From contig CAWELD010000003.1 in assembly GCA_963809895.1 (NCBI GenBank), positions 832,001 to 896,000 on the forward strand: a stretch of DNA of 64,000 nucleotides, given 5' to 3'. A model generated the notes under the pieces. It was not told the origin of the DNA, did no database searches, and was given only the letters and a program-made list of their open reading frames with translations. The DNA is from an uncultured Gemmatimonadales bacterium. GTDB taxonomy: Bacteria > Gemmatimonadota > Gemmatimonadetes > Longimicrobiales > Gaopeijiaceae. Below, in pieces: positions 1 to 64,000 of the stretch (positions are counted from its first letter, which is position 1; each line of letters opens with the position of its first letter). A program made the translations under genes and the position numbers.

Positions 1-501
1 CGACAGGAGCGCCAGGTCCATGACATCGCGCGACATCAGGGGCATGGCCTCGACGGTGCGCTCGGTGAGGCGGGTGGTGGGCCCCACCACGCTGCGGTCG
101 AAGATGGGCGCCCGCTCGACCTCCACGTCCAGCCCCGCCAGCTCGAGGGCCTCGGGTCGTAGCACCGCGTCCACCACCGTGGTCTCCCCGACCTGGAGCT
201 CGAGTCCCGCCTCCTGGTAGTCGGAGAACCCCAGGCTGCGCACGGTGACCGTATAGGGGCCGCCGGGCTGCAGAAGGAGGATCAGGAATCCCCCCTCGGC
301 GTTCGTGACCGTGCGGCGCTCGGTGCCGGTGGCCTCGTGCCGGACCAGAACCTCGGCACCCGCGACGGGCGTGCTGTCCTGTTGCAGAACCGTCCCGCGC
401 AGGGCGGAGCTCGTGCGGGACTGGGCGCTGGCGAGGGCAGGGCCTCCCATCAGGAGAGCGAGCACCAGTGAGAGCCAGCCGAGGGCGCACCGCAGCCGCA
501 T
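1..501 (-). CDS. TonB-dependent receptor, N-terminal part (signal peptide plus carboxypeptidase-regulatory-like domain); runs off the window edge
   Basis: Manual translation from ATG at 501 with GAGGA upstream: MRLRCALGWLSLVLALLMGGPALASAQ...LRGTV...PVAGAEV...GGPYTVTVRSLGF...PLMSRDVMDLALLS, typical of Oar-like TBDR N-termini. Not in the ORF track. Confidence 0.75.
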   Translation of the reverse strand, partial: MRLRCALGWLSLVLALLMGGPALASAQSRTSSALRGTVLQQDSTPVAGAEVLVRHEATGTERRTVTNAEGGFLILLLQPGGPYTVTVRSLGFSDYQEAGLELQVGETTVVDAVLRPEALELAGLDVEVERAPIFDRSVVGPTTRLTERTVEAMPLMSRDVMDLALLS

Positions 502-692
502 CGTCGCTATCCTCGTAAATCGCATGCGAGAGAGTGGACACTTCGGCCTACGCTGGCCAGCACCGAGTCTTACCCGCAAGTATCACGACGCTCGCTGGGT
601 CGAGGCTCTGGGCCTCGTGCGGAGGCGTGTCACATCAGCCGCATCTCGCTCGTTCTCAGGTGGAGAAGCGCGCTCGCACCCCGGAGGCCTCC

Positions 693-1355
693 ATGACTCG
701 CCCGACTGTCGTCCTGCTCCTCGCCGTCCTGGCCTCCGCTGCATGTGACGACCCCGCGACGCCGGGGTCCATGGCGGCCACCGGTGTGAACTTCACCTAC
801 CTCGGGGGTCCGTCCTACGCTGCCGATGGTGTTCCGGACTTTGAAGGCGGAGACGTCGGCGCCGGGACCTTCGCCATCGCGTTTCCGGACAGTGTCGGTG
901 GGCTCGTCCTATCGAGCTTCCAGAAGGGGGACGGCACTCGCGGTGATCTCTTCATCCTGCAGCTCACGGTCGAGCGCACCGGCGACTTCGGACCGTGCGG
1001 AGTGCGTCGTGATTCCCATGGTGAGGTTGTTGCGCTCGCTGAACGTGTCGGTGGCACCGGCTCCCGCAGCTGGATCGGCGGCGATTGCCACGGGCGCCTG
1101 CTGGAGAACATCGATGCGGAGAACCTGCAGTCGCTGGACGCCGCCTGGGAGATCGCGAGTGGCATCGTTCAGGTCACCGAGGCGGGTCCTGAGCGGGTCG
1201 TCGGGAGCTTCAAGGGGCTGACGCTCGCCGGAGACGACGGCTTCCGCACCATCGACAGCGGCACCTTCGATCTTCCGCTCCTGTCGGCGCAGCAGGGCGT
1301 GGACATCATGCAGTGCTTCCTCACCCGGCTCACCGGGGGGAGCTGCGACGGCTGA
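693..1355 (+). CDS. Hypothetical lipoprotein
   Basis: GGAGG then ATG at 693; MTRPTVVLLLAVLASAAC lipobox-like signal; additional Cys residues in the mature part. Confidence 0.7.
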   Translation: MTRPTVVLLLAVLASAACDDPATPGSMAATGVNFTYLGGPSYAADGVPDFEGGDVGAGTFAIAFPDSVGGLVLSSFQKGDGTRGDLFILQLTVERTGDFGPCGVRRDSHGEVVALAERVGGTGSRSWIGGDCHGRLLENIDAENLQSLDAAWEIASGIVQVTEAGPERVVGSFKGLTLAGDDGFRTIDSGTFDLPLLSAQQGVDIMQCFLTRLTGGSCDG

Positions 1356-1372
1356 AGGGGGCTCCGGCCAGC

Positions 1373-4090
1373 CTATTCCGCCTCCAGCGCCTCCCTCGGC
1401 GACACGGACAGCGAGCGCCGAGCGGGACCCCAGGAGGCGACGGCGGCCGTGATGACGAGGGCCGCGAGCCCGAAGAGATAGGTCAACGGGTCCAGGGGCT
1501 GGACCCCGAAGAGGCGGGCGCGGATGAACTGGGTGAGCCAATACGCTCCCCCGGCGCCCAGGGTGGCGCCCACCAGGGCCAGCGTGATCCCACGCCCCAC
1601 GAACCGCCCCAGGATGGTCCCCGGGGCCGCGCCCAGCGCCACGCGTACCCCGATCTCGTGACGTCGCTGCTCCACGCTGTACGCCAGGACCCCGTGGAGC
1701 TCCACGCCGGCCAGCAGGAGCCCCACCAACGCCAAGCCGAGGGCCAGCCGCGCTACCACGCGCTGCTCGACGATGATGCGGTCGGCCTGGGCCCGGCCGC
1801 TGCGTAGGTCGTACACCGGCAGCTCCGGATCGACCTCCTGCATGGTGCGACGAACCTCCGCCGCGACACGACCCGACGCTCCCGGCGCCCGCACCCAGGC
1901 CGTGAGCGAGAAGTCGAACCCGCCTGCCCAGGGGAGGAAGACCCGGGGTGCATCTCGTCCCAGGGCTCCCCCGAAGTGGGGGTCCTCGATCACGCCCACC
2001 ACCGCCAGTTGGCGACCATCGGCCCTGGCGGAGGCGACCAGGAGGGTGCGGCCGATCGCCGCTTCGGACGACAGATCTCCGAAGGCCGCCGTCACCACCG
2101 AGCGAGACACCACCACGGGCGTTCGGGCCGCCGTGGTGTCCATGTCCTCGTCCAGGAAGAGGCGACCCGCGTCCAGTCGAGCCCCGAGGGCTTCCAGCAG
2201 ACCAGGGCTGACCTCGACCTGACCGGCGAGCACGAGCTCGTCTTCCGGGGCCCCCTCGGCGCGCACGGCGTAGGTATAATACGAATCCGACACCAGCTCC
2301 GGGGCGGCGAATCCCGCGGCCTGCACGCCGGCGATGGCGGTCAGCCGTTGCCGACCCAGCGTGACCAGCTCGGCGACCTCGGCGTCGTCGTAGCCCTGGA
2401 TACGCGGATCGATGGCGAAGCGCAGCGCGCCGTCGGGGTCGAAGCCCAGGTCGAATCCCCTGAGGTTGACGGCGGTGTGCACGACCAGCCCGGTCCCGAC
2501 CAACAGGAGCGTGGACAGGGCCACCTGCGCGATCACCAGCCCCGCTTGCAGGCGATACGTGCTGCGGCGCCCCCCTCTCTTGCCCGGCAGCAGCTCAGCG
2601 AGACCACTGCGGGCCGCGGAGACGGCGGGGACGATGCCGGCCGCGATCCCGGCGCCCAACGCAATGGCCAGGGCCATGCCCGCCACCTGCGAGTTCAAGC
2701 GCACACCCTCCATCGAAGCACCGAGCGACGACAGGCTGGCGTGGCTCAACGCTCGCGTCACCACCGTGGCCACGCCCACACCCGTCAACGCCCCACCCAG
2801 ACCGAGAAGAAGATGCTCGGTGAGCATGCGCCGGGCGAGCCGGACCTTGCCGGCGCCCAGGGCCGCATGCACCGCGAGGCTCTCGGTGCGCGCCACGGCG
2901 TGCGTCAGCGCCAGATGCGCGGTATTGGTCACGGCCAGCAGCAGGAGGATGAGGGCGGCGACGCCCATCAGGAAGAGCGTACGCCGTACAGAGCCCCGGA
3001 TCCGGGGCGAGAGGCCCAGTCCCGGGTAGGCGCGCACGACCCAGCGCGGGCCCCAGAAGGTGCTGGCGCGGTATTGGTCGCGCACCGACTGCATGGCCTG
3101 GTCCGCCTCGCGGGTCACCTGCTCCGGCGATGCGGCCGGGGCCAGATGGGCCACGAGGTGACGCCACACGCCCATGCTCCGCTGGTCCAGCACATCTGCA
3201 GGAAATCCGGGATCCACATCGTGGAAGGCGGTCTGCGGGAGCCAGAGATCGACGCTGCCGGGCAGCTCGGCACCCCGGAAGTCGGGGGGAGCGACGCCCG
3301 TCACCACGTACGCGTGTCCGTTCACCTGAAGGGTCGCGCCCAGCGCCTCGGACGACCCGGTCCACAGCTCCTGCCACAGTCGGTGGCTGATCACCACGGT
3401 GCCGGCGTCTCCATCCGGTCCGGCCGAGCCGTCCGACAGGAGCCGGCCGCGGGTCGCCCGCATGCCCAGGAGCTGGAAGAACCCCGGCGTCACCACCTCG
3501 GCGGACAGGCGAGTGGGGGTGCCGTCGGCGCCCCGTTGGACGTGCACGTCGTGCTCGCTGGCGGCGACGAGCCCCCGGAACGAGGGCACCCGGTCCCGGA
3601 GGTCCCTGAAATCCAGATCCGACATGGGGAAGGCGTAGCCGCCGTCTTGCGTCTCCATCTGGACGGTGGCGAGATCGGTGGCCGTGACGCCGGGCACGTC
3701 CCGCAGCAGGACCCAGTGCGCGGCGGCGTAGACGGCGGAGACTCCCCCGATGCCGAAGCCCAGGGTCGCGACGGTCGCGAGGGTGTAGGAGGGGCGGCGC
3801 AGGAGCGTGCGTGCGCCGTACCGGATGTCGCGGGCCGTCGAGGCGAGTGCCGGTCCGAACGCACCGCCTCCTCGGGCCGCCCGTTCCAGTCCGAAGCGCA
3901 GAGGAAAGAACAGGGTATGCCTCAGGTACCACGCCGATGCGCGCAGCCGGCCGTGCTTCGCCGCCCGGCGGCGGAAGAGCGCGTCCATCTCCACCTGGAG
4001 CAGCTCGCGGTCCCCCCGGGGCAGAAGTCGTCCGAAGATCCAGCGGAGAAGGGCGGGGGGCCGCCGGCGATCGGATCCATGGCGGGACAT
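1373..4090 (-). CDS. ABC transporter permease, duplicated MacB/FtsX type (ADOP-like)
   Basis: 905 aa; DIRYGARTLLRRP start of core, two periplasmic/FtsX halves, C-terminal RRHEIGVRVALGA; directly downstream of padR. Confidence 0.88.
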   Translation of the reverse strand: MSRHGSDRRRPPALLRWIFGRLLPRGDRELLQVEMDALFRRRAAKHGRLRASAWYLRHTLFFPLRFGLERAARGGGAFGPALASTARDIRYGARTLLRRPSYTLATVATLGFGIGGVSAVYAAAHWVLLRDVPGVTATDLATVQMETQDGGYAFPMSDLDFRDLRDRVPSFRGLVAASEHDVHVQRGADGTPTRLSAEVVTPGFFQLLGMRATRGRLLSDGSAGPDGDAGTVVISHRLWQELWTGSSEALGATLQVNGHAYVVTGVAPPDFRGAELPGSVDLWLPQTAFHDVDPGFPADVLDQRSMGVWRHLVAHLAPAASPEQVTREADQAMQSVRDQYRASTFWGPRWVVRAYPGLGLSPRIRGSVRRTLFLMGVAALILLLLAVTNTAHLALTHAVARTESLAVHAALGAGKVRLARRMLTEHLLLGLGGALTGVGVATVVTRALSHASLSSLGASMEGVRLNSQVAGMALAIALGAGIAAGIVPAVSAARSGLAELLPGKRGGRRSTYRLQAGLVIAQVALSTLLLVGTGLVVHTAVNLRGFDLGFDPDGALRFAIDPRIQGYDDAEVAELVTLGRQRLTAIAGVQAAGFAAPELVSDSYYTYAVRAEGAPEDELVLAGQVEVSPGLLEALGARLDAGRLFLDEDMDTTAARTPVVVSRSVVTAAFGDLSSEAAIGRTLLVASARADGRQLAVVGVIEDPHFGGALGRDAPRVFLPWAGGFDFSLTAWVRAPGASGRVAAEVRRTMQEVDPELPVYDLRSGRAQADRIIVEQRVVARLALGLALVGLLLAGVELHGVLAYSVEQRRHEIGVRVALGAAPGTILGRFVGRGITLALVGATLGAGGAYWLTQFIRARLFGVQPLDPLTYLFGLAALVITAAVASWGPARRSLSVSPREALEAE

Positions 4091-4091
4091 C

Positions 4092-4424
4092 TCAGCCCTC
4101 CGCCAGGATGGACTCGTAGCCCTCCCACAGCCGGGTCAGGCGGCTCCGCGATTCCCGCAGCGCCCGCAACCCGCCGGCCGTGATGACGAAGAAGCGTCGC
4201 TCACGCAGCTCGCCCTGGTCGTCGCCGCGGCGCAGCTCGGAGCGCACCAGGCTCTTGGACTCCAGCCGTCGGAGCGCCACGTACACCGCCGCCGGCGCCA
4301 CCTCCCGCCCCGCACGCTCTTCGAGCTCAACCACGATGGACGACGTGAACGCGGCGTCTCCCAGCCTCAAGGTGGCCAGGAGCACATGGTGCTCGAACTC
4401 GCCCTGGATCTCCGTCCCGCTCAT
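4092..4424 (-). CDS. PadR-family transcriptional regulator
   Basis: GEFEHHVLLA...AVYVALRRLESKSLVRS...RRFFVITAGG winged-helix pattern; PadR-permease pairing. Confidence 0.88.
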   Translation of the reverse strand: MSGTEIQGEFEHHVLLATLRLGDAAFTSSIVVELEERAGREVAPAAVYVALRRLESKSLVRSELRRGDDQGELRERRFFVITAGGLRALRESRSRLTRLWEGYESILAEG

Positions 4425-4437
4425 CCCACCCCTCCCT

Positions 4438-4491
4438 CTGACGATGTCAGTGCAGTTGCCTTAACAATGTCAGGGGAAGGCGGGATGTCAA
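4438..4491 (-). promoter_or_regulatory. Putative padR promoter with palindromic operator(s)
   Basis: CTGACGATGTCAG inverted repeat at 4438-4450, imperfect copy CCTTAACAATGTCAGG at 4459-4474, and TTGACA on the minus strand at 4486-4491. Confidence 0.45.
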
Positions 4492-4938
4492 GGGCGGGTG
4501 ACCGGATGGCGACCGGCTCGAAGGCGTCCGGCACCGTGGCGGAGCGGCGCGCCGTTGCCGTGAACCCCGCATTCGAGAGCGCGATGGAGGCGCGCGCTGG
4601 ATCGACAGGAATTGTCGCCGCGCCGGCTGCGGGCGAGAAGGCGGGCGCCGGCGCGCGCAGGTTTCACGGCGATATTCGCCTCCAACCCGACAACGATGGC
4701 GCAGCAGCCCGCGCTTGCAGGGTTTGCGGCACCGCGCGCGCCCCCCCGAAGGCGCTTGCGGGATCGATCGCACGGTGGCCGACCTGGCCAGCGTCCTGGG
4801 CGTGCCGGCGGATCCGCGACCGCTGGACGCGGCCGTGCCCTGAGCCCCGGCGCCACCCGCCGAAACCGGGCCGGGGTCCCACTCGTCGGGTGAGGGAAAT
4901 CCCCTGTAACCCGACCCCCGCATCCCGGGACCCGCTCC

Positions 4939-7413
4939 ATGGAAGGCGTCCTCGCGGACATCCGCTTCGCCCTGAAGCTCCTGCGCAAGGAGAAGTCCTT
5001 CAGCGCGACGGTGCTCACCACCCTGGCGCTCTGCATCGGCGCCAACGTGGCCATCTTCAGCGTGATCCACACGGTCCTGCTGGAACCGCTGCCGTACCGG
5101 GATCCGGGCACCCTGGTGAACATGTACAACAGCTATCCGGGTGCGGGCGTGGAGCGGGCGTCCAGCAGCACCGTGGACTTCTTCATGCGCCGGGAGCGGG
5201 TGCAGGCCCTCCAGGACGTGGCCCTGATGCAGGGCTCAGGCCACACGGTGGGTGAGGCGGGGTCCACGGAGCGCGTCACGACCATGAGGGTCACGCCCTC
5301 GCTCTTTCCGCTCCTGGGGGTGACGGCGGCGCAGGGTCGCACCTTCACCGAGGAGGAGATGGAGGACGGCCACGGCCAGGTCGTGCTGCTCACCGACGGC
5401 TACTGGCGCGAGGCGCTGGGTGGGGCGCCCGACGTGGTGGGCACGGATCTCCGGGTGAACGGAGAGCCCTACCAGATCGTGGGGATCCTTCCTCCCGACT
5501 TCGAGATGGTGACGCGCCCCGACACTCGCTTCTTCCTGCCCGTCACCTTCACGCAGGACGACCGATCCCTCGAGAACTGGCACAGCAACAACTTCCAGAT
5601 GATCGGGCGCCTGCGTGCGGGAGCCACCATCGAACAGGTCCAGGCGCAGGTGGACGCGATGAACGAGTCGCTCATCGACGAGTGGCCCCTGCCCAACGCC
5701 CGCCAACTCCTCACCGACGCGGGCTTCCACACCGTGGTCGTGAACGCGCAGGACGACATCGTGGGCGATGCGCGGGCCACGCTCTACATGCTGTGGGCCG
5801 GCGTGGCCTTTGTCCTCCTCATCGGGTGCGTGAACATCGCCAACCTGATGATGGCCCGCTCCCAGGTCCGTCTCGGCGAGCTCGCCACCAAGCTGGCGCT
5901 GGGAGCCCGGCGGGCGCGGGTGGCCCGTCAGGTCCTCAGCGAGGCGGCCCTGATGTCCGTGCTGGGCGGCGTTCTGGGAGTGGGCGTCGGCGCGCTGGGC
6001 CTGCGCCTGCTGCTCACGATCGGCGCTTCCGACCTCCCACGCGGGAGGGACATCGGCATGGACGGGATCGTGCTGGCCTTCACGGCCGGGCTGGCCCTCG
6101 TGGCCGGGATTCTGTTCGCGGCCATCCCGGTGGCCCACGTCATGCGGAGCGATCTGAGCACCGTGTTCCGCATGGAGGGCCGCACGGGCACGGCCAGTCG
6201 GCGCGCGGTCCTGGTGCGGAACACCCTGGTCACCAGTCAGGTGGCGCTGGCGTTCGTGCTCCTCATCGGCGCCGGCCTCATGCTGCTGAGCTTCCGGGCG
6301 GCGCTCGGCGTCGACCCGGGATTCCAGCCGCGGAACGTGTGGTCCGCCTTCGTGTCCCTGCCGGGTGCGCGCTATCCGGATCCCGCGGCGCGCAGGACGT
6401 TGTGGGACGGGTTGCTGGCCGAGGTGCGGGCCCTGCCCGGCGTCCAGGCGGCGAGCCTCACCAGCCAGCTCCCCTTCACGGACAACAACTCCAGCAGCGT
6501 CATCCTGCCCGAGGGCTACGAGCTGGCTCCGGGCGAGTCCCTGCTGTCGCCCTTCCAGAGCTGGGTGGGCCCCGGCTACTTCGAGGCCATGGGGATTCCC
6601 GTGCTGGAGGGACGCGAGTTCGAGGAGGCCGACGGCCCCGAGGCGGTGCGCGCCATCGTCATCGACCGCTGGCTCGCCCAGCGGTACTGGCCCGATTCCA
6701 GCCCGCTGGGCAAGCGCATGGTGTGGGGCGTGGCGCCGGGGACGGACAGCGTGCCCGATGAAAATGCCTACACCGTGGTGGGCGTGGTCGGCGACATCAA
6801 GCAGAACGATCTCACCGCCGCCGCCGCCCGGCACGTGGGCGCGTACTACTTCACCTATCGACAGCAGCCCATCAGCAACGTGTCGTTGGTCGTGCGCACC
6901 GCAACCGAGCCCGAGAACGTGACGGGGACGGTCCGGAGCACCCTGAACCGGCTCGATCCCGAGCTCCCCCTCTTCGGCGTCGAGAGCCTGCAGGACCGGA
7001 TCGACGAGTCCCTCACCACCCGCCGGGCCCCCATGATGCTCCTGCTGGTCTTCTCCGGCGTGGCGCTCTTCCTGGCCATGGTGGGCATCTACGGCGCGCT
7101 GGCGTATTCGGTCACCCAGCGCACCCGCGAGATGGGAATTCGCATGGCCATGGGCAGCGCCCCGGAGTCCATCTTCCGCATGGTGCTGGCCCAGGGAGCC
7201 CGCGTCACGCTCGCGGGGCTGGCCGTGGGACTGGTGCTGGCCGTGGTCCTGGGGCGCCTCCTCCAGTCCCTCCTGTTCGGCGTGCAGGCCGCCGATCCCC
7301 TGGTGCTGGCGTTGGTGGCCGTGCTCCTGGGTCTCGTGGCCATGCTGGCGTGCCTGGTGCCGGCCCGGCGGGCTACACGGGTCGACCCGGTGGCGGCGCT
7401 CACCTACCAGTAG
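4939..7413 (+). CDS. ABC transporter permease, duplicated MacB/FtsX type (ADOP-like)
   Basis: 824 aa; DIRFALKLLRKEKSF, TLALCIGANVAIFSV, VLLIGCVNIANL, QRTREMGIRMAMG, PARRATRVDPVAAL. Confidence 0.92.
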   Translation: MEGVLADIRFALKLLRKEKSFSATVLTTLALCIGANVAIFSVIHTVLLEPLPYRDPGTLVNMYNSYPGAGVERASSSTVDFFMRRERVQALQDVALMQGSGHTVGEAGSTERVTTMRVTPSLFPLLGVTAAQGRTFTEEEMEDGHGQVVLLTDGYWREALGGAPDVVGTDLRVNGEPYQIVGILPPDFEMVTRPDTRFFLPVTFTQDDRSLENWHSNNFQMIGRLRAGATIEQVQAQVDAMNESLIDEWPLPNARQLLTDAGFHTVVVNAQDDIVGDARATLYMLWAGVAFVLLIGCVNIANLMMARSQVRLGELATKLALGARRARVARQVLSEAALMSVLGGVLGVGVGALGLRLLLTIGASDLPRGRDIGMDGIVLAFTAGLALVAGILFAAIPVAHVMRSDLSTVFRMEGRTGTASRRAVLVRNTLVTSQVALAFVLLIGAGLMLLSFRAALGVDPGFQPRNVWSAFVSLPGARYPDPAARRTLWDGLLAEVRALPGVQAASLTSQLPFTDNNSSSVILPEGYELAPGESLLSPFQSWVGPGYFEAMGIPVLEGREFEEADGPEAVRAIVIDRWLAQRYWPDSSPLGKRMVWGVAPGTDSVPDENAYTVVGVVGDIKQNDLTAAAARHVGAYYFTYRQQPISNVSLVVRTATEPENVTGTVRSTLNRLDPELPLFGVESLQDRIDESLTTRRAPMMLLLVFSGVALFLAMVGIYGALAYSVTQRTREMGIRMAMGSAPESIFRMVLAQGARVTLAGLAVGLVLAVVLGRLLQSLLFGVQAADPLVLALVAVLLGLVAMLACLVPARRATRVDPVAALTYQ

Positions 7414-7437
7414 GCGGGTGGGCGCCGCCACCTCGAG

Positions 7438-8106
7438 TCACTCGGTGGCTTCCTCGGCCTTCACCGTGAGGAGGAGCGTGGAGGTGGCGCCCGGTCGCGG
7501 CGAGCTGCCCAGGATCAGGGTCTGACCGGGGCGCACGTTCACGGTGGTTCGCAGGACATCCCCCCGTCCCGAAAGGAAGAGGGAGACGTTCTCGAGACGC
7601 AGTCGATCGGAGCCGACCCTGTAGACGTTGGCCGAAATCGTCGCGTCGCCGTTTGCACCCTGCACGGTCTGGGTAATCTCGCTGCGGTCCGCCGCGCTCA
7701 CCACCGCCTCGCCCACCAGCCTGTAGCCACCGAACTGGAACACCGAGCGGAGCTGCTCCTCCACCCCGGCGATGCGGGGGTCGTGCTCGGTGAAGCCGTC
7801 GGCCTCGATGAGCTGGAAGCGCAGGCGCAGGTCCGGGACGGGCTTGTCGAACTGCTCCAGCACCCGGGCAATCCGGTCCAGGTTGTCCGGCGTCTCGCGG
7901 ATGGTGATGGCATCGTCGGTGAAGCTCACGGAGCCTCGGGCGTCGGGGCGGTCACCGTAGATGTAGGGGTCCACGAGGCGGGCAGCCTCCGCGCCGGGCA
8001 GGTGCGCCAGCGCGAAGGTGCGGGTGTCGAGCCTGGTGTCGCGGCAGCCTCCGAGGGCCACGAGCGTCGCAGCGGCGACGAAGAGCATCATTCGTGGGGA
8101 TTTCAT
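7438..8106 (-). CDS. Lipoprotein with secretin N-domain-like region
   Basis: MKSPRMMLFVAAATLVALGGC lipobox; TRTFALAHL...AITIRETPDNLDRIARVLEQFDKP resembles Secretin_N; third gene of an ECF/anti-sigma unit. Confidence 0.6.
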   Translation of the reverse strand: MKSPRMMLFVAAATLVALGGCRDTRLDTRTFALAHLPGAEAARLVDPYIYGDRPDARGSVSFTDDAITIRETPDNLDRIARVLEQFDKPVPDLRLRFQLIEADGFTEHDPRIAGVEEQLRSVFQFGGYRLVGEAVVSAADRSEITQTVQGANGDATISANVYRVGSDRLRLENVSLFLSGRGDVLRTTVNVRPGQTLILGSSPRPGATSTLLLTVKAEEATE

Positions 8107-8131
8107 GGCGCGGTCTCTCTCCCTCATGGGG

Positions 8132-8632
8132 TCAGAAGAACCAGAGAATCGTGATGTCGGGATCGGCAGTGGGGAGCACGGCGACCTCGTTGCCGGGCGT
8201 GCTCTCCACAAGGGGCAGATCGGCCTCCAGGCCCGGCGCCGGGCCCAGGTCCGGCACCGGGCCGGCGGATGGCGCGGTGGGGCGGGGGACCGGCCGGAAG
8301 AGCACGGCCGCCAGGACGGCCGCCGCGGCGAGTCCCAGCCAGGGCAGGTGGCGGCGGGTCGAGCGTTTACCCGGCGCGCGCGCTTCGGGCGCTCGCATGC
8401 CGGCGCCGGACGCCCGCTGCGCCTGGGCCAGAATCGCCTCCACGTCGGGCACACCCGCCGGCGTGTCGAGGCGGTGGGCCAGTATCTCGGTCAGCGCGAC
8501 GAACCGCTGGGCCCGCTCGCGACAGCTCGCGCAGGCGGCGAGGTGCCGGGCCAGGGGCGTGTCGCCGTCGCCGCGAAGCTCCGCGGGCGACGCCGTCAAG
8601 AGCAGGTCCTGAAAGGAATTGCATTCGGTCAT
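8132..8632 (-). CDS. Putative zinc-binding anti-sigma factor
   Basis: HLAACASC (HxxxCxxC) motif, single transmembrane segment, overlaps the sigma factor stop. Confidence 0.75.
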   Translation of the reverse strand: MTECNSFQDLLLTASPAELRGDGDTPLARHLAACASCRERAQRFVALTEILAHRLDTPAGVPDVEAILAQAQRASGAGMRAPEARAPGKRSTRRHLPWLGLAAAAVLAAVLFRPVPRPTAPSAGPVPDLGPAPGLEADLPLVESTPGNEVAVLPTADPDITILWFF

Positions 8633-9228
8633 AGCATGTCCGGCACGAGATGGGGCAGGCCGTCCAGCAGTCGTCCTCTCAGCGTGCGGCGGGCCTTGTG
8701 GAGGTGGGCGCGCACCGAGACTGCCTCGATACCCAGGAGCTCGCCCACCTCCCGGGCGTTGTAGCCCTGCAGCTCCACCAGGTCGAAAACCTCGCGCTGC
8801 CGATCCGGTAGCTCCCGGAACAGCGTCTCCAGGGCCGCACCGAGGCGCTCGGCGTCCACGCGGTCGAGGGGCTCCAAGCTTCCGGCCTCGCCGAGAAGCG
8901 CCCGGGCGCCGTGCTCGGTGTCACGGCGGGCCCGGCGGCTGGCGCTGCGGTGGTGGTCACGGGCGACGCTGCGGGTCACGGTATAGAGCCAGGTGGTGAA
9001 GCGGGCCGAGGCCCGGTACGTGTGGAGGGAGCGGAGCATGCGCACCATGACATCCTGCGTGAGGTCGTCGGCCTCGGCCTCGTCGGGTGCCCAGCCCCGT
9101 GCCCAGCGTCTCACCAGGGGGTAGGTGCGCTCCACCAGCGCGCGCAGCCCGGCGGGATCGCCCGCCCGGGCCCGGCGCACCAACGCCGCATCGATGTCGT
9201 GGGCGCCGCCGGTCCGGGGCACGAGCAC
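8629..9228 (-). CDS. ECF RNA polymerase sigma factor
   Basis: ADDLTQDV, FTTWLYTVTR (region 2); LPDRQREVF...EVGELLGIEAVSVRAHLHKAR (region 4). Confidence 0.92.
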   Translation of the reverse strand: MLVPRTGGAHDIDAALVRRARAGDPAGLRALVERTYPLVRRWARGWAPDEAEADDLTQDVMVRMLRSLHTYRASARFTTWLYTVTRSVARDHHRSASRRARRDTEHGARALLGEAGSLEPLDRVDAERLGAALETLFRELPDRQREVFDLVELQGYNAREVGELLGIEAVSVRAHLHKARRTLRGRLLDGLPHLVPDML

Positions 9229-9256
9229 GTCCTTCCTGGTGTGGATTCGCCCCTGA

Positions 9257-9283
9257 GACGATGCGGGGGCGAGGAGCGTTTAC
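9257..9283 (-). promoter_or_regulatory. Candidate ECF autoregulatory promoter
   Basis: Minus strand GTAAAC-17 nt-CGTC immediately upstream of the ECF gene, matching the general ECF AAC/CGT pattern. Confidence 0.45.
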
Positions 9284-9363
9284 CTCCGTTGAGTGGCGCG
9301 CCGCCGCCGGAGAGGCAAGGGCGCGGGTTGTGGGGGTGCGCCCGCACGGGCATCTTCGCCGCC

Positions 9364-10017
9364 ATGGCGCACATCCCCTACGTTCCGTACGACGACGCCG
9401 ACGGGCTCCTGGCGGAGCACTACCGGCGCTACCGGGAGCCCCACGGCGGGGTGGATCACATCATCCGGATCCATTCCCTGAACCCGGCCTCCCTGGGCCA
9501 CCACTACCAGATGTACGCGCACCTGATGCGGGGGCGGTCGCCACTCACCCGGGTGCAGCGCGAGATGATCGCCGTGGCGGTATCGGCGGCCAACGACTGC
9601 TTCTACTGAATCAACCATCACGGAGCGGGCCTCCGTACGCTGCTGGATGACGACAGCCTGGCTCGGGCGCTGGCCACCGATCCGGACGGCGCCGAGCTGC
9701 CCGGCCAGGAGCGGGCGATGGTCGATTACGCGCTGAAGCTGACCCGCACGCCCGGCACCATCACAGCCGCCGACGTGGACCGGCTTCGCCAAGCGGGTTT
9801 CGAGGATCGGGCGGTGCTGGACATCGCTCAGGTCACCGCCTACTACAACTACGTGAACCGCCTGGCCGACGGCCTGGGCGTGGAGCTCGAGGACTACTGG
9901 ATGGACGAGGACATGACGCTGACGAGGGAGCAGTTCGAAGCGCTGCGTGGAGGGCATGGCGTAGCGGAGAGCGATCCCGAAGGCATGGCCTCGCCCGACG
10001 CTGGAGATGGCCCGTGA
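9364..10017 (+). CDS. AhpD/carboxymuconolactone decarboxylase-like peroxidase-related protein; probable selenoprotein (TGA 9607-9609 read as Sec, CxxU)
   Basis: ORF-track pieces 8911-9609 and 9718-10017 are in one frame separated only by TGA: ...REMIAVAVSAANDCFY*INHHGAGLR...YALKLTRTP...LRQAGFEDRAVLDIAQVTAYYNYVNRLADGLGV; 217 aa if read through. Confidence 0.85.
9620..9636 (+). promoter_or_regulatory. Bacterial SECIS-like hairpin
   Basis: ACGGAG-CGGGC-CTCCGT: perfect 6-bp stem with G-rich loop, beginning 11 nt after the in-frame TGA. Confidence 0.6.
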
Positions 10018-11600
10018 CTCCCACTGGCGTGATCCTCACCGGCAGCTCCCTGACGCTGGACCAGGTGGGGGCGGTGGCGCACCGGCGGGCCGGTCCCGTG
10101 AGCCTGGGCTACGGCGCGCGCGACGCCGTGGTGCGCGCTCGGGAGCAGGTGGAGCGTGCCGTGGAAGCGGGTGAGCGCATCTACGGCGTGACCACCGGAT
10201 TCGGGCGACTGGCCGAGGTCGTCATCTCACCCGAGCAGCGCACGACGCTGCAGCTCAACCTGCTGCGCAGTCATGCGGTGGGCGTGGGCTCTCCGCTCCC
10301 CAGGGAGGCCGTGCGCGCCATCCTCCTGCTGCGGGCCAACGCCCTGGCCCGCGGGGCCTCGGGGGTGCGGCTGGAGGTGCTGGAGCACCTGCTCGAGCTT
10401 CTCAATCGGGGGATTCATCCGGTGGTGCCCGAGGCGGGCTCCGTAGGGGCCAGCGGAGATCTGGCGCCCCTGGCCCACGTCGCCCTGGCCCTGGTGGGTG
10501 AGGGCATGGTGGAGGTGGAAGGGACCGTCCGCCCCGCGAGCGAAGCCCTCGCCGACGCCGGACTCGCGCCCCTGACCCTCCAGGCCAAGGAGGGCCTGGC
10601 GCTCATCAACGGCACGCAGGCCACCACCGGCATGGGCATCCTGGCCTGGCTCCGGGCCCGGGCCGCGCTGGAGGCGGTGGAAGCGGCCGGCGCCATGTCG
10701 CTGGAGGCCCTCAAGGGTACCCCGGAGGCCTTCCGTGCCGAGGTCTCCGATCTGCGCCCCCATCCGGGCCAGACCGCCTCGGCGGCGACGCTCCGGCGCC
10801 TGTTGCGCGACTCCGAGATCCGGGAGTCCCACCGTGAGAACGATCCCCGCATCCAGGATGCCTATTCGCTCCGTTGCATGCCCCAGGTGCACGGCGCGGC
10901 CCGGCAGGCGTTGGCCTACGTGCGCGGGGTCCTGGAGACCGAAGCGAACAGCGTCACCGACAATCCCCTGATCCTCACCGACGCCGACGCGGTGGTGAGC
11001 GCCGGGAACTTCCACGCCCAGGTGGTGGCCCAGGCGCTGGACTTCGCCTGCATGGCACTGGCGGACCTGGCGGCCATCAGCGAGCGGCGCACCGAGCGTC
11101 TGCTCAATCCCGATCTGTCCCAGGGGCTGCCGGCTTTCCTGGCGCATCATCCCGGGCTGGAGTCGGGGCTCATGATCGCCCAGGTCACGGCCTGCGACCT
11201 GCTGGCCGAGCTCCGGGTGCTTGCGCATCCGGTCAGCGTGGACTCGGTGCCCACCAGCGCCAACCAGGAAGACCACATCTCCATGGGCATGGCGGCCGCC
11301 CGCAAGCTCACCCGCGGGGTGGGCTGCCTGGAATACGTGGTGGCGGTGGAGTTGCTGTGCGCGGCCCAGGGCCTCGAGTACCGACGACCGCTCAAGGCCG
11401 GCGTGGGCGCCGAGGCGGCCTACGGGCGGGTGCGGGAGGTCGCGGCGGCGCTGGACGGCGACCGCTCCCTCCATGACGAGCTCGAGCGGCTGGCGGCGCG
11501 GGTGCGGGTGGGGGACTTCCGCATCGCCGCGCTGGATCCCAGCGGAGAGCCGCCCCCACCCGACACCCCCTCCCACGACGACGTGCATCGGCCCGGCTGA
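10014..11600 (+). CDS. hutH: Histidine ammonia-lyase
   Basis: [20 protein letters not shown]-forming [42 protein letters not shown]. Confidence 0.95.
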
Positions 11601-11646
11601 GCGCCGGGTCGCGCTGGCCTTTCACACGGACGATCCGAGATCCACC

Positions 11647-13323
<1,677 letters not shown>

Positions 13324-13362
13324 GAGGGCCGCCGACCCCACGGCGGCGCCGCCCGGGAACGG

Positions 13363-14773
13363 TCAGCGGCCCGCGCGGCGCCCGAGCGCCTCCAGCACCT
13401 CGCGGTACCGGGCCGCCACTTCCTCCTGCCGGGGGTGGCGGCCCTCTGCCACCACCTGGCGACCGCCGACCCAGACCTCCGACACCGGGGTGTCGTTGCC
13501 GCTGAAGACCCAGCCGTCCAGGAGCTGGTCGCCGTCCAGGCCCGCCAGCGCGGGATGCTCGGGGTCCAGGACGACCCAGTCCGCGCGATGGCCCGCTGCC
13601 AGCGCCCCGAGCTTCCGTCCCGAGGCCTGGGCGCCGCCCTGCCAGGCGCCCTCCAGGAGCACGCGCCCCGTGGAGCGCTCCGCCGGTCCCGCGGCCACGT
13701 TGCGGGCGCGGGTCCAGCAGGCGCTGGCCGTATTCCAGCCAACGGAGCTCCTCGATCGGGCTGACCGAGACGTGGCTGTCCGAGCCCACGCCCCAGCGTC
13801 CGCCCACCTCCAGATAGTCGGCGAGGCGGAAGAGCCCGTCACCCAGATTGGCTTCGGTGGTCGGACACAGGCCCGCCACCGCGCCGGAGCGGGCGAGCCC
13901 GGCGACCTCGGCGTCGTCCATGTGGGTGGCGTGGACGAGGCACCAGGTGGCGTCCACCGACGCGTGCTCGAGGAGCCACGCCACCGGGCGCTGGTCCGAC
14001 CAGGCCAGGCAGGCCTCGACCTCTCTCTGCTGTTCCGCCACGTGGATGTGGACGGGACCTTCGAGGTCGCGCGCCCGCCAGGCCTCCAGGACGCGGGCGA
14101 GGGCGTCGGGAGGGACGGCACGGAGCGAATGGAAGGCGAGTCCCGCCCGGGTGTCGGCATGCGCGGACGTGGCGGCGACGGTGGCATCCAGGAGCCCGAG
14201 GTAGGCGTCCTCGTCCAGAACGAAGCGCCGTTGTCCCTCGCCCGGCTCGGCGCCCCCGAAGTCCGAGGTGCGGTACAACACCGGCAACAGCGTCATCCCC
14301 AGGCCCGCCTGGCGCGCGGCGCGCAGCACCTGGAGCGCCATCTCGGCGGGATCGGCATACGCCGCCCCTGCGGGATCCAGGTGCAGGTAGTGGAACTCGC
14401 AGATCGAGGTGTAGCCGTGCCGGAGGAGCTCCACGTAGAGCTGTTCCGCCACCGCACCGACGTCGTCGGGCGTCAGCACGCCGAGGAACGCGTACATCCG
14501 CTCCCGCCAGCTCCAGAAGCTGTCGCCCGCCCGGGATCCGCGCTCGGTGCGGCCCGCGAGGGCGCGTTGGAAGGCGTGGGAGTGGAGGTTGGGGATCCCC
14601 GGGACCACGACGCCCGGGAGCCCGGTCTCCGTCGCCGGCCCGGAATCCCTCCGATCCGTCGCTGCGGAGCTTCGGGCGACCCCCGTGATCTCGCCGGCGT
14701 CGTCCACCGTCAGTCGGACGTCCCGGGCCCAGCCGTCGGGGAGAAGGGCGAGGGGCGCGCGGTAGTGATGCAT
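13363..14773 (-). pseudogene. hutF: Formimidoylglutamate deiminase with a +1 frameshift near 13714 (possible sequencing error)
   Basis: PNLHSHAFQRALAG, EFHYLH, HIHVAEQ, CPTTEANLGDG, GSDSH...EELRWLEYGQRLL, then homology continues in another frame (TRARNV...GALAAGHRADWVVLD...VWVGGRQVV). Confidence 0.88.
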
Positions 14774-14831
14774 GGGGCGCGAGTCTAGATTGCCCGGCGC
14801 ACGTCCGTCAACCGAGCACCGGAGCGACTCC

Positions 14832-16079
14832 GTGACCGACCCCACCTGGGACACGCTGTGGATCGACGCGAACCTGGCCACCATGGATCCGGCGGCCGGG
14901 GGCGACGGAAGCGTGAGACGGGGTGCGCTGGCGGCGCGCGATGGGCGAATCGCATGGGTGGGCGTCGAGGAGGAGCTTCCCGGAGATCCGCGCGCCCTCG
15001 CCCGCGAAGTACGGTCCGTGGGGGGCGCCTGGATCACCCCCGGCCTCGTGGACTGCCACACGCACGCGGTCTTCGGGGGGCAGCGGGCGGGCGAATTCGA
15101 AGCCCGTCTCGCCGGGACCTCCTACGAGGACATCGCCCGAGCCGGCGGCGGAATCCTCTCGACGGTACGCGCGACCCGTGCCGCCACAGAGGAGGAGCTG
15201 GAGCGCACGGCGCTGGCCAGGCTCGGCGATCTGGCGGCCGACGGAGTCACCACCGCCGAGATCAAGTCCGGCTACGACCTCACGGTGGAAGGCGAGCTGC
15301 GCATGCTGCGCGTCGCGCGTCGGCTGGGTGAGCGCGGCCTCCTGGAGATCCGCACCACCCTGTTGGGACTCCACGTGGTTCCGCCCGAGTATGGAGAGGA
15401 TCGCGGGGAGTGGGTGCGCGCGGTAGCCGACGTGCTGGTTCCGCGGGCGGCCGACGAAGGGCTGGCGGATCAGGTCGACGCCTTCCTGGAGGGAATCGCC
15501 TTCAGCGCCGAGGAGTGTGCCCCGGTGATGGCGTCGGCCCGGAGGCACGGCCTGGGCGTGCGACTGCACGCGGATCAGCTCGAGGACGGGGGTGGCGCGG
15601 CGGCGGCGGCGGCCATGGGGGCGCGCTCCGCCGATCACCTGGAGCACGCGTCGGAAGAGGGGATCGCCGCCATGGCGAAGGCCGGCACGGTGGCCGTCCT
15701 GCTCCCCGGTGCCTACCACACACTCCGGCAGACCACGCCTCCGCCCGTGGAGCTCTTCCGCAAGCACGGGGTGCCCATGGCCGTGGCCACCGATCTCAAC
15801 CCGGGCACGGCGCCGGTGCGCTCGCTGCGTCTGGCCATGAACCTGGCCTGCGTGCGCTTCGGGCTGACGCCCACGGAGGCGCTGGCCGGTGCGACGCGGA
15901 CGGCGGCGCGGGTGTTGGGGCTCGAAGATCGCGGCCGACTGGAGGTCGGGCTACGAGCGGACCTGGTGGTGTGGGACGTCGAGGAGCTCGCGGAGCTGTG
16001 CTACTGGCTGGGAGGAAGCCTCGTGAGGGAGCGCGTCCTGGCGGGGGTCGGGGTGGGGGCCCGCGACTCTGGTTCCTGA
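14832..16079 (+). CDS. hutI: Imidazolonepropionase
   Basis: PGLVDCHTH, GGGILSTVRATR, EIKSGY, LHADQL, SADHLE, VATDLNPG. Confidence 0.95.
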   Translation: MTDPTWDTLWIDANLATMDPAAGGDGSVRRGALAARDGRIAWVGVEEELPGDPRALAREVRSVGGAWITPGLVDCHTHAVFGGQRAGEFEARLAGTSYEDIARAGGGILSTVRATRAATEEELERTALARLGDLAADGVTTAEIKSGYDLTVEGELRMLRVARRLGERGLLEIRTTLLGLHVVPPEYGEDRGEWVRAVADVLVPRAADEGLADQVDAFLEGIAFSAEECAPVMASARRHGLGVRLHADQLEDGGGAAAAAAMGARSADHLEHASEEGIAAMAKAGTVAVLLPGAYHTLRQTTPPPVELFRKHGVPMAVATDLNPGTAPVRSLRLAMNLACVRFGLTPTEALAGATRTAARVLGLEDRGRLEVGLRADLVVWDVEELAELCYWLGGSLVRERVLAGVGVGARDSGS

Positions 16080-16124
16080 AAACCCGAAAGGGCCGACACC
16101 GGAGAACCGGCGCCGACCCCTTCC
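16079..16124 (-). terminator. Intrinsic terminator-like hairpin between convergent genes
   Basis: Minus strand GAAGGGGTCGGCGCCGG-TTCT-CCGGTGTCGGCCCTTTC followed by GGGTTTT (stem includes G-U pairs). Confidence 0.5.
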
Positions 16125-16144
16125 ATGCCGTCCGAAGCCGTGCT

Positions 16145-17603
16145 TCAGGCCCCCCCTCCGACCGGCTTGCGAACGGTGGGCCTTCTGGTCGTCGTGGCCG
16201 AGCCGCCGCCACCGGACCGTGCCGGCGGCCTCTTGACCGCGCTGCCCCCGCCACCCGTGCGCTTGACGGGCTTGCTACGGATCACCGGCTTGCTGGTCCC
16301 GCCGCTGCGTTGCGTGGGGCGGGCCGTGGGCCGGGTGGTCGTGGGCCGCCGGATCACCGGTTTGCTGGTCGGCCGGCGGGTCGGACCGGCCGTGGCCGGG
16401 GTGCCGCCGGACGGAGGCCGGATCACCGGACGGCGCCGGGTCTCGGTGGGGCCGTTGGTGCGCTGGGTCGGCCGAGTCGGCGTGGCCGTCGACGGACGCC
16501 TGGGCGCCGTGGTCGAGCCGCGCACGCCCAACGACGGACGCGTGGGCGCGGCCGCTCCGCGGTCGGGCGCCCGGGTCTCGGGGCGGTCGTCACCGCGCAA
16601 CAGCGAGCTGGGACGACGTGCCGTCGACGGACGCTGCGGGGGCGTGGCCCGGGTCACGGTGGGACGGGCTCGTCCAGGGGTCCCGGAACCCTCGCGGGCA
16701 GCGTCCGACGGGCGGAGCCGCACCGTGGCCGGGGCCGACCGGGACGCGCCGGGGCTCCCGGTGCGCGTGGTCGGACGTGTCGGCACCGCGGTGGGCGCGT
16801 CACGACGGGCCGCGGGAGAGCCGATGGCCGTCGGCCGATCCGGACGGGCCATGCTCGTGGGCGCGCCGCGTCGGATGTCACCGGGCTCGGAAGGCGCGCC
16901 CGCACCGGTGCGGGGAGCCGGCGACGCCACCCCCCGTCCACGCGGGATTGCCGACTGGCCGCCACCGTCGCGGGCGGCTTCCTTGTAGTCCGTGCCACGG
17001 TAGAACGGTGACGCGTAGCGCTGCCCGGACCAGCCGTAGCGGGACCCGCCGTTGTTGTTCACGACGACCACGCTGGTGGGACCGTAGTACCCGACGGGAC
17101 CCCACGGGTCGTAGCCGAAGAACGGACCCCAGGGATCCCACAGGGGCTGAACGCGGATGGCCTGATACCAGCGCTGGCGCCAGCTATTGCGGTGCTGCCA
17201 GAAGAGGAGCTGCGCGTGGAAGGCGTGGTAGGCGTGGGGAGAGCCACCCAGGATGCAGTCGTTGTACCACCCCGAATTCAGGACGCCGGGCCCCCAGTAC
17301 GGCGTGGGACCCCACCCCCCGCATGTACCCGAAGCCGGAGCCGTACCCGTAGGGCGGCACCGGTCCGTACGAGCACCACGCGGAGGACGCGTACGGGTCA
17401 CCGTAATAGCCGTCGTCGTAGTACCCGGTGTCGTAGTACCCGTCGGAATAGCCGTCCCAGGCGCTCACACCGAACCCGAAGGAGACCCCGTCGAAGAGCC
17501 CCCCGACCCCGAAGGAGAAGCCCGACACCTGTGCCGACCCCGCGGCCGGCACGGCCAGACCCGCGAGTAGCGCCAGGGCTCCCACGCTCAGCTTCCTGCT
17601 CAC
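16145..17603 (-). pseudogene. Secreted low-complexity protein (Gly/Tyr/Trp-rich N-half, Arg/Pro/Thr-rich C-half), frameshifted in a G6 run at 17315-17320
   Basis: GGAGG plus GTG at 17603, signal peptide ...AVPAAGSA-Q; the GY-rich sequence switches frame at CGGGGGGTGG into ORF 16145-17401. Confidence 0.65.
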
Positions 17604-17812
17604 GATAACCTCCCGTTGGGGTGTGCTGCCCCTCATTCGAAGCACGGACTGTGCCACCTGGCGAGGCCGCGTCCAGATTCCGCGGAATGTCGCACCGTCC
17701 GGGGCGAATGGCCCGCGGCGGCGTCCCCGTGTCACACCCCGGTGTCCGGTTCAGAGGACAGGCCTGTCCGGGCACGAAGGACGCTCGGCGCCAGCCCCAG
17801 TGCCCGAGTGCC

Positions 17813-17965
17813 TCAGCCGCTCACCGCCCGCAAGACCAGCCAGACCACGACGAGGAAGATGAAGGGGGCGGCGGTGAGGACGAGCTTGCTCACGGTGCCG
17901 GCTTCCTGCTCGTCATCCTCGGAGGGCCCGGAACCCTCACCGGAAGCGGGGGGTCGGTCCGTCAC
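17813..17965 (-). CDS. Small membrane protein (about 50 aa)
   Basis: GGAGG upstream of GTG; acidic N-terminus then hydrophobic LVLTAAPFIFLVVVWLVL. Confidence 0.5.
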   Translation of the reverse strand: MTDRPPASGEGSGPSEDDEQEAGTVSKLVLTAAPFIFLVVVWLVLRAVSG

Positions 17966-18456
17966 GGACACGCCCTCCCTGAGCGCCGAGCGAAGGCGGT
18001 CCGGCGGGCGCGCCGCAGGGTCGGGACGGAGCCCGGGGGAAACCATCGCGAGGGGTTTGGCGTACAAGTCATGTGAGTGCGTTCTGTTGGCGCCCCGGGC
18101 CGAAGACCTTGCCGTCACGGTCCGAACGTGGAAGATTCAAGAACGTTTTCCGGGCTCCCCATTCCGGAGTCCGAGTCCCCCCGATCAGGGACCCGCCGCG
18201 GCCCGGCCGCGAGCAGGGGTTGAAGATGGGCCTCCTCAGCATGGAGCGCCACCGACCGTGATCGTCGGGGTTCACCCGCTCGAGCTGTAGGACCGCGTGT
18301 GCCCGTGGGCTGCGGACTTCGGTATTCCTCGAAGCCCTCGCTCCCGGGCCCCCTCCCGAGGGTCGGTCCGCTCGTGCGTTCAAGCCAGGCCGGACCGGCA
18401 AGAGTGCCGCGTCCGGGCGAAACGAGTCCCCTCATGACGCGAGACAGCGACCGAAC

Positions 18457-19599
18457 GTGAACGACGACACCCCCCTGGGAATCCTGGAGGTACTCGGAGG
18501 CGGCTCCGGGTTCATCCGGCGCAAGGACGCCGGGTACGTTCCCAGCAAGGACGACATCTACGTGGGATCCCGGGTCATCAACAAGTTCGGGCTCCGCACG
18601 GGCGACGAGCTCGCCGGCGACGTGGGCAAGCGCCCCAAGAGCGGCAAGAGCCCGCCCCTGACCCACCTGCGTCAGGCGAACGGCCGTCCCCCCGAAGAGG
18701 CCAAGAACCGGCCCGACTTCAACCGGCTGAGCGCCATGCACCCCGACGAGCAGCTCAAGCTCGAGTGTGGGCGCACCGTGGCCGGCCATGCCGACGCCAC
18801 CAACCGGGTCATCGACCTCTTCTGTCCCTTCGGCAAGGGCCAGCGCGCCATGATCGTGGCGCCCGCCAAGGCGGGAAAGACCATGGTCCTGCAGTCGGTC
18901 GCCGAAGGTATCGTCACCAACCACTCCGAGTGCGTCCTGTACATCCTCCTGGTGGACGAGCGTCCCGAGGAGGTCACGGAGATGGAGGCGTGCGGATTCG
19001 GTGAGGTCATCGCCTCCACCTTCGATCGCACCGCCGAGCGCCACTGTCAGGTGGCGGAGATGACGCTGGAACGGGCGCGCCGGCGGGTGGAGCAGGGCGA
19101 TGACGTCGTCATCATCCTGGACTCCATCACCCGACTCGCGCGGGCCTACAACACGGTGGAGGAGGGAAGCGGGCGCACGTTGTCCGGCGGCCTGGACGCC
19201 CAGTCGCTGGAGAAGCCGAAGCGCTTCCTGGGCAGCGCCCGCAAGATCGCCAACGACCAGGGCGGCGGCTCGCTCACCATCATCGCCACCGCGTTGGTGG
19301 ACACGGGCAGCCGCATGGACCAGGTCATCTTCGAGGAGTTCAAGGGCACCGGGAACAGCGAGCTCGTGCTCTCGCGCGAACTGGCGGATCGCAGGATCTA
19401 CCCGGCCATCGACCTGGCGGCGTCGGCCACCCGCAAAGAGGAGCTCCTGCTCAGCTCCGACGCCCTGGATCTGTCCCGGGCGCTGCGGCGTCAGCTCGCC
19501 GGGATCGGCACCGCCGACGCCATGACCGAGCTGTTGGGCGTCATGAAGCGCATGCCGACCAATCAGGAGTTGATCGACTACTACAAGCAGCGCGTCTGA
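18457..19599 (+). CDS. rho: Transcription termination factor Rho (short form)
   Basis: GFIR/DDIYV OB-fold, GKGQRAMIVAPAKAGKT, LVDERPEEVT, LDSITRLARAYN, EEFKGTGNSE. Confidence 0.95.
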   Translation: MNDDTPLGILEVLGGGSGFIRRKDAGYVPSKDDIYVGSRVINKFGLRTGDELAGDVGKRPKSGKSPPLTHLRQANGRPPEEAKNRPDFNRLSAMHPDEQLKLECGRTVAGHADATNRVIDLFCPFGKGQRAMIVAPAKAGKTMVLQSVAEGIVTNHSECVLYILLVDERPEEVTEMEACGFGEVIASTFDRTAERHCQVAEMTLERARRRVEQGDDVVIILDSITRLARAYNTVEEGSGRTLSGGLDAQSLEKPKRFLGSARKIANDQGGGSLTIIATALVDTGSRMDQVIFEEFKGTGNSELVLSRELADRRIYPAIDLAASATRKEELLLSSDALDLSRALRRQLAGIGTADAMTELLGVMKRMPTNQELIDYYKQRV

Positions 19600-19647
19600 T
19601 CCCCGTCGCGGAGCCGGAGGTCCACGCCTCCGGATCCGGACGTCGGC

Positions 19648-20244
19648 TCAGGAGCCGGGATCAGGAGGCGACGCGCTCGCCGTGTCCCCTCTCGTCGTGA
19701 ACGGGGGGGCGTCGTGGACCGACACGCCGCTCTCCACCAGGCTCAGCAGGTGCTCCAGGTCCTTCGCCATCTCGGAGCCCTGCATGCGGTTCATGCCCAG
19801 CGCCATGTAGGCGAGGAACGGGTTCCAGCCGAAATCGCCCTCCTCGGTCCACACCAGGCGCGTGCCCCCCGAGCCCGTGGCTTCGAGCTCCACCGAGCCG
19901 TGGGTCACCAGCGATCCCTCCTCCACGCGCACCTCGTACGCCACCCTCCGTGGGGGTTCGCTCTCGGTGAGGACCCACTCGCCCTGACCCCACTGGGGAT
20001 CGTCCCAGCTCCGTGTCGCTCCCACGCCTCCATCGGGCCCCGAGACCGTGGCGTCGACCTGGTCCCACGGGGTGAAGGCAGCCCAGCCGTCCAGGGAATT
20101 GACCCACGGGAACACGGCGGCCGGCGGCGCCGGGAGCTCCACGGTGCGCTCCGCGTGCCACGTTCCGGGCAGGGCGAGGCCGATGCCCACCAGGGTCAGG
20201 AGAAGGAGGGCGACGGCGGTGATGAAGATCTTCAGGGGCTTCAC
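19648..20244 (-). CDS. SRPBCC/polyketide cyclase-like protein, membrane anchored
   Basis: N-terminal TM then ERTVELPAPPAAVFPWV...GPDGGVGATRSW; GTG overlaps the tesA-like stop. Confidence 0.8.
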   Translation of the reverse strand: MKPLKIFITAVALLLLTLVGIGLALPGTWHAERTVELPAPPAAVFPWVNSLDGWAAFTPWDQVDATVSGPDGGVGATRSWDDPQWGQGEWVLTESEPPRRVAYEVRVEEGSLVTHGSVELEATGSGGTRLVWTEEGDFGWNPFLAYMALGMNRMQGSEMAKDLEHLLSLVESGVSVHDAPPFTTRGDTASASPPDPGS

Positions 20245-20954
20245 GGCCGCTTCTCCATGGCCACGAGGATCGAATCGAGGACGGGCCACACGTTGTGGGC
20301 CAGGATCAGATGCCCCTCGGCGGTGGGGTGGATTCCGTCGGGCTGATTGAGCTCCGGGATCCCTCCCACGTCCTGGAGAAGGAAGGGGACCAGCGCCGTT
20401 CCTTCGCTGCCCGCCACCCGGGGGAAAACTTCTCGGAAGCGAGTGGTGTAGTCCGGACCGAGGTTCGGCGGCGCTTCCATGCCCAGGAGGATGACGTGCA
20501 CCCCGGGGTGGCGTTGCCGCGCCGTTTGGACGATGGTGCGCAGGTTCGCCTCCAGGGCGCCGGGATCCTGCCCACGGAGCCCGTCGTTCGCCCCCAGCTC
20601 CACCACCAGGACATCCATGGGACGGTCGAGGAGGAAATCCAGGCGCCGGACGCCGCCCGCGCTGGTTTCGCCGCTCACGCCGGCGTTGACGACCTGGATG
20701 GGCAGGCCCGCCGAATCGGCGACGCGGCCCAGGACCTCGGGAAAGCGTCGGTCGGGATCGCGGAGGCCCAGTCCAGCGGTGAGACTCGTCCCCAGGAACA
20801 CGACCACGGGCCGGTTCGCCGCAACGCTGTCCGCCGGTTGCACGGGTGGCGTCGAATCCGCGGCGGCGGCGGGGGGGCTTCCGCCGGACGTGGGCTCGCA
20901 CCCCGCCAGCGCCAGCGCGGCGGCCACCAGGACACTCGGGAGTCTGGAACGCAT
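20241..20954 (-). CDS. tesA: Arylesterase / acyl-CoA thioesterase I (SGNH), lipoprotein
   Basis: FLGTSLTAG, NAGVSGETSAGG, ELGANDGLRG, DGIHPTAEGH; LAGC lipobox. Confidence 0.88.
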   Translation of the reverse strand: MRSRLPSVLVAAALALAGCEPTSGGSPPAAAADSTPPVQPADSVAANRPVVVFLGTSLTAGLGLRDPDRRFPEVLGRVADSAGLPIQVVNAGVSGETSAGGVRRLDFLLDRPMDVLVVELGANDGLRGQDPGALEANLRTIVQTARQRHPGVHVILLGMEAPPNLGPDYTTRFREVFPRVAGSEGTALVPFLLQDVGGIPELNQPDGIHPTAEGHLILAHNVWPVLDSILVAMEKRP

Positions 20955-21644
20955 ATGATCGTGGCGGAGAATCTGGGAAAGACGTACGAGAGCGGTGGTC
21001 GACCGCTGCCGGTCCTTCGTGACGTGGATTTGAGCGTCGCGCCCCGGGACGTGGTGGCCGTGCTCGGACCCTCGGGCAGCGGCAAGTCCACCCTCCTGGG
21101 GCTCCTGGCGGGGCTGGACGAGCCCACGACCGGTCGGGTTCTTCTGGATGGTCAGGACCTTGCGGCTCTCAGCGAGGATCAGAGGGCGGGATTTCGTGCT
21201 CGAAACGTAGGGTTCGTCTTCCAGACGTTCCACCTCCTGCCGACCCTGACGGCGCTGGAGAACGTGCTGGTGCCCATGGAGCTGCTGGGGCGCGACCGTC
21301 CCGCCGACCACCGGACGCGTGCCGAGTCCCTCCTGGCCAGAGTGGGGCTCGCCGACCGGCAGCACCACTATCCGGCCCAACTCTCCGGTGGCGAGCAGCA
21401 GCGCGTGGCGGTGGCGCGGGCCTTCGCCGCGCGTCCGCGCATCCTCTTCGCCGACGAGCCCACGGGCAATCTCGACCGGGACACCGGACACCGCATCGTG
21501 GACCTGTTGGTGGAGCTCAATCAGGAATCCGAAACGACGCTCGTGCTGGTCACCCATGACGCGACGCTGGCCGATCGCGCCGGCCGCGTGGTGCGGCTCG
21601 AGGGCGGAAGAGTCGTCTCCGACGTGCGCAGAGACGAGCGGTGA
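20955..21644 (+). CDS. ABC transporter ATP-binding protein (YbbA/LolD-like)
   Basis: [34 protein letters not shown]; divergent from tesA. Confidence 0.92.
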
Positions 21645-24184
21645 TCCCCTTTCCCGTCCTGCTGGCCTGGCGCGAAGCCCGGGCCGGCGTTCGGCGCGTG
21701 GGTCTCTACGGGCTCTCCATCGGCCTGGGTGTGGCGGCGCTGGTCTCCATCCACTCGTTCCGCCAGGACGTGTCCCGCTCGATTCGCGAGCAGTCGCGGG
21801 TGCTCATGGGTGCCGACGCCCTGTTGGAAGGCTCGCGGCCGCTGCCGGACTCGCTCACCCGGGTCGTGGACTCCCTGGCCGCTGCGGGCTACCGGGTGGC
21901 CACGGTGGTGAACGCCGTCTCCATGGTGGCGGCCCCGTCGTCGGGCGACGTGCGTCTCCTGCAGGTGCGCTCCGTGGATGGAGGATGGCCGTTCTACGGT
22001 GACCTCGTCACCGAGCCGGCCGGTGCGTGGTCGGGACTCTCCGGGTCCGGGACTGCCCTGGTGGACCCGGCGGTGCTCACGCAGCTCGAGGTGCGGGTGG
22101 GTGACACGCTGGCAGTGGGCCGGTCCCGCGTGCTCATCGCCGGTACGGTGAAGGACGTGCCCACGGACGTGGGCTTCCAGACGGCGGTGGGGCCTCGGGT
22201 GTGGCTGGGACCGGGAGCCCTGGAACGGGCGGGCCTGTTGGGCTTCGGCAGCCTGGCACGCTACGAGACCTATCTGCAGGCGCCTGCCGACGCAGACGTG
22301 GACGCGGTCCGCGAACGCTACGACAAGGTGTTCGAGGCGACGCAGATTCGCTTCGTGAGCGCCGATCGGCGCGCGCGCTCGCTCACCCGTGCCGTGGCCG
22401 ATCTGAGCCGCTTTCTCGGCCTCGTGGGGTTGGGCGCGCTGCTCCTGGGGGGCCTGGGCGTGGCCAGCGCCATCCACGTCTTCGTGCGCGAGCGCCTCAC
22501 CCAGGTGGCGGTACTCCGCTGCATCGGCGCGCGCCAGAACGGCCTCTTCTCCGCCTATCTGCTCCAGGCGGCGGCCCTGGGACTGGCCGGGGCGGGCGCC
22601 GGCGCCGTCCTGGGGGTCGTGGTCCAGCATCTCCTCCCGGGCCTGCTGTCGGGTGTGCTGCCGGTGGACGTGACGCCCCGTATCGCCTGGGGCACGGTGG
22701 CCGGGGGCGTCGGCATCGGGCTCTGGGTGGCGACGCTCTTCGCGCTGCTCCCGCTCCTGGGCGTCCGCAACGTGCCGCCGCTGCGGGCGCTGCGGGCCGA
22801 CGTGGAGGGAGATCCCCGGCGGGGTCGCGGGCTGCGGGCCCTGGTGCTGGCGGGGCTGGCCGGCTCCGTGGTGTTGCTGGCCGTGCTGGAGGCCGAATCC
22901 ACCCGGCAGGGGCTCGGGTTCGCGGCGGGTCTGGCCGGTGCGACGCTGGTGCTGTGGGGTGCGGGCCTGGCGGCGGTCAAGCTGGCGCGGCGCTTCTTCC
23001 CGCGCCGCGCTCCCTATCCCGTGCGCCAGGGGTTCTCCAACCTCTTCCGTCCGCGCAATCAGACGGTGGGGGTAACGCTGGCGCTGGGCTTCGGCGCCTT
23101 CGTGGTGGCGACCCTCCTGCAGGTGCAGTCCAACCTCACCCGCGTGCTGAGCTTCGAGGACGACGGCAGCCGGCCCAATCTCCTCCTGTTCGACATCCAG
23201 GACGATCAGCGGGACCAGGTCGTGGAGCTCCTGCCGCCCACCGCCCGCGGCACGGCCGAGATCACGCCCATGGTCCCGTCGCGCCTGGTGGAGATCGACG
23301 GCAGGACCCCTGCGGAGCTGCGCGACGAGGACGGCCCCGGGCGGCCGCAGGGCTGGGCGCTCCGTCGGGAGTACCGCCACACCTGGCGCGCCGACCTCAC
23401 CGACGCCGAGACCCTGGTGGCGGGATCGTGGTGGCCGGATGCGCCGCCGGCCCCTCCCGGGATGGCGCGCATTTCGGTGGAGCAGGATCTGGCCACCGAT
23501 CTGGGCGTGACCGTCGGAGACACCCTGGTGTGGAGCTCGGGCGGGCTCCGGATTCCCTCGGTGGTCACCAGCCTGCGGCAGGTGGACTGGGATCGCTTCC
23601 AGACCAATTTCTTCGTGGTCTTCGAGCCCGGAGGATTGGAGGGCGCTCCGGTCACCTGGGTGGTGTTGGCCCGGCTCGAAGGCGAGGGAGCGCGGGCGGC
23701 CTTCCAGCGTCGGCTGGTGGCCGCGCTCCCCAACGTGTCCGTCCTGGACATCAGCCGGATCCAGGAGGTCGTGGAGGACATCCTGGGCAAGGTCGGTCGC
23801 GCCATCCGTTTTCTGGCGGGATTCGCCGGCGTGGCGGGGCTGGTGGTTCTGGCAGGGGCCCTGGCCACCTCCCGCCATCAACGGCTGCGGGAGGGGGCCC
23901 TGCTCAAGACGCTGGGCGCCCGCCGGCGTCAGCTCCTGGTGGTGCTCTTCACCGAGTTCCTGGCCCTGGCGAGTCTGGCCACGCTGGTGGGGGTGGTACT
24001 GGCCATGGTGGCCGCCGGCGCCCTGGTGCGACTGGGCTTCGACACTTCGTTCCGCCCCGACCTGGGCTCCGCCGTGGGCATCTGGTTGGCGGTGAGCGTC
24101 CTCACCGTGGTGACCGGGTTCCTCGGAAGTCGGGGGCTGCTCAAGCGCCGCCCTCTCCCGCTGCTCCGGGAGCTGTCGGACTGA
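21641..24184 (+). CDS. ABC transporter permease (YbbP-like)
   Basis: 847 aa with two FtsX halves; PNLLLFDIQ, RQVDWDRFQTNFFVVF, REGALLKTLGA. Confidence 0.9.
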   Translation: MIPFPVLLAWREARAGVRRVGLYGLSIGLGVAALVSIHSFRQDVSRSIREQSRVLMGADALLEGSRPLPDSLTRVVDSLAAAGYRVATVVNAVSMVAAPSSGDVRLLQVRSVDGGWPFYGDLVTEPAGAWSGLSGSGTALVDPAVLTQLEVRVGDTLAVGRSRVLIAGTVKDVPTDVGFQTAVGPRVWLGPGALERAGLLGFGSLARYETYLQAPADADVDAVRERYDKVFEATQIRFVSADRRARSLTRAVADLSRFLGLVGLGALLLGGLGVASAIHVFVRERLTQVAVLRCIGARQNGLFSAYLLQAAALGLAGAGAGAVLGVVVQHLLPGLLSGVLPVDVTPRIAWGTVAGGVGIGLWVATLFALLPLLGVRNVPPLRALRADVEGDPRRGRGLRALVLAGLAGSVVLLAVLEAESTRQGLGFAAGLAGATLVLWGAGLAAVKLARRFFPRRAPYPVRQGFSNLFRPRNQTVGVTLALGFGAFVVATLLQVQSNLTRVLSFEDDGSRPNLLLFDIQDDQRDQVVELLPPTARGTAEITPMVPSRLVEIDGRTPAELRDEDGPGRPQGWALRREYRHTWRADLTDAETLVAGSWWPDAPPAPPGMARISVEQDLATDLGVTVGDTLVWSSGGLRIPSVVTSLRQVDWDRFQTNFFVVFEPGGLEGAPVTWVVLARLEGEGARAAFQRRLVAALPNVSVLDISRIQEVVEDILGKVGRAIRFLAGFAGVAGLVVLAGALATSRHQRLREGALLKTLGARRRQLLVVLFTEFLALASLATLVGVVLAMVAAGALVRLGFDTSFRPDLGSAVGIWLAVSVLTVVTGFLGSRGLLKRRPLPLLRELSD

Positions 24185-25238
24185 CCTGGACCCCCCTGCC
24201 GGCGCCGTCGAGGAGAATGCGGATCTCGTTTCCGGAGGTGCGGATGATGAGGACGTCGCCGTCCCGGCTCACCGTCACCGGCTGTCCGCGCACCTCCACC
24301 TGGGCCGGACCGATGGTGCCGGCGTAGCGCAGCTGGCCGGCCCGGCCGGGGGCCTCGACCACGGTGCCCCGGCCCTCCGCCCTGGACGGCAGCGGCGACA
24401 CCGACGCCTCGGGCATGGGCTCCTTTCGCGAGGCACGGGTCGTCACGTCCACGGAGCGTCCGTCACGGGCCACGGTCCAACGCACACGGTCTCCGGGCTC
24501 GATGGCCGAGAAGGCCCGGCTGCCCTCGACCTTCAGGAGATCCGCACCGTTGACGGCGCGCAGCTCGTCGCCGGGCTGGAGTCCCCCGGGGGCGCCACTG
24601 CCGGGCTCCACGCCGTAGACCGTGGGGTACTCGCGGAATCGCCACAGGCCATCGCGGCTGTCGTAGGTGCATCCGTCGCACTCGAAGGCGAACCCCAGGC
24701 GCGCCCGCGGCAGGATCGGACTGGTGGCCGGGGGGGCGGGCGGCGCCGGCTGCACCGGGGCCGCGGGCTCGGCCGGAAGTGGAGGGAGGGGAGGCTCGGG
24801 ACTCGGGGCCTCGGGGGCGCGCGGTGCCGGAGGCGCCGGGCGCAGATCGATGCAGGTCGCCCACGGCGTCGCCCGGATCTCCCGGAGCTCGCCGTCCCGC
24901 CGCACGCGCAGCGTCACCGGACGATCCGGGAGGAGCTCGTAGAGTCGTGCAGCGCCCTCGCGGGTGGTGATGAGATCGCCGTTCACGGCCACCAGGACAT
25001 CGCCGGGACGCAGCACCGAGCTTCGTGCCACCGCGGTGATCTCGGGCTCGGTGCCGAAGCGGGCATGGACCACGGCACCGTCTGATGTACTGAAGGTGCA
25101 GTCGCGGCAGCGGATACCTGTGATGCCCAGGTTGCCGGCCACCCGTCCTTCGGTACATGCGTTCTGGGCGGCGACCGCTGCGGGAATCGCCAGGGCGAAG
25201 GCGAACAGGGTGGTGGCGAATCTATGCGTCGTGAACAT
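24141..25238 (-). CDS. Secreted protein with two PDZ-like domains
   Basis: Signal peptide ...AVAA-Q; LRPGDVLVAVNG and LQPGDELRAVNG PDZ signatures separated by a Pro-rich linker. Confidence 0.75.
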   Translation of the reverse strand: MFTTHRFATTLFAFALAIPAAVAAQNACTEGRVAGNLGITGIRCRDCTFSTSDGAVVHARFGTEPEITAVARSSVLRPGDVLVAVNGDLITTREGAARLYELLPDRPVTLRVRRDGELREIRATPWATCIDLRPAPPAPRAPEAPSPEPPLPPLPAEPAAPVQPAPPAPPATSPILPRARLGFAFECDGCTYDSRDGLWRFREYPTVYGVEPGSGAPGGLQPGDELRAVNGADLLKVEGSRAFSAIEPGDRVRWTVARDGRSVDVTTRASRKEPMPEASVSPLPSRAEGRGTVVEAPGRAGQLRYAGTIGPAQVEVRGQPVTVSRDGDVLIIRTSGNEIRILLDGAGRGVQVSPTAPGAAGEGGA

Positions 25239-25272
25239 GTCGTCCTCCTCCGGGACGGGCCCGGACGTGGGG

Positions 25273-25836
25273 TCAGAACCAGAGCGTGGAGCGTGCCGCG
25301 CGGTCGGCAGGCGAAGGAGTGGCGTTCAGGATGGCCAGGATGCGCGCCAGGCGGCCGTCGTCGGGCGACAGGCGCGCGAGCTCCGTCACCGCGGCCCGGA
25401 GCGTCGCCAGCGCCACCTCGCGACCCTGGGGATACGTGTCCGTCGCCTGCAGGGCGTTCATGGCCTCCACGTAGAGCGTGCCGGTCTGCTGGATCATGGC
25501 GGCCCGCTCTGCGGGCGTGCCGCCACGGGTGGCGTTGGCGGTCAACACGGCCTCGAGCGCCGAGCGGCCCCCCGTGTACTGCCCCACGGCGAAGCCACCG
25601 GCGAACAGAGCCACGGCAGCCGCTACGGCGGCGACCATCCAGGGTGCCCGCAGCCGGCGATGGGAGCCTCCCGGCCGAACCAGCCCCTCGCTGCGGAGCG
25701 CCGACACGACCCGGTCTTCGAGGCCTGCCGGTGGAATCAGGTCGCGGACCAACGGGTCGAGGTGAACCGGTGCCGGCTCGGGCTCCTGGGTCCGCTTCTC
25801 CGCATCGTGTCCGGATCGATCATCCTTCGGTGTCAT
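25273..25836 (-). CDS. Putative membrane anti-sigma factor
   Basis: ATGA overlap with the ECF gene; PPAGLEDRVV then a single TM segment. Confidence 0.6.
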   Translation of the reverse strand: MTPKDDRSGHDAEKRTQEPEPAPVHLDPLVRDLIPPAGLEDRVVSALRSEGLVRPGGSHRRLRAPWMVAAVAAAVALFAGGFAVGQYTGGRSALEAVLTANATRGGTPAERAAMIQQTGTLYVEAMNALQATDTYPQGREVALATLRAAVTELARLSPDDGRLARILAILNATPSPADRAARSTLWF

Positions 25837-26390
25837 GCGTCGTCTCCATCGCCGAGCATGCGGCGTAGCGCTCGGCGCGCGTGGAAGAGCTGGCTTCGGG
25901 AGGTCCCCACGGCGATCTCGAGTCGCTCGCTGATCTCGGGGTGGGTGTAGCCCTCCCAATCGTGCAGCAAGAGGACCGCGCGGTATCCCTCGGGGAGCGC
26001 CCGGAGGGCGTCCTCCAGGTCCATGCGCATTCCTGGATCGGTCGGCGGCATGGAGGGGGGCGGGGCGTCGGCGAGGTCGCCGTCGTCCCGGCGGCGCCGT
26101 GCCCGTCGAAAGTGCTCCCGCACCCGATTGACGGCGATTCCGGTGATCCAGGTCCGCAGCGACGAGCGCCAGGCGAACGCCGGCAGCCCCCGGACCGCAC
26201 GCAGCCAGGCGTCCTGGACGACGTCGTCCACGTCGGGCCCGGGTCCACCCATCATGCGGACCACCAGGCCGTACACCGCCGGCGTGTGGCGACGATAGAG
26301 AAGGCGGAAGGCCTCCTCGTCACCGTGCTGGACGAGTCGGCTGGCCAGTCTGCGATCGCTGGCGTCGCTTCGAGGAGTCGCGTCGGTCAT
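25833..26390 (-). CDS. ECF RNA polymerase sigma factor
   Basis: DDVVQDAWLRA, SLRTWITGIAVN, LPEGYRAVLLLHDWEGYTHPEIS, GTSRSQLFHAR. Confidence 0.93.
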   Translation of the reverse strand: MTDATPRSDASDRRLASRLVQHGDEEAFRLLYRRHTPAVYGLVVRMMGGPGPDVDDVVQDAWLRAVRGLPAFAWRSSLRTWITGIAVNRVREHFRRARRRRDDGDLADAPPPSMPPTDPGMRMDLEDALRALPEGYRAVLLLHDWEGYTHPEISERLEIAVGTSRSQLFHARRALRRMLGDGDDA

Positions 26391-26435
26391 CGTGGTTGAG
26401 TGGCCCTGACCCCCCGGAACGTTGGTTGGCGAGGA

Positions 26436-26843
26436 TCAGGCCTCGGGCAGATCCTCGTCGGAGACCTGTAGCACCGGCTGGTGGTGGCAGGATTCGCAGT
26501 CCAGGGAGAGAGGCGAGCGGAGCCGTGTGGGGCCGGGGAGGCTCAACGCCGCGCCGCAACGCGGGCAGCGGGCATCGAGGCCCACGAGGGTGAAGCGCTC
26601 CAGCCACCTGCGACGCCCGAGAACCGCTCCCCCGATCATGGCGCCGGCCGCCCACGGCACGTGAGGAGGAACCAGGGCCGCCACCGGTGCCAGGGCGAGT
26701 CCACCCCCCACCAGGGGCAGGGCCCGGGTGACGCGCCAGCGCGTGCTGCGTGGTTTGAGCGTGACAACGGCGTCGGTCGCTTCGTGTCCGAACAGAGTCA
26801 CGCGGGCAGGCACGGTCACGGTAGCTTGGGTTGGTTCGGACAC
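26436..26843 (-). CDS. Hypothetical membrane protein with C-terminal zinc ribbon
   Basis: Two hydrophobic segments then CPRC...CESC; start codon uncertain. Confidence 0.55.
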   Translation of the reverse strand: MSEPTQATVTVPARVTLFGHEATDAVVTLKPRSTRWRVTRALPLVGGGLALAPVAALVPPHVPWAAGAMIGGAVLGRRRWLERFTLVGLDARCPRCGAALSLPGPTRLRSPLSLDCESCHHQPVLQVSDEDLPEA

Positions 26844-26976
26844 GTCTCGATCCGGGCAAAAGCGCAGAAACAGATGTCGCCAGGGCGGCCTCGGGAATAT
26901 ATCTTCCGAGGCCGTTCGCCCAAACGTTGCCACGGATCGCCGTCCTGTCCGCCCGCACCGAGGCTCTCCCACGGTC

Positions 26977-29073
26977 GTGACGCCTACTCCCGCATCCGAA
27001 TCCACGGCCCGCGGCGGGCCTCGGCCCGTCCTGGCACGGGAGTTCACGCAGTTCCTGCTGGAGCTCGCCATCGGGGTGCATCGGTACGCCGTCTATCCCC
27101 CGGGCCATCCGTCTCTGGAGCCCATGGCCGACGCCGTGACCGAGCTCCTGGAGGAGCTGCTGCGCGATCGGGCCGTACTTCGCATCGGTGTCGGACGTCG
27201 CGAGCTCCTGCTCGAGGGCGGCAGCACGGACCCGGGGCACCCGGTCCTGGGCGACCTGGCCCACCGACTTCATCACCGACAGATCAGCGGCGTCAGCTTC
27301 GCCCACGGCATCCGCCCGACGGAGGTCGAGGGATTGCTGGAGACGCTGGGGCGCGAGATGGACGCCGAGGCGGTTCCCCTCGGCCTCCGGCCCGTCGAGG
27401 AGATCCCGTCGTGGCCCCACGTCCGCATCCATCCTCTGGGGATGGAACGGCTGGGTGTGGCGGACGAACCGGGCTTCGGCGGCGCGCGAGCGCTGGACCT
27501 CTGGATGAGCCTGGCCGGGCTGGTGCTGCGCGAGGAAGCGATGGATGCCGACCAGGCTTCCGACGCCCGCATCGTGGCCGCGCGGCTCACGGAAGGCCCA
27601 GCGGACGAAGCCGTGGAGCGCGAGGTGGCGGATCACCTGGCGCAACTGGCCGCCGAGCTGCGTGCCACCTCCGGTCCGGAGACGGAGAAGGTCCGCGACA
27701 AGGTGGCGGTTCTCCTGGAGCATCTCGATCGCGAGGTGCTGGACAGGATCATCGCCATGGGCGGTGACGTCGCGCGGCGCCAGGCCCTGCTACGCGACGT
27801 GAACCACAGCCTTCCCATGGACGCTGTGCTGCGGGTCATGGAGTCCGCGGCTCGTACCGGCGGCCAGACCATCTCGCATTCCATGGCCCGCTTGCTGAGC
27901 AAGCTCTCGGTGCACGCCCCGGCGCCCGGCGCATCGGCCGGCGGGCCCGACCGTGTCGCGGGATGGTCGCCTGCGGGAGCGGGATTGCGCGACATCGTGG
28001 ACCATCTGCTGGAGGACTGGGATCTCGACGACCCCAATCCCGACCGTTACACCGCCGTGCTGGACAGCATGGCGCGGGCGGCCCCGCTGCTCCGCGAGCG
28101 GGCCGACGCCGAAGACGCGGCCGGGACCGCTCTGCCGGGAGCCGCACGCATCGTCCGCACCGCCCTGGAGGCGGGGGCATTCGGGACGACGGTGAAGCGG
28201 GCGATCCTCGACCTGATCGACCGGGGAGAGGCCGGCGAACTGGTGGAGCTGCTCCGGGAGTCCGGTGAGGAAGATCCGACGGCGGCGCGCATGCTGGATT
28301 TCCTGACCGAGCCGGAGCAGCTCCACCGGATCCTGGCGCGAGAGGACGTGGAGGAGCAAGCCCTGAGCGCCCTGGTGGTGCGGAGCGGCGAGGACTCCAT
28401 CGAGCCTCTCATGGACGTTCTGGTGGAGTCGGAGTCGCGCTCGCTGCGCCGCAAGGTCTTCGACGTGTTGGCGGGGCTGGGGCCCCGGGTGGCCGAGAAG
28501 GCTCTGGAGCGGCTCGAGGACCGGCGCTGGTTCGTGCAACGGAACATGCTCGCGCTCCTCAACCACCTGGAGGGGCTGCCCCGGGGCTTCGATCCGCTCT
28601 GGTTCACGGACCACGGGGACTACCGGGTGCGTCGCGAGGCGTTTCCGCTGGCGCTGCGCGACGGCGCATCGCGGGACCGCGCGTTGTCGTTGGCGCTCTC
28701 GGATCGTGACGAGCGTCTGGTACGCATGGCCCTGCTCGAGCTGCGCGACGGTGTGCCGGAGGCTCTGGTGCCGACGCTGGTGAGCCGGGTGCTCGAGGCC
28801 GAGCGCACCGACGAGATCCGGGCGTTGGGTGTGCGCACGGTCCGGTACAGCGAGTCGGTGCTGGTCCGTGACGCGCTTGTGGGGCTCGCCGCGCCTGGAC
28901 GCTCGCTCTTCGGACGGCCGCGCCTGGGGGCGCCGTCGGCCTCCGTGCTCTCCGCCCTCGAGGTGTTGGATGCTCGCTGGCGCTGGGACCGCGCGGCGCT
29001 GGCGGTACTGGACCAGGCCCGTCGCAGCCGGGACCCGGCCATCCGCCGGGCCGTGGGGAGTCAGGAGCGATGA
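26977..29073 (+). CDS. HEAT-repeat-containing protein
   Basis: YAVYPPGHP N-terminal motif; LEDRRWFVQRNMLALL, DYRVRREA helical repeats; coupled to the HD-GYP gene. Start approximate. Confidence 0.75.
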   Translation: MTPTPASESTARGGPRPVLAREFTQFLLELAIGVHRYAVYPPGHPSLEPMADAVTELLEELLRDRAVLRIGVGRRELLLEGGSTDPGHPVLGDLAHRLHHRQISGVSFAHGIRPTEVEGLLETLGREMDAEAVPLGLRPVEEIPSWPHVRIHPLGMERLGVADEPGFGGARALDLWMSLAGLVLREEAMDADQASDARIVAARLTEGPADEAVEREVADHLAQLAAELRATSGPETEKVRDKVAVLLEHLDREVLDRIIAMGGDVARRQALLRDVNHSLPMDAVLRVMESAARTGGQTISHSMARLLSKLSVHAPAPGASAGGPDRVAGWSPAGAGLRDIVDHLLEDWDLDDPNPDRYTAVLDSMARAAPLLRERADAEDAAGTALPGAARIVRTALEAGAFGTTVKRAILDLIDRGEAGELVELLRESGEEDPTAARMLDFLTEPEQLHRILAREDVEEQALSALVVRSGEDSIEPLMDVLVESESRSLRRKVFDVLAGLGPRVAEKALERLEDRRWFVQRNMLALLNHLEGLPRGFDPLWFTDHGDYRVRREAFPLALRDGASRDRALSLALSDRDERLVRMALLELRDGVPEALVPTLVSRVLEAERTDEIRALGVRTVRYSESVLVRDALVGLAAPGRSLFGRPRLGAPSASVLSALEVLDARWRWDRAALAVLDQARRSRDPAIRRAVGSQER

Positions 29074-30317
29074 GCGAAGCCGCCGAATTCCTCGTCTCGC
29101 TGTCCCAGGCCGTGAGCAACATGGGACTCTATCCGGCGGAGCACCCGGCCCGTCAGAAGGCCGTGCAGCGCTCCTGGGAGAAGCTGCAGCGCTTCCAGGA
29201 GGCGCATCCCACGGCGCAGTTCAGCTTCCTGGAAGAGTTGACCGTGCTCGGGCGGCGACCGGTGCGCCCCCTCCATCAGTGGGAATGGGGTGAGCGGTTG
29301 TGGAGCGTGGGCATTCAGCGCCTGGAGATCACGGGTCCGGTCTCCCGCGACGACCTGGAGACCTTCCTGAGCGAGATCCTGCGGCGCCTGTCCGGCCTTC
29401 CCGCCGAGACCGCCCAGGCCCGCCACGCGCAGATGACCCATCTGCGCTTCGGAGCGCTGGGGACCGGGGCCGGCGGCGAGGAGGCGGATCGCGAAGGCGA
29501 GGGGCGCCTGGTGACCTTCTCCCTGGCCGAAGAGATGGAGGCCGTGGACTGGCTCCACCAGGAGGTGCGCCAGGGGCGCCCGCTCCACCTGGTGGAGGCG
29601 GAGACAGTGGTACGATCGTTGGCGCTGGCGATGCACGGGGACCAGGACTACCTGATTCCGCTGCTCCGACTCAAGGATTTCGACCAGTACACCACCACCC
29701 ACGCCATGAACGTCGCGGTCCTCTCCATGGCGCTTGCAGAGCATATCGGGGTGGGGGATTCCGAGGTGCGTGCCTTCGGGTTCGCCGGTCTCCTCCACGA
29801 CCTGGGCAAGGTCACCGTTCCCGACGAGATCCTGCACAAGCCGGGCCGGCTCACCGACTCGGAGCGCGAGGTCATGGAAGGCCACCCCCGCGAGGGTGCG
29901 CGCCTGATCCTGAGCTCCGAGGAGAACCTGGACCTGGCCGCGGTGGTGGCCTTCGAGCACCACATCAGGCTCGACGGTAGCGGCTATCCCCGCACGGCCC
30001 ACCCGCGCCGGTGCCATCAGGCCTCGGATCTCGTCCACGTGTGCGACGTCTTCGACGCCCTGCGGACCCACCGGCCCTACCGGGACGCCTGGGAGCTGGC
30101 ACGAGTACTTCAGTACATCGAGCGCGGCGCGGGACGTGAGTTCGATGCGGATCTGGCCCAGGCGTTCGTGCGCATGATGCGGGCCATGACCGGCCGCGTG
30201 GCCGAGGTGGAGGACCGGGACGAGCCCCTCCTGGTGGCGGGACCCGAAGGCTCCGGTCTCATGCCCCGTCCGGCAACGGGGCCATCGTCAGCCGCCGGCA
30301 GCGGCGAAGGCGCGTAG
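29070..30317 (+). CDS. HD-GYP domain phosphodiesterase
   Basis: LLHDLGK, HHIRLDGSGYP, DVFDALRTHRPYR. Confidence 0.9.
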   Translation: MSEAAEFLVSLSQAVSNMGLYPAEHPARQKAVQRSWEKLQRFQEAHPTAQFSFLEELTVLGRRPVRPLHQWEWGERLWSVGIQRLEITGPVSRDDLETFLSEILRRLSGLPAETAQARHAQMTHLRFGALGTGAGGEEADREGEGRLVTFSLAEEMEAVDWLHQEVRQGRPLHLVEAETVVRSLALAMHGDQDYLIPLLRLKDFDQYTTTHAMNVAVLSMALAEHIGVGDSEVRAFGFAGLLHDLGKVTVPDEILHKPGRLTDSEREVMEGHPREGARLILSSEENLDLAAVVAFEHHIRLDGSGYPRTAHPRRCHQASDLVHVCDVFDALRTHRPYRDAWELARVLQYIERGAGREFDADLAQAFVRMMRAMTGRVAEVEDRDEPLLVAGPEGSGLMPRPATGPSSAAGSGEGA

Positions 30318-31457
30318 CCGCTCGGCTGCCCGCTCCAGCGTCTCGAGCCGCTTGCAGAAGGCGAAGCGCACCAGCGAGCGGCCACGATCCGCCTCCGAGA
30401 AGAAGCTCGACCCGGGGACCGGCGCGACGCCGCCCTCCCGGGCCAGGCGACGGCTGAAGGACGTGTCGTCCTCGTCGGACAGTGCCGAGAAGTCGGCCAA
30501 CACGTAGTAGGCCCCCTGGGGGGGACGGGCCCCGAAGCCCGCGGCCGTGAGGCCCTGCATGAGCACGTCACGCCGGGCCCGATACTCGTTTCGCATGGTC
30601 TCGTAGTAGTCCGGCCCGAGTTGCTCGAAGGCCGTGGCCACCGCTTCCTGCAGCGGCGCCGGCGCACCCACGGTGAGAAAGTCGTGGACCTTGCGAATGG
30701 CGTTCGTGAGCTCTGCCGGGGCTACCACGGTGCCCACCCGCCATCCGGTGACGGCGAAGGTCTTGGAGGCGCCACTGACGGTCACGGTGCGCTCGGCCAT
30801 GCCCGGAAGCGTCGCCAGCGGGACGTGGCGCCCCTCGTACAGGATGTACTCGTAGATCTCGTCGGTGACGGCGATGACATCGTGCCGGCGACAGACCCGT
30901 GCCACCGCCTCCAGCTCGTCGCGGTCGAACACCCGCCCGGTGGGGTTGTTGGGGGTGTTCAGCACGATGGCTTTCGTGCGCCCGCTCACGAGACTCTCGA
31001 GTCGGGCGCCGTCCAGCCGGTACGCCGGGGGCTCGAGGGTGAGAAAGACCGGGCGGGCGCCGCACAGCACCGCGTCGGGACCGTAGTTCTCGTAGAAGGG
31101 CTCGGGCACCACGACCTCGTCGCCCGGGTCCACCAGCGCCATGAGCACGGCGGCCATGGCTTCGGTGGCCCCGCACGTCACCACGATGTCCCGCTCCGGA
31201 TCCACCGCCATGCCGTAGCGCTCCGCGTACCGGTCCGCCAGCGCCCGGCGCAGGCGTGGCGCGCCCCAGGTGATGGCGTACTGGTTCACGTCGCCCCGGA
31301 TGGCGGCACAGGCGGCCTCCTTGATGACCGCCGGAGCCGGAAAATCGGGAAAGCCCTGGGCCAGGTTGATGGCGTCGTGCTCCCGGGCGACCCGCGTCAT
31401 CTCGCGAATCACCGATTCCGTGAAGGTGTCTGTGCGGGCGGCGACGGAGGGGGTCAA
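30288..31457 (-). CDS. Class I/II PLP-dependent aminotransferase
   Basis: AINLAQGFPDF, NTPNNPTG, DEIYE, SKTFAVTGWRVG, VRFAFCK; TTG start with GAGGAG upstream. Confidence 0.92.
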   Translation of the reverse strand: MTPSVAARTDTFTESVIREMTRVAREHDAINLAQGFPDFPAPAVIKEAACAAIRGDVNQYAITWGAPRLRRALADRYAERYGMAVDPERDIVVTCGATEAMAAVLMALVDPGDEVVVPEPFYENYGPDAVLCGARPVFLTLEPPAYRLDGARLESLVSGRTKAIVLNTPNNPTGRVFDRDELEAVARVCRRHDVIAVTDEIYEYILYEGRHVPLATLPGMAERTVTVSGASKTFAVTGWRVGTVVAPAELTNAIRKVHDFLTVGAPAPLQEAVATAFEQLGPDYYETMRNEYRARRDVLMQGLTAAGFGARPPQGAYYVLADFSALSDEDDTSFSRRLAREGGVAPVPGSSFFSEADRGRSLVRFAFCKRLETLERAAERLRAFAAAGG

Positions 31458-31619
31458 GGCGGCTCCTCGGGTAGGCGGGTCGAGTGGGGGAGTCTGGGGG
31501 AGGGCGCACGGCCGTGCAACGGGCACCTCGCCGGGGTCGTGGTGGGTAGCCCCGCACCCCTCGTCGCACGTACCTTGCCTCGCTCTGGACTCCCCGCGCC
31601 TCCAACCAGGTCCATCGAC

Positions 31620-32210
31620 GTGCGTGTGGAATTGCCCCTGCTGGCGCCCCTGGTCCTGGCGGCGCATCTGGTGCTCGCCGGGCCGCTGGCGGCGCAAGCG
31701 CCTTTGACCGTGGAGGCCCGCGGGGGCATCCTGGCTCCGATCGGGGGATTCCGGACGGGTCCGGAACGGGGCGGGGCCCTGGGGTCGGGCGCTTCGTTCG
31801 GCGTCCAGTTCGCGCTGGAGAGGAGCGATGGGCGCCACCTGTACCTGGGGTTCAGCCAGCATCGGGTGGACTGCGGTGACGACGGATGCGGTGGTGAGGG
31901 GTTGTACGTGTCGACGGCGTGGGACGGCGGGCTGCGCTGGGACCTGGGGTCCGGTGCATCGGTGCCCTGGATCCGCCTCGGGGTCACCATTCCCCGGGTG
32001 GAGCGGGACCGCCCGGCGCCCGACGACGCGGACGTGAGCGAGCTCGGATTCGGCGGTGAGGCGGGCTTCGGCGTGCGCTTCGGGATCCAGGGTCGCTTCT
32101 ATCTGAGTCCCGGGGTCCGTTTCGGCGCCGCCAACACCGGACTCCCGGACGGCACGCTGCTCCGCATGCGGTATCTGGTTGCGGACCTGGGTGTGGTGGT
32201 GGGGTTCTAA
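31620..32210 (+). CDS. Outer-membrane beta-barrel protein
   Basis: Signal peptide ...PLAA-Q, alternating beta-strand pattern, C-terminal Phe. Confidence 0.65.
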   Translation: MRVELPLLAPLVLAAHLVLAGPLAAQAPLTVEARGGILAPIGGFRTGPERGGALGSGASFGVQFALERSDGRHLYLGFSQHRVDCGDDGCGGEGLYVSTAWDGGLRWDLGSGASVPWIRLGVTIPRVERDRPAPDDADVSELGFGGEAGFGVRFGIQGRFYLSPGVRFGAANTGLPDGTLLRMRYLVADLGVVVGF

Positions 32211-32231
32211 TCCCCTCAGGAGGGATCACCG

Positions 32232-34283
32232 ATGACGATGCGCTCGATCCGCAGGTGCTTCCGGCTGACGGTTCTCCTTCTGTCGCTCCTGCTCTCGACG
32301 CTACCCGCTCGGCTCGGTGCCGAGGTGGTGCGCGTGGTGATCGACCGGCGCGAGGTGGTCCTCGACGGCCGTGCCTTCGGCGACGCCGGCGCGTACGAGA
32401 AGCTCGTGGGACGTATCTACTTCGCCTTCGATCCCGACAACCCGGCCAACGCCCGGGTGGTGGATCTGGACCTCGCGGTCCGCAACGCCGAGGGCAGGGT
32501 GGAGGCCTGGTCCGACTTCATGGTCCTGCAGCCGGTGGACCCGGAAAAGCGCCGGGGCGTGGCGTGGTTCGAGGTTCCCAATCGCGGCGGCAAGGCATCG
32601 CTCCGTTACTTCGACAACGCGACGCGCGGCGCCCTCGATCCCACCGCTCCCGAGGATTTCGGTGACGGCCTGCTGATGCGTCAGGGTCTCACGCTCATCT
32701 GGGTCGGATGGCAGTGGGACGTGCCCGATCGCGAGGGGCTGCTGCGCCTGCACGCACCGCTGGCCCGGGCGCCGGGCGGCGAGTCCATCGAAGGCCTGGT
32801 ACGCTCGGATTGGACGGTGGACGCCGATACCGACGTGCTGGATCTCGGCCACCGCGGCCAGCGGCCGTTCTTTCCGGCCGACCCCGAGAGCGGCGAGCAC
32901 GTCCTCACCGTGCGGGACGGTCGCGAAGCCCCTCGCCGGGTCGTGGACCGGTCGCGGTGGCGTTTCGTCGCGCCGGAGGCCGGGTCGGACAGCACGCGTT
33001 TCACCGCGATTCGACTGGAGGGGGGATTCGAGGCCGGCCACATCTACGAGCTGGTGTACCGGGCGCAGGATCCCCGCGTGGGAGGCCTGGGCCTGGCGGC
33101 CATCCGCGATGCCATGGCCTACGCCAAGTACGACCTCCACAGCGAGTTCCCCGCGCGAACGGGGATCGCGTTCGGCGTGTCCCAGACCGGTCGCTTCCTC
33201 CGGCACTTCCTCTACCAGGGCTTCAACGTCGACGAACGTGGACACAAGGTCTTCGACGGCATGTTGATCCACACCGCCGGGGCGGGGCGGGGGAGCTTCA
33301 ACCACCGCTTCGGCCAGCCCAGCCGTGATGCGCACCGCTACTCGGCCTTCTTCTATCCCACCGACATCTTCCCCTTCACCAGCCGTCCGGAGGCCGATCC
33401 CATCACCGGTCGGACCGAGGGGCTGTGGGACGCGCTGCCCGACGACATGCGTCCTCGTGTCATGGTCACCAACACCGGCTACGAATACTGGGGTCGCGCG
33501 GCGTCGCTCATCCACACGTCGGTGGACGGCTTCCAGGACGTCTCGCCCCTGCCCGGGGAGCGCATCTACCACCTGTCGGGGGGCCAGCACTTCGTCGGAG
33601 GATTTCCTCCGGACTCGGCAGCGCGGCTTCCTGGAGCCGATGCCTGGTTCGGCGACCCCGTGGACTTCCTGTTCACGCTGCGCGCCCTGGCCATGGACCT
33701 GGTGCGCTGGGTGGACGAGGATGTCGAGCCACCCCCCTCGGTGCTGCCGCGCGTCGCCGAGGGAACCCTGGTGAGCCCGCTGGGGCTGGCGTTCCCGATC
33801 GTCCCCGGCGTGGTCCCACCCCAGGTCTCGCACCTGGCGTACCGCGCCGACTACGGTCCCCGCTTCCGCGACCAGGGGATCGTCGACAAGCAGCCCCCGG
33901 AGCTGGGCCCGGCCTTCAGCTCGCAGGTGCCGCAGGTCGACGGGCTCGGCAACGAGCTCGGCGGAGTACGGGGGGTCGAGCTGAGGGTTCCCGTGGCCAC
34001 CTACGCTCCCTGGGCGCTTCGCATCGGGCTGCCGGGCCCACAGGACGAGCTGCGCGACTTCGTGGGCACCTTCATCCCACTGCCCCTGACCGAGGCGGAG
34101 CGGAAGGCGGCGGGTGACTCACGACCCAGCATCCAACATCTTTACGGGAGCCGGGAGTCCTACATGCGTCGGGTCGAAGTCGCCCTGGCGGACCTGACCC
34201 GGGAGCGCTTCCTCCTCGCCGAGGACGCGCCTCGCGCCCGGGCGTGGGCCGAGCGACTGTGGGATTGGGTGGTGGCGCGGTAG
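32232..34283 (+). CDS. Secreted alpha/beta hydrolase domain protein
   Basis: Signal peptide; GVSQTGRFLR nucleophile-elbow-like motif, EYWGRAASL, VDGLGNELGGVR. Confidence 0.8.
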   Translation: MTMRSIRRCFRLTVLLLSLLLSTLPARLGAEVVRVVIDRREVVLDGRAFGDAGAYEKLVGRIYFAFDPDNPANARVVDLDLAVRNAEGRVEAWSDFMVLQPVDPEKRRGVAWFEVPNRGGKASLRYFDNATRGALDPTAPEDFGDGLLMRQGLTLIWVGWQWDVPDREGLLRLHAPLARAPGGESIEGLVRSDWTVDADTDVLDLGHRGQRPFFPADPESGEHVLTVRDGREAPRRVVDRSRWRFVAPEAGSDSTRFTAIRLEGGFEAGHIYELVYRAQDPRVGGLGLAAIRDAMAYAKYDLHSEFPARTGIAFGVSQTGRFLRHFLYQGFNVDERGHKVFDGMLIHTAGAGRGSFNHRFGQPSRDAHRYSAFFYPTDIFPFTSRPEADPITGRTEGLWDALPDDMRPRVMVTNTGYEYWGRAASLIHTSVDGFQDVSPLPGERIYHLSGGQHFVGGFPPDSAARLPGADAWFGDPVDFLFTLRALAMDLVRWVDEDVEPPPSVLPRVAEGTLVSPLGLAFPIVPGVVPPQVSHLAYRADYGPRFRDQGIVDKQPPELGPAFSSQVPQVDGLGNELGGVRGVELRVPVATYAPWALRIGLPGPQDELRDFVGTFIPLPLTEAERKAAGDSRPSIQHLYGSRESYMRRVEVALADLTRERFLLAEDAPRARAWAERLWDWVVAR

Positions 34284-34293
34284 CCACGGCCCC

Positions 34294-36594
34294 TCACATG
34301 CGGAACAGGTAGCTCAGCTTGAGGAACAGCCCGTCTTCCACGGGATCCAGTCGGCTCAGGTCGTAGCTGCGGGCGCCCTGCTCGAGGCGGGTATAGCCCA
34401 CGTAGAAGATGGTGCCCGGGCCGGGCTCGTACTGGAGAAGCGCCTGTCCCTGGAACTCTCCCGACTCCCGCGCGTCCTGCGCCTCGCCCCCGACCACCAG
34501 CGCTGCGCCCGTGACCGGATCGATGAGCGCCGAACGCTCCTCCAGCGAGTACTGGCCCAGGAGTCGCGCCGACAGGGCCCGGCTGAACTGGTACTGCAGG
34601 TTCAGGCGGCTCACCTGTGCGGTACTGAAGAGCGATCCGTCGCGGTGGCGCTCGATCCGCGACCAGGTGTAGTTGAACGAGAGCGACAGGGCGTTGGTGG
34701 GTCGCACGGTGAGACTCGGCGCGAGCTGGACCTCGAATCCCCGGGAGGCCTCGGCGTAGATGGGGAGCTCGCGAAGATAGAAGCGGCCGTTCAGGTTGAG
34801 GGCGTCGGTGATGCGCATGCGGGGGAGCACCGCGAACGCCTTCATGTTCCTGAGCGATGGCGGAAGCACGAAGGGGCCGAGCGAGCCGTCCGCGGCGGAG
34901 ACCTGGTAGCCGGTGTAGTCCTCGGGGCGGAAGCGGAAGTACCCGTTCCGGAGGACGAACGTGAGCGTGCGATCGCCCCGCAAGGACAGGCTGGGCTGCA
35001 ACTCGATCTCGTGCTCCAGCGGGCGGCGCCCCGCCCACAGGCCCTCGTGCGTGAAGTAGTTGTCCACGCGCAACTCGCCGCTCCAGCGCTCCAGAAAGGC
35101 TCCGGGCGTGCCGAAGCCGGTGTAGCGCACCTGTCCCTGAAGCTGGGCGTCGCCCACGCGCTGGATGAAGCCCGACCGGGTGCGAAAGCCCGGATTCACG
35201 TCGTTGAGCTGCGCCTCCCAGGACAGGTTCCGGCCGCTGCGCTCCACCTGAGCGAAGAGGAGCGGCCGCCCCCGTCGAGGCCCGTCGCCCGCGCCCGTGT
35301 CGTCCCAGCTGGAGGCGAGCTGGGTGGTGACGGTGTACCGCCCCAGCAGGAGACGTGCATCACCGGCCAGCACGCGATTGTAGGCGCTTCCGGCGCTGCG
35401 GTCGGTGTAGACGACGCCCACCGACGAGCCCGTCCCCACGTCCCTCCGCACCCGCACGATGTTGAAGAAGGCGTCGTCCAGCGTCGGGGAGGCGTCGCGG
35501 GCTCCCAGGTATCCGACCTGGAACGCACCCACCTTGCCGGTGAGCTTGGCGCCCCCGTCCGGGTCCACGATCTGGCGCGTGTAGACCAGGTTCTGGGGCA
35601 TCTGGAAGATCTCGGTGCCTTCCAGGAAGAAGGGCCGCTTCTCGGGAAAGAAGAGGGCGAAGCGCTCGTTCACCGTGATGCGGTTCGCGTCGGCCTCGAT
35701 CTGCGAGAAGTCCGGGTTGACGGTGGCGTCCAGCGTGAGGTTGCGCGTCACCCCGTAGCGGAGGTTGAGCCCGTAGTCGTCCCGCAGGGACTCGTGGTGG
35801 AACGACCCGTCGTCCCGCAGCGCACCCGTGCGGCGGCCGGTGACCACCGGGTTGACCTCCACCAGCCGGCGTGGATGCAGATCCCGGAGCCCGGTGAGGC
35901 GGCCGCTCTGCGCGAGGGTGCTGGGTACGTCCTGGGTGAGGGGCGCCCAGGACTGCTTGAATCCGGTGCGCTTGACCTCGCGAGCGATGTTGAATCCCCA
36001 GCTCTGGGTCGGGATCTCGCGAAAGCGGAGCGAAACGTAGGGGATCCGGATCTCGGCCACCCATCCACGGGCCGTCACCCGGCCCTGGCTCTCCCAGATG
36101 AAGTCCGGATTGAAGTCGATGGACACCCCGCTGCTGCTCCCCGATCCTCTCCTCAGTCCCTCGATCCAGAGGCCGTCGGTCTGGATGCCGAGCGGGTTGA
36201 CGTAGAACACGTACGCCTGACGCTGGTCGTCGAAGGTGTCCAGCATGAGACGGATCCAGTCGTCGTTGAAGGCCGATCGGTCCCGCTCGCCGAGGCGGGC
36301 GAGGATGCGGTCCGGATCGACGTCCAGCGCCTCGACGCCGAAATAGATGGCTCGCGGCCCGTAGAAGACGTGGACCCGGGTCTCCTGCGACGCGCGCACG
36401 CCCTCGACGGGCTCGTACTGGGTGAAGCCGTCCAGCACGGCCGCCTCGGCCCAGGCCGGCTCGTCCAGGACACCGTCGATCTGGATGGAAGCGTCGGCCA
36501 CCCGGGGGACCGGGACGTCGAGCTGGCCGTCGCGTCCGGAATAGCTCTGCGGCGTCGTCTGGAGGACGGCGGCGAGAGCCAGAATCGGGATCAT
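34294..36594 (-). CDS. CBM9-like sugar-binding / DUF5916-type outer-membrane protein
   Basis: IDGVLDEPAW, GWVAEIRIPY, TVNPDFSQIEAD, FFPEKRPFFLEG, C-terminal KLSYLFRM. Confidence 0.8.
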   Translation of the reverse strand: MIPILALAAVLQTTPQSYSGRDGQLDVPVPRVADASIQIDGVLDEPAWAEAAVLDGFTQYEPVEGVRASQETRVHVFYGPRAIYFGVEALDVDPDRILARLGERDRSAFNDDWIRLMLDTFDDQRQAYVFYVNPLGIQTDGLWIEGLRRGSGSSSGVSIDFNPDFIWESQGRVTARGWVAEIRIPYVSLRFREIPTQSWGFNIAREVKRTGFKQSWAPLTQDVPSTLAQSGRLTGLRDLHPRRLVEVNPVVTGRRTGALRDDGSFHHESLRDDYGLNLRYGVTRNLTLDATVNPDFSQIEADANRITVNERFALFFPEKRPFFLEGTEIFQMPQNLVYTRQIVDPDGGAKLTGKVGAFQVGYLGARDASPTLDDAFFNIVRVRRDVGTGSSVGVVYTDRSAGSAYNRVLAGDARLLLGRYTVTTQLASSWDDTGAGDGPRRGRPLLFAQVERSGRNLSWEAQLNDVNPGFRTRSGFIQRVGDAQLQGQVRYTGFGTPGAFLERWSGELRVDNYFTHEGLWAGRRPLEHEIELQPSLSLRGDRTLTFVLRNGYFRFRPEDYTGYQVSAADGSLGPFVLPPSLRNMKAFAVLPRMRITDALNLNGRFYLRELPIYAEASRGFEVQLAPSLTVRPTNALSLSFNYTWSRIERHRDGSLFSTAQVSRLNLQYQFSRALSARLLGQYSLEERSALIDPVTGAALVVGGEAQDARESGEFQGQALLQYEPGPGTIFYVGYTRLEQGARSYDLSRLDPVEDGLFLKLSYLFRM

Positions 36595-36602
36595 CACGGG
36601 GC

Positions 36603-38651
36603 TCAGGCCAGCTCCGCCTCGCGTCCGGCGCTGCCACTGGCGGCCGGCTGGGGAACCAGGGTGGCGTAGATCTCCTCCAGGCGGGGGAGCACGCTCTCGA
36701 AGGCTGCCGCCACCGCCGGGTCGAACTGGGTCCCGGAGCGCTCCCGGATGAGGGCGACGGCCTCGTCCCAGCTCCGCGCCGGCCGATAGGCTCTGGGGCT
36801 CGTCATGGCATCGAGGGCATCCGCGAGGCCCACCACGCGGGCCGCCAGCGGGATGGTCTCGCCCGCCAGGGTGTCGGGATAGCCGCTCCCGTCCCAGGAC
36901 TCGTGGTGCCACCCCACCACCGCGAGGATGAGGTCGTCGTCCAGCAGGGGTTCGAGGATGCGGCGCCCTACCTTGGGATGCGCCTTCACGGCGGCGAATT
37001 CCTCGCCCGTGAGGTCCGAGTCCTTGTTGAGCACGACGTCGGGCACGCCGATCTTGCCCACGTCGTGAAGCTCACAGGCCAGTTGCAGCGATGCCCGGTC
37101 CAGGAGCTCTCCGTCGGAGTCCACGGCATCGGCCAGCACCGCGGCGTAGGCTCCGACGCGCTCCGAGTGCCCGGCGGTGTAGGGATCCCGGGCCTCCACC
37201 GCGCGCACGAGCGCCCGAGCGCCCTTGAGGACCGCCTCGCGGACCAGCACGTCGCGCGCCTCGGCGGCCGGATCCTCCGGCGGGCGCTGAGCCCGCTCGG
37301 ACAGCGACCGGTCCCGACGAGCCAGCGCATCGACCAGATGAGCGCGCAGCTCAGGCATCCCGAAGGGCTTGAAGAGATAGCGGTCGGCGCCCGCGTTCAG
37401 GGCGTCGGCGGCGACCTGGGCGTCCTGCAGGCCGGTGATGACGATGACCTGGGTCGCCGGCCAACGCGACTTCACCGCCGACACCATCTCGTTGCCGCCG
37501 GCGCCCGGGAGCCGGATGTCGGTGATGACGGCGTCGAACTCCTCCTTCAGCGCCCGCACGCCCAACGGAACCGAGGCCGCCTGGGTGACCTCGAATCCCT
37601 CGCGCTCGAGATAGGTGGACAGCAGCTCCCGCACCTGCTGGTCGTCCTCGACGATGAGCATCTTGCGTCCGTTGCCGAACCCGGTGATCTGGTGGGGCAG
37701 CGGCGCGCCCGGCGCGGCCGCGCGCCGCGGATCCTTCTTCGGCGCGGCCACCCGACGCTCGGTCGACCCACCGGGCTGAGCTTCCATCTGATCCATCCCG
37801 CCGCGACCGAAGATGCGCACGCAGTTGCGGCCCTGGCGCTTGGCCTCGTAGAGCGCGTGGTCCGCCGCGGCCAGCAGCTCGTCCGGCGAATGCATGCTGG
37901 GGTGGTAGGCGGCCACGCCTGCGCTCACGGTGAGGGGGCCGTCGCCGAGGTTGAGGGCCCTCAGCGCCATGCGGACCCGATCGGCGAAGATGGCCGCGCC
38001 GTCGGGGTCGGAGCCGGCCAGCACGCTCACGAACTCCTCGCCGCCGAAACGGGAGGACAGGTTCATGCGTCGGGTGGTGCGCGCCAACACCTGGGCGAAG
38101 GCCTCCAGCGCCTCGTCGCCGGCCTGATGGCCGTAGCTGTCGTTGTAGAGCTTGAACTGGTCCAGGTCGAAAAGCACGACCGCCAGGAGCCGTCCGCGCT
38201 GGGCCGCCGCGAACTCGTTCTCCAGGAAGACCCGTGCGTGACGTCGATTGGGCAGGTGCGTGAGGAGGTCCGTGAAGGCCATGTCCTCGACGACGTTGCG
38301 ATCCCGATGCAGCACCTCGGCCAGCCAGCCGATCCCGAGCGAGATGACGAGGTAGGCGACGGCCACGACCAGCAGCATATCGGGCACCTGGCGCCCCATC
38401 CACAGCGACACCGCCTGCGTGCAGGAGAGCGTGGCCATGCCGGCAGCCAGGGCCGTGGCCACGCCGCGCCAGCCACGGTAGTAGGCCAGCAGGAAGGCCG
38501 GCAGCAACGCCAGCAGCCAGAGGAACGGCGCGTACTCTCGCAGGACGTCGGGAACGATGAACGCGCCCAGGGCCGGAATGGCCAGGGCCGCAAGAGAGAC
38601 GGCCAGGGCCCGTGGCGGCACCTGGCGAGAACGCGAGTCGGGGCGGGTCAT
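36603..38651 (-). CDS. Membrane-bound GGDEF-REC-HD-GYP hybrid signalling protein
   Basis: N-terminal TMs; DLDQFKLYNDSYGHQAGD and RFGGEEF; receiver (IVEDD, TDIRLPG, LFKP); HDVGK and HHESWDGSGYP. Confidence 0.88.
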   Translation of the reverse strand: MTRPDSRSRQVPPRALAVSLAALAIPALGAFIVPDVLREYAPFLWLLALLPAFLLAYYRGWRGVATALAAGMATLSCTQAVSLWMGRQVPDMLLVVAVAYLVISLGIGWLAEVLHRDRNVVEDMAFTDLLTHLPNRRHARVFLENEFAAAQRGRLLAVVLFDLDQFKLYNDSYGHQAGDEALEAFAQVLARTTRRMNLSSRFGGEEFVSVLAGSDPDGAAIFADRVRMALRALNLGDGPLTVSAGVAAYHPSMHSPDELLAAADHALYEAKRQGRNCVRIFGRGGMDQMEAQPGGSTERRVAAPKKDPRRAAAPGAPLPHQITGFGNGRKMLIVEDDQQVRELLSTYLEREGFEVTQAASVPLGVRALKEEFDAVITDIRLPGAGGNEMVSAVKSRWPATQVIVITGLQDAQVAADALNAGADRYLFKPFGMPELRAHLVDALARRDRSLSERAQRPPEDPAAEARDVLVREAVLKGARALVRAVEARDPYTAGHSERVGAYAAVLADAVDSDGELLDRASLQLACELHDVGKIGVPDVVLNKDSDLTGEEFAAVKAHPKVGRRILEPLLDDDLILAVVGWHHESWDGSGYPDTLAGETIPLAARVVGLADALDAMTSPRAYRPARSWDEAVALIRERSGTQFDPAVAAAFESVLPRLEEIYATLVPQPAASGSAGREAELA

Positions 38652-38683
38652 GCTTCGAAGTTGCCCCTCGTTCGCCTCCCGGG

Positions 38684-39190
38684 TCAAGCAGATTGAAACA
38701 AGTGTTTCCCACCGCCTCGGGAGCCCGGGTCGAGAGTGGCCTCCATGCGCAGCCCGTCCGCGCCGTCGGCGTAGTAGCCCGGAAGCGAGGCCACCGCACG
38801 AAATCCCGCGGTCCGGTAGAGCGAAAGGGCCACCTCGTTCGTGTCGCGAACCTCGAGCCGCACGCGCCGGGCTCCGTGGCGCCGGGCGGCGGCGAGCACG
38901 GCTGCCAGCAGGGCCCGGCCCACACCGCGTCCCCTGGCCTCGGGAGCCACCGCCAGCGAATAGAGCCTCGCCACCTCCGATCCCGACCGGAAGAGCACCA
39001 CCGCGGCTCCTCCGAGGCCCTGCAGCGCAGGGGCGGTGGCGAGCAGTACTCGCGCGTGGGCCCGCGTGAGGAGATGGCGCCAGGCCCGGCGGGAGATGCG
39101 GTCCACGGGAAAGGCGCGGTCCTCCAGGTCCACCAGGTCGTCCAGGTCGTCGGCGGTGGCGCAGCGGATGATGAGGGGCGGCGATTCCAT
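38684..39190 (-). CDS. GNAT N-acetyltransferase (RimI-like)
   Basis: LYSLAVAPEARGRGVGRALL, LEVRDTNEVALSLY, YYADGADG. Confidence 0.85.
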   Translation of the reverse strand: MESPPLIIRCATADDLDDLVDLEDRAFPVDRISRRAWRHLLTRAHARVLLATAPALQGLGGAAVVLFRSGSEVARLYSLAVAPEARGRGVGRALLAAVLAAARRHGARRVRLEVRDTNEVALSLYRTAGFRAVASLPGYYADGADGLRMEATLDPGSRGGGKHLFQSA

Positions 39191-39322
39191 GTCCGTCAGG
39201 GTAGCGGCGACCGCAGCCCTCGTCCACGGCCGGAGGCCTCTCTGGACGCGACGCCGGTGCCGGCGCATGTTGCCGCGTGCCGGACCGCCAACCCTCCTCC
39301 CTCCCTCCCATCCACGCTCGCC

Positions 39323-40267
39323 ATGCGCCGTCCCTCGCTGGTCGCCACCGCCCTGTGCCTGCCGGTCTTCGTGGCCGCCTGCCGGGATCGAGCACCGGAC
39401 GGCAACCTTCAGGGCGCCGTGTCGGTTCCGGGGCAGCGTGCCCGGGAGGTCGTAGAGAACCTCGTGGACAGTCTGGGCCGGTCTCACGAGGCGGAGATCT
39501 CCGTGTACTACCGGAGTCCGGAGAGGGGGGACTCCATCCTGATCAGGCCGGACGTGCGCATGCACGCCGCCAGCACCATGAAGGTGCCGGTGCTCCTGCA
39601 GCTCTACCTGGACCAGGAGGCCGGACGGCTGGACCTGGACGACTCCCTGATCGTGGGGACCACCTTCCGTTCCATCGTCGACGGCTCGCGCTACGAGCTC
39701 GATCGGGGATCCGACTCGGACAGCACCCTGTACGTCCGGGCCGGACAGAAGGTGGCCTTGCGTGAGCTGGCGGATCTCATGATCACCCGCTCGAGCAACC
39801 TGGCCACCAACCTGCTGATCCGTGAGGTGGACGCCGGGCGCGTCACCGCCACCATGCGCCGGCTGGGCGCCGATTCCATGGAGGTACTGCGAGGCGTGGA
39901 GGACATCCCGGCGTTCGAGGCGGGCCTCAACAACACGACCACCGCCCGCGATCTCGGCGTCCTGTTCCGGGCGCTGATCACGGGCACGGTGGCCTCGGAC
40001 GCCTCCCGTCAGGAGATGCTCGCCATCCTGGAGCGCCAGCGGTTCAGGGACAAGATCCCGGCAGGGCTCCCGGCTGGGGTCCGCGTGGCGAACAAGACGG
40101 GCTGGATCACCGGGATCAGCCACGACGCGGCCGTGGTGTATCCGCCCGCCGATCCCCCCTACGTGTTGGTGGTGCTCACCCGTGGTATCCAGGACCAGGA
40201 CGAGGCCGCGGGGGTCGTCGCGGAGGTGTCGCGGCAGGTGTGGCGCTACCACACCCGTGTCTCGTGA
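39323..40267 (+). CDS. Class A beta-lactamase-like serine hydrolase, lipoprotein
   Basis: ASTMK (SxxK), SSN (SxN), NKTG; VAAC lipobox. Confidence 0.85.
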   Translation: MRRPSLVATALCLPVFVAACRDRAPDGNLQGAVSVPGQRAREVVENLVDSLGRSHEAEISVYYRSPERGDSILIRPDVRMHAASTMKVPVLLQLYLDQEAGRLDLDDSLIVGTTFRSIVDGSRYELDRGSDSDSTLYVRAGQKVALRELADLMITRSSNLATNLLIREVDAGRVTATMRRLGADSMEVLRGVEDIPAFEAGLNNTTTARDLGVLFRALITGTVASDASRQEMLAILERQRFRDKIPAGLPAGVRVANKTGWITGISHDAAVVYPPADPPYVLVVLTRGIQDQDEAAGVVAEVSRQVWRYHTRVS

Positions 40268-40782
40268 ACGCCCTGGGTCCGGTTCTGGCCATGGGGTCTG
40301 CGCCGGGCGGCGGCGCGGGCATGGTGGCGGCGACGGAGCTGACGGTGGACCAGCACGGCGTCGTGGGCGATCGCTACCGCGACGGGGAAGGACGCTGGTC
40401 GTCCCATCGGACCAGTCCGCTGACGCTTGTGGCCGCAGGCGATGTCGGCGTGGCCGCGCGAGAGCTGGGCGTCCAGCTCGATCCGCTGGCGCTGCGACGG
40501 AACGTGGTGCTGGACGGACGGAACGTCGCCGACCTGGTGGGGACGCGCTTCCGCCTCGGTGAGGTCCTGCTCCGGGGTGAGCGCGTGTGCGCGCCCTGCC
40601 GCTACCTGGAGGAGCTGCTCGGAATCCCCGGACTGAAGGACGCGCTGGGCGAAGGGCGCGGGGGGTTGCGGGCCACCGTACTGACGCCGGGCCGCATCCG
40701 GATCGGCGACCGCGTGGAGCCCTCGCCCACGGATAATTCTACAGATGTAGTTGACAACGGTGGGTGCGTGGTAGCAACGTAG
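40264..40782 (+). CDS. MOSC domain protein
   Basis: GVVGDRY, LRRNVV, CAPCRYL, GRGGLRATVL, GRIRIGD; GTGA overlap with the upstream gene. Confidence 0.85.
   Translation: MNALGPVLAMGSAPGGGAGMVAATELTVDQHGVVGDRYRDGEGRWSSHRTSPLTLVAAGDVGVAARELGVQLDPLALRRNVVLDGRNVADLVGTRFRLGEVLLRGERVCAPCRYLEELLGIPGLKDALGEGRGGLRATVLTPGRIRIGDRVEPSPTDNSTDVVDNGGCVVAT
40739..40756 (+). promoter_or_regulatory. BlaI/MecI-type operator adjacent to a -35 hexamer
   Basis: CTACAGATGTAG (TACAnnTGTA) at 40739-40750 followed directly by TTGACA, upstream of an M56/BlaR1-family gene. Confidence 0.6.
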
Positions 40783-40806
40783 GGAGCGCACCCGTCGTAA
40801 CTAGGT

Positions 40807-42483
40807 GTGGTCCCCGCAATGGGAGAGGCGACGGTGGTTGTCATCTGGATGGTCTACGCCGTGACCGTGACCGGCCTCGTGGCCGGCGCGGCCCATCTGT
40901 TGGAGCGAGAAGCGCGTGCTCGCGGGCGGTCCGGTCGCTGGATCTGGGCCGTGGCCCTCGCGGTGTCGTGCGCGGCCTTGCCCTCGTCCTGGCTGTGGGC
41001 CGGTCGTGCCCCGGTGGCGGCGCCCGACCTCCAGACCATTCCCGTCGTGCCCATCCCGGGATTCGTTCCCGGTGTCGTCGCCGGCCTCGGCCGTGTGGCG
41101 AGCCCCTGGGCGCGTCTCCTGGATGCTCCGATCCTGGGGCTCTGGGGACTCGCGTCGGGCCTTCTCCTGATCGGGTTCCTGGTCTCGGCCGTTCGCCTGG
41201 CGCGACAGGCCCACCGATGGCGTCAGGCTCGACTCCACGGGGTCGACGTGCGAATCTCGCACGGCACGGGACCGGCGGTGGTGGGAATCCTCCGCCCTCG
41301 CATCGTGCTTCCGTCCTGGGTGCAGGAGATCCCCGGGTCGGACGTGAGGCTGATTCTCCGGCACGAGCTGGAACACCTGAAGGCACGTGACCCGCTGGTG
41401 ATGTTCGGAGCGTTCCTGTTGACCGTGCTGTTTCCCTGGAATCCCGTGCTGTGGTGGCAGCTCGGCCGCATGCGGGCCGCGGTGGAGTTGGACTGTGACC
41501 GCCGGGTGGTACGGGGGCGCTCGCGGGTCCGGCAGCGACGCTACGGAGAGCTCCTCATGACCGTGGGATCCCGGGTCGTGGCGGGTGCGCATCGACCTGC
41601 GCTGGCGGCGTTCGCCGAGCGCACCACCTCTCTGGAACGGAGGATACGCACCATGCTCGCTCGCGGAACCCGACCCTCGCTGAAGGGACTCGTGCTCGGT
41701 GGCAGCCTCGCCGCGCTCCTCCTGGCCGGTGCCTGCCTCGTACCGTCGCCGGACCGGAACGCGGACACGACGGCGCCCGACCTGGACACGGACGCGGTCC
41801 CGGCTTCGCAAGACGAGTTCACACCCTTTACGCAGGCTCCTCAACTCCTGAATCCCGAAGAGGTCCGGCGCGCTCTGGCCGACGCCTACCCCGACGACCT
41901 GCGAGACGAAGGCGTCACCGGCGCGACCATGCTGTGGCTCTATGTGACCACGGAGGGCAGGGTGTCCGATCTGCGGGTGGACCGCTCCTCGGGCTCCACG
42001 GCGTTGGACCGGGCCGCCATGAGCGTGGCCGACGTGATGCGTTACGCCCCGGCGCTCAACAGGGACCAGCCGGTGGCGGTGTGGGTCGAAGTGCCCCTGT
42101 CGTTCATTCCCGAGAGTCCGGTGGACGCCACGCCGGTGGAGCCGTCGGTTCGGTCCACCGTCGACATTGCCGATGGGCCGGTGTTCACCCCGTACACCGT
42201 CGGTCCCGAGATCACCAACCGTCTCGAGGTGCAGCGAGCGCTGGAGAGCGAGTATCCGCCGCTGCTGAGAGACGCCGGCATCGGGGGCACCACCAAGATC
42301 TGGTTCTTCATCGACGAGCAGGGTCAGGTGCGGGCCACCCGCATCGCCGAATCCAGCGGCAGCGATCCGCTGGACGACGCGGCCCTCGAGGTGGCCGGCA
42401 TGATCTCCTTCACGCCGGCGAAGAACAGGGATAAGCCCGTGCCCGTGTGGGTGAGCTTCCCCATCACCTTCCAGGTGCGGTAG
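40807..42483 (+). CDS. M56 (BlaR1-like) peptidase fused to two TonB C-terminal domains
   Basis: GPAVVGILRPRIVLP, HELEH zinc motif, PWNPVLWW, ELDCDRRV; two copies of YP..LRD.G..G...SSG...LD.AA...PA.NRD.PV.VWV. Confidence 0.88.
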   Translation: MVPAMGEATVVVIWMVYAVTVTGLVAGAAHLLEREARARGRSGRWIWAVALAVSCAALPSSWLWAGRAPVAAPDLQTIPVVPIPGFVPGVVAGLGRVASPWARLLDAPILGLWGLASGLLLIGFLVSAVRLARQAHRWRQARLHGVDVRISHGTGPAVVGILRPRIVLPSWVQEIPGSDVRLILRHELEHLKARDPLVMFGAFLLTVLFPWNPVLWWQLGRMRAAVELDCDRRVVRGRSRVRQRRYGELLMTVGSRVVAGAHRPALAAFAERTTSLERRIRTMLARGTRPSLKGLVLGGSLAALLLAGACLVPSPDRNADTTAPDLDTDAVPASQDEFTPFTQAPQLLNPEEVRRALADAYPDDLRDEGVTGATMLWLYVTTEGRVSDLRVDRSSGSTALDRAAMSVADVMRYAPALNRDQPVAVWVEVPLSFIPESPVDATPVEPSVRSTVDIADGPVFTPYTVGPEITNRLEVQRALESEYPPLLRDAGIGGTTKIWFFIDEQGQVRATRIAESSGSDPLDDAALEVAGMISFTPAKNRDKPVPVWVSFPITFQVR

Positions 42484-42677
42484 CGCGTGTAGCCGCGCCT
42501 GCTGATCCCAGGTGAGGGCGCCGTTGGCGCCGGTGCGGCCCGGGGCCCGGAGTGGGTCCCGGGCCGTCGTCCGTTAAACGATTAGCTTGCCCTCGGCCCG
42601 AAGTTGAAGACAACTTTAGGGTCATGCAGGGTCGCGGACAGCCCTTCCTCTCCCTCCCCGAACGTCCGAGGACCCCG

Positions 42678-44600
42678 ATGGCCAGCGAGAAGGAGCGGAC
42701 GGTGGAGCAGCGGCTCCGCGCGGCCGTGGAGTCGGCACCCAGCGGCCTGGTGATGGTCGACGGGGACGGCAGGATCGTCCTCGTGAACCGTGAGATCGAG
42801 CGGCTGTTCGGCTATTCGCGCGAAGAGATTCTGGGTCGCTCCATCGAGCTCCTGGTTCCCGAGCCCCTTCGGGGCCCCCATGTGGACTTCCGGCACGACT
42901 TTCTCGCCGATCCCCGGGTGCGCGCCATGGGAGCGGGGCGCGACCTCTACGGGCAACGCAAGGACGGATCGGAGGTCCCCGTGGAGATCGGACTCACTCC
43001 GGTAGCCACCGAGGAGGGCCTGTTCGTGCTCGCGTCGGTGGTGGATATCCGGGCGCGCAAACAGGCGGAAGCGCGCTTCCGAGCGGCCGTGGAATCGTCC
43101 CCAAACGGGATGGTGATGGTCGACGAGCGCGGCCGGATCATCCTCGTGAACCGCGAGGTCGAGCGCATGTTCGGCTACGAGCGTTCCGAGTTGCTGGGGC
43201 GCTCCATCGAGATACTGGTGCCCGAGCGCTTTCGCGACGGCCATCCCGCCTTCCGGAGGGGCTTCTACGCGGACCCCCGCTCCCGTGCCATGGGCGCCGG
43301 GCGCGATCTCTTCGGACTGCGCAAAGACGGGTCCGAGATCCCGGTGGAGATCGGACTGAATCCCATCGAGACCGACGAGGGCCTGGTGGTCCTCAGCTCC
43401 ATCGTGGACATCAGCGCCCGCAAGTCCGCCGAGGAAGAGCGGCAGCGGCTCGAGCAGCAGCTGCGGCAGGCGCAGAAGATGGAAGCGGTGGGTACGCTGG
43501 CCGGGGGCATCGCCCACGACTTCAACAACATTCTGGGCGCCATCATCGGGTACGCCGAGCTGCTGGAGACGGCGCTGGCCACCGACCGCGCCCGGGTCGA
43601 CCTCGCCGACCTCATCGCGCAGGCCGAGCGCGGCCGGCACCTGGTGGAGCGCCTGCTCGCCTTCAGCCGCCGACAGGAGGCGGTCCGGCGTCCTCTGTCC
43701 ATGGATCAGTCGTTGGAGGAGATCCGGCGGCTCCTGCGGGCGACGCTGCCCGCGACCATCGACATCCAGGTCAGCGTCGCGTCGCCGCTACCCAGGGTGC
43801 TCGCCGACGGGACCGCCATCCAGCAGGTCATGATGAATCTGGGCACGAATGCGGCCCACGCCATGCCGGGTGGAGGGCGCCTCGACATCCGGGCCGAGCC
43901 GTTCTACGTCAGGGACAGCAAGGCCAGGGCGCACCCGGAGCTCCGTGAGGGTCCCCATCTCCTGGTATCCGTGTCGGATACGGGGGTGGGGATGGACCAG
44001 GCGACCCTCGAGCGGGCGCTGGAACCCTTCTTCACCACCAAGGCACCGGGCCGCGGCAGCGGGCTCGGGCTCTCCATGGTGCACGGCATCATGCAGGAGC
44101 ACGAAGGAGGACTTGAGGTGGAGAGCGAGAAGGGACGCGGAACGACGATCCGGTGTTTCTTCCCGGTCATGGAAGACACCACGGCAGAGGCCCCGGCGGC
44201 CGACCTGGAGGTGCCCCGGGGCGAGGGGCGTACGATCCTCTACGTCGACGACGAGCCTTCGCTGGCGCACGTGGGGCGACGTCGGCTGGAGAAGCTCGGC
44301 TACGAGGTGCGAGCGGAGTCGGACAGCATGCAGGCGCTGGAGATCTTCCGTGCGGACCCGGACGGCTTCGACCTGTTGGTCACAGACTATGCCATGCCTG
44401 GCATGAACGGCGCGGAGCTGATGGAAGCGATTCGAAGCATCCGCGACGACCTGCCGATCGTCCTCCTCACGGGCTACGTCGACGCGCTGCCCGACCAGGC
44501 CCTTCGCTTCGCCGGCGTGCACACGGTGGCGCAGAAGCCACTCACCTTCACCGAGCTGGGCATGGTCGTAGGACGGGCGCTGGGCGCGGCGAAGGACTGA
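42678..44600 (+). CDS. Hybrid sensor histidine kinase with two PAS domains and a receiver
   Basis: Two near-identical PAS repeats, GIAHDFNN, PFFTTK, GSGLGLS, C-terminal VDDE/TDYAMPGM. Confidence 0.93.
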   Translation: MASEKERTVEQRLRAAVESAPSGLVMVDGDGRIVLVNREIERLFGYSREEILGRSIELLVPEPLRGPHVDFRHDFLADPRVRAMGAGRDLYGQRKDGSEVPVEIGLTPVATEEGLFVLASVVDIRARKQAEARFRAAVESSPNGMVMVDERGRIILVNREVERMFGYERSELLGRSIEILVPERFRDGHPAFRRGFYADPRSRAMGAGRDLFGLRKDGSEIPVEIGLNPIETDEGLVVLSSIVDISARKSAEEERQRLEQQLRQAQKMEAVGTLAGGIAHDFNNILGAIIGYAELLETALATDRARVDLADLIAQAERGRHLVERLLAFSRRQEAVRRPLSMDQSLEEIRRLLRATLPATIDIQVSVASPLPRVLADGTAIQQVMMNLGTNAAHAMPGGGRLDIRAEPFYVRDSKARAHPELREGPHLLVSVSDTGVGMDQATLERALEPFFTTKAPGRGSGLGLSMVHGIMQEHEGGLEVESEKGRGTTIRCFFPVMEDTTAEAPAADLEVPRGEGRTILYVDDEPSLAHVGRRRLEKLGYEVRAESDSMQALEIFRADPDGFDLLVTDYAMPGMNGAELMEAIRSIRDDLPIVLLTGYVDALPDQALRFAGVHTVAQKPLTFTELGMVVGRALGAAKD

Positions 44601-44698
44601 CGCGGGCTCGGCTGGCCACCCTTGCGTCGGTCGGCGCTTCCGGGGCATCCTCCCGACCTTCCGTCGAGTGTCTCCGCCAAGGCCACGCCGAGGCCCGC

Positions 44699-47600
44699 AT
44701 GTCCGTTCGCTTCCACTTGTCCGCAGCCCGCCTGCGATCCGCCCTGGGCGCTGCCGCCCTCCTGTGGGCGGTCGTCCCTTCCGTCACCGGTGCCCAGCAG
44801 TTGCCGGTGGACCGCCTGGGAGCCATCCACGCCCGCAACATCGGCCCGGCCGGGATGAGCGGTCGCGTCGCCGCGGTGGACGTGGTGCGGAGTGACCCCA
44901 CGCAGATCTTCGTGGGGTCGGCCACCGGAGGCGTGTTCAAGTCGGAGGACGGCGGGGTGAGCTGGTCGCCCGTCTTCGACGAGCAGCCGGTGCTGGGCGT
45001 GGGCGCCATCTCTGTATTCCAGGCCAATCCCGACATCGTCTGGGTGGGCACGGGCGAGGGAAATCCCCGGAACAGCGCCGGCGTAGGTGATGGCATCTAC
45101 AAGTCCGTCGACGGCGGTCACACGTGGCGCCTCATGGGGCTCACCGGCTCCGAGCGCATCGCCCGCGTGGTGACGCACCCCACGGACCCCGACGTGGTGT
45201 GGGTGGGGGTCATGGGACCGGCCTGGAGCGACGGCGAGGTCCGCGGAGTGTACCGCACCACCGACGGAGGCGAGAGCTGGGAGCGGGTGCTCTGGGTCGA
45301 CGAGGGCACCGGCGTGGCCGATCTGGTCCTGGACCCGACCAATCCCGACAAGCTGTTCGCCGCCATGTGGGACTTCCGACGCGACCCCTGGTTCTTCCGC
45401 TCCGGCGGACCCGGGAGTGGGCTGTTCGTGACCCGGGACGGCGGCGACACCTGGGATCGGCTGGGCCCGGAAGAGGGGCTGCCGGAAGGCGACCTGGGGC
45501 GAATCGGACTGGCCATCGCCCAAAGCGACCCCGACGTGGTCTACGCGCTGGTGGAGGCCACCCGGAGCGCGCTGCTGCGCTCCGACGACGGGGGCCGGAG
45601 CTTCCACGTGATCTCGGATCGTCAGGGCGTCGCGCCGCGGCCGTTCTACTACGCCGACCTGCGTGTCGATCCCGAGAACGAGAACCGCCTCTACTCGCTC
45701 CACTCCTCCATCCAGGTGAGCGAGGATCAGGGGCGCACCTTCCGGACCGTGGTCTCCTCGGGGATCATCCACGGGGACGTGCACGAGCTGTGGATCGATC
45801 CCTCGGATTCGCGCCACATGATCATGGGCAACGACGGCGGCATCGGGATCACCTGGAATCGGGGCGAGGACTGGCGTTTCGTGGAAAACCTCACCCTGGC
45901 CCAGTTCTACCACGTCTCGCTGGACGACGCCGTCCCCTTCAACATCTACGGCGGGCTGCAGGACAACGGCTCCTGGTGGGGTCCCAACGACGTGTGGGAG
46001 AGCAAGGGGATCCTGAACGCGCATTGGCACCGCGTGGGCGGCGGTGACGGCTTCAGCGTCTACCCCGATCCCACCGATCCGCGGTACGGGTATTCCATGT
46101 CCCAGCAGGGCTCGCTGCAACGCTTCGACCGCGTGACGGGGAACCGCGTCTCCATCCAGCCGGTGCACCCCGACGGGATCCCCCTGCGCTTCAACTGGAA
46201 CGCCGGGCTCTCGCTGGATCCCACGGACTCCACCGCCCTCTACCTGGGGAGCCAGTTCCTGCACCGGACCACGGACCACGGCGACAGCTGGGAGATCCTC
46301 AGCCCCGATCTCACCACCGACGATCCCGCTCGGCAGCGTCAGGATGTGAGCGGGGGTCTGACGCTGGACGCCACCGGGGCCGAGAACTACACCACCATCA
46401 TCGACATCTCGCCGAGCCCGCTGGAGGACGGGACCATCTGGGTCGGCACCGACGACGGCAACGTCCAGCTCACGCGCGACGACGGCGGTCGGTGGACCAA
46501 CGTGGTCGGCAACATCGCCGGAGCGCCCCCCACCGGGTGGGTGAGCGACATCGAGCCGTCGAACCACGCCCCGGGCACCGCCTACGTTTCCTTCGATCAG
46601 CACCGCCGAGGCGACTGGACCCCGTACCTCTTCCGCACCACCGACTACGGCGCCACCTGGGAGCGCCTCGGCACCGACATCGAGGGGTTCATCCACGCCG
46701 TGGAGGAGGACCCGGCCGAGCCCGCGCTCCTCTTCGCCGGCACCGAGTTCGGCCTGTGGGTGAGCTTCGACCGGGGGGCTAGCTGGCAGAAGTGGCCCTG
46801 GGTGCCTTCCATGCCCATCCGTGACCTGGAGATCCATCCCCGCGACGTGGATCTGGTGTTGGCCAGTCACGGCCGCGGCGCCTGGGTGCTGGACGACATC
46901 CGTCCGCTGCGGGCGTTGGCCTCCGATCCGGCGCTTGCGGAACGGGCCGTGGCGGCCTTCCAGCCCGCTCCGGCGATTCTGCACGCCGAGGACGAGGGTC
47001 TGGGATATCGCTCCACGGGGATGGCCATGTGGCAGGGTGAGACCCGCCCCTACGGTGCGCTGCTGAGCTACTGGGTCGGAGCGCCGGCGGCGCGGGCACG
47101 ACTCGAGGTGACCGACGCGCAGGGCCATGTGGTGGCCACCCTGTCGGGCTCCGGCGAAACGGGTCTCCAGCGCGTGGTGTGGGATCTCCGGGCTCGGGGC
47201 GATGCGGACGAGGCCTCGGGGGTGCCGGAGGGCAGCGAGGTGCTGCCCGGCGAGTACCGGGTGAGCGTGGAGGTGGGCGGCGAGCGCGACACCACGATGC
47301 TGAGCGTGGTGGACGATCCGCGCGTGCCGGCGCCGGACATGGCCGCCCGTCGGGAGCGACTGCGCGCGGTGGCCGAGGCGGATGCCCTGTCGGAGACCGC
47401 CCAGACGGCCCAGCGCAGGTTGGCCGACGCGCTGAGGGGCGTGGAGACCGTGCTGGGCACGCTGGACGCCGGAGAGGAGTCCCTGCGCGCGGACGGCGAG
47501 ACGTTGCGGGATTCGCTCCAGGCCGTGCAGCGGAGGGTGTTCACCGGGCCGGAGTGTCAGGGGATCTGCGGCGGCGAGACCCTGGCGGCCCCGGTGCGCG

Positions 47601-47809
47601 GACCCCTCTTCCGCCTCCGTAGCGGGGTCGGGGCGGTCACCCCCCTCGAGCGACTCCTCATGGATCAGGCGTCCACCGCCCTGGATGCGGTGCTCGAGGC
47701 CGTGAATGGCGCCTTGACCGGGCCCGTGGCCAGCTACCGCGAGGCTCTGAGGAGCGCCGGATACACGCCGCTCCCCGACACCGAGCCGGTGCGGCGGCCG
47801 GGCGGATGA
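44699..47809 (+). CDS. Secreted VPS10/BNR-repeat beta-propeller protein (glycosyl hydrolase-like)
   Basis: RNIGPAGMSGRV start, multiple SxDGGxxW Asp-boxes, GGLQDNG. Confidence 0.85.
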   Translation: MSVRFHLSAARLRSALGAAALLWAVVPSVTGAQQLPVDRLGAIHARNIGPAGMSGRVAAVDVVRSDPTQIFVGSATGGVFKSEDGGVSWSPVFDEQPVLGVGAISVFQANPDIVWVGTGEGNPRNSAGVGDGIYKSVDGGHTWRLMGLTGSERIARVVTHPTDPDVVWVGVMGPAWSDGEVRGVYRTTDGGESWERVLWVDEGTGVADLVLDPTNPDKLFAAMWDFRRDPWFFRSGGPGSGLFVTRDGGDTWDRLGPEEGLPEGDLGRIGLAIAQSDPDVVYALVEATRSALLRSDDGGRSFHVISDRQGVAPRPFYYADLRVDPENENRLYSLHSSIQVSEDQGRTFRTVVSSGIIHGDVHELWIDPSDSRHMIMGNDGGIGITWNRGEDWRFVENLTLAQFYHVSLDDAVPFNIYGGLQDNGSWWGPNDVWESKGILNAHWHRVGGGDGFSVYPDPTDPRYGYSMSQQGSLQRFDRVTGNRVSIQPVHPDGIPLRFNWNAGLSLDPTDSTALYLGSQFLHRTTDHGDSWEILSPDLTTDDPARQRQDVSGGLTLDATGAENYTTIIDISPSPLEDGTIWVGTDDGNVQLTRDDGGRWTNVVGNIAGAPPTGWVSDIEPSNHAPGTAYVSFDQHRRGDWTPYLFRTTDYGATWERLGTDIEGFIHAVEEDPAEPALLFAGTEFGLWVSFDRGASWQKWPWVPSMPIRDLEIHPRDVDLVLASHGRGAWVLDDIRPLRALASDPALAERAVAAFQPAPAILHAEDEGLGYRSTGMAMWQGETRPYGALLSYWVGAPAARARLEVTDAQGHVVATLSGSGETGLQRVVWDLRARGDADEASGVPEGSEVLPGEYRVSVEVGGERDTTMLSVVDDPRVPAPDMAARRERLRAVAEADALSETAQTAQRRLADALRGVETVLGTLDAGEESLRADGETLRDSLQAVQRRVFTGPECQGICGGETLAAPVRGPLFRLRSGVGAVTPLERLLMDQASTALDAVLEAVNGALTGPVASYREALRSAGYTPLPDTEPVRRPGG

Positions 47810-47842
47810 GGCCTTCGGCGAGGGCGGTGAGAGGCGCGCCCG

Positions 47843-49006
47843 ATGACGGCACGGAGCGATGCCTGCGACGTGGCCGTGGTGGGCCTGGGAGGGGTGGGTA
47901 CCGCCGCCGCGTACCATCTGGCCCGGCGAGACGTCCAGGTCGTGGGCCTCGAGCGTTTCCGGATCCCCCACGACTGGGGATCGTCACACGGAGCGAGCCG
48001 CATCCTGAGGCTGGCGTACTTCGAGGACCCGGCCTACGTGCCACTGGCGCGGCGGGCCCTGGAACTGTGGGCCGACCTGGAGCGGGTCTCGGGCGAGCGC
48101 CTGTTCGTCCAGACCGGCAGCCTCGACGGCGGCCCCGAAGACGGCCCGCTGTTCTCCGGATCGCTGGCGTCGTGTCGAGCCCACGACCTGGACCACGAGG
48201 TGCTCGACGGTATGGCGCTGGCGCGGCGTTTCCCGGGCTTCCGCATGCCCGCTGGGCACCGGTTCGTTCTGCAGCCCGACGGAGGCATCCTCCGTCCCGA
48301 GCGGTGCACCGGAGCCCACGCCCGCATGGCGGAGGCCATGGGGGCGGAGCTCCGCACCGGCGTGCGTGTGGTGGGTTGGGAGACCGAGGGAGGCGGCGCA
48401 CGGGTCTTCCTGGAGGAGGGAGAGGAGCTCCGTTGCGGGGCGCTGGTGCTGACGCCGGGGCCCTGGGCCGGAGACCTGTTGCCCGGGATCGGTCGCGCCC
48501 TGCGGGTCGAGCGCCAGGTGGTGGGATGGACCCGGCCCCAACAGGAGACCCTCTTCGATCCGGGCCGCATGCCGGTGTACAACGTGGAAGTGGACGCGGG
48601 TCACCACTACGGGTTCCCGGCGCTGGACGGTGACGGTCCCAAGGTCGGCCGCTTCGGTCACCTGGGCGAGATCGTCGATCCCGACGAGGTCGACCGCACC
48701 CCCACGCCGGCCGACCGTGATGCGCTGCAGGCTTTCGCCGACCGGTACCTGGCCGACGCGGGACCGGTGGAGCGCATGATGGCCTGCCTGTTCACGCGCA
48801 CGCCGGACGGCCACTTCGTGGTGGACTGCATCCAGCGCGATCCGCCTGTGGCCGTGGGATGCGGCTTCAGCGGGCACGGGTTCAAGTTCGCCAGCGCCCT
48901 GGGCGAGTGTCTCGCCGGCCTGGTGCTGGACGGCGACGGCGGGCCCTGGATCGAGCATCTGAGATCCGACCGTCCCGGGCTGACTCCCGAAGGCGCCGAC
49001 GGTTGA
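47843..49006 (+). CDS. solA: N-methyl-L-tryptophan/sarcosine oxidase-family flavoprotein
   Basis: VVGLGGVG, GSSHGASRILRLAYFE, CLFTRTPDGHF, GFSGHGFKF. Confidence 0.85.
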   Translation: MTARSDACDVAVVGLGGVGTAAAYHLARRDVQVVGLERFRIPHDWGSSHGASRILRLAYFEDPAYVPLARRALELWADLERVSGERLFVQTGSLDGGPEDGPLFSGSLASCRAHDLDHEVLDGMALARRFPGFRMPAGHRFVLQPDGGILRPERCTGAHARMAEAMGAELRTGVRVVGWETEGGGARVFLEEGEELRCGALVLTPGPWAGDLLPGIGRALRVERQVVGWTRPQQETLFDPGRMPVYNVEVDAGHHYGFPALDGDGPKVGRFGHLGEIVDPDEVDRTPTPADRDALQAFADRYLADAGPVERMMACLFTRTPDGHFVVDCIQRDPPVAVGCGFSGHGFKFASALGECLAGLVLDGDGGPWIEHLRSDRPGLTPEGADG

Positions 49007-49037
49007 CGCCTGGCCGCCGCGCCACTACCCGTTGAGC

Positions 49038-49124
49038 ATGACCGACCTCTCCCGCACACCCCCGCTCCGATTTAGCCGCCGGCCATCCGCCGGTGGAGCG
49101 GGGTGCGTGCGCGGGTCGCCCTAG
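49038..49124 (+). CDS. Putative leader peptide upstream of pheA (28 aa)
   Basis: MTDLSRTPPLRFSRRPSAGGAGCVRGSP*, preceded by TTGACG-17nt-TACCCG and followed by a terminator. Confidence 0.35.
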   Translation: MTDLSRTPPLRFSRRPSAGGAGCVRGSP

Positions 49125-49153
49125 GCGGCGCCACCCTGGGTACAGAGGTCCTG

Positions 49154-49190
49154 AGCGGGCCCTTCCTCCACCGGGAAGGGCCCGCTTTTT
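49154..49190 (+). terminator. Intrinsic terminator / attenuator just before pheA
   Basis: 13-bp perfect stem AGCGGGCCCTTCC/GGAAGGGCCCGCT plus T-tract, ending about 30 nt before the pheA ATG. Confidence 0.8.
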
Positions 49191-49219
49191 CGTATTCCCC
49201 CTCCGAGGCTGGCAGTCCC

Positions 49220-50365
49220 ATGACCGATCCCACATCCCCCTTGTGCGTCGCCTATCAGGGCGAGCCCGGTGCCTTCAGCGAAGAGGCCCTGCGGGCCTGG
49301 TTCGGTCCCGCGGCGACGCCCGTGGGCCATCGCGACTTCACCGGCCTGGTATGCGCCGTGGCCAGCGGAGAAGTCCCGTTCGGGGTGTTGCCCATCGAGA
49401 ACACCCTGGCCGGCGGCGTCGGCGCGGCTTGTGACGCCTTTCTCCGGGCCGACGTCGACGTGGTGGGCGAGATCGTGCACCCGATCCGGCACACCCTGTG
49501 GGCGCGGGCGGGCGCGTCGTTGTCCAATGTGCGCCGGGTGCTGTCGCATCCGGTGGCCCTGGCCCAGTGCCGCCGCTTCCTGGAGCGGCACCCGTGGCTG
49601 GAGGCGGTCCCGGTAGAGGACACCGCCGGCGCGGTGCGGCAGGTGGCCGAGTCGGGGAGCGAAGGCGACGCCGCGGTAGCGTCGGGGGGCGTGGGCGCAC
49701 GCTTCGGTTTGTCGGCGCTGGCGTCGGACGTCCAGGATCGTGCCGACAATCAGACCCGCTTCTGGGTCCTGCGGGCGTGGGAGGCGGCGCCGGGACCTTC
49801 AGGCGCGCCTCGTGGGCCGTGGAAGACACTGCTCGACTTCACGACGCCCCACAGGCCGGGCGCCCTCATGCGGGTCCTGCGGGCGCTGGCCGACGGGGGC
49901 CTCAACCTCGCGTCGTTGGACTCGCGTCCCGGCGAAGAGCCGTGGACCTACCGCTTCGTGGCCGAGCTCGAAGGGCGTCTGGAAGGCGAGGACGCCGAGA
50001 CGGCACTTCGCCAGGCGCGATCCCACGCGCTCACCCTCCGCGCACGAGGGCCCTATCAGGTCCTTCACACCCAGGACGACGACGGCCCGCCACGGGCGGC
50101 GCGGGGCGGGGGACCCCTGGACCTGGAGGAGCTGAGGTCCGGCATCGACGCCATCGACCGCACCCTTCTCGGCCTGCTGGCACGACGGCGGGAACTGGCA
50201 CGCCGGGCTCAGGAGACCCGGCAACGCGAAGGCGACGTCCAGCGCGATCCCCCGCGCGAAGCCGACGTCATCCGGCGAGCCGCGACCCGCGCGCGGGAGC
50301 TGGACCTTCCGGACGAGGAGGTGCGACGCATCATGTGGAGCGTGGTGGCGCTGTGCGTGGCCTAA
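49220..50365 (+). CDS. pheA: Prephenate dehydratase-ACT with C-terminal chorismate mutase domain
   Basis: AYQGEPGAFSE, LPIENTLAG, SHPVALAQC, NQTRFW, DSRP; C-terminal LEELRSGIDAIDRTLLGLLARR...RDPPRE. Confidence 0.9.
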   Translation: MTDPTSPLCVAYQGEPGAFSEEALRAWFGPAATPVGHRDFTGLVCAVASGEVPFGVLPIENTLAGGVGAACDAFLRADVDVVGEIVHPIRHTLWARAGASLSNVRRVLSHPVALAQCRRFLERHPWLEAVPVEDTAGAVRQVAESGSEGDAAVASGGVGARFGLSALASDVQDRADNQTRFWVLRAWEAAPGPSGAPRGPWKTLLDFTTPHRPGALMRVLRALADGGLNLASLDSRPGEEPWTYRFVAELEGRLEGEDAETALRQARSHALTLRARGPYQVLHTQDDDGPPRAARGGGPLDLEELRSGIDAIDRTLLGLLARRRELARRAQETRQREGDVQRDPPREADVIRRAATRARELDLPDEEVRRIMWSVVALCVA

Positions 50366-50458
50366 TGAGCTACCCCGGGGCGCGTACTGGCGCGCCGGGA
50401 CCCCGAGGGGGCACCTTAGCCCCGCCTCGTGTCCCATGGTCCATTCTGGAGAGACGCC

Positions 50459-51379
50459 ATGCTGCGCTCCGCCCTGTTGTGGGCGTCGACGAATCCCTTT
50501 CTCGCCCAGCGGCTGCCCCGTTACGGGTTCGTGCGGAGAGCCGTGCGCCGCTTCATGCCCGGCGAGGAGGCCGACGACGCCCTGCGCGAGGGCCGTCGTC
50601 TGGCTGACCAGGGCGTTCCCACGCTGGTGACGCACCTGGGCGAGAACGTCACCACCGCCGCCGAGGCCCGCGGCGTCGTGGATGGATACCTCGGCCTTCT
50701 GGAGTCCGTCCGGGAGCGGGAGCTGGACATGGAGCTCTCGGTCAAACTGACCCACCTGGGGCTCGACCAGGACCTGGAGCAGACGCGACGCCACGTGGTG
50801 GAGCTGGCGACGGCAGCCGGTGACGGCGTCGTGTGGATCGACATGGAGTCCAGCGACTACGTGGACCGGACGCTCGAGGTGTTCAGGGGTGCGCGGGTGG
50901 AGCGGGACAACGTGGGCATCTGCTTGCAGGCCTACCTGCATCGTACCGAGATGGACCTGAACGACCTCCTGGACCTGCAACCCCACGTACGTCTCGTGAA
51001 GGGCGCGTATATGGAGCCGCCCGAGGTGGCGTTCCCCAAGAAGAGCCAGGTGGACGCGAACTTCCGCAAACTCACCTCGTTCATGCTGCGGGAGCGGAAG
51101 GCCGGGCGCATGGGTCGCCCGGGCATCGGCACCCACGACGCCCACCTCGTGGGAGACGCCCAGCGCGTGTCGTACGAGCTGGAGCTGGCGCCGGAGCTGT
51201 GGGAGGTGGAGATGCTCTACGGCATCGCCACCGCGGAGCAGGCACGCCTCGTGCGGGCGGGCACGCCGCTGCGGGTTCTGATCTCGTACGGGCACCACTG
51301 GTTCCCCTGGTACATGCGCCGCCTCGCCGAGCGCCCCGCCAACGTGGGATTCGTCCTGAAGCAGCTGGTGAGTCGGTAG
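50459..51379 (+). CDS. Monofunctional proline dehydrogenase
   Basis: SVKLTHLGL, WIDMES, QAYLHR, VRLVKGAY, GTHD, YMRRLAERPAN. Confidence 0.92.
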   Translation: MLRSALLWASTNPFLAQRLPRYGFVRRAVRRFMPGEEADDALREGRRLADQGVPTLVTHLGENVTTAAEARGVVDGYLGLLESVRERELDMELSVKLTHLGLDQDLEQTRRHVVELATAAGDGVVWIDMESSDYVDRTLEVFRGARVERDNVGICLQAYLHRTEMDLNDLLDLQPHVRLVKGAYMEPPEVAFPKKSQVDANFRKLTSFMLRERKAGRMGRPGIGTHDAHLVGDAQRVSYELELAPELWEVEMLYGIATAEQARLVRAGTPLRVLISYGHHWFPWYMRRLAERPANVGFVLKQLVSR

Positions 51380-51381
51380 CG

Positions 51382-52605
51382 GTGACCCGGGACCAGCCCT
51401 TCGACCAGGATCCTCGCCGCTGGGGGATGCTGGTCCTGGTGTCGGTGGCGTTGCTCCTCGGCATGAGCGCCTGGTTCACGGCCACCGCCGTGGCGCCGGA
51501 GCTGCGGGTGCGCTGGACGCTGAGCGAGGGCCAGGTGGCGTGGCTCACCACGGTGGTCCAGGTCGGATTCGTGAGCGGCACCGCCGCCGCCACGCTCTTC
51601 AATCTGGCCGACATCTGGCCCTCGGACCGCTATTTCGCCGGCTCCGCGGTCCTGGCCGCCGCCGCCAACGGGGGGCTCCTGGTGGTACCCGGCTACGGCG
51701 GTGCGCTGGGACTCCGCTTCCTCACGGGTTTCGCTCTGGCCGGCGTGTATCCGCCGGCCATGAAGATGATGGCCACCTGGTTCCGCTCGGCCCGCGGCTT
51801 CGCCATCGGCACGGTGGTGGGGGCGCTCACGGTCGGGAAGGCCACGCCCTACCTGCTCAAGGGGCTGGGCGGGGCCAGCATCACCGTGGTGGTCAGCGGG
51901 GCCTCGCTGGGGGCGTTGGTGGCGGCGGTTCTGGTGCTGCTCGCCTACCGCGACGGGCCCTATCCCTTCGCGCGCAGGCCCTTCGAGTGGACCCGCGTGG
52001 GACGCGTGCTCCGGGACCGGGACACCATGCTCGCCACCGGGGGCTACCTCGGACACATGTGGGAGCTGTACGCCATGTGGACCTGGGTGCCGGCCTTCCT
52101 GGCCGCGTCGCAGGCGGCCAGGGCAGCCCACGGTGTGCCGGCGGCGGGCGAGGCCGCCGTGGACCTGGCCGGGTTCGGCGCCATCGCCGCCGGCGGGCTC
52201 GGCTGCGTGTGGGCCGGCCGTGCCGCGGACCGGGTGGGGCGGGCGCGCATCGCATCGCTGGCGCTGGCGGTGAGCGGTGCGTGCTGCCTGACTGCCGGCC
52301 TCCTGTTCGGGGCGCCGTTCCCGGTGCTCGCCGCCTTCACCGCGTTGTGGGGGTTCTTCGTGGTGGCCGACTCGGCCCAGTTCAGCGCGCTGGTCACCGA
52401 GGTGGCGCCCAGAGACGCCGTAGGCACCGCGCTGACCCTCCAGACCTCCATGGGCTTTCTGCTCACCATGGCGAGCATCCAGGGGCTCCCCTTCGTGGTG
52501 GACGCGGTGGGGTGGCAGTGGGCGTTCGTCATGCTGGCGCCGGGCCCCGTCGCGGGCATCTGGTCCATGGCGCGGCTGGGGCGCGCGCGAGGGGCGGCGG
52601 GCTAG
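51382..52605 (+). CDS. MFS transporter
   Basis: About 12 hydrophobic segments; LAGVYPPAMK, GYLGHMWELYAMW, DSAQFSALV. Confidence 0.88.
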   Translation: MTRDQPFDQDPRRWGMLVLVSVALLLGMSAWFTATAVAPELRVRWTLSEGQVAWLTTVVQVGFVSGTAAATLFNLADIWPSDRYFAGSAVLAAAANGGLLVVPGYGGALGLRFLTGFALAGVYPPAMKMMATWFRSARGFAIGTVVGALTVGKATPYLLKGLGGASITVVVSGASLGALVAAVLVLLAYRDGPYPFARRPFEWTRVGRVLRDRDTMLATGGYLGHMWELYAMWTWVPAFLAASQAARAAHGVPAAGEAAVDLAGFGAIAAGGLGCVWAGRAADRVGRARIASLALAVSGACCLTAGLLFGAPFPVLAAFTALWGFFVVADSAQFSALVTEVAPRDAVGTALTLQTSMGFLLTMASIQGLPFVVDAVGWQWAFVMLAPGPVAGIWSMARLGRARGAAG

Positions 52606-52607
52606 AA

Positions 52608-53900
52608 ATGCGCTTCACCAGCACCCGGGGCCACGGACCGGTCTCGCTGACCACGGCCCTCCTGGAGGGTCCGGCGCCGGACGGCGGCCTGTACCTGCCC
52701 GAGCGCATCCCACGCGTGGACTTCGCCGGGGCGCCGCCAGAGCCGGGTCTCGCCACCATTGCCGCATGGACGTTGGCGCCGTACCTGACGCCGGACCTCG
52801 ACCCCTCGGAGCTGCGTCGCCTCCTGGCCGACGCCCTGGACTTCCCGGTGCCTCTCGTCCGCCTCGACGACACCACGGCCGTGCTCGAGCTGACGCACGG
52901 GCCCACGGCGGCCTTCAAGGACGTGGGAGCGCGTGTGCTGGCCCGGCTGCTGGCGGCTCTCACCACCGAGGACCGTCGCCGGACGGTTCTGGTGGCCACC
53001 TCGGGCGATACCGGCGGCGCGGTGGCCGCCGCCTTTCACGGAATGGAGGGATTCCGGGTCGTGGTGCTCTTTCCAGAGGGACGCGTGAGCCTCGGACAGC
53101 GGCGCCAGTTCACCACCCTGGGTGACAACGTCCGCGCGGTCGCCGTGGACGGCCCCTTCGATGCCTGTCAGCGATTGGCGAGGGAGGCGTTCGCCGACGC
53201 CGCGCTCCGGGCGGAACACGGGCTCACGTCGGCCAATTCCCTCAACATCGGAAGGCTGTTGCCCCAGGTCGCCTACTACGTCTACGCCGAGCGCCTGGCG
53301 GCACGGGAGTGGGACGAGGCACCGCTGTTCGTGGTCCCGTCCGGGAACCTGGGCAACCTCACCGCGGGGCTGCTGGCAGCGCGCATGGGGATGCCGGTGG
53401 GGGGATTCCTGGCCGCCGTAAACGCCAACGACGCCTTCGCCCGCTACCTTGACGGCGCCCACCCGGACCCGGACGGTGGCACGGTGCCCACGCTGTCCAG
53501 CGCCATGGACGTGGGCCGCCCCAGCAATCTGGAGCGGCTCCGATATCTGGCCGGAGGCGACCGGCGGGCACTGGCCCGGGACGTACGCGCAAGGGCGGTG
53601 GGCGACGACGAAACGCTGGCCTGGATGCGCCGGTTGCAGGAGAAGGGTGGCTACCTTGCCGATCCCCATACCGCGGTGGGGTTCGCGGCACTCGAGCGTG
53701 TGCGGGCCGAGTCGGGCACCCGCGCGTCGGCGGTGGTGCTGGCCACCGCGCACCCGGGCAAGTTCCCCGACGCCGTCCGCGAGGCTACGGGCCAGGACCC
53801 GCCCGTGCCTCCGGCTCTCGCCACCGACGCCGGACGCCGGGAAGACTTCGACGGGATCCCCCCGGTGTTGGAGGCCTTGGCGGAGTTGCTCCACCGCTGA
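52608..53900 (+). CDS. thrC: Threonine synthase
   Basis: APDGGLYLP, HGPTAAFKD, ATSGDTG, SANSLNIGRL, VPSGNLGN, ATAHPGKF. Confidence 0.95.
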   Translation: MRFTSTRGHGPVSLTTALLEGPAPDGGLYLPERIPRVDFAGAPPEPGLATIAAWTLAPYLTPDLDPSELRRLLADALDFPVPLVRLDDTTAVLELTHGPTAAFKDVGARVLARLLAALTTEDRRRTVLVATSGDTGGAVAAAFHGMEGFRVVVLFPEGRVSLGQRRQFTTLGDNVRAVAVDGPFDACQRLAREAFADAALRAEHGLTSANSLNIGRLLPQVAYYVYAERLAAREWDEAPLFVVPSGNLGNLTAGLLAARMGMPVGGFLAAVNANDAFARYLDGAHPDPDGGTVPTLSSAMDVGRPSNLERLRYLAGGDRRALARDVRARAVGDDETLAWMRRLQEKGGYLADPHTAVGFAALERVRAESGTRASAVVLATAHPGKFPDAVREATGQDPPVPPALATDAGRREDFDGIPPVLEALAELLHR

Positions 53901-53921
53901 GCTCCGCTCGGACCGAAACCG

Positions 53922-53951
53922 TTGACCGGTGCCCCGATCAGGCGCTAGCCT
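53922..53951 (+). promoter_or_regulatory. Sigma70-type promoter of the thrB-asnB leader
   Basis: TTGACC-18 nt-TAGCCT, with an ATG 6 nt downstream of the -10. Confidence 0.55.
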
Positions 53952-53957
53952 TGCGAC

Positions 53958-54035
53958 ATGCCATCGATCCTCAGCAACCGCCCGAATACCAATCGCCGCC
54001 CTCCGGGGGTCGGCGGAGACACGGGCGTGCGCTGA
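53958..54035 (+). CDS. Putative leader peptide upstream of thrB-asnB (25 aa)
   Basis: MPSILSNRPNTNRRPPGVGGDTGVR*; three Asn codons within six codons; lies between a promoter and a terminator. Confidence 0.45.
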   Translation: MPSILSNRPNTNRRPPGVGGDTGVR

Positions 54036-54063
54036 CGATCCCACGCCGAGACACTCCGACGCG

Positions 54064-54094
54064 GCCTCCCGGTATCGATCCGGGGGGCTTTTTT
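54064..54094 (+). terminator. Intrinsic terminator / attenuator just before thrB
   Basis: GCCTCCCGG-TATCGAT-CCGGGGGGC followed by TTTTTT, about 20 nt before the thrB ATG. Confidence 0.8.
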
Positions 54095-54115
54095 CGTTCC
54101 CACACGACACAGACC

Positions 54116-55048
54116 ATGACGGACAGACTACACGCGGCGCGCGTATGGGCGCCCGCATCGACCTCGAACCTCGGGCCGGGCTTCGACACCCTCGGGCTGG
54201 CGCTGGACCGCGGCGTCGAAATGAGCTTCCGGCCCGGCGGTGAGGGCTTCCGCGTGCAACGCTCGGGAACGTTGCCCCCGGAGCTGGCCACGAAGGAGGA
54301 TCTGGCGGTGCAGGCCTTCCTGGCCGCCGTGGGGGCCCGCGGGATCGCGCCCGCACCTGCCGGTCTCCTGAGGGTCGAGTCCAGCATCCCCGTGGGCAGG
54401 GGCCTCGGCTCGTCGGCCGCGGCACGGGTCGCCGGCGCCATGGTGGGCCATCTGGTCCGGGGCCGGGAGCCGGTCCGCCGGACGCTCCTCGAGCAGGCCG
54501 CGCGCGCCGAGGGACATCCGGACAACGCGGCTCCGGCGGTGCTGGGGGGATTCGTAGCGTCGGTGAGCGGACCCGAAGGCCTCACGGTCGCGTCACTGCC
54601 GCTGTCGCCGGCGGTGGGTCTCGCCTTCGCGGAGCCCGGAGTGCCGGTCCATACTGAAGACGCACGGCGCGCGCTACCCAGCGAGGTGCCCCACGCCGTA
54701 GCGGCACGCACCGCGGGACGCCTCGCGGTCCTGATCCATGGGCTGGCCGTGGCCGACCCTTCGCTGATCCGGGTCGGGCTGGAGGACGAGCTCCACGTGC
54801 CCTTCCGACTTCCCCTGGTTCCTGGCGGTGAGGCCGCCATGAAGGCTGCCCGCGAGGCCGGCGCCTGGGGGGTGACGCTCTCCGGGAGCGGCTCGGGGCT
54901 GTTGGCCTTCTGCCCCCGCGAGGATGCGAGCGACCTCGCCTCCACCATGGCCGAAGCCTTCCGGAGCGTCGGCCAGGAGGGAGCGACCGGCTTTCCCCTG
55001 CGGCCGGACCCGTTGGGCGCGCGCCGCCTGCCCCTGGACCACCCCTAG
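54116..55048 (+). CDS. thrB: Homoserine kinase
   Basis: PASTSNLGPGFDTLGLAL, IPVGRGLGSSAAA, EGHPDN, LSGSGS. Confidence 0.95.
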   Translation: MTDRLHAARVWAPASTSNLGPGFDTLGLALDRGVEMSFRPGGEGFRVQRSGTLPPELATKEDLAVQAFLAAVGARGIAPAPAGLLRVESSIPVGRGLGSSAAARVAGAMVGHLVRGREPVRRTLLEQAARAEGHPDNAAPAVLGGFVASVSGPEGLTVASLPLSPAVGLAFAEPGVPVHTEDARRALPSEVPHAVAARTAGRLAVLIHGLAVADPSLIRVGLEDELHVPFRLPLVPGGEAAMKAAREAGAWGVTLSGSGSGLLAFCPREDASDLASTMAEAFRSVGQEGATGFPLRPDPLGARRLPLDHP

Positions 55049-55068
55049 CCGAGACGACGGAGACCCCC

Positions 55069-56733
55069 ATGTGCTCGATCCTCGCCGCCCTGGACATCCG
55101 GGGCGATGCCGCCACCACCCGGGAGCGCGCCCTGCGGTCGTCGCGACTGCAGCGTCATCGGGGCCCGGACTGGTCCGGCGTGTGGGCCGACGACGACAGC
55201 CTCCTGGTCCACGAGCGTCTCGCCATCGTCGACGTGTTGCACGGCGCCCAGCCGCTGGAGAGCCCCGACGGAGCCCAGGCGCTGGCCGTCAACGGAGAGA
55301 TCTACAATCATCGCGAGCTCCGGGCGGGCCTCCGCGAGCCCTACGCCTTCACCACGGACTCGGATTGCGAGGTGTTGTTGCCCCTCTACCGGGAGCGTGG
55401 CGCGGACTTTCTCGAGTCCCTGAACGGAATCTTCGCCTTCGTCCTCAAGGACCGCTCCACCGGGGCCGTCCTGGTCGCGCGCGATCACCTGGGCATCGTG
55501 CCGCTCTACATGGGCCGCGACGCCGACGGCACCCTCTGGATCGCATCGGAGATGAAGGCGCTGGTACCGCTGTGCCCGACGGTGCGGGAGTTCCCGCCCG
55601 GGCATCTGCTGGACGACCCGGCGGGCGAACCGCGCCCGTGGTACCACCCGGCGTGGCGCACCCTGGAGGGCCTCCGGCGGGACGCGGCCGACCCGGCACG
55701 CCTCCGCGACGCCCTGGACCGGGCGGTGCGGCGCCAGCTCATGAGCGACGTGCCCTACGGCGTGCTGCTCTCCGGCGGGCTCGACTCGTCGGTGATCGCG
55801 GCCCTGGCGGCCCGGCACGCGGCGGCGCGGGTGGAGGACGACGAGCGCACGGCCGCCTGGTGGCCCCGCCTGCACTCCTTCGCCATCGGGCTCGAGGGCT
55901 CGCCCGATCTGGCGGCGGCGCGCCTGGTCGCCGAGCACATCGGCTCGGTGCACCACGAATTCCACTTCACGGTGGAGGAGGGCATCGACGCCTTGCCGGA
56001 CGTGATCTGGCACCTGGAGACCTACGACGTGACCACCGTACGGGCTGCGACGCCCATGTTCCTTCTGGCTCGGCGCATCCGGGCCATGGGGGTCAAGATG
56101 GTGCTGAGCGGCGAAGGCGCCGACGAGATCTTCGGGGGATACCTCTACTTCCATCGTGCGCCGGACGACGACGCCTTCCACGAGGAGACCGTGCGCAAGC
56201 TGGACCGGTTGCACGCCTACGATTGCCTGCGCGCCAACAAGGCCACGGCCGCCTGGGGAGTGGAAGCCCGGGTGCCCTTCCTGGACCGGGAGTTCCTGGA
56301 GATGGCCATGCACCTGGATCCCGGGGCCAAACGGCCGGGGCAGGGCAGGATGGAGAAGCAGATCCTGCGCGAGGCCTTCGCAGACCTGTTACCCGCGGAG
56401 GTGGCCTGGCGTCAGAAGGAGCAGTTCTCCGACGGCGTGGGCTACGGCTGGATCGACGGACTCAAGGAGCACGCCGCGAGCCGGGTCCGCCCCGACGAGC
56501 TGGCCCAGGCGGCGTACCGCTTTCCGCACAATCCCCCCGATACCGCCGAGGCGTATCTGTATCGCAGCCTCTTCGAGGAGCATTTCCCGCTTCCGGCGGC
56601 GGCGGCCTGCGTGCCCGGCGGGCCCTCCGTTGCGTGCAGCACGCCGGAGGCGCTGGCCTGGGATCCGGAGCTGGCGGCCGTCACCGATCCCTCGGGCCGG
56701 GCCGTGCGGGGAGTGCACCGGAACAGCTACTGA
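55069..56733 (+). CDS. asnB: Asparagine synthetase B (glutamine-hydrolysing)
   Basis: N-terminal MCSI, HRGPDWSG, HERLAIVD, NGEIYNH, LSGGLDSS, SGEGADE, RQKEQFSDGVG. Confidence 0.97.
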   Translation: MCSILAALDIRGDAATTRERALRSSRLQRHRGPDWSGVWADDDSLLVHERLAIVDVLHGAQPLESPDGAQALAVNGEIYNHRELRAGLREPYAFTTDSDCEVLLPLYRERGADFLESLNGIFAFVLKDRSTGAVLVARDHLGIVPLYMGRDADGTLWIASEMKALVPLCPTVREFPPGHLLDDPAGEPRPWYHPAWRTLEGLRRDAADPARLRDALDRAVRRQLMSDVPYGVLLSGGLDSSVIAALAARHAAARVEDDERTAAWWPRLHSFAIGLEGSPDLAAARLVAEHIGSVHHEFHFTVEEGIDALPDVIWHLETYDVTTVRAATPMFLLARRIRAMGVKMVLSGEGADEIFGGYLYFHRAPDDDAFHEETVRKLDRLHAYDCLRANKATAAWGVEARVPFLDREFLEMAMHLDPGAKRPGQGRMEKQILREAFADLLPAEVAWRQKEQFSDGVGYGWIDGLKEHAASRVRPDELAQAAYRFPHNPPDTAEAYLYRSLFEEHFPLPAAAACVPGGPSVACSTPEALAWDPELAAVTDPSGRAVRGVHRNSY

Positions 56734-56754
56734 CCGCTCGGACCGGCCCGTCGG

Positions 56755-57156
56755 TCAGCGCCGTACGTCCACCCGGGTCAGGGCCAGGTCCACACCGATC
56801 TGGACCACCACGGTCTCGCCGGGATTCACCAGCACGGGGCGCGTGACCAGACCGGTGCTGGAGATCCCCCCCAGGGGGTTCAGCGCCAGCCGGAGCTGCC
56901 CGGTGCCGGGAAACTGGGCGCGGGTCAGGACGAAGCTGGCCTCGTCCTTGCCGGTCACCAGCCCGAGGCGCGAACGGAGGCCGTCGCGATCCAGGAAGAT
57001 CTCCATGTCGGCGTTGTTGTCGTTCCGGACGATGACCTGGACGCCGTTGGACGGCGCTGTGCTCCGGCTGGCCGTGGGAAAGCTGGCCGTCTGGCTGGCA
57101 CAGGCCGCGGCCGCCAGCGTGAAGACGGATGCCAGGCTTCGGATGGCTGACTTCAT
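56755..57156 (-). CDS. Hypothetical lipoprotein
   Basis: MKSAIRSLASVFTLAAAAC lipobox; beta-rich small domain. Confidence 0.65.
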   Translation of the reverse strand: MKSAIRSLASVFTLAAAACASQTASFPTASRSTAPSNGVQVIVRNDNNADMEIFLDRDGLRSRLGLVTGKDEASFVLTRAQFPGTGQLRLALNPLGGISSTGLVTRPVLVNPGETVVVQIGVDLALTRVDVRR

Positions 57157-57257
57157 GGGACCTCTTCGGGCAGGAGCGGAACGCTTGGGCGGGTCCGGCA
57201 CGATTCTACCCCCCGACCCCGGGCCCGGGTCCTGTCGCCCAGCGAGAAAGAGAGCGG

Positions 57258-57946
57258 TCAGCTCCGCACTTCGAGCCCGCCGGGCCGCACCCACACCTCC
57301 ACCCCCTGGAGGCCCAGATCCACGAGCAGGGCCAGCAGCGCCGCCGGAAGGGCGCCGGACAGCACCAGATGCGTGTCGGAGAGGGCCAGCCCGGCAACGA
57401 TGGGATCCCCCAGGCCACCGGCACCGATGAAGGCCGCCAGGGTCGCCGTGCCCACGTTGATGACCGCGGCCGTGCGCACGCCGGCCAGGATCACCGGCAT
57501 GGCCAGCGGCAGTCGGACCTGGAGCAGGACCTGGCGCCGGGTCATCCCCAGCGCCCGCGCCGCCCCGACCGCGACGGGGTCCGCGTCGCGCACTCCCGTG
57601 TAGGTGTTGCGGACGATGGGGAAGAGGGAATAGAGGAAGAGCGCGGTCACCGCCGGAACGACACCGATTCCCAACACCGGGATCATGAAGGCGAGGAGCG
57701 CGATGCCGGGGATGGTCTGGAGCAGCCCCACGGCCCGGATGGCGCCTTCGGCCCCACCCGGCTTCCGCTCGAGGCCCAGCCCCAGCGGAACAGCCACGGC
57801 CACCGCGCCCAGCATGGAGAGCCCCACCAGGAGCAGGTGCCGGAGCGTCAGGCGCAGCGTCTCGCCGCGCCGCGCCCAGAAGAACGCCCAGAAGCCGCGC
57901 TCACCACGGGCGGTCGAGGCGGAACCGGCCTCCTCGTCGCGCGCCG
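57258..57946 (-). CDS. Osmoprotectant-type ABC permease domain, probably the C-terminal part of a binding protein-permease fusion broken by a frameshift
   Basis: QTIPGIALLA, RNTYTG, ARALGMT...RLPLAMPVILAGVRTA, GAGGLG; no convincing own start codon; 5' boundary approximate. Confidence 0.8.
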
Positions 57947-58860
57947 CCGGTGAGGCCCAGACGCGACAGGGCGTCGGCGGCCACGGCCGCCACGTCCTCG
58001 CCATCCACCTCCACGCGGCGGTTGAGCTCACGCATGAGGCCCTCGTCCAGGAGGCCGGCGAGCTCGTCCAGGGCGGCCACCGCGTCGGGTCTGCGCCGCG
58101 CGAGGCCCGGCGCGGTGAGCGCTGCTGCCTCGTAGGGTGGAAAGAAGCCGCGATCGTCCTCCAGCACCACGAGGTCGTAGCGAGCGATGGCCCCGTCGGT
58201 GGAGTAGCCGTCGATGACGTCCACGTCTCCGGAGGCCAGCGCGCGGTACTTCACGGCCTGCAGCAACGGCCGCACTGTTCCGGGCTCGAGCCCGTACGCG
58301 CGGCGTAGTCCCTCGAGCCCATCGGCGCGCCCGATGAAATCGGGGCTGAACCCGGCCACCAGATCCGGCGCGGCGCGGGCCAGGTCGGTGAGCGAGCGCA
58401 GGCCCAGCGAGTCGGCGGTGGTGCGGCGCACCGCGATGGCGTAGGTGTTCTGGAATCCCAGCGGCGGCAGCCACTCCACGTCCCAGCGTCTGCGGAATTC
58501 CCGCGACACCTCGCGATACACCTCGCGTGCGTCTCCGCGTGGGGTCTCACCCAGGATCGCCAGCAGTCCCGTCCCCGTGTACTCGGGATACAGGTCGATG
58601 GCGCCGGTACGGAGGGCCTGGAAGGCGATCTCCGTGGCGCCGAGTCCGGGCCTGCGGTCCACGGCCATCCCCCGAGCCTCGAGGAGTTGAGCGAACATCT
58701 CGGCCAGGACGTAGGACTCGGCGAAGGGCTTGGAGGCGATCACCACCGGGGCCCGCGACGGTTCGGCAGCGGCGCTGTCGCGCCCGGCGACCTGGGCGGC
58801 GCCGGGGGCCGGCGGCATCAGGACCAGAAGCGCCGCGAGCCACGCCCGCCCGGCCGTCAC
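57901..58860 (-). CDS. Glycine betaine/osmoprotectant-family ABC substrate-binding domain
   Basis: ASKPFAESYVLAE, DLYPEYTGT, GFQNTYAIAV, YSTDG, LEDDRGFFPPY. Confidence 0.88.
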   Translation of the reverse strand: MTAGRAWLAALLVLMPPAPGAAQVAGRDSAAAEPSRAPVVIASKPFAESYVLAEMFAQLLEARGMAVDRRPGLGATEIAFQALRTGAIDLYPEYTGTGLLAILGETPRGDAREVYREVSREFRRRWDVEWLPPLGFQNTYAIAVRRTTADSLGLRSLTDLARAAPDLVAGFSPDFIGRADGLEGLRRAYGLEPGTVRPLLQAVKYRALASGDVDVIDGYSTDGAIARYDLVVLEDDRGFFPPYEAAALTAPGLARRRPDAVAALDELAGLLDEGLMRELNRRVEVDGEDVAAVAADALSRLGLTGGARRGGRFRLDRPW

Positions 58861-59621
58861 GCGAGTCCCGCCCGCTGCAGGAGCGTGGTGACGTACGCCT
58901 CGCCCGGCGCGTGTCGGAGCTCGTCGGGCGTGCCTACCTGCAGCAGTCGGCCGTCGCGAAGCACCGCCACCCGATGGGCCAGCAGCGCGGCCTCCCGGAG
59001 GTCGTGGGTCACCAGGAGCGCGGTGAAGCCACCGCCTGCGAGGAGCTCGGCAAAGGCCGCCTGCAGCTCACTCCGGGTGATGGCGTCCAGGGCACCGAAA
59101 GGCTCGTCCAGCAGCACCACGTCGGGATCGGCCGCCAGGGCCCGGGCCAGAGCGGCCCGTTGCCGCTGGCCGCCGGACAGGGAGCGCGGCCAGCGCGACC
59201 CGAAGCGCTCCGGATCCAGTCCCACCCGCCTGAGCGCCTCCCGTCCGCGCTCCTCCGGATCATCCAGGCCAAGCAGGCGAGGGACCAGAGCGGCGTTGCG
59301 CGCCACGCTCCAGTGTGGCAGGAGCCCCCCTTCCTGGGGGACGTAGCCCAGCGTGCGCCGCAGGACCACCGGATCTCGCTCCGCCACGGGGTGGCCGCGC
59401 ACCAGCACGTCGCCGGCATCGGGATCCACCAAGCGGTTGAAGGTTCGGAGCAACGTGGTCTTGCCCGAGCCGCTCTCGCCCACCAACGCCACGCACTGAC
59501 CGCGCTGGACCTGGAGCGACACCCCGTCCAGCGCGGTGACGCCGTCGTAGCGCTTGACCACGTCGCGGGCTTCGAGGGCGACGCCCAGGTCCTGCGCGCT
59601 GGCCTCCATCGACTCCTCCAT
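58857..59621 (-). CDS. Osmoprotectant-type ABC ATP-binding protein
   Basis: GESGSGKTT, LSGGQRQR, LLDEPFGALDAITR, VTHD. Confidence 0.92.
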   Translation of the reverse strand: MEESMEASAQDLGVALEARDVVKRYDGVTALDGVSLQVQRGQCVALVGESGSGKTTLLRTFNRLVDPDAGDVLVRGHPVAERDPVVLRRTLGYVPQEGGLLPHWSVARNAALVPRLLGLDDPEERGREALRRVGLDPERFGSRWPRSLSGGQRQRAALARALAADPDVVLLDEPFGALDAITRSELQAAFAELLAGGGFTALLVTHDLREAALLAHRVAVLRDGRLLQVGTPDELRHAPGEAYVTTLLQRAGLA

Positions 59622-59726
59622 GACACGGGGGCGGGTCCGCCGGGGAACCCTGCGCCCGACCTCGGGTGTTCCAGCGACAAGCCGTCCCTGAAATCATCTC
59701 ACCTACCCTCCACCCCGCAGCGCCCC

Positions 59727-61055
59727 ATGGACCTCCACGCAGGCCGGTCTCTCCACGCGTGCGAGATCGCCGAGCTCCTCTCGGAAGCCCGCCAGCGCAC
59801 CCTCCTTCTGGTGGCTCCGCTCACCGACGACGAGCTCCGTCGGCAGCACGATCCCCTCATGAGTCCCATCGTCTGGGATCTGGGCCACATCGCCCACTTC
59901 GAGGAGGTCTGGCTGCTGGAGAACGTGGAGGGTGAGGGCCCGGGAAGCGAGGGTCTGCGGGGGATGTATAACCCGTTCGAGCACCCCCGCTCCACCCGCG
60001 ACACCCTCCCGCTGCCGGGGCTGCGCGACGTCCGGGAGATCCTCGGGCGGGTCCGCAGAGCCGTCCTGGACCGGCTGACGACGCTGCCGCTCGAAGGCGA
60101 TCAGCCCCTCCTGCGCGACGGGTTCGTCTTCCGCATGGTGCTCCAGCACGAGTACCAGCACTGCGAGACGATCCTGCAGACGTTGCAGCTCATGCAGGGG
60201 CGCCACTATCCGGCCCCCAGGGCGGTGGTGGTCCCGCGCGCCACCGCTCCCGTCGGCGGCGCGCAGCCCGACGGCATGGTCCGGGTCCCGGGAGGCAGCT
60301 ACACGGTGGGGACCGACGACGCCAGCGAGGCCTACGACAACGAGCGCCCTCGACACCAGGTGTCTCTGGAGTCCTTTCTCATCGACGCGACCCCGGTCAC
60401 CAACGAGCGCTACCTCGAGTTCATGGCGGATGGCGGCTATCGGCGGCGAGAGCTGTGGGCCCCCGAGGGATGGGCGTGGCTCCAGGACGACGGAGCGGCG
60501 GCCCCCCGGCACTGGCGTCGGCAGGACGGCCGCTGGATGGAGCGCTTCATGGACCTGGAGCGGGAGGTGGACCCCCGGCGGCCCGTGTGCCACGTGTGTT
60601 ACTGGGAGGCGGACGCGTGGGCTCGCTGGGCCGGGAAACGGCTCCCCACGGAGCAGGAGTGGGAGGTGGCGGCCTGCTGGGATCCGGAAGGAGGGCGCGC
60701 GCGCCGGTTCCCCTGGGGCGACGAGCCCGCGACCCAGCGTCTGGCCAACGTCGATGCGGCCACCTTCGATACCGCGCCGGTGGGAGCCTACGCCGGCAAC
60801 GTCTCCCCCCTGGGATGCTACGGGATGATCGGCGACGTGTGGGAGTGGACGTCGACGGACTTCCACGGCTATCCGGGCTACCGGACGTTCCCCTACCCGG
60901 AGTATTCGGAGGCCTTCTTCGGCACCGAGTACAAGGTGCTGCGTGGGGGATCCTGGGCGACCCGGGGCGGGGCCGTCCGTGGCACCTTCAGGAACTGGGA
61001 CTATCCCATCCGTCGCCAGATCTTCTCCGGCTTCCGCTGTGCCCGCGATGCTTGA
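59727..61055 (+). CDS. egtB: Ergothioneine biosynthesis sulfoxide synthase
   Basis: DinB-like N-terminus (SPIVWDLGHIA, QHEYQHCE iron ligands) plus FGE-like domain ending RNWDYPIRRQIFSGFR. Confidence 0.92.
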   Translation: MDLHAGRSLHACEIAELLSEARQRTLLLVAPLTDDELRRQHDPLMSPIVWDLGHIAHFEEVWLLENVEGEGPGSEGLRGMYNPFEHPRSTRDTLPLPGLRDVREILGRVRRAVLDRLTTLPLEGDQPLLRDGFVFRMVLQHEYQHCETILQTLQLMQGRHYPAPRAVVVPRATAPVGGAQPDGMVRVPGGSYTVGTDDASEAYDNERPRHQVSLESFLIDATPVTNERYLEFMADGGYRRRELWAPEGWAWLQDDGAAAPRHWRRQDGRWMERFMDLEREVDPRRPVCHVCYWEADAWARWAGKRLPTEQEWEVAACWDPEGGRARRFPWGDEPATQRLANVDAATFDTAPVGAYAGNVSPLGCYGMIGDVWEWTSTDFHGYPGYRTFPYPEYSEAFFGTEYKVLRGGSWATRGGAVRGTFRNWDYPIRRQIFSGFRCARDA

Positions 61056-62028
61056 CATCGACACCTCGGGGGATGGATCGGCGGAACCCGCCGGGTTGGC
61101 CCGCCTGCGCGATGAGGTATGGGCCGGACTGCACCGCCGCGAGCTCAGCTCCAAGTGGTTCTACGACACCCGCGGCTCGCAGCTCTTCGAGGCCATCACC
61201 CGGTTGCCCGAGTATTACCCCACCCGCACCGAGCAGGCGCTCCTGGAGCGACACACGCCTCGCTGGATGGAGCGTGTGCGCCCGGCGTGCATCCTGGAGC
61301 TGGGAGCCGGTAGCGCCCGCAAGACGAGGGTGCTTCTCGACGCCATGGAAGCGGAGCGCCCCAGGGGGAGCTACCTGCCGGTGGACGTGAGCGCGGAGTT
61401 CCTCGACGCCACCGCAGAGGAGCTGAGGCGCGAATACCCCGATCTCACGGTGGAGCCCGTGGTCGCGGATCTGTCCAGGCCGTTGCGCCTCGACCGGTCC
61501 ATGCCACGCCCGCTGCTGGCGGCGCTCCTGGGTAGCACCATCGGCAACTTCCGGCCCCTGGCCGCGGTGCGGCTCCTCGGCGGCCTCGCCGGACTCATGC
61601 GTCCGGGCGACCGCTTCCTCATGGGCGCGGATCTTCGCCCCGGGCCCGGCAAGTCGCGGGGGGTGCTCGAGGCGGCGTACAACGACGCCGCCGGGGTCAC
61701 GGCCGAGTTCAACCTGAACATGCTGCGCCGCCTCAATCGCGAGGCTGGCACCGATTTCGACCTGTCCGCCTTTCGGCATCACGCCTGCTACGACGACGTA
61801 CAGGGACGCATCGAGATGTACCTGGTGCCTCAGCGCGACGTGCGCGTGAACGTTCCCGGGCGCGGGGCCGTGGCACTCGCCGCCGGCGAGGGACTGCGCA
61901 CCGAGATCTCGTGCAAGTACGATCTGGAGACCGTCGAGGCGCTCTTCGACGAGTCGGGTCTGGCGGTGGACGACTGGGTCACCGACGAGGGCCAGCGGTA
62001 CGCACTCGCCCTGGGGAGGCTCCGCTGA
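61048..62028 (+). CDS. egtD: L-histidine N-alpha-methyltransferase
   Basis: KWFYDTRGSQLFEAITRLPEYYPTRTE, ELGAGS, GSTIGN, AYNDAAGVTAEFNLN, TEISCKY. Confidence 0.95.
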   Translation: MLDIDTSGDGSAEPAGLARLRDEVWAGLHRRELSSKWFYDTRGSQLFEAITRLPEYYPTRTEQALLERHTPRWMERVRPACILELGAGSARKTRVLLDAMEAERPRGSYLPVDVSAEFLDATAEELRREYPDLTVEPVVADLSRPLRLDRSMPRPLLAALLGSTIGNFRPLAAVRLLGGLAGLMRPGDRFLMGADLRPGPGKSRGVLEAAYNDAAGVTAEFNLNMLRRLNREAGTDFDLSAFRHHACYDDVQGRIEMYLVPQRDVRVNVPGRGAVALAAGEGLRTEISCKYDLETVEALFDESGLAVDDWVTDEGQRYALALGRLR

Positions 62029-62033
62029 ATCCC

Positions 62034-63290
62034 GTGGGAGCGGCGCTCGAGACCGGCGCGCTGGAAGCCGACGTGCGCCGGCGCCTCTTCCAGGCGCCCG
62101 ATCCGTCCGCGCCGTTTCGGTTGGGAATGGAGGCGGAGGTGATCCCTCTGGACGCGGACAGTGGGCGCCCGTGTCCCATCGAGCCGTCGCCGGTGGAGCC
62201 GGGTGTGCGGCCGTCGGGGCCCGTCCTGCGTGCCTGGGCACGCCGCCGGGGCTGGTCCGAGACGAAGTCCGCGGCCGGCGCGCCCGCGTTTCGCGATCCC
62301 CGGGGCCGCCTCCTGTCGTTCGAGCCGGGTGGGCAGATCGAGTACAGCTCGCCCACGGCCGCCGATGCCGGGAGTCTGTTGGCCGACGTGCGCGCCGTGC
62401 TGGAGCCCCTGGCCGGCGAAGCGCTGGACGCGGGCATCCGGCTGCTGGCGCGCGGCATGGACCCCGACACGCCGGTGGCAGCCACCGCGCTCCGGGTGGA
62501 CGCCGACCGTTACCGTCGCATGAGCGCGCACTACGATCGGCACGGCCCCGCCGGCCGTCGAATGATGCGGCAGACGGCCGCGTTGCACCTGAACCTGGAC
62601 CTCGGAGCGCACCCTCGGGAGCGTTGGTGGGTCGCCAACGCACTGGTGCCCGCGTTGATCGCCCTGTTCGCGAACTCACCCCGCGCGGAGGGTCGTGCTT
62701 CGGGGTTTCGCAGCACGCGAGCCCAGCAATGGCGTGAGCTGGATCCGGCACGGACCGGCGTCCAGGGAAGGGAGGAGGATCCCGAGGCGGCTTACCTGGC
62801 GTTCGCCCTGGACGCTCCTGCCTTCCTCCTGGGTCCGGAGGATGGGCTCGCCCGATCGTTCCGGAGCTGGGCGGCCTCCGGTGCCGATACCGCCGACTGG
62901 CGCACACACCTGACCACGCTGTTCCCGGAAGTGCGTCCCCGGGGCTACCTGGAACTGCGCTGCCTGGACGCGCTCCCCCTCCGCTGGTACGGGGCGCCCC
63001 TGGCCCTGTGCACCGGGGTGCTGTGGAACGAGCCGACGCTGCGGGAGTCGCTGGAGGCATTGCCCGCGGCCGACGCGCACATCCTCGAACGGGCGGGACG
63101 CCACGGCCTGGCCGACCCGGAGGTCGCGGCGCGCGCCGCCCTGGCGCTGGACCTGGCGCTGACCGGTCTCCGACGCATGGGCGACGATGGATGGCCGGGC
63201 GGGGCGGACCTGCTCCAGGAGTTCCGCGACCGCTTCACGGCCTGCGGCATGGATCCCGGCCACGACGCGGCCGAGGACCTGCTGGACTGA
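62034..63290 (+). CDS. egtA: Glutamate-cysteine ligase (EgtA/GCS2-like)
   Basis: GMEAE, SFEPGGQIEYSS, MMRQTAALHLNLD, ALFANSP, HLTTLFPEVRPRGYLELR; start uncertain. Confidence 0.85.
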   Translation: MGAALETGALEADVRRRLFQAPDPSAPFRLGMEAEVIPLDADSGRPCPIEPSPVEPGVRPSGPVLRAWARRRGWSETKSAAGAPAFRDPRGRLLSFEPGGQIEYSSPTAADAGSLLADVRAVLEPLAGEALDAGIRLLARGMDPDTPVAATALRVDADRYRRMSAHYDRHGPAGRRMMRQTAALHLNLDLGAHPRERWWVANALVPALIALFANSPRAEGRASGFRSTRAQQWRELDPARTGVQGREEDPEAAYLAFALDAPAFLLGPEDGLARSFRSWAASGADTADWRTHLTTLFPEVRPRGYLELRCLDALPLRWYGAPLALCTGVLWNEPTLRESLEALPAADAHILERAGRHGLADPEVAARAALALDLALTGLRRMGDDGWPGGADLLQEFRDRFTACGMDPGHDAAEDLLD

Positions 63291-63292
63291 GC

Positions 63293-64000
63293 TCAGGGCA
63301 CCAGCACGGTCTGCCCGGCCGACGACGCGATGGCCGCCCCGAGGGGCACCGGCCGCCACGACGGATCCCCGTCCAACGCCTCGGAGGCGATCAACACGCC
63401 CCCGGAGGCCAGCGAGGCGCCGACCGACCAGTAGAGGGAGTTGCAGCGACCCTGACCCGCGGCGGCGTTCAGAACCCACACGCCGTCGGGCGCGGCCAGC
63501 GCCATGGTGAGGGGCGCCCACTCGCCGTCGTCCAGACGCCCCTCGACCTGCGCCACGACGGCCCTCAGAGCCTGGACCGGCTCCAGACCGGCTTCGAGCT
63601 GGGCCACCACCAGCAGGAAGAGCGTCTCCGCATCGCTCACGCCCTGGAGGGCGGCGTACAGGTCGTCCGGAAGGGCGGAGCGGAGGGCCCGCATGTGGCG
63701 CTCGCGGAAATCCGGCACCCAGCCGTTCAGCACGAAGGACCGCCTTCCGTGCACCAGCGGCAGCAGGCCGGCCCGGTCCACGGGCAGACCCGGGGTCGCG
63801 TTGCGCAGCGCGGCGAGAACGACGGTGGAGCGAACCGCGCCCAGCACCTGGCGAAGGTCTGGATCGTGCCAGATGGGCTCGGTGCGGGCGATCCGTGCGG
63901 GCGCGGCGGGCTCGTCCGCGCCCCCGGCCTCGGGATACCAGACCACCCCGTAGCCGTCGACGTTGACCGACCCGCTCAACAGCTCGCGCGGGGCCCAGCT
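63293..64000 (-). CDS. egtC: Class II glutamine amidotransferase, EgtC-like; 5' end outside the window
   Basis: NVDGYGVVWY, PIWHD, LAALRNATPG, SDAE, IASEALD; adjacent to egtBDA. Confidence 0.8.
   Translation of the reverse strand, partial: SWAPRELLSGSVNVDGYGVVWYPEAGGADEPAAPARIARTEPIWHDPDLRQVLGAVRSTVVLAALRNATPGLPVDRAGLLPLVHGRRSFVLNGWVPDFRERHMRALRSALPDDLYAALQGVSDAETLFLLVVAQLEAGLEPVQALRAVVAQVEGRLDDGEWAPLTMALAAPDGVWVLNAAAGQGRCNSLYWSVGASLASGGVLIASEALDGDPSWRPVPLGAAIASSAGQTVLVP

Follow-up and report, generated by a model that had tools for sequence, protein, structure and literature searches.

In the 64-kb window (the whole stretch of DNA that was analysed), a single reading frame on the forward strand runs from an ATG at 9364 to a TGA at 10015-10017 and is interrupted once, by an in-frame TGA at 9607-9609 (codon 82) in the context NDCFY*INHH. 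Is this TGA the stop codon of a short protein that is followed by a second one, or is it read as selenocysteine (Sec)? A sequence-only reading of the DNA had described just this frame and had taken it for a hidden selenoprotein gene that gene callers split in two. Indeed, the public protein collection contains the halves, of 81 and 99 amino acids, and lacks the full protein with a C at position 82. Our analysis makes it very probable that the sequence from 9364 to 10017 is one gene for one AhpD-like selenoprotein (TIGR01926/COG2128, CxxU) of 217 amino acids. If the TGA of codon 82 codes for Sec, the two unnamed fragments are one enzyme.

The interrupted reading frame and its product

The 36 codons between the TGA and the next ATG (9718) had been called stop-free and family-like, and both statements hold: there is no stop codon, and the translation shares 56% of its residues with a Cys homologue that has no interruption (E = 6e-11). 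The stop-free run itself was rejected as proof of read-through, since 545 of the 1078 TGA trinucleotides in the window, i.e., about half, likewise precede 36 stop-free codons. If the TGA were a true stop, separate proteins of 81 and 99 amino acids would be made, the second after a restart at ATG 9718. Gene callers yield exactly these two products, and any failure of Sec insertion should leave some truncated protein, but the codons between the halves encode conserved protein, including the invariant His86 and Leu90. Moreover, uninterrupted Cys forms of the protein exist, the TGA tracks the Sec machinery, and silent sites keep the stem of the hairpin described below. We therefore consider two separate proteins highly unlikely.

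The read-through protein matched positions 8-174 of the 178 positions of the TIGR01926 profile with 148.2 bits (cut-off, 81.8) and also exceeded the cut-offs of TIGR00778 (42 versus 27.8 bits) and PF02627 (43.2 versus 23 bits). It could be aligned without a gap through the TGA to PDB entries 2pfx, 3c1l, and 2oyo (E = 9e-31 to 6e-26), which have Cys at that site. This comparison with AhpD/CMD homologues, proposed earlier as a check, confirmed that the TGA falls on the second Cys of CxxC and gives the motif C79-F-Y-U82 (9598-9609, forward strand). Of the CxxC pair, it is the second residue that makes the attack. In 73 aligned sequences (U written as C), E67, C79, position 82, H86, L90, and R166 were invariant. 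Glu67 (9562-9564, forward strand) corresponds to the Glu in the proton relay of AhpD, and His86 (9619-9621, forward strand) is the relay His; the predicted SECIS stem begins inside its CAC codon, with two bases in the overlap. The last ~20 residues of the 217-aa product form a non-conserved tail.

AlphaFold gave a poor model from the single sequence (pLDDT of 52); the model used instead was made from the 73-sequence alignment for residues 1-180, with C modelled for U, and reached a pLDDT of 96. With this model, Foldseek retrieved 3c1l, 2pfx, 2prr, 6k40, and 2oyo with TM scores of 0.85 to 0.91 and also the debrominase Bmp8 with a TM score of 0.78. According to the model, the protein has the all-helical AhpD fold with the Glu-Cys-Cys/Sec-His relay residues. 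The label "peroxidase" is one that we infer for the predicted enzyme at the level of the family.

Probable selenocysteine codon, hairpin, and decoding machinery

Homologues were found in 21 of 41 near relatives and, at E ≤ 1e-20, in 110 of 301 genomes of the phylum. Among the matches listed in the phylum search, a TGA was present in 144 of 150, its position having been verified only for loci whose DNA was compared. The DNA comparison rests on 68 close loci, that is, 78 loci (L022-L099) minus 3 duplicates or partials (L035, L043, and L046) and minus 7 distant paralogues, which scored under 250 and all have TGC. At the site of codon 82, 59 of these loci have TGA and 9 have a Cys codon. TGA was also found there in 18 of 18 additional loci; the named close loci, six of them from other phyla (Acidobacteriota, Ca. 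Cybelea), have it in 7 of 7. Kin are not independent, and no statistical test is claimed for these conservation counts. Many genomes of the phylum hold two TGA-bearing AhpD-like paralogues, and one TGA homologue (L040; G028:C95:84869-85471) has ~35 extra in-frame codons in the middle of its C-terminal half.

Could the gene be a pseudogene, or the TGA a sequencing error? The assembly does contain a break in the reading frame of hutF, at a distance of 4 kb. However, such a reading is contradicted because TGA is conserved at the same codon in relatives (59 + 18 + 7 loci, own locus included), phylum-wide and in two other phyla, and both halves are under conservation. We give it next to no credence. 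Four of 16 listed sequencing runs were checked, as contigs; these stem mostly from other organisms and contain at most 24% of the words of this DNA. One contig covers 9347-9692, including codon 82, with 12 differences and no gaps, and the RNA run has only one 52-base piece at codon 82, which is 83% identical.

The perfect hairpin ACGGAG-CGGGC-CTCCGT that had been noted just after the TGA is present at 9620-9636 (forward strand), i.e., at +11 to +27 after the TGA with a spacer of 10 nt. This predicted bacterial SECIS (bSECIS) has a 6-bp stem and a 5-nt loop with G at loop position 2, and the loop begins 16 nt past the TGA; all four values lie within the published bSECIS shape (stem of 4-16 bp, loop of 3-9 nt, G at loop position 1 or 2, and 16-37 nt from the UGA to the loop). 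Of the 104,184 TGA trinucleotides in the genome, 69 (0.07%) are followed by a perfect 6-bp stem in exactly the same geometry, and 4.5% by a comparable hairpin whose loop lies at +17 to +38. The folding energy is -6.9 kcal/mol for the bare hairpin and -7.7 kcal/mol with flanks, which is borderline by the bSECIS criterion of ≤ -7.5. The hairpin is not the minimum-energy fold of the longer region, for which a competing fold has -13.4 kcal/mol, nor is it among the 15 lowest listed folds of the 45-nt region, and it has no extra stability over shuffled sequence (z = +0.16, -0.25, -1.19, and -0.87). Since these z-scores are not significant, folding energy was rejected as proof of a SECIS. What supports the predicted hairpin is conservation, not stability.

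In the TGA copies, 94.4% (45 loci) and 93.3% (40 loci; the two sets overlap) of the stem cells are paired; the figure is 30-53% for slid registers and 50% for the nine Cys copies. Of the 59 TGA loci, 54 retain the G at the second loop position, against 4 of the 9 Cys loci. Codon choice follows the same pattern. Gly+5 is GGA or GGG in 51 of 51 TGA copies versus 45% elsewhere in the same genes, and Ala+6 is GCG in 44 of 44 TGA copies versus 47% elsewhere (Cys copies, 2 of 7). Leu+8 is CTC or CTT in 57 of 59 TGA copies versus 45% elsewhere, the two CTG exceptions being loci whose partner base went from G to C, and Arg+9 is CGT in 47 of 59 TGA copies versus 8% elsewhere (Cys copies, 2 of 8). One pair shows a compensated change, from G-C to C-G, which occurs in 2 loci of the 40-locus set and in all 6 loci that come from other phyla. 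Covariation of the stem is thin, with none in the 45-locus set and this one pair, possibly from one event, in the 40-locus set. A HAHDLR-type subgroup (L037, L038, L094, L095, and L098) keeps the TGA and has only 3-4 of the 6 pairs in this register. Overall, related genomes keep both features whose conservation had been named as a check, the TGA in 59 of 68 loci and the stem with 93-94% pairing. One Cys copy (L080; G124:C4) is in a genome in which no Sec machinery was found, yet it retains five of the six stem pairs together with the rare codons CTC CGT; it is possibly a recent Sec-to-Cys reversion.

A search for selA, selB, selC, and selD had also been advised, and all four were found above cut-off in the host genome, which is 95% complete: tRNA-Sec scored 76.6 versus 47 bits, selA 540 versus 268, selB 322 versus 242, and selD 374 versus 125. 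In the phylum, selA was found in 244 of 301 genomes. Among the 110 homologue-bearing genomes it was found in 107, the three others being G124, G268, and G212. Two TGA-bearing genomes are without a selA match; one (G019) has tRNA-Sec and the other (G212) has tRNA-Sec and selB. G212 is an unpublished genome that enters only here and in the phylum counts; G094 and G191, likewise unpublished, contribute only to the selA count. In G020, G023, G124, and G268 (78, 92, 99, and 97% complete, respectively), no selA, selB, or tRNA-Sec was seen, and all four use Cys. Five of the nine Cys copies are in Sec-capable genomes, three of which carry a TGA copy as well.

A suppressor or a changed code could in principle have the UGA read as Cys or Trp, and homologues do have Cys at this position. 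In the host genome, however, TGA is the commonest stop codon, ending 878 of 1145 long ORFs, and the sole tRNA with a UCA anticodon at the default threshold is tRNA-Sec; a second UCA call, obtained at a relaxed threshold, has no RF01852 match and does not resemble a tRNA. We regard insertion of Cys or Trp as very improbable. The selenoprotein interpretation is supported by the alignment of the TGA with Cys, by the conserved TGA and hairpin, and by the sel genes.

Other in-frame TGAs were seen in the host genome. The selD gene (G000:C3:3207072, forward strand; L018) has one in HGAG*ACK, with a 7-bp hairpin and the loop GAUGA, and is itself a predicted selenoprotein gene. A Prx-like gene (G000:C3:2553273, reverse strand) has one in FYRGHW*PHC (UxxC), followed by a hairpin with a 6-bp stem and a 5-nt loop at the same offsets after the TGA as in the AhpD-like gene, and likely encodes another selenoprotein. 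At G000:C3:2436825 (reverse strand), a TGA is followed by GSC, presumably resembling the UGSC motif; the hairpin is weak, and this TGA may be an ordinary stop. In genome-wide scans for further Sec codons, a first version missed the AhpD-like gene and selD, and a looser one gave 20 candidates, mostly noise, among which the AhpD-like gene was recovered and selD was again absent. The selB search also brought up a second EF-Tu-like gene in two pieces (G000:C3:232157-233324), another possible assembly frame break. Elsewhere in the genome, 17 tRNA genes are arrayed in ~2.1 kb (G000:C10:356346-358464).

The neighbouring hut genes and the possible function

The genes downstream are those of histidine breakdown. 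The GTG start of hutH (histidine ammonia-lyase; 10014-11600, forward strand; TIGR01225, 664 bits versus cut-off 539) overlaps the TGA stop of the selenoprotein gene by 4 bases (GTGA). It is followed by hutU (urocanate hydratase; 11647-13323, forward strand; TIGR01228, 943 versus 375 bits), by hutF (formimidoylglutamate deiminase; 13363-14773, reverse strand), and by hutI (imidazolonepropionase; 14772-16079, forward strand; TIGR01224, 427.5 versus 298 bits). hutF lies in two frames, which match profile positions 1-349 and 344-453 of TIGR02022; the break near 13710 reflects either an indel introduced by assembly or a genuine frameshift. HutU scored below the cut-offs for thiourocanate hydratase (NF058530, 697 versus 930; NF058531, 740 versus 880), and an ergothioneine-type (thiourocanate) pathway was therefore rejected for the neighbours. 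Since its stop overlaps the hutH start, the selenoprotein gene is probably co-transcribed with hutH-hutU, and translation of hutH may be coupled to ribosomes that have passed the Sec codon. A promoter and terminator scan found nothing at the selenoprotein gene. Divergent from it are genes for an ECF sigma factor (8629-9228, reverse strand) and a probable anti-sigma factor (8132-8632, reverse strand); in none of the 57 further loci examined does this pair adjoin the gene. A near-identical contig in the RNA run spans 8950-9237, in the ECF sigma region, and indicates presence only.

How far does the link to hut extend? We sampled 61 genomes across the genera of the host's bacterial family, one per genus. 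The orthologue was present in 26 genus representatives, and by hand count the gene directly downstream was hutH in 22, hutU in 1, and neither in 3. Many of the orthologue-hutH junctions in the family have the 4-base overlap, and the Cys form in G020 is also coupled to hutH. Within the available flanks, no hut genes were found near the orthologue in any of the 8 loci that represent other families (L072-L079) or in any of the 8 named loci. In other genomes of the host's own genus the link was not seen, several contigs ending early. Furthermore, 21 of 43 hutH-bearing genomes had no close DNA match to the selenoprotein gene among the best 4 candidates per genome, a search in which misses are possible. 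The simplest reading of the link is inherited gene order. No publication linking AhpD-like proteins or selenoproteins to hut genes was found in the literature searched (mostly open-access papers, main text).

By the established bacterial mechanism, SelB would bind the hairpin at 9620-9636 and bring Sec-tRNA to UGA82; with selenium short, ribosomes would stop at UGA82 and leave a truncated product. In the complete protein, the AhpD fold would set Glu67, Cys79, Tyr81, Sec82, and His86 as a proton-relay set, as in homologues. The selenolate of Sec82 would attack its substrate, either a peroxide or a thiol in oxidised form, and Cys79 would then resolve the product by forming a selenenylsulfide. 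The enzyme would be returned to its reduced form by a lipoyl or thiol donor of the cell, the role that dihydrolipoamide/NADH has for the AhpD studied best. This likely cycle is drawn from the properties of AhpD homologues, which are described as weak peroxidases or reductants of other peroxidases that are recycled by lipoamide/NADH (PMC8945050, PMC3141380). By analogy, the protein is likely a selenol/thiol oxidoreductase, and, given that the gene is real, a role in general oxidant defence is the one we favour with reasonable confidence.

A different function for the same selenoprotein can be proposed from the gene order. It could be a reductase of histidine breakdown that keeps HutH and HutU reduced and active or that strips halogen, sulfur, or selenium from a modified imidazole, which could then be fed into the Hut pathway. 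hutH or hutU is directly downstream in 23 of 26 genus representatives, many with 4-base overlaps; the AhpD fold includes the debrominase Bmp8 (TM score, 0.78); and a profile search found no canonical AhpC above cut-off in the host genome. No paper on Bmp8 was found in the literature search. However, the link is limited to one bacterial family and, within its own genus, was seen in the host genome only. Also, 21 of 43 hutH-bearing genomes gave no close match in the DNA search of limited depth, the profile scores of HutH and HutU are those of the ordinary enzymes, and inherited gene order accounts for the pattern. We hold such a reductase to be improbable. That the selenoenzyme is, in the host's family, dedicated to histidine breakdown, as its first step or its protector, with hut translation dependent on selenium, is likewise doubtful and has only an outside chance of being right; if true, it would give the AhpD-like selenoprotein family a concrete substrate. 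The conserved coupling to hutH offers a lead, open to experiment, on what the family does.

Comparison with known AhpD-like proteins and selenoproteins

The "peroxidase-related" structures 2pfx, 3c1l, 2oyo, 2prr, and 6k40 share the fold and the C-x-Y-C-x-x-H motif region with the 217-aa protein; they are 30-37% identical to it and have Cys where it has Sec. We take 6k40, an AhpD-like protein of D. radiodurans, to be DR1765. Loss of DR1765 is reported to increase sensitivity to H2O2, and both of its Cys residues matter (PMC8945050). A five-residue proton relay has been described for P. aeruginosa PA0269 and for mycobacterial AhpD (PMC3141380), and its spacing, Glu(-12)-Cys-x-Tyr/His-Cys-x3-His, is kept here: E67, C79, Y81, U82, and H86 correspond to E36, C48, Y50, C51, and H55 of PA0269. 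The latter is distant (23% identity) and is reported to have weak peroxidase activity (PMC3141380). Unlike in AhpD systems, no ahpC adjoins the gene of the 217-aa protein. With the AhpD-related CFYUT (seleno)protein of NF041238 and with the CMD-like CxxU selenoproteins of PF02627 it shares the CFYU-type motif and the CMD/AhpD core; however, membership in NF041238, a 357-position model, was rejected at 61.6 bits versus a cut-off of 175.

AhpD-like CxxU selenoproteins were described in 2005 from the Sargasso Sea, with 27 sequences (PMC1088965), and appear in a 2006 genome survey (PMC1794560) and, with 299 sequences, as "AhpD-like 1" in the GOS study (PMC2398784). A table of a 2026 review has a row "AhpD-like protein, TIGR01926, CxxU," in which the family is equated with TIGR01926; the main text of that review does not name Gemmatimonadota (PMC13188914). 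In the literature searched, mostly the main text of open-access papers, no relevant paper on Gemmatimonadota selenoproteomes was found. For the annotation, one selenoenzyme replaces two fragments in the public collection, and the same fragment problem probably affects many of the 110 homologue-bearing genomes among the 301 of the phylum. The AhpD-like family is a common selenoprotein of this phylum. The gene is real and well supported, and it belongs to an already known selenoprotein family and not to a new kind of system: the catalogued AhpD-like CxxU family has the same profile, the same CxxU motif, one Sec, and a downstream bacterial SECIS, and the predicted 217-aa protein differs from it in no respect of kind.
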